The notes beneath the pieces were generated by a model, which searched no databases, was not told where the DNA came from, and saw nothing but the letters and a program-made list of their open reading frames with translations. This document shows positions 1 to 64,000 of a stretch of DNA of 64,000 nt, piece after piece (within the stretch, counting starts at the first letter, position 1; each line of letters starts with the position of its first letter). The DNA comes from Patellaria atrata CBS 101060. Its lineage: Eukaryota. Where the stretch lies: the NCBI GenBank assembly GCA_010093705.1, contig MU006093.1:491557-555556 (forward strand), read 5' to 3'. A program made the translations under genes and the position numbers.

Positions 1-827
1 ATTGGATGCTTAGCCTAGATCGACGAGGCTTTCCCCCCCAGATTATTGATGTACGAAGAATGGTAAACACTTTACTTGCTGAACGCGGTCAGAATCCACC
101 ACCAGAGCCTATTGGCAAGAACTGGGTTTCACGCTTTATCGTACGACAACCTGAGCCAAAAACACAATGGAATCGAAAGTTCTACTTATAACGCGCCAAA
201 TGTGAGGACTCTTGTACGATAAACGCGTGGTTTCAACGCGTTCAAGAGACGCATCTCTCGTACGGCATCAACGATGAAGATATCTACAACTTTGATGAGA
301 CAGGCTTCCAAATGGGTATCAGAAACGCCTCATAACGTCACTGAGCTTAAGAAGCAGACAAAGCTCGTGCGAGAGCTACTTCAGCGATCCTCACAGAGCC
401 CTGTTAATCAAGCTGTGACTCAAATTATCAAGGGCTGTCATATGGCAATGCATCAGGCAGTTCTCCTTACAAAGGAAGTTCAGGAGCTTCGTACGGCGAA
501 TGCGCGACGAGAACGAAAGAAGCAGCATCGTAGACGTTATATCTCGTATGAGACTACTCTTCAGGCTCAGCAAGGGCAGTTTCTTCTTAATAGAGCAGAA
601 AATAGAGGGCAAGAGGCTGGTCAAACTGGTGAAGCCATTGTACGACAACGCGCGCCGCCAACGTGCAGTAAATGTGGGATTCAAGGTCATACTGCTCGTA
701 CATGCTCAAATACATAAAGAATTAGCTAAATAAATTTTTAAATAAAATAATATTTATTTTGGTTAGGTTTTCGTACAAAGATGCGTGTTGATGTTGATAG
801 GGTGGCCACTTGAGTGGTGAAACACGT
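1..827 (+). mobile_element. Fot1/pogo-type (Tc1/mariner superfamily) DNA transposon, right part, internally deleted and non-autonomous
   Basis: The frame from 6 reads ...GKNWVSRF...RKFYL*RAKCED...INAWF...DIYNFDETGFQMGI (CENP-B-type HTH region plus the first catalytic Asp). At ~320 it jumps to the C-terminal TPHN..EL segment ending in a CCHC knuckle (CSKCGIQGHTARTC, stop 717). An AT-rich tail follows, then a TIR-like end ...GGTGGCCACTTGAGTGGTGAAACACGT (827) and TA (828-829), the typical target dinucleotide. Confidence 0.9.
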
Positions 828-3338
828 TATATCGGATTAGGGAATACGCCATAGATTTGGACTTCTTCGAGTGACACTTTTTGAGGGAATTGGATACCGA
901 AATAATGGGTTTCCTGATTTGTGCTACAGAAGTAGTAATTTCTTCTATTTGTACAGTAACTCATCGTGTGTTTCGCATGTGAACATCACGAATGATCCGA
1001 TACTATAGTACGTACGAATGAATCTTTTACCATTCCGGCGATCAGAAAATGCTCGACAACAGCGATAGGCGCGGTCAACCATCTCAGCACAAAATGCGAC
1101 CTAGTGCAGTATTCCCAGAAAATCATCGCTTGTCTGGATACCTTAGCCTAACATCTCCATCAACGCGTTTCCATGCCACGGGATCCATGCACTGGGGAAT
1201 TGCTCAATTCAGCAGTCACGGTGCTAAGCGCCGCTTCCGCGTGCGGCAGAGCTCGATGTTAGGGTAAGCGCGATGTTGGATTTGGACGTGCTAATATACT
1301 TCCAACCTGAGGTGGATCTCAAGAGCGCGCGTTCTTTTCATGGAGCAAATTTGTGGGAATATCTCTTGCGTCTGATGCTTAAGTTTGTGACCCGATGAGG
1401 GTTCGGTAGGGCATCGTGCTTCCTTCTTCTCTACTCGCACCGTAGCCACGAGGTCCTAGAGAGCTGAGGGGGGACATTTGTCTTGGTATGTCGTTTGACG
1501 AGGACGTGTGTATATGCATGAAACGGGTTGAATTGTGTCATTTTCGCATTCGTGATACATAAGATATGGGATTGCTTCTGCAAGGTCTCAGCCGGGTGAT
1601 ATCACAGCTCTCCTCATTCAAATGATCCTACAACCTGACACATATAGCGGTATCTAGTCATCAACATCGAAATCATGAACGTGAGTCAAGCAGACCGACT
1701 GTCCGCCTGTGAAAATATCCTAGAAGTTTTATATATACCTCGCTCCTTACCAATCAATCCGCCTTCAGGTTCAATAACGCAGGAGTGCGGTTCGGGCATT
1801 GCAGTCTTTGGAGATAGTCTATTCGTTTCGGGCCTATAGGATCCCCCATGCGCTATTGGGTGTGCCGGGGGGGAACAAATACACCCCGTCGTTTCCAAAA
1901 CCTTATTTCGTTGGAAGTTGTGCTCGTGCTTGATAGCGAGAGGTGTATTTAGGGATTGGGTATGATGATAATCATTGCGTTGGTGTGGTGGTGAGGTTCG
2001 TCATCACGGGGGGTTGATGAGAGAAGGTGGGCGAGAGAAGAGAGATTATATATCCAGGTTTGGTAGGAAAGGTCAGAGAAATATGGCAGACGATAGAATC
2101 GCGTGCGTCTGCTTACCGCTGGATGATAGGGTAACTGCATTTGACGTTTGGCGTTTTACGTCATGAGGGGATTCGTTTGGGAGTACATGGTATGTTATCC
2201 GGGTATATAAGTCGTAGCTCGAGAGTTTGGACTGAGATCTGTACCTTCCCAAGGTAATGGTTCTTTAGCGTCAAAAAGTTGCTAAAAGGGGAGGAAAGAT
2301 CGATTTCTTTGCTCCTGTTCAAAGAAGACATCGTTATGTTCTGTTTAGACTCGTACACGATAATCAGGGACGTTTCCTCTTTTTCGACACTGTGTACAGG
2401 TATACGGGTGATAACCGCCATTTTTTATGCAGAATGATGGGCTACAGCATCACTCTATCCACTACCAAACATTAGTCATACCTTATCGATTTCTTGACTT
2501 GCTCAAATACCCGTCAAAAAGCGTATCGTTGCAGGACATGTTCATTAGCTTTTCTATTAAACATTGTAGATTGTAATGGTACAGTCAACGTGACGGACAA
2601 CCCAATTCAACACGATGGGTGTTCATAGGGGCCCCCAAACGAAAGGCTATGTCCCATGAATCTTCCGCCATGATGACTAAAATGTCATTTTCGGGTGATA
2701 GAGGTAGGGAGGGAATGAGTAGTAGAAGTCTAAGAGAAAACGAAAGGAAGCAGATATACTAGTAGGAAAAGTCCCGAACTCGGTAAGTTATGGCACATGG
2801 TCGACAGAATGACCTCAAAGTCTGCATGTTGACTGTTGGATACTGTATGCAAAGTACGATCCACTTGTTGGAGTCACTATACCCCCTTTTCGAAGGTCAA
2901 ACTAATAGATAATGGAAATCGAGCGAACCGTGAGACGGGCGGGTATTTTTCATACTTTGAAAATATAGTAAGACAGAACAGGAAAGATCTCTTATACCTG
3001 AAGTGGGGAGTATTTCTTAAATGACCCATATCAAAATTCTATAGAGCATGTTTGTTGTAGACATGTCGTGTAGTTGTACGGTAGGGTATTAATAGCGACG
3101 CTAATACGAAACGGGCTGTGGTGGAACAAATTCGGGGTTTCGGGCGGGTTGTGATGCCCGCTTTGTTCGAACGCCGTGTGCTGCCTAGCAGGATCATACT
3201 GCGCCTCCCCAATCTCTTTGAGCCTTCACTTCAATAAATACCCTTTTACTCTTCTTTTACTTCGAAATACTTACTTGACTGCGAACCCTTTCCTTTCCTA
3301 CTTGATAATCTTCTCTTCTACTTTGCTGATAACTGAGG

Positions 3339-4575
3339 ATGTCTACTAATCGCCTCGTGGGGCATCTCGCCCGTCGTGGCGTCGAACATGTCTATAAGAG
3401 GGCTACCACCCAAGATGATGCAGTTAACGCTTGGGAGAATGAGGATTTCGAATGGCCACCGTTTGGTACTGTTCTCATATCTGCCACTGGAATCATCTTC
3501 TTGATGATAATGGTTGCCGTAAGTCCCAGATTGCCCTCCATATCCTCATAAGCACCGAGACTGACCACCATAGATCTCATACACCTTGGAGCATGTTATC
3601 ACCAACCTTACTATGATCGAAACCCCAACCGTAGAGGTAGCTATCGAGAATGTCAACTCTTCGCTCGACGAACCCGATGCACCGCTTGAGAAACAAGGTC
3701 TTCTCGATGACGTTGAAAAGGAACACTCCTCCGTAACCCTCATCCCTCAGAGGCCTATTACGTCCAAGATTCGAACAACACTCCGCCATTTGACTTCTCA
3801 AGCTGGATATTTGTCTCGATTCCGTGGGTTTAGCGCCTTCATCTTCTTTGCTCTAGGTGCTAGCACAATTGAAGGCCTCGTCCAGACTTTCCTGTCTTTC
3901 CTTCCTTTGGGTAACATCATTGCCTCGGTCGTGGCTTTTATCTGCATGGCTCGTATCCACATGGCATGGACTCATATCACCATTTCAATGCCATCCGATA
4001 AACCTTGGTACCGCCGGATCCCTCCAATGTCTTCTTTCCGTCATGTCTGGGTCCCCGCTGCTATCTATGCCGCGTCGTACAATGCATCCGTCTACATCAT
4101 TGGTGGTTCCGCTTACTTCTTCGGTTGCCACAATGTTGATTATCAAGATATCTATAACGACTATGAACACTCCAAGGGTGCTCTAGTCTTCCTTAACTGG
4201 CTTGCTTTCGTCCTCATTTCCATCTCTACCTACTTCTTCATCGTCCTCCCGGCACATACCACATATATCCGTGTTGAGGCATCCCTCCTTCCTGAGTCTG
4301 AGGATCCCATCGTTCCATTTGACCGTTCTTTCGGTGGTAAGGTTGTCCCAGCTGTTGCTGGTGGAACTGGAGCCGTCGGTTTCATTGAAGCATGGCGTAG
4401 CTTCAAGTGGGAAGCCCGTCGCCGTCTCATTAAGCTTGATGTTAAGATCTTTTTCATCGCAATGGCCATCACATTCATCTTCGTACACATCATTCTTTTC
4501 GAGTTTTGGGCCATCATGGGTGATTCCCTTGGTGCATTTGTCTCTCAATTGGACATGCAGAATATGGGATTGTAG
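3339..4575 (+). CDS. Conserved fungal multi-pass membrane protein of unknown function (2 exons: 3339-3518, 3574-4575)
   Basis: Intron GTAAGT...CTGAC...TAG at 3519-3573 (phase 0) joins the two ORFs. Several hydrophobic helices; motifs PITSKIRTT.RHL, R.HMAWTH..IS.PS and E..IVPFDRSF. Confidence 0.85.
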
Positions 4576-5706
4576 ATTAGAAATGGCTTAGTGACTAAGC
4601 TACGTAGTAGATCATCGATGCTGGAAGACCGAACAAGAGAGGATGGAGTGCGGGTTGAAAATTGAAAATTCGGAGACGAGTAATGAGCTCATCAGTCCTC
4701 CTACATGGTTTGATAATCTCCATGTGTCACTCCTTTTGATTTGAATATGTACGATAAGGGTCAATGTTTGTACAGGCAATTGCCAATAGAATTGGTCTAA
4801 AATTGCTACAACGTTCACACGTTTTCACTTCGTACATTATCTTGTTTATTACTGCTCATATACTAGATTAGGGAAATTGTTCGTTATCGCTCGATTTCAG
4901 AAACAGTTTGAGTAGATTATATGTCCGTTACGTACATATTAAAAACTACCGAGGGAGTGCGAGCATGACTGTTGAACAGCATAAGACAGGTACAGCATCC
5001 CTTTCCAATCGATCTTTCATCCTTGATATAGAAGTAGGACAATTATCAAATTCCTAAAGTAGTATAACTCGAAATCCTTCCGTTCTTTAGCCCCCTCACC
5101 TCGACATGAGAAACCTACATCGCTCTCTCCGGAGAGTCCATCGCTATGCTATAATTATCACGTCGGGTTAGGATACCGTATCTAATCAGAAAACCAAACT
5201 AACACGGGACTTGAAATGGCGAAATTACCCAATCCAGCATCCGCTCTTTACATACAGTTCTAGGAATTCAATGAGTACTATTATTTCAGCCGCACGCCAG
5301 ACGTAGATCAGGCCCTCGGGCGTCTCACGTCATACCTCTTTTTCAACGCTCGGGCTGCATGAAATCTCCTCGACCAATGAACGGGTTCGTATTTTAAAAG
5401 GAGCACCCGAACCGGGCATTATTGGGCCAATTAGCTCTGCGAAAGCGGTCGAAGCCGGGGTTTCGTTTGAGGATAGGGTTGTGTTTGCTACGGCGGTTAG
5501 AAGGGGTAAGGTAGTTGATGGTGGTGAAAGAAGGGGTTGCTGGTTCTTTGTTCTCGGACATGGTGTATATATGAGTCGTGGTCGTAGGATGGGTTTCCAA
5601 GATGATATTTCAGTCCGTTATATTCACGTTTGGATTTCTCTCCTCAGTCCGTCGTTCTACCTCTTCTGATTCCCATCTGCAGTTTAACCACTCCGATTGA
5701 GCGGAT

Positions 5707-6640
5707 ATGCCTCTCCAGACAAAGAAACCATGGGCAGATAACCCGTACGCCCTAATCCCCACACGCGTGGTCAAGAGTCCCGTACAGTCCCATACCCCGT
5801 ATCCATTCCTAAATTAAGTACTGTACTCTAACACCCCCAGCCCTCCATCGCCCATACCGTCGCGATGGACATGCTCAACGCGCACAACGCCCTCCTCCGC
5901 GGCCTCAACAGCATATATCTCCAAGCCCCGCACATCCCCACCTCCTCGACCGCCTCCTTCCTAACCTACACCAGCGCCTGGCTGTCCTGGCTAACGCACC
6001 ACCACCACGTCGAAGAAACTTACTTATTCCCCGCCATCGAGCGGCTCTCCCGGTCCGCCTTCGCCGGCTCCGAGGCCGAATTCGACGAGGCCAATTGGAG
6101 GGCCGCAAGGGTGGGTGTGATGGACGAGCTGGAGAAACAGCATCATGCGTTCGTTCCGGGGTTGGGGGCGATGGAGGCGTGGGTCGCGGCGTGCAGGGAG
6201 GGGAGGGAACGGTATGATGGCGTAGTGTTGCGGGGGATCATCGAGGAATTCGCAGAGGTCATGAGGGCGCATTTGGTGGACGAAGTTGTGGAGCTGGATA
6301 AACTTGGGGGACTGGATGAGAGGGGTTTTAGGAGGGAGTATTTGGTCATGGAGGAGGCGATGAGGGAGGGGGATAAGGTGAGTTTCTGTTTTTTGTTTTG
6401 TTCTATTTGATTGTTTTTGATGTGCTAATTTTGGTTGAGTCGATGATTTGGCCTATCGTTATGAGGACTTCGGATAAGACGTTTGAAGGGGGGAATCCGT
6501 TTCCGCCGGTCCCTGCTCCGTTGAGGTGGCTCATTCACCATTATTTCGAACGGAAGTATAAGGGGGCTTGGGTGTTTTCGCCGTGTGATACGTGGAGTAG
6601 ACCGAGAGACCTTCCGTTCGCGCCTGAGGGGGGGATATAA
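5707..6640 (+). CDS. Hemerythrin-like (HHE cation-binding) domain protein (exons 5707-5781, 5841-6377, 6440-6640)
   Basis: N-terminal PWAD.PY.LI, then M..AHN.LLRGLNSIY.QAP, HHH.EE..LFP, H..F and HL.DE motifs; C-terminal W.F.PCD..RPR.L. Both introns have CTAAC/CTAAT branch sites and keep the frame. Confidence 0.88.
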
Positions 6641-7270
6641 CAGTCTGAAAGAGCGGTCACTTCGCGTCTAGATTTCTGTTTTAAAAAGTCTGATTTCTAT
6701 TGTATGAATACTCAAGCCCTGAAGACTCATAAGGTAAGGTAGGTAGTCTGTACGTCGTTGGCGCTTAGTCATATTTTCTTTATTCGGTTGGGACTACCTA
6801 TCGTCCAATTGCTTCTTTTGGGTGTATGTATTCGAAACTTCCCCTTTGGGCACTATATCTCTACCTACCTAAAGACCGCCTCAGCTGTAATCCAATTAGC
6901 GTTTTTCGGTGCAGTTCTCTAGGCCTCGAACTCAGCCCCTACTTTATAAGGTACGTAGTTTTAGTGGTTGAGGTGAGCTTCGATACACTACTCATAAATT
7001 TAAGCAAAAGTTATTAAACTTACTATATCCAGTTCTACTTCATGCATATTCTTCTTTGTCAGCAGAAGTTTAATATTACTCGTAAAGCTCAAAGTTTCAT
7101 CATTAGTGTGAACCTGGCTAGTCATTGTGTCAAGTGATACACCACCCAGCTTGTTGATGATTTTCGAGGATGATTTCCCAAGGGCTGAAAATATGGTGTG
7201 GTTTCTTTTAGCGCAGGAATATAGGGATGTTCAATAAGGCGTTTGCCCACTACTATCGAGACTCTCACTA

Positions 7271-7301
7271 CATACACACACACACACACCCACACCCACA
7301 C
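7271..7301. repeat. (CA)n / (CACACC)n microsatellite
   Basis: Directly visible: catacacaca cacacacacc cacacccaca. Confidence 0.9.
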
Positions 7302-7372
7302 CATAACACCGAACTGACTACCCCTTTAGATAATATAAGCAAAAAGGAAAGAAAAGAAGAAGTAGAGAAGGA

Positions 7373-7572
7373 AAAAAAAAGGGAAAAAGGAGAATCCCCT
7401 CTATAATACGGCCCGCCCCTCCGTATTCCCTCAGGTCACTATCCTGAGACCCCTCCACCCATTCTTGCCTCTGGCAAGGCCGGGAATCGAACCCATGGCG
7501 CCCGGGAGACCACGACACTTGGTTGACATGATGTGAACCTGAACCACACACCACCACTTGACCACCGCATGG
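7373..7572 (-). ncRNA. tRNA-derived Pol III-type element (degenerate tRNA head, hairpins, oligo-T); candidate SINE or structured ncRNA
   Basis: Minus strand has an A box TGGTCAAGTGG (7564-7554), a B box GGTTCGATTCC (7493-7483), three perfect stems and T5/T8 tracts (7388-7373). Acceptor and D stems do not pair, so it is not a functional tRNA. Confidence 0.55.
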
Positions 7573-10500
7573 ATTTATATTATTACCGGTTCCTCCGCGA
7601 TAGTATATAAGGACCTGCATTTTGCCAATTACCATGGGATAAAATGACCTGAGGTCTGAAACTTTGATTCAAGCCATCGACCATCGCTTGCATTTGTCTA
7701 TTTAATTGTAGTGTTATTCCGGATTTGCCTCCACTTCTATGTGACGACTTGTATGGTCTGCTGCTAATAGAGATATACTCATCACTCTAGTATCTCTTTT
7801 TCCTTATATAATATAGACCAAATCTTCAAAAGGCAAGGCAGTTCCCATGCTATGAGATCGTCCGCTGTTTTGTAGTGACGTTCGTTGTATGGTCCGTCCA
7901 CTCGTCGAGTTCAGACATCATGCCGTCAGGTGTATAGAGAGTGCTACGAGATCGCGTCTTTTCTCGAGAATATATGTTGTTATTGTGTTGAGATAGCAGT
8001 GATTCTGTATGAATATATTGTCAAACTATAAGAGTTGAACTGTAGTGAACACATCTAGGATATCATTGTTGGAGTATTGTTCAGTTAAGCCCAGAAGATA
8101 TCCGTTGCTTCACTTCCTTACAAAGGAATCATGACTTGGGATCCAACTTAGGTGTTACATATATTTGTATTGATGATTTTAGTGGTCATAACTGAACTAG
8201 GAAGTGGGAGGTGCATGACAAGTAAAGGATGGATGCTAAGGAGTATTTCTATGCTTCATTCCATGCGGCATTAGATATCAGAAGTAAGTAAGTGAGGATA
8301 TGGTAAGATAATGAATCGTAGAGAGTATTATGAGTGTGATTATACAAAGAACTTTGTATCCCATATCTCACCTTTATCACATTACCTATCTGTATAGTTA
8401 AGTTGAGTCTAATCGTAGTATGGTGTGTTTCCAATCATGATGCGACCAATAGATATCCGACAACATGGTATTTTTGATACCAAAGCCTCAAAATGCTCAT
8501 ATCAATAGCATATAACTCTTATGGATCGTCTAGAATGAGAATATTACTTTCTAGATCTCATTGGGTTTTGAGTTGTTGCTCTCTGGTAAGTTCACGAGGA
8601 TTTATCGAAGACAGGGCCCGTTCTGCAAATTGGGTCAAAGATCTCATGCACAGGGTGGCTACAATCGATATTTCCATTCGATTATTGGATCAAGGAGGGA
8701 ATAGACAGTACCCAAAGTGGAGGCCATCATTCGATACTCTTGCGTTGACTTATGAGGCCTGCACGAAATAGTAAGTGGTTCAACAATTGTGTTGCTGCAA
8801 GAAAAGGTGAAAGTGCCACTGTTGCCGGTTATCACCCTCAAGAAAAGGCGCATCGTCCCCCGATCATGGACAAGTAGTTCCCACTTACCTGCTACGCGAG
8901 ACCAGGATCATCCTCCAACCTGGTGTTTCTTCACAAGACAAGTTGGGTTTGCTACAGAAAGGAAGTGTATCTCTCAAAGGTTTCTCCGTGGCGTCATATA
9001 GGAATTTGCCGCTCAGTCCCACAGGTGTCCGACATGACTGTATTTTCGTACTCTACTGTATAGTGCGGCGGTTTTGGTTACAACTCAAGATATCTAAATT
9101 GACGTAACGAATATGATCCTCTTTACGATTATATACAATTGAGAATAGGGGACTTACTTTGATGTTGGCCGAACCAGGTGAAGACAATAATAGCAGAAGA
9201 AGAGACTCACCTGAAGGTATATAAACCTTGTACTTAATATGCCTCCGCATTGCAGCATCACAGGGATGAAAGACACAGCTGAAGCCCAAAACACATCAAG
9301 GCTTGCACTAATATGTCCAGTGACTGAATGGAAAGGCGCATCCCTTGGCTCATGCGCGATTGACATGGGAATCCACTTGATTCCGCAAGAAACCGCTCTT
9401 CCAAGAAACCTTGATTTTATCCTTTGCCCAGTAGAATACCCGAATACAGATAAACAAGCGTGAGAAGTATTAGAACAGAAAAAGGCGAACGTTTACTGGC
9501 GGTTGGAGAGGGTTCAGTATGCCGAGTTGATCAACAACGCTATGCGCCGCAGATGACCAGACGCCTCAGGCCATATTTTCACGCAGGACTTTATTGCGCA
9601 AAAGAGTAGATGGTCCCATATTGAATCGTTCGGCTATACTTCCATTTCAATAGGATTGACACTGTTCGTAGATCTACGTCCAGAATGATGTTCAGGTTGT
9701 CTGGTAAGCGGGTAGGATGCTCATTCTCAAGGCAATGAGAATTCAGAGGAATGACACACCTAGAGCTCTAATGGATATGCAGATACTTCCTGGATTGGAA
9801 GTACGTTGAATCGACTTTGAGGGCCTTTTTTTCAGTGCTGGCCCCACCACCTTCTATCTCACGCCGCAGGCAAGAATTTCTGGATTGTGGAACCGATGTG
9901 GATGACATGGATGTGTGGGACTGCGTGCTGTATACTTGTACAGAAGTATGCGACTAGAATTTCTAGGAAAAGTACGGCATGTTGCTATCTTTAAAGGCTC
10001 GTGTGGTGTCTGTACAGCGTAAAGTAAACATAGCAAGTAGTATTGAACGTTAAGTGGTGTCAGTGTCCTCGAAGTTGACTCGTTGGTTGTGATCTCTTAA
10101 AATGGCGGCGAATTGCCTATACCTTAACCTCGTACATCCTATAGTAGACCGGTACATTCACCCATGAATATATGTATGATTGAAAAGTAAGGTAGGTAGT
10201 CGAGACGACCGTTGCTCAAGCTCGTCGAGCAGTCAAGCTGTAGCAAGCCCAACTGGCGTCATCCCCTAGCCGGTTCAATCGGTGTATCTTGGCAGCCCAG
10301 CCCGCGGACACTAGACGTTAAGGGGTAAGGGGCTGATTGCCGTGGTCCGTGAACTATGAGAGTAAAGTCCGCATCAAAAGAAAGGGTTAACCTAAGGGTC
10401 ACTCTTTTGCTCAAATACGACAGCCCGTTTTTTGCGGATTGGGAACCAGAGATGGAAAGTGAAAAAGGGGGATGGTGTCTGATTGGTTTCTTGTATGGAT

Positions 10501-11230
10501 ACTTCAATGCTACCAATAGTTCTAATTTTTACTAACTTTACGAGGGATTTTGCCTAGAAAAAAAATTCATGGTCCATACATGGTTACACATTATGCCCCG
10601 CGGTAGGCATAGCTGACTACTGGAAAATCGAGAGACACCAGAGAGATTATTAGGATTATTAGGTGGATGTAAATGCTGTCACGGAGAGTAGGGCTAAGCT
10701 GATGTCGGTCTGGTTGCCCTGGTCTTCTCCGCATTCTACAAGTACGTCCAAGGTCCAAGGTGACAAGGTCCCAGCGTGTCCCTGATCCCGGATGAACAGT
10801 AGGATCCGTGCTCTCAAGTACTGAGAGATGTACCTTACTCCATTATTTGTTTAAGCATCAATATAACGGGAGGTCTCAGTGGTCGGAGTCGTCTTGTCTG
10901 CACGAAAGCTAAAAAGTCCTCAGTGCGTTTGAGGCTTAGTCTTCACTGCCTGTACGGAACTCTGATCCCTCTGCGTTGCTTCAGATCTCTAAGGACATTC
11001 TGGGCTGGCTTTGCATGCGGGGACCACGCATTGCGCATTCAATTAAACACCTGATCAAAAGTCATCGAGGAACCGTTCATACTCGTACTTCTAACTTACA
11101 TAGGTATGATTGGGATACAGCCTAGAAACATGAGACGGCATAAAAAGTCCAAAAAACCACCAACAACAGCAACGGAGATCATCAGCTAGGTAGTTCTGCT
11201 GTAAAAAAAGAAAAGAAAATCTCTGCACGA

Positions 11231-11258
11231 CTTGCTTGCTTGCTTGCTTGCTTCGCTT
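11231..11258. repeat. (CTTG)n microsatellite
   Basis: cttgcttgcttgcttgcttgcttc seen directly. Confidence 0.85.
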
Positions 11259-13329
11259 TGTCTAGGCCCGAGCGTTTACAAGGCTTTTTTTATACGCTTG
11301 TCCTTTAAGTAGTAGCGCTTAACGAGAATCATCAGAGCAAGCACACGGCAGCTGCCCGTTTCCCCACAAGTTCTCGGAGACTTGATCACTTCTTTTTCAG
11401 AGGCTCAACTGCCCTTCCTCCTGCACCTCTTCTTCTCATCCAAAAGACGTCCTCTCAGCTCAAAGTCTGTCGTTCTGGTCACCGAGCGACAGAATGCCAT
11501 CTCTTTAACACCCCAACCCGGGTACAAGAAGTTGTCGGCTGTTGATCGTCAGGTATACTATACTTATATTCGGGTCCCATCCCCCGCCGCCGGGAGCGTG
11601 GCGCTTCCCCACATTCTTTCTTGTCTGGACTCCCCTTTGCTGATCGCAGATATTAATGGTCCCATGCCGCCATCTGTGTCTGTTTGTATAGCGTCCCCTT
11701 TTCCTCGTACTCGAATTCTCGCGCTTTAGAACATAGGGATAGACAGGTTCAAGACTTTCGGCGCTTTCAGGCTTCAGTATTAGGTATATCACCTTTCGCA
11801 TTCCCATCTCATCAACTTTTATATCGGGAGCAACTGACCAATTCATTCATTTCTGTAGTATGATCTGACGTCGCTTCTTCTTGTCATAATAAGAACGATT
11901 GTGTGGAATAGATTTACAGTAAGTATACGCCACCCTTATAAGTAGAAATTGTTCAAATCGCATTACCATTCGGAGACTTATGCTAACGGTTGTAGTTGTT
12001 TGCTCTACAATATAGATAGACGGGATTGGTTTAATTCTTATACCTGTCTAAAAAGGTGTTATTTGGAAAGACAAAACTCGAGCTGTATCTACGTGAGTAA
12101 GTTTATTATTGTTAGAGTACCTTATTTCGTATCACTACGGATTTCATTATTAGGCCCCAATGTCCAGCAATAATCCTTTCTTTACCTCTACCCGACTGCA
12201 TGATGCTTGTCTACGGCATAGTAAGTCTCCAAAGTCTGGTCGTCTTAATGACATTGGCAATCAGCTTGGTACATTAAACTATTGAAGAAAGTGTCGTTAC
12301 GGTATCTGGAATACTTGAATGTTGATGAGCTCGTATAAAAGGTATATTTGTCTTGCCTATCTTAAGAGTTGAGCGTTGATTAAGGTTGAGGATTGGCAAA
12401 ATTTTGCTCTAAAATTGGTCGAGTGCCTATATGCCAGCAGCTCAAGCAGTAGTACCTTATTCTTGTACACAAAAGCCCACCTCCACTTCATCCTTTCCAC
12501 TTCTTACATCTCTCCCTCTAATCGATCGAAATAACGGAAAGAAGAGAGTAAACTTCGTACAAGTCAATGAACTAAAAACGAGATAGTATTTTACTGGACC
12601 ACTATAAGGCTTCATATCCCACGAAGGCGAGCATAATCGACCCGGTGACGTCCAAATACTCGTTATATCTTAGCCTGCGCTAAATACCGACCGTCCACGA
12701 CGAGAATATCTTTCTACGTCCAATTGTCCACATTATCTATTGTCGTATCCGCGTTTTCATTCCCTACAGGTGCTGTGACCGCTCTGCATACTTTTGTGTA
12801 AGACTGTAAGTATAGTAGAGATCACTGAGCTCCTACATGATCAGCTTATAACTTCTCCTTGGCCCAACCTAACACTCAATTCTCGCTTCCTTCTGTGTTT
12901 TCTGCAGGCCTCTCCCGCTTGTACTTAAATCCTGCACAAGTCGTTTAAGGCAGATTCCATTCCTGAATAGGGGACCCTTAGGCATCTTATCTACTGCAGC
13001 ACCGCAGCCTTTCTCATCATTTGTAAAATTATTTACGCAGTTCTGTTGAGCACGTTCAATTATCTCTTCTGGATTCCGAAACCTGCTGACACTCGCATTA
13101 CCTGCTTAGCAGTTTTTATTGCACTTCCTTTGAAAAGCCAAAGAACTTAGACGACCCCGTAGACTCAAGCTTGTGACAAGCATTAGGCTACAAAAGCGTC
13201 AGAGATCAGTGGCCTTCACCTTTTCCGCGCGGAAGTCTTATCTACGTCCGCGAAAACCCACCTATTCACCCATAACAAACAAGTTTCGCTCATAAAATAA
13301 CATTTACCTATACTTTCCAAGCGCACACT

Positions 13330-16102
13330 ATGATGCCACCTAAACCTGGAACGAATGGAAAGCCCATCGCAATTGGACCTACTCTACATCGTGGAAATCA
13401 ACGAAGCGCAGAGCTCAGGCGCGGAACCCCTGATTCTGAAGCGATGGCGTCGTCCGAGGATGAACACGACCACCGGGTTACATCAACAACATGGTCAAAT
13501 CCACAAAGTAAAGCTAAGGCGCCTCCACAACTGCAGGGACGGAGACCATCGTGGATGAGCGAGGTCCAAAGCGGGGCCCAACGTAGGCAATCGTTGGGCG
13601 GCGGGTCAATTACCTCGCCCGGTTCCCAGCCTGGCACTCCTTCAACTGAACAAGGACCTTGGGGTATGAATACCTCCGTTACTCGTGGTGCTGCTCCTGG
13701 AGCTAGTTTCCCTTGGACTACCCCTTTTTGGCCAAATGAAAGCAGAAAGGAACCCCCGGCACGACTCACTGAAGTGACCCAATCCCCAACTTCCGGCGAA
13801 GCCCCAGTCGACGCATTCGCTTCCCCGCCACCCAAAGAAATTCCCTTCAACTTTCCTCTGGAGCCAGTTCTTAAGTCCTACAGATCACAGTCATACTCTG
13901 CAGGTCAGGTTGATGAGGAGAACCTTCCTGTGGGTGCTGGTATACCTGGCCTTGGGCATCGTCTGAGGGGACAACCCTTAAAACAAAGACCATCCCGCCC
14001 AAATGTACTAGGAGATCGGGTTGATCGCAGTACATTAGGCCTCTTAAGAGAAGATGACGACGACCAAGTCAGTTCCAATAGCTCGGAGCAAGGTGTTCAA
14101 GCACGATCAACAGGGCAAGCTTCACATTACCAGAATGATCTCCTACGCCAAGCTGCATTAGAGAATTCGCGTCTACGTGGACGCTCTTCAACACAGTCCT
14201 TAGCTGAGGTTCTTCCCCGAGGTGGAGCTAATAAGCTCCCAACCCGTCTAGGTACATATGGAGAACATGATCAAGCTATTGACATGGATGCCGATGAACT
14301 CGAGAAGTGTGTAAAAGTACATCAATTCACCAAGGAATATGCTAACGATCCCCAGCTACGAAATTATGAAAAGGGCTCACTGGCAGAGCCAACTACATTT
14401 TGGTGTCTTTGATGAAGGCGGACAGAGCCGCAGGCACTCCTTAGCAGACTTACCACAACCAAGATCTTCTCTCCTACGACAACATACTGCACCACAGCAG
14501 GTTGAAGAACCTAGTAGCTTGCGGCGCATGTCTACTGCGGAGCAACCCATGCCCTTCAATAATTACAATATCCGTACTGCACGGCAGCAAGAACCCGAGC
14601 CGGAAGTGACCCAACGTGAGTCCGGCTTTATTTTTTTTTATAGCTTCCTTCTATGAGAAATTATAATACGATGCAACTACTTATATTTATTCCGCCGCAG
14701 AGGTTCAGTGTCTGGAAGCAGCTGGCTAACTGAGTCTTTTCTGAACAGGTTCTTATTTCTCCGTCCCTACTATGAAAGGTCTCCATCGTTCCGAAATAAA
14801 TCCCTATGTGGTACCTCAAGTCATTGGCGCACCTACCAGGCAGTTATACATCGTCGCTTTCAAATGCGGAAGAGCAGATATCTTCCAGATTCCTGATGGG
14901 ACTGGCTTGGAATGCAAGATCGGTGATCTTGTCATTGTCGAAGGCGATCGAGGTTTTGATCTTGGAACTGTTACCCATGCTCGTGTAAGCAGTGAGGAAG
15001 CGGAAAAATTACGAGACCAGGCGGCGGAGGACCATTTCTTGTGGCTCATGCTGTTCTCTAAGCATGCTCAGGCGGCACAGAATGGCGTTCCAAATCCTAA
15101 CTCAGCCGGTTCCACAGGCATAGCTCGAGGTTCTCGCGGAACATCTGGCAGTCGAACGGAGGAAGAAAAACGTCATCGAATGATCCGGCGCCTTGCATCC
15201 GCACACGAAATACAGATCCTCAAAGATAAGGAAGGCTGGGAAGCTAAAGCTAAGCGTAGTGCTCAGCAGAAAGTCGTAGAACATAATCTACAAATGGAGA
15301 TACTTGACGCTGAATTTCAACTGCAAGTATAGACTCGTCAAGCTTGTTATTTCTAGTCGGCTAATGTAATACTCGAAATAGTGACCAGAAAAAGTTAACG
15401 TTCTACTACTTCGCCGAGAACTATGTTAATTTCAACGAACTAGTTACGGACCTATTCAAATCATTCAAAACCCGTATCTGGATGAGTGCGATCAACCCGG
15501 CTTCATTCGCTACTCCGTCGAATGCCTTATTCTCACGGATGCCACCTCACGGACTACTTAACCCGACTCCCCAGAATCGTGCGTCCCCAGTACCCTATGG
15601 TGCAGGGCCAATCAACAATTCTACTCACGGTGAGCAACTCAATATAACACCAATCAAACTTATGATTCTAATTTAGCGGACAGGCAACGTGATGGATCAT
15701 CCGAATAATGAGCGTGCTGGTGGCCAGCAGCAATTCTATCCTGGATATGGAGGGAATCAATACGGCCACCCCCCCCACAACTTCAACCCTGCTGCGTACG
15801 GACAAGGTGGTAACAATTACTGGATGCAAGCTCAGATGTACGGACAGTCCCCCAATTATGGCGCTCAACCCAACAACGCGTATCCAGGCCAGCATTATCC
15901 CGGCGTACAACAGAACACGTTTTCACCTGCTGCGTTTCCCCCTGGTGGACAATATCAGAACAATTACACTGGAAACGGGTCATCAAATGTATTTGGCGGA
16001 AACTCGTTGGACGCTGAAGAAAACTCAGGGCGTAGAGCGGACGATAGTACGGACTATGTCGCAGAAGCATTCCAGGACCTCCGTCTGCAAAGCTCCAACT
16101 GA
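13330..16102 (+). CDS. PSP1 C-terminal domain protein (exons 13330-14306, 14356-14615, 14749-15322, 15382-15629, 15684-16102)
   Basis: Spliced product contains LYIVAFKCGRADIF, GDLVIVEGDRGFDLG, EAKAKR..QQKV.EH.LQMEILDAEFQLD.KKLTFYYFA...VNFNELVTDLFK.FKTRIWMSAINP. Intron phases are consistent; the third intron is GC-AG. Confidence 0.9.
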
Positions 16103-16913
16103 AAACGGGTCTGTTGCGCCTAGATTTACCGACTATTCGTCTTTCCAGGCCTTGTTTAGTTTTATTGGTCTGCGTGTTCTCTTATCCTGCATTTCGTTTC
16201 ATGTGTCACTTTTCCAGTGATTATATTCCGCGTATCCTGACATAACACTCTTACGGCCTTCCTAACGGACCACTTTCGCTAAGTACAACGGTTTTATACC
16301 ATTAGTATATGCGGGGAACAACATAAATGCCCGGCGTTGGGTTCCCCTGGGGATGTTGTCTAGGACTGCGTAGATCTACTTCGTTGGGAACCCTCCTTCT
16401 ATTGGGATGCATCATGACGAATCTTTCTTTAAAATCTGTTTCCTTAATTCTCTTTCCTCGATTTCATTTCTGAAGTGATGTGACACGATGCGCGAACCAA
16501 GGTCAAATAGAGCTTTCACTCGTTCTCGCGGTTATTGTGGCATTTCTGGCAGTAAGTCGAGATGGGTACTTTTGAACCAACTGTACTTAGGCGCGCATAC
16601 GTAGCTATGAAACCTGTGCAGAATTTCCTCTTCGAAAGTCGGTAGTGGACAAAATATGTTATGGTAATACCTCATTTAGCGAAAACTAATATACTCTTCG
16701 TTGTTAAGGTTGCTACATTCCCTCCACTTAGGCAGGAGCTCCAAAGCTGATGGGTCTTTCCTGATTTGACTGCTACCCATTACGTACCTGAACTTGTTAC
16801 ATCCGAATTTCAATAACCGCCTCGCTCTCGAGAACTCAACAGATATGATATCTCTACTTATACTTAACGCAGCCTTGTAGGGTAATTACTGATATCGATA
16901 CTCTCGCTCCTGT

Positions 16914-17907
16914 ATGACTATTAACAATTCTGCCCGTCCAAAACCAACAAGGAGCAATATGAAACGTAAGAGCAACGGTACATGCACTCTACAATAAGCT
17001 GCAGCTATATGATGCTAATATAGTAGGCATTGACGAAAACGACTCTTCTCGCCTTTCTGGAAGACCATCTCAGCGTAATGAGAGATCAAAGAAAGTTGAG
17101 AAAATGTTGAGCGATGACCACTTCGAACCTGACCTTATGTCCGACTATGAGGAGGATCGTGGGATGACAGAGAGCCAGTGAGATTGGATTATGGATTGCT
17201 AGTATTGTGCCTAAGCTGAATCTTTTCTCCTTAGGACATTCTTGCATGTTGCGAAGATATTTGAGAAGTCAAAGTACGACGATAACTACCCGAAGAAGTT
17301 CAACCAACGAATATCGGTCGATAAGGCAAAGCTAGAATTATTGATCAAAGGGAAGCTGAAGGATGAGTATGTGTCGATAAATCATGAAATATTTAGGCCA
17401 CCCTCAAATCTCACTGTTTATAGAGAACACATGAAATCTAACATCCACAACGCGGTTCGTACGCAAGTCACGGATGGTTTCAAGGCTGGAGCGACGTCAA
17501 GTGAAAGCATTAGCACAGACATCTACATTACCCGTGGTACAACCCTCATAAAACAATCACATGAACTCATGATGACATATGAAACGCTGTTAGAAAAAGC
17601 AGAAACGGCTGCCCTGGAGGCTAGTAACATAGCGAGCACCAGTAGCGAGGAAGATCTCCAGGCAGCAAGGAGGTTGCTCAAGATCGGGAAAGCGTTGGTG
17701 TTGAAGCAAGCTCATAGGGTTTTCGGAGTAGACAACGAGGCTGTGGAGAAAGAATCGGCTGAGGACTACTCGAAAGATGAACATTATCCACTAGTTCTGG
17801 AACAGTTTGAATCAGCTCGTCCTGTAGACGGTCCTAAGGAAACTGGGATTCAAGAGACCCTTCGACAGGCTGAGAAGGGTGTGAGAAAGTTGACTAGGGA
17901 AATATGA
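16914..17907 (+). CDS. Hypothetical protein (putative introns 16978-17026, 17178-17234, 17367-17423)
   Basis: Frame-consistent GT-AG introns with branch sites join an ATG at 16914/16959 to the 221-aa ORF. No recognisable domain. Confidence 0.55.
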
Positions 17908-18228
17908 TCAAAATCAGGGATGAGATAGAGGATAGTCATCGAAAATTTCCAACATATAGGGACACCGTTCTTTGAGAGTTCTTGTAGCAATGATTCCCCG
18001 TAATCCGAAGGTCCTCGATATGTAATTCGGTTATACTGATATATGTTATTGTGAGCTTGTGAAATACTATTCCCTTTTCGAGAGTCTGTGCGGGATGTGT
18101 GGTTGCCGTGGTGATGATGAGGAGAAGATGAGGGATACCTAAAGCGAACTAGTGCCTCACATTTGAGATCTGGGGAAGGCGGGGTCTAAGCTCCGAGCTC
18201 TCCTAAACTTCACCTGCAAAGCCTCAGG

Positions 18229-19463
18229 ATGTGGCTCAACATCGTTCAGAATGGTTTCGAGGTACCTTCAAAGCCAGGACTCGTTCTCACCTCTTTTAGA
18301 CGGCAGAACTTGTTATTAGAGTTGTATGTCTGCCTATAGCCCCACACGTCCAACCCATTCTAATACCCCTCGAACTCCACAGTGCTAGCTTGAAAGCTGC
18401 TTGTCCGGAGGGCATATACGTTATAATCACGCCCGGTGATCCTAGCTTATGGGCAGGAGTTCTTTTTATCAAGTCGGGTAAGTCATATCGGTTTATACAT
18501 CGCTCAAGATATTCTCTAATTCAACGCGCGGCCAGCAGGGCCTTATAAACCAGCAGTTCTTCGATTTCAGATCTCATTTCCGCCAACTTATCCCGACTTA
18601 CCTCCTTTGGTGACCTTCACGACGGATATCTTCCATCCTCTCCTTACTCCCTTAACTACGTACACGTACACAACTGGTGCGTCTAACAATGACACTGTCA
18701 GTGCGACTGACGAGGAAAGATTGCCTCCAGGAGGATTTAGCCTTAGACATGGCTTTCCTCACTGGTTCGGTAGAGCGCAGAAGAGTGCTAGTAGTTCAAG
18801 AAATACAAGTGGCTCTCATCTAGGGGCAGGAACGCAATCGCTCAGTCCCATTCATGACGAAACCGCATCATCGCATAGCTCGAGAATGCCCTCACCTTCG
18901 CATAGCAGCGCACTACTATCGAATAAATTGAGGCAGAGCAGCACCTACATTGATATACCCATTGTGGAAGTTCTTCAATACCTGAAATCGAGTTTCACGG
19001 AAGAGGCTGTCCTAGACTCGATAACTTTAGAGTCCGCCGCGAATACTGGGGCTTATCATGCATGGAAGACACATAGGGGAGATGCAGTAAAGCAATCGAG
19101 ATCACTTTCGCCTCAGTCACCGACATCGGAATCAAGGAGGAGTAGCGAAGATGGAAGTTCTCGCTTTTCCTTGGATCCAAAACAAGGAGGTCCTCAATTA
19201 GCAAGGACAAGACGTCCGGGAGAGTGGAATTGGGAAGGTGTGTGGGAAGAGCGTGTGAGGAAGGGTATTCAGAACAGTCTTTCCGATCCGGTTCTCTTCG
19301 GTAATTCTTCTGGTGGGGATGATTTGGTATGGACACTTTTCAAAACTTCTTTTGCGCACAGACTAATGCCTCCTAGATCCGCTTTCTGGATATAGAAAGT
19401 GATGCAATAGATGGGTTACGGAAGGATATCGAGAAGCGTGAATCATTTGTATCTGCAGTTTGA
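18229..19463 (+). CDS. Ubiquitin-conjugating-enzyme-like protein lacking the catalytic Cys (AKTIP/FTS-like); introns 18324-18382, 18478-18538, 19327-19376
   Basis: Spliced N-terminus LLLEFASLKAACPEGIYV..TPGDPSLWAGVLFIKSGPY.PAVLRFQISFP.TYP.LPPLVTFTTDIFHPLL is a UBC fold with no active-site Cys after HP. C-terminal R.PGEWNWEGVWEERVRKGI..SLS motif. Confidence 0.82.
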
Positions 19464-19612
19464 ATTTCCTGAATCAATTCGGATGACGTATCTACGCTTT
19501 GACGAAAAGTTCTTTACCGACTATAATACAGAAATGATATACCGATGAAGAACTCAATAGCCTGAGATATGAGTAGCCTAACCGACGGACCACGGAGGTT
19601 TTTAAGTCAGCG

Positions 19613-19647
19613 TACAAGGGGTACAAGGGGTACAAGGGGTATGCAAG
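19613..19647. repeat. 10-bp tandem repeat (GTACAAGGGG)x3
   Basis: Seen directly; each unit contains AGGGG. Confidence 0.85.
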
Positions 19648-20383
19648 TGATCAAGGGGACTTGAAAAGCCGTTGTCACTTACCAAAGTAGTGACGCAGGG
19701 CCTTGTGGTGTACAGCCCTGGGCTGTACCTTATCTTGCGGGGGATTACAGGGGGAGGGGTACCTTAGGAAAGTCCCTCGGTCTCAATGTCAAAAAAAAAA
19801 AAAAAAAAATTGATAGTACCAAGGTACTTCTTTAGAATTTTAAACTGGAAAAGTTTTCTGCGGAGACTCGCTTTATTCTTGGTTCTGAAATTGATTTTGG
19901 AAAATACTCCTCCCTTCTGACCGATACTGTAGAGAAGACAAAGCCGGAGGCAAGTTGCTAAGTAGAACCAACACCGGCCGCGTCAGATACTCAAAGTGAA
20001 GAGCGCGAAATTTGACGATCAACGATGATCCATATTGGAACAGCTCAGTACTTGTATACCGCATACTTTGCAGCATGAAATCGCCTAATCGTATTCTCAA
20101 AGATCATCCTTCTGGAAACATGGCATGATTGGGATACGGTGAAGCTTTTCTTTGTTGGCGTATTCCCGGCGCCTGAAACTCCAAATGTATGTCAGTTTGT
20201 TTGAACTTGAACATGTTTCTCTAACGCGTAATGCGATCAACATACCATATGCTGTAATTGTTTTGGACCCTTCGCTGACCCTGAAGATCATATTGTCCGT
20301 TAAACATAGCGGATCTACTCGACGAGAGCGAGTCCAGCAAACTTCATCACCTCAGTATTTCAACTTCATGCTTCCCACCACCA

Positions 20384-23300
20384 ATGCCTCCGTGGTCGAA
20401 TCTCTTTTCTGGAAACTCCAGTAATAATTCCTCAGCTCCGAGTGCGCCTCCCTCAATCGATTACCCAACCTTATACGGACGGCGAGATGACGTAGCATAC
20501 AATGCCCTTCGTCCACTTAACGACACCTCATCGCTGACTAAAACGCCCGTCATGGCTAGAGACTCGCAGACTTCTACCGCATCACGAAAGGGTGCAGGAA
20601 AATCCTCACATTCAAGATCTGCCTCTCACCCTCTGGCGAGCCTTTTCGGCCGGAAGAAGACACCTGGGCATTCGGATAATGATTCGACAGATGATGATGG
20701 ACGGATGTCCCCTATTTCGATTCCCATCCCTAACGGGGGTAGTCCACTACGAAAGTCCACCCGGGGGAAGAAGGAGGAAGATGATATGGTACACGGCAAT
20801 TGTATGACATGTGGCAGTAAAATTAGGTGGCCCAAAGAAAAGAGTACTTTTCGATGTACAGAATGTTCAATGATTAATGATTTGATACCTATCGAGGGAA
20901 TGGGTACTAAAGAGGTCATTTTACTAAGTTCTGGAGAAAGATTGAAAGGTAGATCTTTCAAAATTCACGTCCCTTTCTGCTCTCGTTCTGCAGAAGCTAA
21001 TCAGATTCCTATAGGTAATGACCTGTCTATTGAAAAGATTCAGACTATTATCGACCGCTGCATTATAGCATACTTCAAAAAGCGCTTTGGACCTCAAAAT
21101 GGGAAGAAAAATGGAGATCCAACACTTGAATCAATCATTACTCAGTCATCTAAAATCTATCACAACCCAAACTCATCTAACACTCAACTTCCTGAAAAGA
21201 TACCAAACTTCATATTCCCTCCTACACATGGGCTTAATGTTGAGAATTCACATCTTTACCACGGTCTTAGAAGAGGCTCTGCTGGTGATACATCTTATCT
21301 AGCGAGATCATCACCACCTATCGGTGATAACTTATCTGGAGTTCGAGGCAACAAGGACAGGTATACCCCTCTAATGCCCCAACGATATCCCCCTCCACCT
21401 CCGTCAATTATGAATGCCAATGACGACCGCAAGGTGTATGAATCCCGTGCAAGCAACTTGAAAGATGCACCAATTTCTATCGAGGAAGCTTTCAAGCGGG
21501 AACGATATGAAAGGATCAAGGCTATATTTAGGCCATTAGAAGATTTCTTGATGATGACTTTCGGGAATCATGATTGCCTCAATACCTCCTTTCTAACCGG
21601 TCGTCCTCAAGTGGGAGCTCGCACACGGAGTGAAGGGACATTAAGCGTAAGTTCGTCGAACGCGCCGGCAAAGACTCATGATACTCGTGATCCTTTCTTT
21701 GGACTCGATGCAAAGACCCTTCTACTAGGTGATTTTGCAGAGAATGGATCCTGGTGGGCTGGACGCATTGATCGCCACAGAAGTTCTGCCAAACCTCGTG
21801 GGGCAACGGAAGGAGAAACTAGGTACGTGAGCTCAAAATCGCCGCGTATACATTGGGCTCAGCTTGAGAAATGGTATGAGACTCTGTTTAACGCCGGCTA
21901 TAACTGGGACATGAAGCTACAGGAACTCATTCTTGCTGGAGAAATACCTCCTATGGAGCCGTCAAGGATACCTATTCGAGACATTGAAGGAGAGTTTGAC
22001 GATGCCCAATTACATCTCCGAAGGACTCTTTTCAAAATCACTGAAACTCTGCTTAAACGTCCTGGTAGGCCTATTCAGCGCCCTGATGATATCAGGTTTT
22101 TACTTATGATTCTTTCCAATCCACTTCTACACCCCTCACACGATTATCAATCTTCTGGACAGTATGGAAGTGGAAGAACCCGCAGTCAGACCCGCAGTCA
22201 TATCCGCAGTCAAAGTGAATCAGATCAAAGGTTAGCGTTACGAGTTCCAGAAGGCAAGGAATCTTCTCGACAAAGATCCCCGAGCGTAGAAAGATTCGGA
22301 CACCATTCCGGTATCCTCAAACGTGTCTTGGGAATCATTGCAAACTCGCCGCATGAATGTCATAGACATCTCACTCTTTGGTTTTCAAGACTCAATGAAC
22401 GTCAGTTTCGACATCTGGCAGACATTGTTGGCACCTTTGTTACACATCGCGTCCAGCGCCAGAATCGTAGACCCAGAACCTCAAGCCAGACACCAGCAGC
22501 TGGGCTAGTACCTCACGTAGCCGGTCCCAGTGTTGCCCAGCTGCATGCTGCGCTAGGTCTTTCAGGAGGAAGCACGCCTGCTGATAATGATAAGGACCGA
22601 GTAGCATATGCTGACGATTGGCAGTTGAAAGCAGCGGCTAAAGTCATGACTCTACTTTTTACGGCTAATAACATATACTACATGAAGAATCTGCAGCCTG
22701 TCAACGTTTCTCCTTCCATTGGTGGCCCTTCAAGTTCAGGTCTTGCAGCGCAGCAACGTGCAAGGGAACATGGACAGTTGCTACCGATATCCGACTTTTA
22801 CAATAGTTATTTGGACCAGACTGATCTTATCGCAGACTTTGAACTCTGGGAATCTCGACGAGGAAAATTCTCTTTCTGCCAATATCCGCTCTTTCTATCT
22901 CTTGGCGCTAAGATTAAAATCCTCGAATATGATGCGAAACGACAGATGATGAACCAAGCGCGAGATGCTTTCTTTGCCAGTATCCTTTCTAGCCGAAATG
23001 TCGAACAGCACTTTCATCTACGGGTCAGGCGAGAATGTCTTGTAGAGGATTCATTGCAGCAGGTCAGCGAAGCCGTAGGTGCAGGACAAGAAAACATCAA
23101 GAAGGGCTTAAGAGTGCATTTTGTCGGCGAGGAAGGTGTTGACGCTGGTGGTCTCCGCAAGGAGTGGTTTCTGTCTCTGGTCCGAGAAATATTCGATCCT
23201 AATCATGGTTTGTGGATTCACTTAATAAAATCGATTGACAGTGCAGTACTAACCAATCTTACAGGTATGTTTGTTTATGATGACGACTCTCTCTACTGTT

Positions 23301-24211
23301 ATTTCAACCCGAACTCCTTCGAGACATCAGATCAGTACTTTCTCGTTGGCGTTTTACTAGGTTTGGCGATATACAATTCGACTATTTTGGATGTCGCTCT
23401 CCCTCCGTTTGCATTCAAGAAACTACTCGCGCAAGGGCCTATGTTGGGAAAGGATAACCCTTTACCATCAACCTTCCGACCGTGGGTGCAGTTGACATTG
23501 GACGATCTTGCAGAGTACCGACCCCAACTTGCTCATGGACTACGGCAACTACTCGAATATGAAGGAGATGTAGAGTCGACATACTGCAGAGACTTCGTAA
23601 TTGAAGTAGAGAAATACGGAACTACTATCACCGTACCGCTGTGCGAAGGCGGAGAAAGGCGACCGGTTACAAATGAGAACCGACAAGAATTTGTAGACTT
23701 ATATGTAAAATATCTCTTGGACACGGCCGTATCTCGACAATTCGATCCTTTTAAGCGCGGTTTCTTTACCGTATGCGGCGGCAACTCATTGTCGCTCTTT
23801 AGGCCAGAAGAGATAGAGTTGGCTGTACGCGGCTCAGATGAACCATTGGACATTGCATCCGTTCGAGCGGTGGCGCAATATAACCACTGGAACGATGAAA
23901 ATGGGCGCGACATTGTGGACCCAGCAGGGACAGTTCCGGTACTCAGGTGGTTCTGGGAATTCTTCGAGGCGGCCAACCCAACGGATCAGCGCAAGATTCT
24001 CAGTTTCATCACCGGCAGCGACCGTATTCCTGCGGTAGGCGCGACGAGCTTGAAGATTACGATCACTTGCCTCGGGAATGATTGTGAGCGTTTCCCCGTG
24101 GCTAGGACGTGCTTCAACCTCCTGCAGTTGTATAGATATGGGAGTAGAAAGAAGCTCGTGGAGAAGCTTTGGAGAGCGGTGGTAGAGAGTGAGGGCTTTG
24201 GATTAAAGTGA
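20384..24211 (+). CDS. HECT-domain E3 ubiquitin ligase (Hul4/Mug30-like); probable introns 20949-21014 and 23208-23264
   Basis: C-terminal HECT motifs FSFCQYP..LSLGAK, VRR.CLVEDSL, F.GEEGVDAGGLRKEWF, FITGSDRIP, RFPVARTCFN.L.L..Y and terminal EGFGLK. N-terminal CxxC...CxxC zinc motif. Confidence 0.93.
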   Translation: MPPWSNLFSGNSSNNSSAPSAPPSIDYPTLYGRRDDVAYNALRPLNDTSSLTKTPVMARDSQTSTASRKGAGKSSHSRSASHPLASLFGRKKTPGHSDNDSTDDDGRMSPISIPIPNGGSPLRKSTRGKKEEDDMVHGNCMTCGSKIRWPKEKSTFRCTECSMINDLIPIEGMGTKEVILLSSGERLKGRSFKIHVPFCSRSAEANQIPIGNDLSIEKIQTIIDRCIIAYFKKRFGPQNGKKNGDPTLESIITQSSKIYHNPNSSNTQLPEKIPNFIFPPTHGLNVENSHLYHGLRRGSAGDTSYLARSSPPIGDNLSGVRGNKDRYTPLMPQRYPPPPPSIMNANDDRKVYESRASNLKDAPISIEEAFKRERYERIKAIFRPLEDFLMMTFGNHDCLNTSFLTGRPQVGARTRSEGTLSVSSSNAPAKTHDTRDPFFGLDAKTLLLGDFAENGSWWAGRIDRHRSSAKPRGATEGETRYVSSKSPRIHWAQLEKWYETLFNAGYNWDMKLQELILAGEIPPMEPSRIPIRDIEGEFDDAQLHLRRTLFKITETLLKRPGRPIQRPDDIRFLLMILSNPLLHPSHDYQSSGQYGSGRTRSQTRSHIRSQSESDQRLALRVPEGKESSRQRSPSVERFGHHSGILKRVLGIIANSPHECHRHLTLWFSRLNERQFRHLADIVGTFVTHRVQRQNRRPRTSSQTPAAGLVPHVAGPSVAQLHAALGLSGGSTPADNDKDRVAYADDWQLKAAAKVMTLLFTANNIYYMKNLQPVNVSPSIGGPSSSGLAAQQRAREHGQLLPISDFYNSYLDQTDLIADFELWESRRGKFSFCQYPLFLSLGAKIKILEYDAKRQMMNQARDAFFASILSSRNVEQHFHLRVRRECLVEDSLQQVSEAVGAGQENIKKGLRVHFVGEEGVDAGGLRKEWFLSLVREIFDPNHGLWIHLIKSIDSAVLTNLTGMFVYDDDSLYCYFNPNSFETSDQYFLVGVLLGLAIYNSTILDVALPPFAFKKLLAQGPMLGKDNPLPSTFRPWVQLTLDDLAEYRPQLAHGLRQLLEYEGDVESTYCRDFVIEVEKYGTTITVPLCEGGERRPVTNENRQEFVDLYVKYLLDTAVSRQFDPFKRGFFTVCGGNSLSLFRPEEIELAVRGSDEPLDIASVRAVAQYNHWNDENGRDIVDPAGTVPVLRWFWEFFEAANPTDQRKILSFITGSDRIPAVGATSLKITITCLGNDCERFPVARTCFNLLQLYRYGSRKKLVEKLWRAVVESEGFGLK

Positions 24212-25762
24212 TTTGAGCGTTCACGTGACATATGGGATATTCCCACTTCTTAGATCTTCCGCGTTTCATTCGAGGCATTTTTTTTTTTAGGTGTAATTGG
24301 ACCTTGAAAGGGATATAGGGCTCTCGCTCTACCGGGTTTAGGAAAAGGGACTGGGATTTTGCATGCAGCGTGGATGAGTTTCTGTTTGGTTGCTTCAGTC
24401 ATTGGTTCTGGGAATGATTTTGTATGCTTAGACGTGCTGGAAGTTAAAATGGCACCTAATGGTGAGTAGGTATGCTGAATGATAATGGATAATGCATCTA
24501 TTCAAAAAAACTCTTCGACCAGCTTCTCCCGTATACTTCTGATCAGTACTGTACGCATCTGAGGTATACCATCGCACGCTCGCCACCTCATTAATACGGA
24601 GACGTATGTCTGGATCACATATCCCGCTTTCAGTTGACTTCCACATTTTGAACGTGGGATGGGGGCGGGGGAATTTCCGTGGGGTCTTTTACAGACCTTA
24701 GGCTCCATCAAGCGCGCGAATGAAAGTCGGCCAGCTGTACAGCTTATGTATCCTTCCTTGACTATGACGGAGAGGTACAGCTGTGGTGCAAGTGACGAGG
24801 TTTTTGTGGATGGATTCCTTGAGGGGGTTAGGTGACTGATGAGGTGGAATGATCGAATTGGATGTTGTTGCCTGAGAGGTTGAGATGGGATGGGTGTTAG
24901 AAGTACGGGTTACGGTATTGTATTCTGTTATAAGAGTGATAGTATGATAGTAACCCTAGCGAGGGTGTAACTCCGAATTCGCCCTTTGTCAAGTATTTTA
25001 GTATTTGACGGATCAGGATTGAGATGCTGCTTGGAACTACCTAAATGGTAGATTGTATATATGGCAACCTTTAAGCGTCAGGATTCATCAGTTTAGGTCG
25101 TTTCTCAAATGCTTAAAGGGTTTATTAGCCTTTTGATTGCCCGTAGGGATCCCTTTAGTTATTTCCCAATTGGGGTTATAGCCTGTTACTCTGTTAATCT
25201 GTTTAATGCTTGTGGTCATGGTGCAGGCTGACACCTCACAAGATGATGACGATGCCGGCCTCCTCACAGCTCTTCACGCAATTTCACGCCGCAAGACGTG
25301 CAATACTTCCGCAAATTCAATCAATTCACATTTCTGCACCGAACTTTACCTACTTGATTTTGTAACCGTGCTTACGTCAGTATTTTACGCGAAACCCCAC
25401 TAACTCCCCAGCTGCTCTTCGTTTGATTTCAACGTAATGTTTACTTCGTCCACCACACGCACGCCCGACAATTTACAACCTCGACAACCAGCCTGCATGT
25501 GAAAACCTTCGACCAACGGTTTTCCACCTTTCAACTCACGCTCGCTCGAATTTCTCTACTTCTCTTCTTCTTCTTACTTGCCGCGCCGCTGTACAACACA
25601 CAGCTCGCGATTTCACCCACAAACAACCCACCTCCAGCGGGGAACTTCCTTGCCTACATCACACCCACTCACCATTAACGATAACTATATACCTTCGCAT
25701 GCTGATTTACCGATAACGCTCTCCGAATCTACTCGTTGCTCGTCTGGGGCACCCGACCCAGA

Positions 25763-28700
25763 ATGGTGAAGGCAGATCCCAAGCATAATTACTATGCGGA
25801 CCTCGACATATCACCCAATGCAGATACCGATGAAATCAAGAAGCAGTTTAGAAAACTAGGTGAGCCTCGCGATGATGATACTTAGGAAGAATCGTACACT
25901 AACATCCATCAGCGTTGAAGTATCACCCTGACCGCAACCCAGGTCGCGAGACAGAATGCGTTCCGCGGTTTCAAGCCATCCAAGCCGCGCACGAAATATT
26001 GACCGACAATGAAGTACGGGCAAAATATGATTCGGACAGGAGGAAATTCAGTTCAAATACGTACAGCACATTCAATACGGCATATGGGTTTGGAGCTCCG
26101 CGAACTTACGGTGGTATGAATGTACCAAAGGCACCCCGTCCTGCACCTGCTGCCTATCCCCCACCGCCGCGAAGGGCCGCGTCGACAGCTCAGTCAAAGC
26201 CCGACTTTGGTTCTACTCCATCATCAGGTGCAAATAGGTTTGCCCAATTCCCCAAACCTCCTCCACCGCCTCGTCAAAGCGCGAAAGACGATGCGGAAGC
26301 GAGAAGAAACAATTTTACCGCATGGGAGCAAATGCACAAAAAGAAAACCGGTGCCCCTCCACCACCGCCCCCTCCTCCGCCGCAACAGCAGGACACGTAC
26401 ACTCCTCACTACAGGCAGTCGTGGCAGGGAGCACAACCAATGGATCAGGATGATCTATTCGAGAAGGGGAAGTCAGCTTGGGAAGCATGGAATAGTGCAA
26501 AGCCTGGAGTTGGACGGAGCAATACAACCAAAACTCCCAAAAAGACGGGGTTTGATCCCAATTCAACTGGGGATGAGAGACAGGCCACCAGTACTTCCAA
26601 CTACCACACCACACACAGGTTTAGCCAACCCCCACCTCCACCTCCTCGAATGCAAACCGAAATTCCTATGCCCCCTCCCCGAGCCCCAACTGCGAAACGC
26701 CCTGATCCATTGGGTAATTTTCGGGCAAGAACTGATGCCGATTTTCATTTTGTCGAGGGAGATCCTAAGTTGAGGACTCCCTATGGGATGACCGGTGGAG
26801 AGAAGACATATTTTAACAGCGAAGGTCTCAAACGCTCGACGAGCACAAAAGATGCTCCAAATAGGTCTGAATCGGTGGAAAGGAACGCATACCGTAAACA
26901 TACTCCTCAGCCAGCGAACAGGCATCGTAGTGTCAGCCCACCTCGAGCCAGGCCGTATTCCGACGGTCATCCATCAACGCCCGCAGGAGCAAATACGGCG
27001 AATACACGGTCAAAGACAACAGAAAAGCACAAGTCCCAGCGAAGGTTCTTTGTGTATAGCGATTCGAGTGATTCAGAGACGGAATGTGGAAAACCGGAGA
27101 CTTTCACAAAACCTCATGCCCCTACTCCTCCTATCTTTGACCCTCAGAGCAGAGCGTTTCAAAAGGAACCTCAGGCTGCTAATGAACATAGGAATTACAC
27201 CGAACCCTTAAACCGACCAAAGGCACAACCTGGCACTTCCTGGACCGCTCCAAAGGGTAGATCTCCACAACCAACTAATGCGTCTCGTAACCCCTTTAAC
27301 AACCCCGAAGGAAATCCAACCTCCCCGAATGGACTCGGACAGAGAAGCAGCTCCAACATGTACGAACACACATCTTCTTCGTCTATCACTTCACGGCCTA
27401 ATGGTTGGCCTTACGGTACTGTCTGGGAGCGTCAGGGTAGAGGTGGAAGATTGCCAGATTGGGCATACCCCACTAGCATCAAGCCACCAAACAAACCCCA
27501 AATAAGACCGGCTGTTCAACAAGCCGTTCCTGCTCCGCAGTCGGGTCAACCTTCTTTTTTCCCACGTTACGCTCCCAATGACCCTAGAAAAACCCCAACC
27601 CCCCATGAAGACAGCGCGATGGACGATGACGAGGACGAGGAGGAAGAAGATACACATGGAACAACGCCAGAATGGGCATACCCCTCTGACGTAACACCAG
27701 TCAAGAATCACAGAAAACGGGCGGCTTCACAACAAGCCGTTCCCCCTCGGTTATCAAAGCAAGTTTCTCTTGCGTCTCAATTTTATCACACCACATACAT
27801 TCACGCTGGTGTCTCTGTTGAAGATTTAAGCTTTTCAACTGACAATCAATTTACATCTAGTTTCACGGTCCCGCTTGATCGTAGTCAGTTCCCTAACGTG
27901 GTTCGTCCGGGTTTCAAGAGTAAAAGCGAAGAGAGCATTAATACCAAATTCTCTCCCAATGAATGGTCAGGTAAATTTCAAGGCACACCGGACTACTTTG
28001 CGGTCCCGAAACCTCCATCACGGCCCGCAAGTCAATCAAGAGGACGCCCACCGCTCAATGTAAAGCCACCTGGTGGTCAGACCTATGATGGCCCTCAAGA
28101 CAATACACCCTCGAGCGCGACGAACGCAACCCAGATGCCACCCCCTCCCCGCCCAACCGCAGCGAAAGAGCCCGCCGGACCAAGTCCCAACGAGGTTAAA
28201 TTTTCCAAGGATGAGTGGGAAAAGACTTTCTCGGGAGCAACTTTGTTCTTCCCTCCACCGAAGGCATCTTCTCCAGTTCGTCCACCTCCCGTACGTCGCG
28301 GATCCAAGACTACCAAACCCAGGATTCCGCCAAGTGCCAAAGCGACGTCAAAAGTTCCAAAAAAAGCGAGTGTTAGTGATGTAGTAGATGAAGAAGATAG
28401 TGGAAGCGGTATATCCAGCTCTGCGACGACCGGGGCAAGTACAGATAGTGAGGCTATGGATATCGACCTGGAGCCACCTGCCAAAGCGACGACCGTTCCT
28501 ACGACCGCGACCGAACAACGTCGGGAACCTCGTATGATGCCAATTCCACCTATGCGTCCCGAGTGGCGTGAATCTGCACGCGTCACCAATAATTCGACAC
28601 CAGTGCATGGAATCGGCGCTACCAGGCCTCCTCCACCCCCACCGCCACAGCAACCTACATCTACGATCCCCCCAGGGTTTGGAAAATTGAGAGATTCTGG

Positions 28701-29211
28701 AGGCGTCAAGCTCGAAGATTTGACGAAAGTCTCTCCCTTTGCACAAACCACCACCGGACTCGAAGGACTCGATACCCTCTCTCAGAACCTCCCATTCACC
28801 TCGCAACCAGCGACCACAGCCCCACTCCGACCAACCCAGCCCCAGCCTCTCAAACTGCCCCTCCTCCCCGCCGCTCCGGAGCCGCCGGCTCGCTTGACCC
28901 AGTCAGCCTGGACGTCCTACAACCAGCGCATGAACATGTACATGTTCGAGTGGCACAAGTTCAACGAGGCCATCAACAAGCACTTCGCCGCGCGTCAGGC
29001 GGAAGAGGGGTTACTGCTCGGAACGAACTGGCTCGAGGCCGTCGGGGACGATTCTCACGGTCGGGGGTTTGAGAGTTACTGTAAGGGCTTGAAGGAGGAT
29101 GAGAGGGTTAGGGAACATTGGAATACGGGGCTCGAACGCCACGCTTTGGCTATGGAGAAGCATCGGGTCGTTAGAGCGAGAGTTGGGAGGGTTGGATTGG
29201 TGAGGGAGTAA
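25763..29211 (+). CDS. Large proline-rich J-domain (DnaJ) protein; intron 25860-25912 and a probable second intron ending at 27860
   Basis: MVKADPKHNYYADLDI...EIKKQFRKLALKYHPDRNPG..F..IQAAHEILTD...RAKYD is a J domain with HPD. C-terminal YM.EW..FN..I..HF..R and DERVREHW..G.E.H helical motif. Confidence 0.9.
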
Positions 29212-29692
29212 GAGATTTGTGAGATTGGATGGGAATGTTCTGATGGTTCGGTCGGGAGACTGGTTTGTTTGGTCGCTTCGGGTTAGAGGATCAAAACTGT
29301 CTGCTCGGACATCCGCTTTTCTGACAAACTCCGAGTATCGATCTCATTCATGTCTATATTTCAGCATTGGACGGAGTTGGATTTTGGTTACCCGTAGCGT
29401 TTCACTCTTCATACTCCATCTCTCCTGTCTCATTTGCTTTTCTGAAGTTTTTTTTTTCTGGAACCTTGCACTAATTATCATGCTTTTTCTTCACATGGTT
29501 GCGTTTTTTTTTCTTGTTGGTCATCTTTGGCAGTTTCTAAGATTTTCAGCGGCATCAGCGTGGATCTTTTTCTTTTGGCTTTGTCCCGGGTGAGGGGCGC
29601 TATCTTGTCGAGGGGATAGATACCATAGAGCTGGTTGAGCGATGGCGTTCTGGTTCTCGTTCTGGGAGGGGATGTGTTGAGTTAAATGGACT

Positions 29693-29790
29693 GAGTGAGA
29701 GAGGATGAGTGAGAGAGGATGAGTGAGAGAGGATGAGTGAGAGAGGATGAGTGAGAGCGGATGAGTGAGAGAGGATGAGTGAGAGAGTGA
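29693..29790. repeat. 14-bp tandem repeat (GAGTGAGAGAGGAT)n
   Basis: About 6-7 near-perfect copies seen directly. Confidence 0.95.
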
Positions 29791-30387
29791 GCATGAGTGA
29801 GGATTTGCAATTATCTTGTATGTAGGATAGATGAGCAGGGGAGGAAAGGAGTCGAGTGAATGAATGAATGGATGGTTGAATATATATGCGGTACACAGTG
29901 GTTTTGTCCGTGAAGATATAGTAGCTTAGCTTCATTCCCCTTACGTATGTGGCAGAGAGGATGTGTAGGACAGGATTAGAGCCCTGGATATATCGGATAC
30001 ATGACCTAGGTATGCTGGAGATATATAGGGCATACGATACGTTCCAGGTTAGAATACCAGAGCCGTCTCTTTGGCGTCGACGCGGTGGGTATATTACCCC
30101 TACCCTTCCGTCCACCCCACATTGTAGCCGTAGTTCTAAATCGATATGTATTCCAGGTATATCTCGCCGCGACGCGTGGGTTAGGTCTACAATACGGTAA
30201 AGAGAAAAGGGGTAGAACGATTGGAAACGGCGTATATTGAAGTTAACGGTGTTGAAGCAGTAGATGTTGAAAATGTGATTTTGTGGGGAACTATGATGGA
30301 GAAGTATCGAGGCGACTGGCCAGTGTGTGAGAGGGCAGCATATGTTGGAACATGTCACGGGTATATCTTTCATTTCTCTCGGGCTGG

Positions 30388-30423
30388 AGGGTCGAGGGTC
30401 GAGGGTCGAGGGTCGAGGGTCGA
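30388..30423. repeat. (GAGGGTC)n heptamer repeat
   Basis: Five copies seen directly. Confidence 0.9.
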
Positions 30424-30567
30424 AAGTGCACTGAGGAGCATGCCCCCGTAACTGGGACCCATGACGAGATAGAAGATAGAAGAATAAATAGGACCCTAAA
30501 CGAGCTGGAAAAGAACTGGAAGTGAAACTGAGGGCACTGAACAAATTAGAGTAGAGACAGCTAATAG

Positions 30568-30891
30568 CCTCTCCCTCTCCTCTCCCTCTCCCTCTTCCTC
30601 TCCCTCTTCCTCTTCCTCTTCCTCTTCCTCTTCCTCTTCCTCTTCCTCTTCCTCTTCCTCTTCCTCTTCCTCTTCCTCTTCCTCTTCCTCTTCCNNNNNN
30701 NNNNNNNNNNNNNNNNNNNNNNNNNNNNNNNNNNNNNNNNNNNNNNNNNNNNNNNNNNNNNNNNNNNNNNNNNNNNNNNNNNNNNNNNNNNNNNTCTTCC
30801 TCTTCCTCTTCCTCTTCCTCTTCCTCTTCCTCTTCCTCTTCCTCTTCCTCTTCCTCTTCCTCTTCCTCTTCCTCTTCCTCTTCCTCTTCTT
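30568..30891. repeat. (CCTCTT)n polypyrimidine microsatellite spanning an assembly gap (30695-30794)
   Basis: Seen on both sides of the N run; true length unknown. Confidence 0.97.
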
Positions 30892-30967
30892 CAATCCAAA
30901 CAAGGCCCATCCCTTATCTTGTTTCACCATGTATCCCATCTCCTCATATCCTCTTCCCTTCCTACTC

Positions 30968-31022
30968 ATATCCCCTTCCCTTACTACTGATATCCCCTTC
31001 CCTTACTACTGATATCCCCTTC
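30968..31022. repeat. 21-bp direct repeat (ATATCCCCTTCCTTACTACTG-like), about 2.5 copies
   Basis: Seen directly. Confidence 0.75.
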
Positions 31023-32265
31023 TTTCCTTTCCCTCCCTCCCCATTTCCCAGAACATAACAGGACAGTACACACCGCATGATCCGACTTCCTCCGAAGAAC
31101 AACACCGAAACACCCCCCCTCCCCCCTTTTCCCCGCACCAAACCATATAGACTACTTGAAAAACTTGAGGGGGGAGTGAGGAAAGGGGCATGACGCTTCT
31201 AAAGTGCATTTAAGCCCTTTCGAACCATGAAAGCAAAAACAGGGGAAAGAGGCAAGGGGGAAACTAAATATATAAGAAACATACGAGTACTCTCCAACCC
31301 TAATCAACAGATATACCTTTCCTTAAATCCTCACCTTCCCTAGCAGAAAAAAAAAAAGGGGGGGGAAATCATGAAACCCACATAACCTTTACACCCTCTA
31401 ATCTCCCCATCCCCTCATCCCTAGATCCCATCAAAGCACATCAGAGACAGTCGATTACAATAGAACTCATCATCAGATACAGAAAAGAACCCGCACATGA
31501 GTCGACTGATACCGGCAAACTCCCATGACAGGCCTTGAACGCAAATAGCCTTAGCCCTCCTTTCCTTTTCGTCGAGGCCTGTAGTCACCTTCCTAGGCCA
31601 TGAGTTGGGGGTTTCCCATCTCTTGATCGTCATGGAAAATCGTATTAAGCTGACCCAGAATCTAAGGGGAAAACGGCGGTCCAGGATCCAAGCTCATAGG
31701 ATATACCCCAATCTCACCATCAAACTCTCTCCTCTTAATCAATAGTAATATAATCACATAGAACCATCACATTAACAAGTGAACATAAAACCCAATCTCG
31801 ATTCTTTCTATGCTAACGAAACTGATACATAACTACCAAACAATCACGCCTTTAAAACCCGAACCCCGCACCTAAGTGAAAGGGCCACGCCTTGCAAGGG
31901 AAAATGAAAGGGAAAGCCTGCATATGATGTAAAGAAAAGGAAATTATGATGAGAGGGAAAGAAGTGGTGAAAGGGTAGCTGGGAACCTAAGGGAGGGAAA
32001 GGGGAAATATGCTTTGCCTGAATCTCGAGAACCTGAAATACCAAATACCAAATCTGAATACAACTGTCAAGGCGGCCTAATGATCATTAACTATCGTCTA
32101 TCGTCCATCGTACTTCTTGTCCTCCATACAATATCCCCATTTCAACTTTTTTGTGTGGTCCATGTTCTTTCATGTGTAGCCTATCTTGGTTGTCATTAGT
32201 GGCTTTCGTGAATGGACATTGTTCAACCCTTAGAGGATGATGTCAGTTATTTTTACAATTCTGAC

Positions 32266-33792
32266 TTAGGAAGTAGTAATTAAGGGTTCCTCGGCAGTCC
32301 TCTTTTCGGATACGGGATCCGATTTGGGAGCGATGGGGAAGTCCTTGGTGTTCACTTCAGGGCTAGCAGATCTACCCCTCGCATTGCCAATGTATTCGGA
32401 CGCCTTATTAGTATACTCGTGGGTGTATGACTTCAAGGTGGCTGAAGCATTGCTGGTATGTTGAGCCGCAAGATCCTTGATTTGAGTAGCCTGTTGGCCC
32501 ACGATTGTACGGCCCTGCTCAAGCTGAGCATCGATTACGTCCTTGTTCTTGATATAAATAAGAGGACCGAGGTAAACGATTGATGTACCGATGAGGCTGA
32601 GACCCCAAAGTGGGACCACCTTGATCAAGTAGTACGAAAGGAAAGCTCCGAAGAAAGCCTATGGATGTAAGTAGAGTTCCCTAGCTACTTCAGAATCGAT
32701 ACTAACCGCTCCGGTGACATAGACATTCTCAGCAAACACAACACGTTGGAACTCGATCACAAAGAAGTTGATGAGTTGCTCGAAATCGTCCAGGAATCGC
32801 TCAAGAGACTCCTTAGGGATGGTGAAGTACTTCTTCGGACGAATTTGAGTTGTGAGACCCTTTCCGAATGCCAGACTGCCGGCAAGCTCTGCAGCTGCGG
32901 TGACTTTTGTATGTTAGCGGTGTGGTCTTTCCCGGAGCGGGCACGATGTTACATACTACCAAATACCAAGTAGGAGATGCGGAAGAACCATCTCAGGATT
33001 GGGAGATATCGAGCCGCGAAGATGAAGAGAATAGAGGCGACGAAAGAGATGGATGTAGCACGAGGGTTCTTCCACTGCAAACTATTAGCGTCACATTCGG
33101 TAATAAATAGATGGCATACATACGCTCAAGAGTCTATAGAACATAGAGTGGTAGTCTATGAGTGATTAGTATTATGATATCGCGACGTCTTCTTCATTTA
33201 CGTACGGGTCAAGGGCTGGCCAGTAGCGGCGGGGGCATCGGGTATCGTGCGAGAGTCCATAAGATCACGGAACTCATTGGATGTAATTTGAGACTGCTCT
33301 TTGGCAACCTGAGCCACCGGAGCTGCATGGTGTTAGTGTTATTGAGGAATTCTGAAGCTCGTGTGTAACTGTTGCAGCCCGTCAGTAAAGCCTGTGGTGG
33401 TGATGATGATGCAGTCAAGATGCGCATACCTAACCATTATTTACAGCATCCATGACGTTCTGAGTAGCGGGATGATTCTTGATAGTTTCCGTAGCTTGTT
33501 GTGCAGCTGTTATTTAGTTAATATGGAGGCGAAGGGGAAGATTCGTGCAGAGGCAGATAAGGAAAACTGGTGATGGACAAACAAGTTGGTTAGTCTAGAT
33601 TTCGGCAAAGGAGGGACGACCGTGACGCCATTTACATACCTCACAGCTCAAAACAGTCTGCTTCGCCTTATTCAAATTTTCTTGATTCAGAGTTCCATTG
33701 AGATAGCCATCATTCTGCTCTGTTGATGTCGTAGGATCAAGGCTGGAATGATCGAATGCAGGAGTTTCGATGTGAGGAATATCGCTGCTCAT
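32266..33792 (-). CDS. Reticulon-like protein (Rtn1/Cwl1 family); exons 33792-33645, 33506-33435, 33322-33206, 33155-33124, 33074-32957, 32903-32707, 32658-32266
   Basis: Spliced product has TGQPLTHYHSMFYRLLSWKNPRAT..SF, RPKKYFTIPKE.LE..LDD.EQLINFFVIEFQRVVFAEN and YYLIKVVPLWGLSLI...YLGPLIY.KNK..ID (reticulon domain). All intron phases check out; the first two introns are stwintrons. Confidence 0.93.
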
Positions 33793-34569
33793 TTTGACTT
33801 TTGGAAGGTGTTTTATGTTTGACAAGGTACAAATTGTGCCAGTAAGTTACAGACACAAGACCAGGTTTTGCAGCTGTGTGGACAGGAGAGAGGGAAGATT
33901 TGAAGAAGTTGAAAGTTATTTGGAGCTGGGAAACTAAGTTGAAGTTTTTTGAGAGTTGATAGCAGGTTGTTGTTGGAGGTTTGGAGGAATTTCTTGCTTT
34001 GTTGACTTGTCGTGTGCCTCCCCTTTCGCTACGTAATTTGACGCCTAGCGCGAATGTCCCTTAGGTTGGTCCTCACCTTCACTGGCCACCAAGGACACAA
34101 GTTCTCCACAACTTGGTATGTATAGTGACAACTACTATCTACTACTCTTTCCAAAAGGTGTCGTATCAGACGAGTGAAAGACTTGGTGGGCGTATATTTC
34201 GAGGACCAGAGCGCCAGACAACTTGTACGGTACAGTATGGAGTACAAGTAATGAACGCCTCGAAGTTGAATAATAATTGCATGTGATTCCGTGAAACATG
34301 TAGTTCTAGTTCTCCCAGTTACCAAACTTACCAGCTTCTCTTTTTATTAAAGATCGGCCATTTTCGAGGAGTGCCCCACTTTTTGCTATTCTTAGATTAA
34401 CTCCTTAAGTTGTCACAATATATGGGTCAATAATGAAGCAAATATAGCACTGCAAATGCTATGATTGATTGATTGTGGTACGTGATTGTAGCATTCATAA
34501 CCGATGATTCCATAAACCCCCTTAAGCCGTACCATGACCGTACGCATTGCAGAGACGAAGTCATCATTC

Positions 34570-35414
34570 CTACCTGTAGCGCCAAAGAGACAAAGTGTTG
34601 TGACGCTTCCAGGTCTTCCTGCGGCCAGCCGTTGTCTTGTTGTAGCCGTGACCCTTGCCCAAACCGCGGGACTTCTTGCCGGTTGCGGTAAGTCCACGAG
34701 CCTCGCGATGCTGTTATCTTGCGTCAGTCACGTCTCTATGAGCAGTATGTTGTCAAGGGACCTTCTCACCTTATGGACGGGGTTCACGATCCAGTTGATG
34801 CGAGGATCGCGACGGATGGCTTTGTGTTGAGGATCCACTAGGATGACCTCGTAGTATTTGTATGTTGAGTCCTGGTTGATCCAGTACGAGTTGAGTACGC
34901 GAAGATTGGCGCAACGACGACCCACACGCTCCTCAGCGGTCGACTTAAGAGAGCGTTGATATTTGAGTTGGTTCACACCCTGATTTGTGGGTTTGCCTTT
35001 CATTAACGGGTAAGCCAATTGTTCCTACGATTCCTTTTTGTCCATATCAACATACCATAAGTAGCACCCTTTGGTACAGGTCGCTTCCTTCCTCCTCGCC
35101 TAACTCTCACACGGTAGATAACATAACCTTGCTTGGCTTTGTATCCGAGGCGGCGAGCTTTATCTGGACGAGACGGGCGCGAAGCACGGTGGATGACGTT
35201 CAGTTGGCGGAGCTAAATTGATGCACTCTCAGCAAAGTTCAACGAGTGACATCAAGACGATCAATTTCGACCCCAGCTTGCGCTGAGTGGAAAATGTATA
35301 CGTCGCTCATGTGGGATATTCTCATACCTCCCAGCAGCGGACACGGAGAAGAAAACGCAATACATCGGACTGCTTCTTCTTCTGAAGTTCTTCGACGTAT
35401 TTGAGGGCGCCCAT
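34570..35414 (-). CDS. RPL15: 60S ribosomal protein L15 (eL15); exons 35414-35328, 35212-35056, 34996-34770, 34710-34570
   Basis: [33 protein letters not shown]...[17 protein letters not shown]...[26 protein letters not shown]...LSLWRYR. A 5' UTR intron (35549-35415) ends immediately before the ATG. Confidence 0.98.
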
Positions 35415-35619
35415 CTGGGAAGAAATTCGAGGTTAGCGACACTACTCTGGAGACAAGCTGTTACTGTGTTGCAGAATCATGGAAAAGTAGTAGCAGGGAA
35501 TAGAATGGGTAGAGAATTTTTACATCTCACAATTGGAGTTGGTACATACCTTGACGTTGTTGGCGACGCTTCGTGGAGATTATCGTTATGGACGTTATGG
35601 AAAAATTGGGCGAGTCGTT

Positions 35620-35660
35620 GTGGGCTTAGGGACAGCTCGCTTAGATCAGGTCACGTGCGC
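35620..35660. promoter_or_regulatory. Candidate ribosomal-protein promoter elements (GGGCTTAGGG and TCACGTG)
   Basis: About 70-110 nt upstream of the RPL15 leader-intron donor. CCCTAA-type and CACGTG motifs occur in fungal RP promoters; the assignment is inferred. Confidence 0.35.
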
Positions 35661-38600
35661 GCGTTCACGATGTTCCTTGGCACTTCGACCATTAACTCGA
35701 TGTTAACATCGGTTACGATTGCAGGTCTAAAAGCTGAGATAACTTCCAAGTCAACTTCAACAACATCGAATCCTTTGCTTTGCTGTCGAAACTCTAAATC
35801 CCGCTGGCAACACTATCCGTTGTCACACAACATAAACTAACATTATATTTAATTGTCCAAAGCGACTATTGGTATGCAGAGTTATTCCCGGGCCATCTTT
35901 CCCTAGTGCATTTCTGGTCCATGAAGTTACACAACTTAATTTCTATCTTTGTGGCTGCCGTCAACGCGCACCTGATCATTTTCCTAAGTCTACTTTGCCA
36001 ACACTTGCATTTTATATCCAGTCTGTTTCTTGTTCACGCGGATTCCGGCATCGCAATTCGGTCTATCTTCGTAGTACTCGCCGACATGTGGCTCAATTTG
36101 ATACTGGTAGCAACCTGGGGATCACTGCGATATGTTCCCGAACTGTATACTCTCGCTGTCCAACGGACCCCGGGCGGTGCACTTCGTAGATCTTCTACTG
36201 TAAAACCAACATAAGCGAGGCGAAGTCCATGAGCGTAACTCTCTAGTCGTTGTGCTTCGGGGTTTGCGATATACGATTCCTCCCGAAGCTCGACTGGGCC
36301 ATTCAGTATTGGACAACGTGGTCGACCACGGACACGCTTTAGAGAATCTCTTTTGAATAGTCCTTTAAGTGCCACCGTGCATTTTAGTCTGCACGGTATA
36401 CTGCTGTTCGTTGATACTCCAATATGCGTACGAACATTCCCTCTTCAGAGCAATCAACGGAGGTACCGATACATTTTTCCTAGGAGAGATCTTCGAGCTG
36501 TGACGACATTCGTATGCTAGAAAGTTATGTAGATACCGTATTTCTGGTATGCGTGACTGAGGCTAAGCTAGCGAGTCAACTTCTGGTCTTTAAGCTCGTA
36601 GCTATGCGGTCGTCGAACGGATATATCGCTGTTGGTTAAGAGTACTCATAGGTTATTCTGAGGACAACTGGTATAGTATGCTACTGATGTCTCCTAAAAC
36701 TTGGTGTAGTAATGCTGTACATTCAAACTGTCGGAACTAATCGAGATTCGGAGTGAAATACCGCTATTGTTGAATATTAACACCCGTGGATAAACAATCA
36801 GACTGGATTGTAGATCACCTTGGCTGCGGGGTCTCTCTTCGTGGAATCGTGGCATACTGTTCGGCGCAATCGTGGACGGCTTTATATCATTCTATTGGAT
36901 TATGTTCATAGCTCTTTTTGCCGTAATAGTTCGAACTCATGATTGAGTTTTCGGTATAATTCAGCAGCTTTGCGGAAACCCAAACGTGTATCGATCCGGA
37001 GGGTGTTGTTCCGTAACTCGATGTGGCTACTTTAAAGTATACAGATAGAAATTGGTGATGCGCAACGTTCGAAGTTTCCATTGATGTCCATCAATTTCAT
37101 CTAGTGGAATACTTTTTCTACGTCGTCGAGCACTAGCCAATGAAGATGAAATGCGAGTCGGGTCGGGTAGAGACCACAGAATTTTGCCTTTGCACCCTCA
37201 GGCAAGTAAAATAGGGGAATAATAGCCGATCATTAGTGATTTCCTAGGATATTGACGAGTCAGATAAGGGGTTGCAAACTGTTTTACCATTCATAAGGAA
37301 TCGCGTCAGTACTATAACTCAAGATACGTTTGCGTGATGGCATGCAACAAGATCGATCATGAGAGCGGAGACTGCAGGAATGATACTTAGGAGCTACGGC
37401 CACCTATCAGAGGAGACTGTAGGGAAACGATACGATTTCGATTCAGATACCCGGCACACCAGGTATATTCGCCATTGCTGTCGTAAGTCTGTGATGAAAT
37501 GCTCTTTTACCTAGTAGGACTATCTTTACATCGACCTCAAAAAGGATCCTTCAAAAATAAAAGTGATGAGCAGCACTCTCTAACCTTGATGAGTGGTCTT
37601 CCAAGCCGTATGTCGCCGTCCTCGGGGAGGGGCCTTTTCCCACGTTGTCGCTTGTCAGTTAACCTCGAGGCGGTCCGTTGCGCTTGACCGTTTATTTCGG
37701 TTTCGGCTATAATACAGCTACTTAAGCTTGACACCGGCTCTTTAAGATCGGCTTCAAGGTTTCACATCAGTAATATGCATCATGCCTGCATACACGTGCA
37801 TCAAATGATGCACCGAACTTCTAAAAATGCGCCATTGAGCTTTGATCAGTGACAATGTGATACCAGCAATAGGAGGCAGATTTTACCGCTGATACCGCAC
37901 ATTTTGTTCAGCTAAGTGTTCAGCTTGCCGTTTCCTCAATAGAAGAGCCCTTAATTACATCTTTAAATGACAGTCAATGACGAGTAGGCAACTCAATCAC
38001 ACTTTTGAAGATTTAAGGGATTGGATCATTAGCTCGAGGGTGCATATGTATGTGTACACCAACAGAGGTCATCTGTCAGTCAAGTCTGCATCTCTGCAAG
38101 TTGCATCACACCTGGAAATCTGGATGTGGCCGTACCATGATGCATCTTAAAATGCAAGAAATTGTGATGCGCAGGGGCGGTGTAGAAGGACCTAGTCATG
38201 CGAAATAGTTGCTGACAGATGAAACTTATGATTGATGACGGCATAGCAGGAATTGGTGGATTCTGACTGGCAGTAAAACTCAGGTAGGTCGACCTCACGA
38301 GGTGTTGAGGTTACAACCAGAGTAGGCTCTTATAGACGGATCCACTGTTGACACTCAACGTATCTCTTCTGGAGTAACACAGCAGTTAGAAGAATGAGAG
38401 CGTGACACAATGGTCTCACTGGAGTACCCAATATTCTGGGATTTGGGATGCAATATGCAAGCTGCAAGGCGGGTAGGCACCCGTACTTAGAACAAAGTAC
38501 AGTACTTACATTATCAGCCCAACAATGACGGGAATACGTACCTGTACTGTCTCCCGAGATGAAGCTGGGCCAAGGAAAAAAACAAGGGATACAAGACTTA

Positions 38601-39379
38601 AAATATGCTGTGCTCCTTATCGCGCTGGCACCACTTGAACACCTGAGCGTATAAAGGAATGATCACGCGTCTCACCGCAGACGCCTTCATCGAAACGAAA
38701 GTCAATCGTCAGGAGCATTAGTAGATGCGGGACGAAGCGTAAGGTAAGAATACGGTGGGATGGTATGAAGTAGGTAAGAATCGCTGGATAGCGTTGTTGG
38801 TGTTGGTGGGGGTAGTTTAAAGGAACGTACTCGTATACTGCGGATTGCAGTAGTGATAAGGTAAGTAGTAAGGTAAGCAGGGTTAAGCTGGAAGAAAAAA
38901 TTATATGAGAAAAATATACGAACTTAACAAAAGTGATATTATCATTGTCAAGCGCGATAATATTTTGATAGGATTGTTAGGGGCTTTTGGCACTAGGTAG
39001 AATTACTTGTGGTGTTGCTTGCAGCGGGAGAGGTCGTTTGAATTGAGGTATGGAGGATCTGCATCAGTGCTTTGTAGCCTTGTGAAGCAATCTCACCAAT
39101 CTTACCTAACCGACTAGCTGGAACGTGGAGAGCTGGTCAGTTCTCAGGCAGGATCCAATTCCTTCCTGGCTGGTCACCTGCTCTTACCTTTGCTGCGGAC
39201 AATTTCTCAAGCGAATCAAGCGAACATGCCTATCACAAGGGTGTCACGGCTATTTTCTGTAAATCACTAAATCTTGACCTTTCTAACCAGTCGCAAGAAG
39301 AACAAGCGTGGAACAATTCCCAAGCCAATCTTTTAGGGCCAGCGTCACCAAGTAGAGAGGCGTGAGAGGCACCAAAAGC

Positions 39380-39420
39380 AAATTTAGACAAATTTAGACA
39401 ACTTTAGACAACTTTAGCAG
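39380..39420. repeat. 10-bp tandem repeat (AAA/CTTTAGAC)x4
   Basis: aatttagaca aatttagaca actttagaca actttag seen directly. Confidence 0.85.
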
Positions 39421-41674
39421 CTTTGGAAGCTTTGAGCAGGGACGACCAAATGGACCATGGGACGGGCAAGGGCTTTTCAAGTCCACTTGCAGCTGCCAAC
39501 TGGGGCTTCATCGGCTGTGCAACGCTTGTACTTTTACGGTACTACAACGACAGCTGGGGCCATACATCACTGAGCGGACTTCTCGGACACAAGACCGACT
39601 GATCAATCAGGTCTTTTAGAACGGTCGGGCCGAAAGTAAGCCTCTATTGTCCTCCAGTTAGCGGTAGTAGCGGACGTAGCTTCTCATCTTCTAAAGTCGA
39701 ACTAAGAGACACCAGCGTGTCAGACCTCAAACAGGAATCCTCGTCGCACTTTTTCCTGTGGAAACGTGAGAGTCTAGGATTCTTGCACGCCGCCAGCCTT
39801 AGAAAAATGGGAAAATAACCAATGAGCTCTCCGCCAACTCCGACATGCCGCTTTACTACTTGCTAATCTCACCGCTTTGCGCGGCATCCAAACCTTGTAT
39901 TCATACGATAATTCGATATCACCGAGGCAAATTTACCCTCCATGACCGGTAGTCAGCAAACTTATCAGCTTGTCACTTGCTCCGATAATGATGATATCCA
40001 ACATGAGGCGCTTACACACTCAGGTCCAGACCTGATTGATAGCAAGAATTAGGAAGCTTTCCAATCTGCCAGCGTAAAGGGAGCACGCCTTAGAACACCG
40101 CCTACGTCGTCTATCCTGGAAACGGTGTATTCAGCATCGTAATGCGGGACAGCCGTTAAACCCATATGGGACTCACCTGTACAAATTGATCTGGTCATTG
40201 AAACTCGAGACGCCTGAAATAATCGTGATGATGTTGGGGGAAAAGTACCTTACCTGTCCAACGTGTTTTCCGGTACAAATACGGAGCCGTCTGATATACA
40301 CCGCCCTTTTACGACTTACAAGTGTCCAGCCGTTAGATCGATCATCACCATTTCCACTTTGGGCGATAATGAAGGTGGAAGACCATCCGCTATTTCTGGC
40401 TATATCCATGACTCGCGCTATATTAGCGACTGACGTTGAAGTTAACCCCTGAAACGTCTAACGGCAATGCTTAGAGCCTTTAGAAGCAGCCGAATTTGCA
40501 AAAAGGCAACACGTCTCCAAAGTTAGGACGGCATGTCAATGCGAGTCTTGTGTTTTGAGAGAGGAGCTTTCCGCTACCCATCATGCGACAGGTCGAGAAA
40601 AAAAAAAAAAAAGAGACAAGATGACCCATAAGGAGTGATATCTTTGCAGCAAGCAGTCCGGAACCGAATATGTGGATTGGATAAGTCGAGGTTACACAAA
40701 AACTTGCCCGGAAGAAAAAAAAGTGACAGCAGATGGCCGCTACTTAATCGTTTTTTTTTTTCTCGGATGGCAAAAATATGGGATAATTAGCTTTTACTAC
40801 CCGGATCCGCAGGTCCCGGGAGAATGGTAAGGGAAACGGCTCTCTAAGCAGGTCTAGTGTGTTTCTAGTGCAGCCCTGAGATTCCTCTCGGATACAGCCC
40901 GCCCTACCGGGATTACACTAGACCTGTTCCCCCTGTTCCCCGGACTGAAGAGAGCAGTGAAATGACATCTTTAACGTTGTTCTTCGTTCGCCCTGGAGCA
41001 GTAGGTTGGAAACAGCTCACTAGCAGGACCCGCCTGCTGATCGATCCCCACTCATCAATAAAAAAATTGGTGGCATTCGTGTCACCCAGTCCACTTTTCC
41101 AACCACGTCTTGGGCTCCGATCATTTTCAGGGGCCCAACATCTCCTGACCTCTTTTCTTGTACTGTACCTCTTTCTTACGCATACCTTACCTTACCTTAC
41201 TTATCCCTACCCTGGGCAGAAGCTCACATACGCCCGACCCGGTCTTGCATTATAACTTATTCTTCTGGGTTCTGGTGCTCAAACCGCTCAGCTAGTTCGG
41301 CTGCCAGCATGGCGCCGCTTATCGAATCGCACTCCTTCCTAGCCCTTTGTCTTGATATGTACAGTATGTATATCAAACGGTAGGAATCTCGCAAACTTTT
41401 TTCTCCTCACCCGAACTCACCACCTTCGAGATCGTCCTCATCCCGCTCACTGTGCATCCATCCTTGCCTAGGGATCCACTGCCCTAAGCCACGACTATCT
41501 TAAGATTGATACATGCCACCACGCGATACGGGAGCATTAAAGTCAAGCTTCCCGCTGCAGGTGTGTCACAGATAGAAAGCCACCTACCCGCTGCTATTCT
41601 CCGATCCAAAATTTTGGTATTTCATATATCACGTCTGACGCTCCTCAATTCAATTCTCCCAATTTGTTTTCACA

Positions 41675-43738
41675 ATGATGGGATTCCGAGCCCGTAACCA
41701 GCAGATATCCTCGCGGGTGGATGGCTCAGCTCCGTTTCCATATCGCCAGCTGTTTGTCCTGGGTAAGTGTTTGGAAATCCATGTTCCTCTTATGGGTTCA
41801 TCTTTTATTCTACGGCTTTTTGCTAATCATCGTCTTGCTACAGCTCTCTGCCGTATCTGTGAGCCTATCGCGTTCATGTCCATATTCCCGTACATCTACT
41901 TCATGATAGAATCCTTCCACATCACGTCGAATGAGAAACAAATCGCCATATATGCAGGCATGGTCACGTCCGCTTTTGCCTTCGCCGAGTTCTCTTCAGG
42001 CGTTTTCTGGGGACGGCTGAGCGATAGAGTGGGTCGAAAGCCAATATTACTCACGGGCATGGCTGGTACTGGGTTGAGCATGCTTCTCTTCGGATTTTCA
42101 CGGAATCTACCCCTTGCTTTGCTTGCGCGCGCACTTGGAGGCCTTCTGAATGGGTAGGGTTATCTATCCGTAGGATTTGAGATGTTGCCGAGTTAACCTC
42201 TATTCATAGTAATATCGGTGTTATTCAGACAACAGTTGCTGAAGTGGTTACTGTCGAAGCTCATCAGCGTAAGTTTCAGCCCCCAGTCTGAGTAATCTCG
42301 GGCTTAAGTTAACAGTACATAGCGCGTGCATATGCAATAATGCCCTTTGTATGGTGTTTAGGGTAAGTGGATGTTATGATCCTTCTCAACGAGCCTAGCT
42401 AACCTGACTATCCCAGTTCAATAATCGGATCTGGTCTGGGCGGTACTCTAGCAAATCCAGTTCAAAGCTATCCCACTACCTTTCAGGAAGGTTCAATTTT
42501 CGACAAGTTCCCCTACCTTCTACCGAATCTAGTCTGCACATGCGTCGTGGTCTTTGGTCTGATCGTTGGGTTTTTATTCCTCGAAGAGACTCATGAGGAC
42601 AAAAGGGGACGTACGGATTATGGCCTTGAGCTTGGAAATCTCATTCTCCGCTTGTTCGTTGATAGGATATCGGAGCAGCCCATATCGGAGAAAGACGCAT
42701 ATCTCGAGGAAACAGTAGCATTCCTAGGCGGAGACGAGAGATCTTTAAGCTATCGGGCCACTGAAGATTCGACACTCCTAACTTGCGCAGAAGTACTTGC
42801 ACTAGACCCTCCGGAAAATGACCTTATCATGTCGAATAATATGACCGAAAAGACCAACACTCGTGCAGCATTTACGCCGCAAGTGATCTTGAATATCATC
42901 TCATATGGAGTCTTAGCACTGTAAGACTTTAAAGTCCCGCTATTTTACAGTTTGAAGCTGACTTTCCCCTAGACATACTATCTCTTTCGAGCAGCTTATG
43001 CCAGTTCTATTCAGTATGAAGGAGTCCCATGAATCTATAGATCTACCTTTCAAATTCACGGGTGGTTTGGAGTTACCCACTAAGACGATAGGATATATTC
43101 TCTCCATTCAAGGATTTCTTCAAATGCTGGTTCAGCTCTTCATATTTCCGATTGTTAACAAAAGACTCGGTAGTCTCACGACATTTAGACTTGTAATATT
43201 TGGATACCCCATTGTCTACTTTCTCACTCCATATCTCGTCTTACTCCCAGGCAACCTTCGGATGGTTGCTGTTTATCTAGTCATTTTGTGTAAAGTCACG
43301 GGTCAATCACTCTCATACCCATGCCTGGTTATGATGATGGCCAACATGGCTCCCTCTAGGAAGATACTGGGCACACTTAACGGTTCGGCCGCGTCCTCTG
43401 CGAGTCTCTGCCGAGCTATCGGACCGACCCTATCTGGCTTCATCCAAGTCTGCGGACTCAACATGGGATATTCCGGTCTCCCGTGGTGGGTTTGCTCTGT
43501 GATCTCTTTCGTTGGTGCTTTGGTGAGCATGTCAATGAAAGAGGTGAAAACTAGGTTCCAAGTACAGGATCAATTCCTCGATGAAGAAAGCGTACTTGGA
43601 CGCTCATCTGACACGTCTCGTCGTTTGGTCAAAGTACCCGTCACAGTTTCTCCTAAGAATCCTTCGAATAATTCTTCGCTATCGGGACAATGGACCAGCG
43701 ACTCGCTCTCCGCGTCTCTCCTATTGAAGGAGAGCTGA
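41675..43738 (+). CDS. Major facilitator superfamily transporter (YCR023C-like); introns ~41763-41843, 42154-42209, 42269-42322, 42363-42415, 42921-42972
   Basis: FP.RQLFVLALCRICEPIAFMSIFPY, MFS motif A WGRLSDRVGRKPILL.G, ARALGGLLNGNIGV.QT.VAE, FPYLLPNL and LG.LNG.A.S.ASL.RAIGP. Confidence 0.93.
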
Positions 43739-44916
43739 CACGACTAGATTTCCGCTAGAGTACACGCGTCTCTAGATTTGCATTAGGCGTTATTTGTTTC
43801 GAGTTTGATTCAACGACTACCCTGAGCGCATTATGAATTGCAGCTTCTTATTTTGCATGGGATCGGCGCTTTCGAAAGACTGGATGCAATTGCTTTGGTA
43901 AACAAGGTCTTGGGGAAAATATGGTTCATGATGGATTTAAACAGGAGCGATCATGCTTATCGTTGTTGCAATAGAGCGCGCAGGGGTCTTGGCTCATAAA
44001 AAAGGCGTTTCAATAGGAGTTGATGACCCATTTTAGTGCGTGCAGCGATAGATTTTTATGTTACTCGATATCATCACCAACAACTATTATTTATTTTATT
44101 AGTACTCCTATCTCTTTCTCGGAATATGTCCTTGCATCCTTCTTACTCTAATCTAGCAAGCAGCAGTGCATTCATAAGGTATTGTATAGTATCTTCAGGC
44201 TCTCTCACGTCGAATAATAATACCTTAAGGGAGCAGAAATCAGAATGGATGCGGGACGAGACAAGGCAAGATATCCTGCCCCTCCATAACTCCCTTTTGG
44301 CCCCTCCCATCTCCTTCCCCAAGCTACAATACCAGTCAGGTAAGTGGAGGTATTATTATTTCTTTTCGAGTAAAATGTCTGAAAGTTCTCGTCTGATAAG
44401 AATTGGCTATTCGGCAATTGGGAGATGATTCGCCTGAATCTCATTCCTGTACTACTGTACTGTTGGAGTCTCAAGAGTCTCACAAGCTGCGGCGGTTCAA
44501 ATTTTGCTTTTTATGGCAACGGACAGCTCCATTTGTCGCATATCGGAGAGGCCCAGCTTCAGCTACAGTACACGGGCAATACCTACCGTACCCAAGCTAC
44601 CTTACCCAGGCTTCCAGCTTCTTTGCTTCGTCATGCAGTCCCCGATTATCATTCTGTGGCAGCTGTGGCAAGTTATCTGGCGGGTACAGGTAATCAGCAA
44701 CGCCGCGAATTAGTTCTAGTGCCGCTACTATCTCCATCTACTCGCCGGTTATTCGTAGACCGGTAGGTGCAGATCTGACTTTCTGACTATTCTATGTATT
44801 GCTTCGCTCGGCCCATTGTTCTGAGTTCCTGTTACTCAACAATATTCATCCGGAAGAGTTCCTTACAGGGCGGCTGTTTTATGTCCAAGGTCTTATAGTC
44901 CAGGAAATGCGTTCCG

Positions 44917-47900
44917 ATGACAAACACTACGCCAACTGCCGGCGTCAAGCGGTCGCGACAGCCCTCTCACGATGAGTTGCTATTATCCCCTTCAGACTCA
45001 TCTCTCAAACCCGCTTCGCCAACCGCCTCCTCGGTCGGTTCCATATCGCATACTCAGCCTTCCTCCGCTTCCTCATTCCGCAATGTATCGGCTTGCAATC
45101 GCTGCCGGTTACGCAAGAACCGTTGCGACCAGCGTCTTCCAGCATGTGCGTCTTGCGAAAAGGCGCGTGTAAAGTGTGTCGGATATGATCCTATAACGAA
45201 GAGAGAGATACCGCGTAGGTAGGTTGTAATACGTGCCCTGTGAACCGAGGTCGTCTCCCCCGCGGCTATCGCCAACGGGTGGTGTGATTATCAGTTCAAT
45301 GCACCATTTTATACCAAAGAAATAGTTGAGCAATTTGATTGACTGATGTGCATAGTTATGTCTATTACCTAGAGAGCCGGGTTTCCTACTTGGAATCACT
45401 ACTTCGATCCAACGCTGTAGACTTCACCCCACCAGAGAACTTCGCCCTCAGCTTCAAACCTGCAAATGGAGAACCTGTATATACTGGCCATGTCACTGGC
45501 AATGATAGCGGTCATGCCCGTACCAACTCCATCGATAGGCATGTTGGGAGCGATACCAAACGCAATGAGCAAGACGATCGGGAAAAGCTAAACAAGTTGG
45601 TATCAAACATCGGCATGGTCTCAGTCCAAGGAGCTTCCGATCCACGATATTTAGGATCAACTTCAGGCATATCGTTCGCAAGAGTTGTCTTCGCTGCGGT
45701 AAAGAGCTCTGTCTCAGGTGCATCTTCCGAGCGCGGTAGCGTAAGAGGAAGCAAACCTCCTCTACCTGGTAATTCAGTCGCAGCAGGTGGCACGTCTATG
45801 AGAGATTCCTTCTTTGGATTGCATACCAAACCTACGATCAAACCAGCTCCATTTCCTGACAGGGAACTAGGCTCAAGGCTCGTTGAGCTGTACTTCGAAC
45901 ATGCAAATCCACAAATCCCAATCCTACACAGGGGTGAGTTTATTACCATGTTTGACAGAGTATATGCCGCAGACGAGAAAAGTCGTACACCCAGAGAATC
46001 ATATATGCTAAACATTGTATTTGCCATTGGAGCCGGGATCATTATGGGAAGCTCAGATGCAAGTGATTCGCCCGGCTCAGAAAACTCTGCATCGTCGATG
46101 AAACCTCCCCTGTCACCGCCCAGTCAGAAGAAAAGAAAAACAATCGGCCAACAGCACCAACCGGAAGAATATCACGCATCTGCGATTGTGCATTTGGAGA
46201 GTTTCCTAGGATCATCGCCAGCAACGGACCGTCCTGATGGGTTTGGTGGCGGATTGGAAGAGCTGCAAGCTGTCCTCCTGCTTGCAGGATTCGCTCTCCT
46301 GAGACCTGTGGCCCCGGGACTCTGGTACATTATCGGAGTTGCCGTTCGACTGGGTGTTGACTTGGGTCTGCATTACGAAGATGGAGTTGGTATCGATGGT
46401 CCCAACTCGGATGAAGGGACCAGTGAAGATAGCAAAATGGATACAGATGAGCCTGCTGCACCGGTGAATGGTAGTAAGATTGACGCTAAAGAGAGAGGCC
46501 GAAGGCAATGGGTACGAGACCTCCGACGTCGGCTTTGGTGGTGTGTCTACTCGTTCGACCGCCTTGTCAGTACCTGTGTAGGTCGACCTTTCGGAATCAC
46601 GGATCAAGTCGTAACCACAGAGTTTCCTTCACTTTTGGACGACAAGTACATCACTACTGCAGGTTTCCTTGTCCCACCCGGGGAATCGGAAAAGCCATCC
46701 TATAAGTTTGTGGCACATCACTATTTTCGTCTCAGACTACTACAGTCCGAAATTCTGCAGGTCTTACAGCATCGTCAAGCACAGCAGGCGCGGGTTAGTG
46801 GTGCTAATCAAGGGAATGAGTACATGCACACCAAGTTACCTTCTCCATTCTTGCAAAGATTCGACTCTTTCCGATCTTGGCGGATCGATATTGATAGAAG
46901 ACTCTGGCAATGGAAGGAAGATGCTCCGACGCAGAAGGATACTGGCGTCCAGTTCTCACCGCTATTCTTGGAATTGAACTATTGGCAAGCTGTGATCATG
47001 ATGTACAGACAAAGCCTCAGTGTTCCCCCATCCCTGGCGGGAGAGCTTGGCTCAACCAACGATGATGTATCGAGTCCTTCCGTGGTTAATGTTGAGGAAA
47101 GAGAAGATGAGGAACAGGTATTCCTCAAAGTTGCTGAGGCCGGTCAAAAGGTGTTGAAGCTGTACAGACAGTTACACCGGGTGCGATTGGTAAACTACAC
47201 CTTTTTAGCTACCCACCACCTGTTTATGGCGGGTATCTCATTTCTTTACGCTATATGGCATTCTCCAGTTGTGCGTAGTCATCTTGTAAGTTTCCCAAGA
47301 TGAGAAGACTTGACCATCTGCTAATGTTCATTTTAGTCACTGGACGATGTTGACTTCACAGTCCTAGCTGCAACTTCTGTTCTCACAGATCTGATCGACA
47401 AATGTCCTCCTGCGGAAGCATGCAGAGATGCTTTCGATCGTATGAGCAGAGCAACCATCCAAATGTGCCAATCCACTACTGGCTTTGGTCCCCAGGCTCT
47501 CAGACACGTCAAACAAAGCACAACCACCCCTGGGACCCATGTCTCCGATTCGTCCGATATAGCCCTCCATTCTGATGTAGACTCGATGAATAGCCAACGT
47601 CCCTCATCAGGTTACTACAACTCACAAATGGATACCAAGCCACGAAAACAACCTCGCTTCGACATGAACCTTCGCGATCTCTTCAGCGACGACGAAACAG
47701 ACAGCAACAGCTTCAACCGAATCAGCAGCACACTCATGCGACCCCCTCAACGCCCTTCAAACTCAGCCTCCGCCTCACCGTACAACCCAAACCTATCCAT
47801 CACCCCTCAACTCCGCCAGCCTTCGCAACTGCCATCTCTCCAGCATACCCCTTCTTTCGACATCGATCCCGCCATCCAATCTCTGCCTCAAACCTCCACC

Positions 47901-48227
47901 CCGCAGCAGCAGATCCCCTCCTATCAAATCAGCAACCAGCTCCCCTACTCCAATTTCTCGCAGACTATCCAATCCACGTACCCAAACATCGGCCAGTTCT
48001 CCGACCTCGATTTCTTGGATGATTTCCCCGTTGGCAGCGGGAATGGAAGTGGGAGGAATGGATCGGGAGGGACCGGGGGAGGCGGAGGCGGAGGCGGAGC
48101 GGGCATGCAGGAGTTGGATTTGGGCTGGATGGGAAGCGATGGTAGTCATGACTGGGCGGATGGGAATGGGATTGATCTTTTTGATGGGTTTTTCTTTGGG
48201 GGTGCGGGTGCTGGGGGGGCGTATTAG
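44917..48227 (+). CDS. uaY: Zn2Cys6 transcription factor, positive regulator of purine utilization (UaY/Ppr1 family); introns 45219-45355 and 47286-47336
   Basis: FRNVSACNRCRLRKNRCDQRLP.C..CEKA.V.CVGYDPITKREIPRSYVYYLESRV; fungal TF middle region RDLRRRLWWCVYSFDRLVSTCVGRPFGI; C-terminal DLFDGFFFG. The start codon is uncertain. Confidence 0.9.
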
Positions 48228-49040
48228 GTTTTTTGTTGGCCTCTTTATTGGGGGGATGTCTTGGGTGCTGGTAGCGCTAGCGTGGAGGAGTGACGTGGGG
48301 TGGGTGAGGTGAGTAGGGTGAAGATGGCAATGGGAATGGGGATTTGTGTATGTGCGATGCGGTTCAGTTATGATTCACCCACGCGTTCGACGAGATTTAT
48401 GTTAATGTGTCCGCTTTCTGTTGTTTATGTGTGTTAGGATGTCTAGATATCGTTGATTCAATCCCACTTCCCGCGCTTGACGGCGCGTGCTATGCTGTGC
48501 TCTAGACCTGGCAAGTGATTTTGAGCATGCTCCTACTTCAATCTTCAGTCACGCTCCAGTCTGCGGAGTTGGGAATATATAAGTACTGCATGAGTTATAG
48601 ACCGAAGGTGTCTGCGTGACCGTGTACTATACTGTACTATACCGTACTTTTCTCTACAACGCAAAATTCCTTTATCGCTACTCTAGCCCACCTAGGGTAT
48701 ACTGGTAGGTACGGTACGAAACCCCGTCCTATGCTGTCTCCCGCTACGTAAAGGAGGTGAAGCTTATGTGGTGTGTACCGTGCTGAGAGTTTGTTGGAGG
48801 AGAAATGACCAAGGGTCTTCAGAAACACCTCATGATGACATCCAAGGAGATCAGAATATGGCTTTTCATTATTTTCAAGGATACAAGCCTTGACTTTGTA
48901 AGATAAATCTTTAAGGTGTTAGCAGATAGAGTCGAAGTTGATGAAATGCGGCTATAGCTAGTCCTAAACTAGGAAGAACTACGATGAAACCTTGGCATCA
49001 TCTCCATATTACAAGTACAACCTGATGTCCTACGGTTATT

Positions 49041-50579
49041 ATGGAGATAAGTTTCCCTTCCCGACAGAGAATTGAATTGCTGCGCGGAATCCACCTGAAG
49101 GTCCAGGGCAACCTATCTCTAAGCGCAGATGAAGCGGATCCCATTCACCAGTGCGGCCAGTCTGCACTGTCTATCATCAAAACGCGTCCTACCGACGTGA
49201 TACACCTCGCTCGTACTAAGCTCCATGCTTATCCGTATAAAGATGTACCTGTATGTTGGAGACGACTGTATACTGATGCAGCTATTTACCATGCTATGCA
49301 AGTAATCCAAAGTGAAGAAGAGCGTGAGATTAAAAAATGTAAGAGCAAGGTAGAAGTAAACAAGGGAGCAGACTCTGGTACGGGCAGTGAAGATAGAAAG
49401 AGAAACGAAGACTGGATTCAACAAGTTGTGCAGATCCTAGACATGGCAGTCATACTTACTGGTGCTCCAAAGCGTGAGGAACTGATAGACGATATCATGA
49501 AGGGACTACTCAACTTCCTCAATCCAGAGATCCAGGAAGATGACAATATAATGATAGCAGCACCTCCACACAAGCGTAGGAAGATCACTAGTTCTATTCC
49601 ATGGAGCTTTCCTATCCCTAGTCTTACGCCAGGGGGGCTTCGCTGTCCCATTCAACGTACTGAAGCACCGGAATTTGAAGACTTCCAAGCACATATCTCG
49701 AGAAAACCCCCAGAGCATGATCCCTATGCGCCCACTCCGTTGATCATCACTGGAGCGATCGCGAACTGGCCCGCTCTATCTGAAGCTTCAAGATCATGGA
49801 ACGACCCCTCCTACCTACTTCGTCAGACCTTAGGTGGCCGGCGTCTAGTACCCATCGAACTCGGTCGCAGCTATACAGACGATGATTGGGGTCAAAGTAT
49901 AGTCACATTCAAGGAGTTTATGGAGCGTTATATGCTACGAATACCAACATCTCCCGAAGATGGTCCATCTTCATTAGCATATCTCGCACAACATGACCTA
50001 TTCGCCCAGATCCCTTCTTTGCGCTCTGATATCATGATCCCAGATTACTGCTACACTTCCCCGCCATCGTCAGACTCGTCATCTACTCCTAAACTGGAAG
50101 AGCCACTCTTAAATGCCTGGTTTGGTCCGGCTGGGACTGTCTCGCCTCTTCATACAGATCCGTATCATAACATACTTGCTCAGGTTGTTGGCTACAAGTA
50201 CGTTCGCCTTTATCCATCGTCTGAGAACTCGAAGATGTATCCTAGAGGCATTGGTGAGAATGGTGTTGATATGGGTAATACCAGTCATGTAGACCTCGAT
50301 GAGTTCATGGAGCTGTTCGAAGGACGAAGGACGAAGGACTGGGCTCAAAGCGGACATGACACTGCACGAGACAGTGGTACGGATCATAGTGAAAAGAGAG
50401 GGAGAGAAGTTGAAAAGGAACAACAGATATCATTCGAAGAGCGATTTCCAGAGTTCAAGCATGCGGAGTATCTGGAAGGTATCCTTGGACCTGGAGACTG
50501 CTTGTACCTTCCCGTGACCTGGTGGCACTATGTGAGGAGTTTGAGCACTAGTTTTAGTGTCAGCTTTTGGTGGAATTGA
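49041..50579 (+). CDS. JmjC-domain protein (JMJD5/KDM8-like 2-OG/Fe(II) oxygenase)
   Basis: WRRLYTDA, LDMAVILTGAP, GRRLVPIELGRSYTDDDWGQ, YLAQHDLFAQIP.LR.DI.IPDYC, NAWFGPAGTVSPLHTDPYHN (HxD) and LYLP..WWHYVRSLS.SFSVSFWW. Confidence 0.93.
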   Translation: MEISFPSRQRIELLRGIHLKVQGNLSLSADEADPIHQCGQSALSIIKTRPTDVIHLARTKLHAYPYKDVPVCWRRLYTDAAIYHAMQVIQSEEEREIKKCKSKVEVNKGADSGTGSEDRKRNEDWIQQVVQILDMAVILTGAPKREELIDDIMKGLLNFLNPEIQEDDNIMIAAPPHKRRKITSSIPWSFPIPSLTPGGLRCPIQRTEAPEFEDFQAHISRKPPEHDPYAPTPLIITGAIANWPALSEASRSWNDPSYLLRQTLGGRRLVPIELGRSYTDDDWGQSIVTFKEFMERYMLRIPTSPEDGPSSLAYLAQHDLFAQIPSLRSDIMIPDYCYTSPPSSDSSSTPKLEEPLLNAWFGPAGTVSPLHTDPYHNILAQVVGYKYVRLYPSSENSKMYPRGIGENGVDMGNTSHVDLDEFMELFEGRRTKDWAQSGHDTARDSGTDHSEKRGREVEKEQQISFEERFPEFKHAEYLEGILGPGDCLYLPVTWWHYVRSLSTSFSVSFWWN

Positions 50580-51023
50580 GGTAACTTCCTCGTGCTAAAG
50601 CTGATGTTTCCTGAAGTTCTAGGAGGGGCAGCATGGGTAGAAGAACCGTTTAAACTCCCATTATGCATGCCGCACAGCAAACGTATATTGATAGTAAACC
50701 GATTAAGTTCAAACAGGCCTAATGTGCCACCAGACCTCAATATCCGACTTTATTCCTGACCCTGAGACGCGGAATTGGCTCACATGAGCGTACTGCTCCG
50801 TGCTAAGTTATGTGCTTCCTCGTTCCGGGTATATCGAAGTTTTGTGTCCTTTCTACTCTTTTTCTTGTATCTCACTCCATTAGTAACTATTTCTTTCGCT
50901 TCCATTATTTTCTTCAACAGTATCATCGCCGTACATCTGTCGGCTCAATTTCGTCAACTATTCATCCTTGCTGCGCTTGATATACGAACTGCGATCCAGA
51001 CCTCATCATATTTGAAGATCAAT

Positions 51024-52043
51024 ATGATGGACACAATAAAAATTGGGATAGTAACGCTCTCTATAGATAATCCAAGGTTGGCCGGGTTATCGGAGGATGT
51101 AAGACATGAGGCCGTGAGGTTAGTAGCTCAACTCCTATGTCGTTCAACTCTTTTTCCCAGCTGTTCTCACATCTCCATTCCACAGGAGATTTGGGGAGCT
51201 CACGCGGAAAAAAGAATGACTTGCACTTTTAGAAAGGGACCAAAATATGCTGGAAGAGATGTTCATGGAAATCTGCGAAAAACTGGAGACCCACAGGTCC
51301 CGTCAAGTTGATGCCATGAAGCAAATGCCACCAGGTCATATGGGCCAATCGAGATTCCTAAATTCAGGGTTCTACTTCGACGACTTCGATCATCCCCTTA
51401 CAGAAGAGGAACTTCTCGATCTCCTTCGATTCTCCAAGGTCAAGGCTGCGGATGAAGCGAATTACGCAACCAATTACGCTTTCGCCCGCTTCTTAGATGA
51501 AAATCTTGACCAAGTTGAGGAAGCGAAACGGCAGCTGTCCAGGGCACAAGTTAAGATACGCCAAGTCAAGTCAAGTCAATGTTGGATCCAGTTCGGTTCA
51601 AGGAATTTGTCATCAAGGAGGTCAAATTCTACCGCGAAGCCGGTCACGTCGTGAAAATGCAATCGGACCACCGCATGGAAACTGTGAGGACCCTGCATTG
51701 TGAGTGTACCGGCCCGTTTTGGAATCTAATAGACCCAATCCAGAGTGCTCATAAAGCGGTGGAAGAAGCTTTGAGCGCAGCAACGTTCCAGAAACAGGTT
51801 CTCGCTGATCTTGTTGGGGACAGAGACGCGGGAGCAGATGATAAGGTCACACTTAAGGGACAACTGAAACATCTTCTTGATATCCAGCTTCAGGAGAAGT
51901 TAGACGCTCTATTTACCGCGGATGAAACTGGGAAATATCTTTACGCCTTTGAGATGATCTGGACGGACACGATCTTACCAGGACGTTCGCATCTAGCTGA
52001 TGTTTTGGTCATGTTTGATAGTTCTGGTTCATCATGTAGCTAG
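51024..52043 (+). pseudogene. Probable disrupted gene of unknown function
   Basis: ATG ~51024 and intron 51119-51185 (GTTAGT..CTCAC..CAG). An in-frame TGA at 51217-51219 and a frameshift at (CAAGT)x3 near 51562-51578 separate otherwise continuous coding-like ORFs. Confidence 0.5.
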
Positions 52044-53062
52044 ATCCGCATCAGAATCTACTCATACCACTTCTCACATTCCGCCCAAGCTCTGGTCTTA
52101 TACCCCCAATCATTATCACGAGAACTTCACCCCCTTCTCACGATTTATCTCTCATCGCGCATGTCGGAGCTTCGTATCAGTGACAGGACTNNNNNNNNNN
52201 NNNNNNNNNNNNNNNNNNNNNNNNNNNNNNNNNNNNNNNNNNNNNNNNNNNNNNNNNNNNNNNNNNNNNNNNNNNNNNNNNNNNNNNNNNAATTCAACAT
52301 CCTCTGATATCCTCCACCCTAAAGTCTGTATCCCTATCCCTATCCCTATGTTTATCCTCTCTATACCCCCTCAAATCATTCCAAGATACATTAAACAGAT
52401 CGTTCACGCGTCGTATAAGTCTAGATGGGGCTTCCCATCTTCCCCCATTAGTGGAAAAGTGGCATATACGTACTTAATCCCCTCAAGGGAAAGGGGGAAA
52501 GGGAGCAAAGGGAAGGGGAATGCGCTAGCTCATATCCCGTCGAATCTGACTTGTCCCTTCCTTCATTACCCACGCCGTTAAACCATCTCAATTCTCCCGA
52601 CATCCGCGCACTGTCCCATCCCATCCCATCCAATTCAAACATCAAAATCCAAACATACACATCAAATCACACGACATCCCATCAAGGTGAAAAAAAAAAA
52701 TGAAAAAAAATATTAATAGCATCCGTGCTGTACTTGTACTGTACTGTACATAGACGCTGTTGCTGGGTATCATCCGCTATATCACACATAAAACCCAAGG
52801 TAAGCGCCAAATACACCCAACCATCCCATTCCACCCACCCAAACCATGATCGCAAACAAAACCCGCCCTTAAAAAGCTTTTTTTTTTTTTTTTAAAAAAA
52901 AAATAAAGGCCCACCCAAACCCCTAGAAGATGTGGGTAAATATCCATATATCATGTCACGTCGTAAGTCCGACTCCCCCGCGAGGGGGGGAAAAGGGGGA
53001 GGAGGGGGGGGGGGGGGTTTATCCCAAGGGAAGTTTTATAATACAGAGGTCGAAATAAAAGA

Positions 53063-54856
53063 TTATCGTAACAAACCCCCAACATCCTGGAACGACGGCC
53101 CGGTATCCCCCCTCTCCCCCGGCGGCGTACCCGGTGGCGTACCCGGCCTAGAGACCGAGAGCGTAGGCGACGGACTCGGTATCTCGGAGATGGGAGACGG
53201 GGGCAACCCGAGCGGATCGACGCGCGTAACGGACGATCGTGCCCCACAAGACCTTGCCTCCCTATCGTCGTCCTCCAGCAACCCTCCGACATCCTGGAGC
53301 GTCTGGACCGGATCGCGGCGCTCGAGACGGGGGCTCTGGATCCCGATGGGCGCGCTGCCCTCCCTCGGTCTCGATCGCTGATAACCCACCAACTCGTGCG
53401 CCTCCGGTTGCGGTCGCGAGTGCCGTCGTCCGGGCGGCGGTAAAAGGCCGCCGAGGTCGGAGATCAGGGCGCGGGAACCCCGGCGGGAGGCGAGGGCGAA
53501 GTCTTGAGCTGAGGAGCCCGAGACGGGGGACGGGAGGTTCGTGCTGGATGCGGAGGCCGGTTCGAGGAGCCCCCCGACGTCGAAGAAGGAGACGTTGCGT
53601 TTGGGGGGCACGATGCGGAGGTCGTGGGGGCTCGGGAGGGGGGAGGCTTTGGGGTCTGCGGAGGCGCTGGCGCGGGGGGATTCCTCGCTTTCGCGGGGGA
53701 AGCGCCATTGGGCGTTTACGAGGTCTTTCGGGTCACCGTGGGGTGTGGGTCGGCCTGGGGTGATTTGCGGCGGGGCGCGCGGGGTCGGTTGGGTTTGGAG
53801 GTCGGCGTCGAGGCGGTATCCCATGTCGCGGATCAGGTCTTCGTCGCTTCCCCATTGTTGGGCCGTCATGGTGGTGCGGCGCGTGGATGTGCGCTCGATG
53901 CTATCGGTCGTGGAGCCGAATTTGAATTTTGCCTTTTTGACGCCCCGGTCGCGGAGGAAGGAGCCGAGGACCACGGCGTTGGATACGGCGGCTGCGGCCA
54001 TGATTTCCGCGGAGGCGAAGACGGTCCGGTACTGTTGGCTTCCGTTGCGCCAGATTACGTTGGGGACGCGGGCGCAGGTGATGACGATGAGGGCGATGGA
54101 GAGGGAGAATAGCATGATGAGGTCGGCTTTCCGGCGCCAGGGCATGGAGGACTGGAGGATGATCGGGATGGGGAAGACGACGATGGTGATGTCGGTGAGG
54201 ACGTCGGTTACGCCCATGGTTACGAGTTGAGCGTAGCCCAGTCTGCATTGCGGTCCTGGGTCTGGTACCACTTGCCAGTAATGGTGGAAGGGTTGACATT
54301 CTGCAAGTGTCGAGATGACGACACCTAAGAAGGTGAGGAAGAGGAAGAGGAAGATTCCTCTCAGGGCTAATTCGTACCCACGTTTCCAGAACCTCTGAGT
54401 CATGCGTTTGAGAAATTCGAGGACTGTGAGTTTGGCTGTCCAGATGCTGCAGATCGATGTTAGTGTGCTGATCATGCTGAAATATTGTAACCAGAGAAGG
54501 AGGACTTACAAGGCAGCATAGAAGATCCGAGCGGGCAGAACCAGCCGTGCACCAATTGATCGGTAATGGATGGTTCTCGCGTCCATACCTTCGGTCATAG
54601 TGTTGTTGGTTCCATAGAGCAAGACGCAGTGAACGAAAGCCATTCGCGCCAATAATGGAATGATGCTCAATGCCATGATCTTGTCTTCCCGGAATAGTCG
54701 ATTATTCCTCACGAGACGGCCTCCCAGACGAAACAGAATGATGGTGAGCGCCATTCCGGTGCACCACCAACTGAAGAGTAGGGAAGGGTTATTTTCGCGC
54801 TGAGTCTCCCGGGCCCTTGGTGGTGAGACATCGTATAGTGCTCGTGGAAGAAGCAT
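53063..54856 (-). CDS. Pth11-like (rhodopsin-domain, no CFEM) integral membrane protein; intron 54509-54447
   Basis: LLFSWWCT......FRL.GR.VR..RLFREDKIMALSIIPLL.RM, RIFYAAFIW.AK.TV.EF, LAECQPF.HYWQVVPDPGPQCR and DV.TD...VFPIP: a seven-TM pattern followed by a low-complexity tail with repeated DVGGLL motifs. Confidence 0.88.
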
Positions 54857-56095
54857 CACCACCGGTTGTTCAGCTGCCCACCGCCTCCGCAGAGGGGTGA
54901 GCTTTTCTTTTTACTTTGTTGTTTTCCAGGAAATATATGATTGATTGCTGGATCTCGGCGTGTATCTAAGGACGATGTATGTGAGATTTGGTCAAGACGC
55001 GCTTTGACCATGTCGTTGAAGTACGCAATCTTCGATCACCGAGAGAACCAGCAATACATGCGAGAGCAAGGATATTGATTGAAGATGACGCTGGCGCTCG
55101 GACTGGGACTTCACTCTGGGGTAATTCCGAACTGTTCCTGAAGTTGAAGGATGGAGGTTTAAGAGAAGGGCAAGCAGGAGAGCTAAAGGTAATTGACGAG
55201 GAAGAAATGATGAGTTGTTCCAGAGGGAAAAGTGATGACAGGGAGATCAGGTGTTTTGGAGGACGGGGGGCATCACTCATACTTGAGGGCCTGCCCGTTC
55301 TAGGCGAGATACAGCCATTTTATCGCTCACACGCCTGATGAGCAAGTGAGCAGCTCAGGTCTTGATTCCTTCATCTCAGGCCAAGGGAAGGCCCAGATGA
55401 CAGATGCACCGGTTGTGGCGCCCAGATAAGCCCAAAATCTTTTGCCCACTGACAAACTATCCCTCTATCGGATCTCTGTATCATCGCCATTGGCACTATC
55501 GAGCTTTCATATTCTAGACTTGAGACAAGACATTAGAACTTACAGCAAACGTACGAGTAGCAGTAGTTGGGCGTAACCGCATTGACCGCTTGTAGGACCT
55601 CTTTAGGTACAGCACAGTACACGCTTGATGGAGTATTCGAAAATGGGGATTGTTTCGACAAAGAACGCTGCATACTTGCCGTTTTATCCAACGTGCATCT
55701 CTCCGTCAAGTACAAAGTAAGAGTACAGGGCGGCAAGGAATAAATCGACCCAAGAACCCAGGACTCGATAGCATGGTTGGCAAGCCCAGCGATTCCGCTC
55801 GGCCTGTAACGTGTTGTGCGTGAAGCCTGTCAGCTGCTTGCCCGTATCTTCCCCCTCGGGCCAGACAGTTGGAACTGGAAAATGCAGATATCAATTGGTG
55901 GCTGGCACAAGATGCTCAGCTCAACCGAATCCCTTGTTACGAAGAGCCGCTCTGTTCCTTGCTATCTTTGGGACTCTGAAGGAGGGAGGAGGGATGTGGC
56001 AACTCCCCGGCTTCCATCTTCGCCATCGGATCTTAGCATTTATCACGACTCTATCACTACTTTAACTTCCGGAGAGAGGGCGGAGAGATGGGAGG

Positions 56096-56204
56096 AGAGA
56101 TGGGGGAGAGATGGGGGGAGAGATGGGGGGAGAGATGGGGGGAGAGATGGGGGGAGAGATGGGGGGAGAGATGGGGGGAGAGATGGGGGGAGAGATGGGG
56201 GAGA
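56096..56204. repeat. 12-bp G-rich tandem repeat (GAGATGGGGGGA)n
   Basis: About 9 copies seen directly. Confidence 0.95.
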
Positions 56205-56925
56205 TATCAACAACAAGAGTATGGGTTGTGACTTGTGAGTCGTTGTTGTCCGTCTCATACCGTCTGTTCGAGTCAAGACCGGAACCGGATACGCGCAAGT
56301 CAAGATAACCTCGAGTGTCTCTCTCTGACACTACTTGTGAGTTTTCTCATAGCTCTCTCACCTTAACACCTTACAACTCCGTGGGCCTGTTACATGTCCA
56401 GCCGCGGCTCTCGTCTCCTAGGAGTGATGGAGACACTTTGGGCTCAAGGTTTCACGGTTGACACTTCTTCTTCCTTCGTGCGAGCCCTCCATACTACAGT
56501 AGCACGAGTAGCTGCTCGAACTACTGCTGCTGCTGACCACCCTTTTCAGCATACAATCAGTTCCAAATGGTCGGACGGTTCATGCTTAGACCTGACATTC
56601 CCTGAGAGAATCACTAATATAAAAGTAGCAGGGGAAAGCCATCGTCTTCTGCAGAGTGTGCAGATATCCCCACGCTTTTGACAAGCACTTGGTGTTGTTG
56701 ACGTATGCGACCAGAGAGGGAGGCGAGGCGGGGGAGGGGGCCCCCCGAACGAGCCGTGGGGGGCAAACAGGTCCCGTCTCTGAGCATGTGCTCCCCCAGA
56801 ATTAGATCTGCCGACCAGCCGATCCAACCGGCCGAGCCGCGGACCTTGACTTCTGGATATAGACGCTGTGGATATTCCTTATTAATTAACAATATCATCC
56901 TTCGGCATACCTAAAGTTCAAAGCC

Positions 56926-57038
56926 AGTGCAGGGACAGTGCAGAGACAGTGCAGAGACAGTGCAGAGACAGTGCAGAGACAGTGCAGAGACAGTGCAGAG
57001 ACAGTGCAGAGACAGTGCAGAGACAGTGCAGAGACAGT
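56926..57038. repeat. 11-bp tandem repeat (CAGTGCAGAGA)n
   Basis: About 10 near-perfect copies seen directly. Confidence 0.95.
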
Positions 57039-58525
57039 TCAACTATCATCTCAATTGACCGAGTGATATTCGATCACAAACCTCCTCAACAAAATGGCGA
57101 TTACCCTTCCTCTGATGCATAAGGTATGGCGTTCTCAAAAGCCTCCCCCGCTAAGGACTTCTTAACCTCCTGCCTATTCGGGATATATCTTCGCGAAACT
57201 GACAAGTCAAGTTGCATTTTACTTTTCACCATCGAGGACCATGGGGGCAACTCCTGATCTTGTGCCTTTTAGTTCGTTTCTTTTATGTTTTGAATGTGTT
57301 TAGTATCGACCTTTAACACGCGGAGTATCGCTATAACAGGTTGGCTCGGATGAAAAGTACGGCTTGATATCGGACTATCTTCCGATATACTTTGCTTTTC
57401 CGACATCAGTCTCTCCAGTTGCGATTAGTAACGAAAGATGACAGTACTGGAGAAACTACAAGAGCTCACGAGAGACCGGAGTGGTTGCCGCACGGATTAC
57501 ATCAGTATCGAATAGAACTATGTCCCCTCCATCACCCTCAAGGTGTAACTCTGCGAGGTAAGCATACAAACAAATAGGCAACCCGGTCCTTCACCCTTCA
57601 GACTCGTAGGGACGCTGCAATGTCATCTGGCGGTTCCCATCGCATGACCCAAGGAACAACACCACTTCTACCGCCGTGTGGTCTCGACGTTGCGTGATGA
57701 GCCTGATCTCTTCCTACTAAACCTCAGCCTAAGGCACGGTGCCTATTGTGATATAACAAATGGGCTGCATTAGACGCTTTAAATTCCCCGAGCAGCATCG
57801 AAAGTTGAGGGACCCTTTTTTTTTTTTTTGTTCTTATTTTTTTTTTCTTTTTTGTTTTTGGGTGGGAAATTATATGACCTGCATGAAGAAGCGCGCGCGG
57901 GATGCTAGCATGAATTCACCTTCTAGAAGACGGTAATGTGTAACGCCCATCGTGCTTTTGTTGAAGTCTTGAATACAACATAACGGTTACTGTAGGTTCA
58001 ATGATAATAGGTACGGTTATGATGGCTACGGTGTGGTAGCATCTGTGATTTATCGACTATCAGACGAAAACTGTCTTGTGTCTGTATGCATCCTAACAAG
58101 TTGTGCTGCGGGAGAACCGTTGGGATCGATCTTCAAGTCCACTGCGAACTCAGTGGGATTATTACATGCTAATGAAGAGACTTGAAAGGTATTTGTTATA
58201 TTTCCTGTTTGAGTACTGACAGTAAAGAAACAAGGAAAATTCCGTTGACGACATGTATAAGGTAATTTAACGATTAAACAGGAGAAATGAAGGTGTTGGC
58301 CATCATTGTACCTTTTGTAACAGTAAAAGTAGAATTACCACATCCATCTGTCAGATATAAGCCTTACTGCCAAACTCGGCATTAAGGTCGGCCCTTTTGC
58401 CGTAGTGGTATAATCTCACACCATCAAGGTAAGATCATGGAAATGGATTGAATTAGGTATCAATTTGAATTTAGAACTCTTTTGAAATTCAGAGTCATCG
58501 ATAATCTATGTGACCAGGAGAATAA

Positions 58526-58532
58526 TGAGTCA
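58526..58532. promoter_or_regulatory. Gcn4/CpcA (cross-pathway control) response element TGAGTCA
   Basis: Perfect site ~135 nt upstream of the HIS5 ATG, with near-matches at ~58491 (AGAGTCA) and ~58628 (TGACTCG). This is expected for a histidine biosynthesis gene. Confidence 0.7.
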
Positions 58533-58663
58533 AAGATATATCGTGGAGTAGTGTTTTTTTGAAGACGAAGAGTGATACCGGCATCGGCTCAAAAGGTTCA
58601 CAAAATCTCCAACAACCCCCTCAACGCTGACTCGAAATTTCGATACACACTATCAGGTACAAT

Positions 58664-60119
58664 ATGGCACAACGACGATCTCCATTCAACCTCTCAACAT
58701 GCGCGAGGCCCAATATATTGGCATTAGAGCCATATCGCTGTGCGAGAGAGTAAGTAATTCTTCAATTGACTCCCATACGCATCTCTAACGAGCTGTAGCT
58801 GATGAGGTAGTGACTACAAAGACGACGGGACAAATATCCTCCTCGATGCCAATGAGAATGCTTACGGGCCTGGGTTAAACGTCGATAAGCTACAAGGAGC
58901 ATCTAGCAATGGCTCCGTTGCATCCAAAGAGGATTTGGAGGTTGATCTCCTGGGTCTCAACAGGTATCCCGATCCGTATGTCTACATCCGCAACATATCT
59001 CCTCTTCCACTCTTCAGGGGCTCATACAATACTAGCCACCAAACCGAACTCAAACAGCTCCTCTGCGACCTCCGCAACACGGACAGCAACACCAGCACCC
59101 CCCTCACTCCGGCCAACCTCTTCGTAGGCGTCGGCTCCGACGAAGCAATCGACAACCTCCTCCGCGCCTTCTGCCGCCCCAACCACGACAAAATCCTCGT
59201 CTGCCCCCCCACCTACGGCATGTACACCGTGTCCGCCCAAATCAACGACATCGCCCTCGTCAAAGTCCCCCTCCTCCCCCCCACCTTCTCCCTCGACCTC
59301 CCCGCCCTAACCCTCGCCCTCGCCGACCCCACCATAAAACTCCTCTACCTCTGCTCCCCCGGCAACCCCACCGGCACCACGCTCCCCCCCTCCGCCATCG
59401 AAACCCTCCTGTCCCATCCAACCTGGAACGGCGTCCTCGTCCTCGACGAAGCATACATCGACTTCGCCCCCGACGGCGCCAGCGCCGCGCCCCTCGTCAC
59501 AGAACACCCCAACCTCGTCGTCCTGCAAACTCTCTCCAAAGCCTTCGGTCTCGCCGGCATACGTCTCGGTGCCGCTTTCACGTCCCCGCAGATAGCGACC
59601 CTCCTCAACGCCCTCAAAGCCCCGTATAACGTCTCGACCCCGACGTCCCAACTCGCGCGCGCGGCACTGCGGCCTGCGCATCTGGAAACCATGCGTGCGA
59701 ACCGTGCGCGCATCCTCGCGCAGCGCGACCGTCTCGTCGCCGCCCTGCCTCAAATCCCCGGGGTCGGGGGCTTTTTGGGCGGGTTTGACGCGAATTTCGT
59801 GCTTGTGCAGATTCTTTCCGCGCCGGGGGGGACGCCGTGTAATGAGACGGCGTTGAGGGTTTATGAGCGCTTGGCGGAGGGGAGGGGCGTTGTGGTTAGG
59901 TTTCGAGGTAGGGAGTGGGGGTGTGGGGGGTGTCTGAGGGTTACGGTTGGTACGGAGAGGGAGGTGGATCGGTTTTTGGGGGAGTTGGGGGGGGTTTTGG
60001 GGGAGGTTTATGGGGAAAGGGGGAGGGAAGGGGATGAGGGGAAGGCGGGTAGTGGAAGTAAGGGCGATGCTGGGGACGAGGAGAGGAGGGAGGAGGCTGC
60101 CAGTAAGGTTGTTGGGTGA
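58664..60119 (+). CDS. HIS5: Histidinol-phosphate aminotransferase; introns 58750-58810 and 58976-59035
   Basis: ARPNILALEPYRCARDDYKDDG..ILLDANENAYG, NRYPDP, GVGSDEAID, PTYGMY, CSPGNPTG, DEAYIDF, PLP-lysine motif TLSKAFGLAGIRLG and LRVTVGT. Confidence 0.97.
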
Positions 60120-60721
60120 TTGTATGTCGGGATGGGTATGGATGACGGGTTGAGTCTGGATTTGAGATGGGTTGGCAGGCTGGAGGTGTAGATCCAGCTT
60201 TGATGAAATGAATGGATGGATGGATGGATGGAAGTGTGGAGCCGTGGTCGAGAGACGTATATAGCTCAAACGAGACATGCAAACGGAAGCACGACCTCAG
60301 ATCCTCCTCAAAAAAGAACTTCTGCCCGATGATATTCCCACAGCGACTTCCGGGCACTCATACGATACGTCCTGCGACTGACGACTGACGAACATGAAGC
60401 ATCCACTCTACCCATCTCGACACACAGCACGCGGAAGTTCAGAACATCATATGAAGTTAATAAAAGTATTTTCAAACCATGACCCAACCGACGCATGTAA
60501 AGCCCAACAACACGCGAAAAAGCGAAAAAGCACCTATCCATCCCCCAGTCCCTCCGAACAAACAGGCACAAAACAGACCCGAAACCCGAACTTGAATCCC
60601 CCACCCAATGCTACCATGATCGATAGCAGAAGTCAACCCCCTCAACCCCCGTCCCTAGGTCAGGCGAGTTCAACCTACCACCCTCCCAACCCAAACCTAA
60701 AACCAAAAACCCTACCTAACA

Positions 60722-63162
60722 CTACACCCTCAACCCCCCCAAACACACCAGCGCCCTCCGTCCCTCAGCCTCAAACCCTCCAACCAAGCCCTCACACTCC
60801 ACCCTCAACGCTTCCTCGCCCTTAAGCGCCTGATACGCGATCCACTGCGCCACATTCATATTTTTCTCCTCCTCCGTCATCGTTGCTGAAACTTTCTCGA
60901 TCGCGGCGGACAGGGATAAGGCGGTGAGGGAGGGGATGGGGTTTTCGTTTTCCTTGTCTTTATTGTTGGTGGGGGGGGAGCCGAGGAAGATTGTGTGGAT
61001 GTCTATTGGGTTCCAGGGGGTTGTGGATGTGAGAGCCCCGGGGGCGAGGGGGGGTTTGGAGGGGGAGGGTGTTGGTGTGGTGGTGGGGAAGTGGACGCGG
61101 GGGGTTCGTTGGGGGTGGGAAGGGGGTTGGTTTTCTGCGTTGGAGGATTGGGGTGACGATGGTGGGGAGCGTGTTGGTTCTTTTGCTGCGATGTGGATGG
61201 GTGATGGGGATGGGGGATTCGGAGCGGGCGAGGGTTGTTCTTGCGGGGAAGTTGAGGGTGGTAAGTTTCGGGCTGGTGTGGCGTGGAGGGATGGAGGAGC
61301 AGGGAAGGCGTCGAGGTCCATTGTTTCGGTGTCAGGGAGGATGAGAGAGTCCTCGATGACTTTTTTAGACGCATTTTTGCTTTTCTTGGTGTTTGCTGTT
61401 GCTGTTGTCTTGGGCTCAGGGTCGGGTTCGATGAGAGTTTGGGTGACATGAATTGATTGTGATGACCGAAGCTCGGATCGATCTCCAGCTGCTTTCCGAG
61501 TGCGTTTCGCACGTTTCGGTTGTGATGCTTCATCCGCAGCTTCGTATGACTGTGAGGGTATGATTTCTGATGGTTCGTCTGTGACCTTGACATTTCTCTT
61601 AGCCCTCGTTGGCTTTGCAGTGGGGAGAGGTTCTTCTTGGATTTGAACTTGGAACGACTCTAATTCGGATGGTTCATCCATTTTCTTCGCCCCTTTACGG
61701 GTTCTCTTTGGTTTGACCACTGGAGCTATGAAAGATGTAGGGGCATCCTCAAGCACCATAACGGAAGAATCGACCTTAGGAAGGCCATCGCTAGTCCTCT
61801 TTGTTCCACGTGTGGTTCTCACTGGTCTCTCGTCTTCAATTCGATGTGAATCTGATGCTCTATTTAGCGCGTCTGTAAGTTCAGACTGCAGTTGACTCTG
61901 ATCCTCGCTTAATCTCGGTTTCGGAGCCACTTTCGCCTTTTTGCTTCTCGTTGCTTTCCGTGGAGGTGTACTTTGGAGGATAGAGGTATTTTCCAGCTGA
62001 GATGTCTCGAGATTTGAGTTTCGACGGGTTAATCGCTTGGGAGGTGGCGCAAGAGGATACTCTATCTCTATTGCTGTGCCGTCTAGAGGTTCCCTGTCGA
62101 TAATTATAGAATCCGTATTTGTTGCAGTAGTTTTTTTTGATTGTGTTCCCTTCTTTCCAGTTTTCGGTGCTGCTTTGCTCTTTGCTGGTGCTTTACGTCC
62201 TTTGCCTGCTTTGGACGTTGTAGTCGCTACGGTCGCGATAGTCATGACACTGTCATCTAGTCCGACAGGAAGATCACCTCCAAGTGACATCAATGAGGGT
62301 GCCTCCGAGAAAGTAGATTGTGTTGATAATCTGGAAGTTCTAGATGCTTTTGAACCTCGTCCCTTCTTTGCAGCCGGTTTCCTAGCTGCTTTGTTTTCTT
62401 CAACTAATGTGAAGAAACAGCAATCGGGAGATCGCTTATAGTGCTCATCCCTAATATAATTAGAACAACTATGAGGAGAAGGCGCAATCTATCATACCAT
62501 GGATTATCCTTTGGTTCCCAACCATCCAGTGATAAATTGCAGTACATGCAAGTTACTCCATCTTCAAACTCTGGGCTTGGATCAAAACACCAGCCAGCTT
62601 CCACCATCTACAACAACACAGTCAGTCACAGCAGTTGTGGACTAGGAAGGTACTCATTACCTTTTGTATCTTGCATTTCCACCCTTTCTTATTCTCATGA
62701 GGCCATAAATCGCCAAAGGTCGCCGTACGCGCATCTACCATGCGTTCACTCATAGGATCTTCCTCAACTCGCTTCATATCCTCTACTCGCGCTCGAATGC
62801 ACGAAACAAGAGCCCAACTGCAATCCGGTGAATGTGCAAGGTGTTCAAAAGCTGCATTATCTCCAAGTTCCCATCCGTCTAGTTTTCTCTGGCAGTGGAA
62901 ACACATAACATTGTCGTTACTAGTTGCGTCTGGGCGGTAGAAGAAGCCGGCTAAAGCAAGCTGTAATGTTATCAGTATTAACAATCAATTGAAAGTGATG
63001 CATTCCACATACCTCTTCTGGGGTAGGAGTCTTATGGGGCCATGATACAGTCGAAGGAGTTTTCTTTTTTGTAGATGAAGCGCGACGTTTTGGAAGTTGT
63101 ACTGGTTCCTGGAAAGTCGCTAGGCGACCTATTAATGTGTTGACACCCTCAGGAAGCTTCAT
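60722..63162 (-). CDS. BIR1: BIR-domain chromosome segregation protein (Bir1/survivin-like); introns ~63011-62961, 62660-62608, 62496-62450
   Basis: Two BIR repeats (RLATF..WPH..LA.AGFFY.P...DNVMCFHC...LDGWE..D....HL.HS..C and R.ATF..WPHE...MVEAGW.F.P....D.V.C.YC..SLDGWEPKDNP..EH....PDC), plus the C-terminal EE..M.V.QWI...A...EE.LR.ECE..V..FE.EG.RA helix. Confidence 0.92.
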
Positions 63163-63653
63163 CCTGAGAATTCGCGGACCAAAGCTCTTTCAAGCTTGAT
63201 ATATTTCTTCGTCCTCAGGGATTGGCGTTGATCTGGTCTGTGGATCGTTGTTTCCTGCGGTGGATAGAGTGATACCTTTTAAAGAAGTAAAGTAAACAAA
63301 ACATGAGACGCGGTTGGTAGGGTACCTGGAAAGAAAGACTAGCCCCGAAGGATGTTAGCGGAGTTTACTAGTTTTAGCGAGAGGCGATCATGACTGTGAT
63401 CACGTGGCGTCATATTAAGCTCGGTCTCTGACCGGACAAACGTTGAATTACGGGTTTTGTTGCCCATCGACAATCTATTTCACACTTCCTGTCAGTTCCT
63501 GCCATTGCGACCGTACATAACCTCAATTCCATAAAATTATGGCGCTACAACCTCCGACCAATATTGCACTTTCACCGGTCTCAGGTTTTGTATAGGTAGT
63601 ACAACTGAGTTCCCCATTGTCGCCTTAAGAATTTCACAACCGTCATTACCATC

Positions 63654-64000
63654 ATGGCTCTATCGCACCCAGCCGTAAGTGGTTCACGACCGCAAATTCT
63701 TTGGCACACGTCTTCTGGGTGAAACACAATCTGACTGACTTTGATAGTCTCTTTTTACTTTATTCAAATCTACTTCCGCAGTGATTATTCGGGAATCAGT
63801 TCCAGCCAAGAGAAGAATAGCATATACTTGGGGATATCGTCCGCTGCGCTACTATGCATCGGGAACACCCTCAAAGAAATCTGCGGAGCAAGAGGAGAAT
63901 GCGGTGGATCATTCGAGAGCGGAGAAATTCGTGTCCAGTGCTCGAGATGATAAAAACCCATCTCAAGTGTCATCTTCATCGTCGGAAACAGGAGAATCTA
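63654..64000 (+). CDS. 5' end of a gene running off the window (exon 63654-63674, intron 63675-63747); N-terminus resembles a mitochondrial presequence
   Basis: GTAAGT...CTGAC...TAG intron in phase 0. The frame MALSHPASLFTLFKSTSAVIIRESVPAKRRIAYTWGYRPLRYYASG... stays open to the window end. Confidence 0.6.

Follow-up and report, generated by a model that had tools for sequence, protein, structure and literature searches.

How the first two introns of a reticulon-like gene are removed, when each of them carries another complete intron inside its own donor site, is the question raised by a locus in a 64,000-nucleotide stretch of the Patellaria atrata CBS 101060 genome (contig MU006093.1; the whole stretch is hereafter called the window). 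Read on the minus strand and spliced at the outer boundaries of both introns, the locus encodes a protein of 358 residues, from a model with six introns in phases 1, 1, 1, 0, 1 and 0 and a stop codon that ends at position 32266 (Table 1). This spliced model is identical, letter for letter, to the P. atrata CBS 101060 reticulon-like protein at NCBI (P0001, 358 residues), which indicates that the public annotation likewise uses the outer boundaries. Matches to the Pfam Reticulon family (PF02453) come from exons V, VI and VII, whose translations give E-values of 9e-6, 3e-7 and 3e-8, respectively, and the exon VII match is the only one of the three that lies above the curated Pfam cut-off. Searched against proteins, exon VII found 116 homologues, headed by the 358-residue P. 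atrata protein at 100% identity, and comparison of the full model with 28 homologues, the Helminthosporium solani protein P0030 among them, gave identities of 54-63%. With its reticulon domain, its six intron positions and phase 1 at positions 1 and 2, the gene is the orthologue of Aspergillus nidulans rtnA in this dothideomycete of the order Patellariales. Upstream of it, on the same strand, lies the gene for ribosomal protein eL15 (34570-35212, minus strand; Pfam Ribosomal_L15e, E-value 2e-38), and a search of positions 32000-35000 for known RNA families returned no match at E-values up to 1, that is, no known snoRNA or other RNA in the introns. Contigs from two public runs of one sample, probably of DNA and perhaps the very data from which the assembly was made, cover the locus fully and contain no joints, which makes them uninformative on expression.

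Table 1. Exons, whole stwintrons and nested introns of the P. atrata rtnA orthologue (positions in the window; all features read on the minus strand)
Feature	Positions	Strand	Description
Exon I	33645..33792	-	ATG 33792-33790; 148 nt, ends in phase 1; spliced translation identical to P0001
Stwintron 1, whole	33507..33644	-	138 nt, phase 1; position conserved in orthologues
Inner intron of stwintron 1	33567..33639	-	73 nt: GTATGT, branch ACTAAC, CAG; next base T
Outer intron 1, 3' part	33507..33566	-	With GTGAG 33644-33640 forms 65-nt intron GTGAGT..ATTAAC..CAG
Exon II	33435..33506	-	72 nt, phase 1 to phase 1, 24 conserved residues
Stwintron 2, whole	33323..33434	-	112 nt, phase 1
Inner intron of stwintron 2	33369..33429	-	61 nt: GTATGC, branch ACTGAC, CAG; next base T
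Outer intron 2, 3' part	33323..33368	-	With GTTAG 33434-33430 forms 51-nt intron GTTAGT..ACTAAC..CAG
Exons III-VII	32266..33322	-	Reticulon domain; ordinary introns 33205-33156, 33123-33075, 32956-32904, 32706-32659

At each of the first two introns, nucleotides 5 and 6 of a U2 intron's donor are separated by another U2 intron, short, complete and ordinary; this is the arrangement of a [D5,6] stwintron. At both places, taking out the inner intron rebuilds a six-nucleotide donor (GTGAGT and GTTAGT, respectively), and the outer intron has a branch site and an acceptor of its own. A first-pass annotation, made earlier from the letters of the window, had described two [D5,6] stwintrons here; its coordinates and motifs are all present base for base when the minus strand is read, and the anatomy at both introns bears out the architecture that it claimed. 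Compared with the published consensus for U2 introns (donor GURWGH, branch DYURAY, acceptor HAG; PMC6616335), the rebuilt GTTAGT has a T at position 3 that falls outside GURWGH, yet the same hexamer is the donor of the ordinary intron 6 of this gene. As transcribed, the outer donors carry G at position 6, where all four ordinary introns of the gene have T. The reading frame singles out the outer boundaries: among the 16 combinations of outer and inner donors and acceptors, the outer-to-outer choice at both introns is the one that gives the 358-residue protein, and the remaining 15 meet a stop after 66-104 residues, in agreement with the earlier statement that only the outer boundaries restore the reticulon frame. 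Between the first stwintron and the second one at position 2 lies a short in-frame exon II, phase-symmetric as the first-pass annotation had it, and a transcript joining exon I to exon III through the outer sites would read in frame for 334 residues.

Whether such a doubled arrangement was already on record had been left as a query, and it is. Nearly all Pezizomycotina have a [D5,6] stwintron at the first position of rtnA, and a second one at position 2 has been predicted in many Dothideomycetes (the orders named are Pleosporales, Hysteriales and Botryosphaeriales), Lecanoromycetes and Xylonomycetes; the intron at position 2 of other classes is an ordinary one (Kavalecz et al. 2019, Sci Rep 9:9940, PMC6616335). 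The same study verified both stwintrons experimentally in H. solani, and in its supplement the H. solani intermediates MK410465 and MK410466 read ..GTGAGT.. at each site; the H. solani cDNA and intermediate sequences were compared with ours by eye only. For the species checked, its Table S1 gives a gap between the stwintron ranges of 72 nt in H. solani, Hysterium pulicare, four Alternaria, six Bipolaris and Ascochyta rabiei, of 60 nt in Botryosphaeria dothidea and of 84 nt in Beverwykella, and the name Patellaria has no match in the supplement. The double arrangement is thus already in print, and the species and its order are the addition: the Patellariales join the groups published as having the double [D5,6] rtnA stwintron, and have retained its 72-nt exon and abutting donors, a result of little significance beyond confirmation.

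The H. solani gene is the closest published counterpart in kind, sharing with that of P. atrata the gene itself, both intron positions, phase 1, the GTGAG/GT-type nesting (slashes mark boundaries throughout) and a 72-nt exon II whose peptide is clearly homologous. The two differ in order, Patellariales not being among those named in PMC6616335, in the length of the second stwintron (112 nt in P. atrata versus 290 nt in H. solani), in the donor rebuilt at intron 2 (GTTAGT versus GTGAGT) and in the nature of the evidence, which is experimental for H. solani whereas P. atrata is known from sequence alone. Stwintron-linked exon skipping in Aspergillus reticulon-like genes, which the first-pass annotation cited as established, is indeed described (PMC6616335). 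The rtnA genes of A. niger and Neurospora crassa share the first stwintron, and in them an alternative inner acceptor allows pairing of the rebuilt donor with the intron 2 acceptor; they have a secondary (3'-extended) stwintron, an ordinary intron 2 and an exon II of 15 or 33 nt, and skipping has been shown, whereas in P. atrata intron 2 is itself a stwintron and the alternative acceptor proposed is its inner acceptor. In the Lipomyces reticulon-like gene, U2 introns are likewise nested in the donor of the first intron and donor duplication has been raised as an origin, with [D4,5], [D6,7] and [D7,8] as the nesting points and a Lipomyces-specific intron position (Ag et al. 2020, PMC7138796). 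The Onygenales share a multi-step removal in which the stwintron and intron 2 of one gene take part; there the sequence between the two is intronic and is removed by a fourth reaction, whereas exon II of P. atrata is coding and conserved. Recursive or nested splicing in animals has in common with these cases a splice site that an earlier splicing reaction has first to create; the animal cases concern very long introns with the site rebuilt at the exon-intron joint, and not a site inside the 6-nt donor of a 50-140-nt fungal intron.

Conservation was followed in metagenome contigs scanned with a 29-homologue alignment, of which we considered the best 80 of 225 confirmed loci, many of them intron-free, transcript-like contigs and some of them genomic. 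Within these best 80 of 225, six distinct genomic loci have a 5-nt outer donor abutting a GT at position 2, namely L013, L018, L023, L068, L072 (near-identical to L074) and L079 (near-identical to L057). Exon II measures 72 nt in L013, L018, L023, L068 and L072 (one tally gives five loci, four of them distinct, by taking the near-identical L072 and L074 separately) and 60 nt in L079. When the window and the six environmental orthologues are aligned, AATG/GTNAG/GTNNG is invariant in all seven at intron 2 and GTNAG/GT in six of the seven at intron 1, with L079 as the exception, and the rest of both introns is poorly conserved (mean column identity 51-56% in the two alignments). At intron 1 the inner branch site and acceptor are retained in five of six orthologues. 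At intron 2 a consensus inner branch site is found in four of the five orthologous loci scored (L013, L023 and the near-identical L072 and L074) and in L068 there is none; a candidate inner acceptor followed by A, C or T is present in six of the seven sequences, the following base being T in the window and L072, A in L013 and L023, and C in L068 and L079, the inner branch site and acceptor of L079 having been read by eye only. The intron 2 of L018 has only an acceptor followed by G and no clear inner branch site. The earlier expectation that relatives would keep both the abutting donors and the T after the inner acceptor is met by the donors and not by the T, which alternates with A or C; this base mostly fits the H of the published donor consensus.

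Departures from the nested arrangement occur in the same material. At L079:2694-2838, and in L057, intron 1 reads GTAAGA and then GTGGGT, a 1-nt shift by which a complete 6-nt outer donor abuts a weak inner donor, and intron 2 of this locus is still of the [D5,6] type. An ordinary intron occupies position 2 in L031, L044, L053 and L070, and position 2 has no intron, with the first stwintron kept, in L015/16/76, L025/27, L042 and L073/75/77.

Transcript-like sequences and public gene models of relatives bear on the use of these sites. L010 is the cDNA of the genomic locus L018, 100% identical to it in blocks and with gaps exactly at the outer boundaries. The RNA-like contig L009, which resembles Pleosporales proteins, has one continuous reticulon frame with all other introns gone and a 48-nt interruption at position 2 (L009:276-326), and the retained 48 nt read GTGAGA..AACTGAC..CAG; L009 looks like a splicing intermediate of a second stwintron, whose inner intron would already have been removed. 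Among the 88 homologous proteins that have both flanks, 14 carry insertions at the first site and 8 at the second; the models concerned are P0014, P0026, P0034, P0078, P0002, P0009, P0069, P0080 and others. In the examples translated by hand, the insertions begin as would a translated outer intron from which the inner one has gone; gene predictors thus see the inner introns in those genomes. Public rtnA gene models thus often mishandle both stwintron sites, and stwintrons mislead gene predictors.

The abutting donors were also set against chance within the 64-kb window, where the pattern GTNAGGTRWGH occurs 8 times against 1.28 expected, a number reached in none of 100 shuffles. The six matches other than those of the two stwintrons (at 38739, 38868, 39100, 41180, 44335 and 48304) all fall within short GTAAG-like repeats. 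Inspected by eye over some 275 nt each, their surroundings show no coding context, the rest of the architecture is missing, and we rejected them as stwintron candidates. Because these six lie in such repeats, the enrichment of the pattern taken alone is a weak argument, and conservation is the stronger one against a chance origin.

Anatomy, frame, orthology and conservation are established for P. atrata, and a two-step route is probably the main one by which both introns leave the transcript, an order that others have shown in H. solani and that we infer here from that species and L009. U1 pairs with donors of the consensus MAG/GURAGU. Because of this pairing consensus and of the G at position 6 of the outer donors, the inner donors should be recognised first: set in the better context (AG/GTATG), they would be joined to the nearest branch site and acceptor, and the inner introns would be removed. 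The loss of 73 or 61 nt would bring a T next to GTGAG or GTTAG and so create the usable donor GTGAGT or GTTAGT, and the remaining outer intron of 65 or 51 nt would be excised in a second reaction. Four reactions would in this manner join exons I, II and III, with exon II normally kept.

Two other routes through the same sites have to be weighed against this order. Splicing in one step, GTGAGG and GTTAGG being joined straight to the distal acceptors while the inner sites stay unused or give only unproductive by-products, would yield the same mRNA and is compatible with the DNA, and for the abutting donors of Lipomyces starkeyi the same intervening sequence is described as removable in one or two reactions (PMC7138796). 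We consider it unlikely in P. atrata, however: it leaves unaccounted for the inner GT..G that stays invariant beside the outer 5-mer (in 7/7 sequences at intron 2 and 6/7 at intron 1) in introns that otherwise drift, as well as the inner branch site and acceptor kept at intron 1, the inner branch site at intron 2 being kept in L013, L023 and L072/L074 only; position 6 of the donor is T, not G, in every ordinary intron of the gene; and intermediates have been published for H. solani (PMC6616335), with L009 intermediate-like in its turn. The other route is the ordered switch put forward by the first-pass annotation, in which inner donor 1 (33639) would be spliced to inner acceptor 2 (33369), rebuilding GTGAG+T, and then to the acceptor at 33323, so that a regulated 334-residue isoform would result. 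This proposal is formally sound, in that the rebuilt 51-nt intron begins with GTGAGT and the 72-nt exon is dropped in frame, and stwintron-dependent skipping of exon II, by way of other alternative acceptors, has been shown for A. niger and N. crassa rtnA (PMC6616335); that the exon is in fact skipped, let alone in an ordered switch, finds no support in the collections that we searched and is improbable. None of the 88 homologous proteins with both flanks is devoid of exon II and 66 of them have exactly 24 residues there; among the best 80 of 225 loci, none of the transcript-like contigs that have a 24-residue exon II passes directly from exon I to exon III; the exon-II peptide is one of the better conserved N-terminal parts, with H61, P62, T64, Q65 and N73 invariant or nearly so; and the inner intron used for skipping would span 271 nt and pass over a nearer acceptor. 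Isoforms devoid of exon II are found neither among the 116 homologous proteins, a collection clustered at 90% identity in which a rare isoform could be hidden, nor among the best 80 of 225 environmental loci, and their lack in these collections is absence of evidence only. Skipping across two stwintrons, a proposal with no counterpart in the accessible parts of the open-access stwintron literature, would, if true, add a new kind of ordered alternative splicing to those of fungi, in which exon definition is for the most part lacking.

How the second site arose is a separate matter, and the answer considered here is compatible with the two-step route. The first-pass annotation had suggested the duplication of a stwintron-exon unit; in the form examined here, the two junctions would be paralogues: a 24-codon unit, duplicated in tandem long ago, would have carried a phase-1 intron, nested or not, to the second place. 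In a profile of the 29 homologues, the 9-24 columns that end at junction 1 match best at columns ending exactly at junction 2, ranking first of 331 to 310 across the whole protein; with 9 columns the score is 10.6 and the next best 4.5. The junction consensus sequences are NAKNSLLNS and NLKDTVANG, the junctions lie 24 columns apart and both are in phase 1, sequence-wise scores point in the same direction as the profile, and a subset of four sequences from the alignment, taken by guess and not by taxonomy to lie mostly outside the Pleosporales, also ranks the junction pair first. Because the 29 sequences are related, this signal amounts to about one ancestral observation, and in the P. atrata protein itself the junction pair, at rank 39 of 333, is not detectable. 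At the DNA level in this genome the suggestion finds no support: the similarity scores between the two exon-end-plus-stwintron units in the window are reached by 151, 351, 247 and 201 of 500 shuffles, and the units have no more than their splice motifs in common. The ordinary intron at position 2 in other classes (PMC6616335), as in several of the loci above, further means that the nesting there could have arisen later. Extra tandem copies of the NHPITQ.. part of exon II are present in L037:554-583, L043:397-438 and P0112, that is, the exon-II region duplicates readily in some relatives. On balance the duplication is possible but doubtful, with modest evidence at the level of the protein profile, and the accessible parts of the open-access stwintron literature hold no proposal of such an origin for the second rtnA stwintron; the likeness of the exon ends in the profile is a testable hint at an internal duplication as the source of the second site. 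A reading that combines the 24-codon duplication, twin intron included, with a switch between four and two steps, in which inner donor 1 could still pair with inner acceptor 2 because both units share the GTNAG/GT..AG/H logic and 24 residues would be removed, is very unlikely as a whole.

Two short sequences inside stwintron 1 are conserved across orders. TTGCCGAR lies at 33601-33608 on the minus strand, upstream of the inner branch site (alignment columns 62-70), and CTTATCTGC lies at 33553-33561 on the same strand, right after the inner acceptor (columns 118-127). The latter is present in the window, L013, L018 and L023 and partly in L068 and L079, and can also be made out in the H. solani intermediate that has been published. 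On the opposite strand it carries a GATA-type core.
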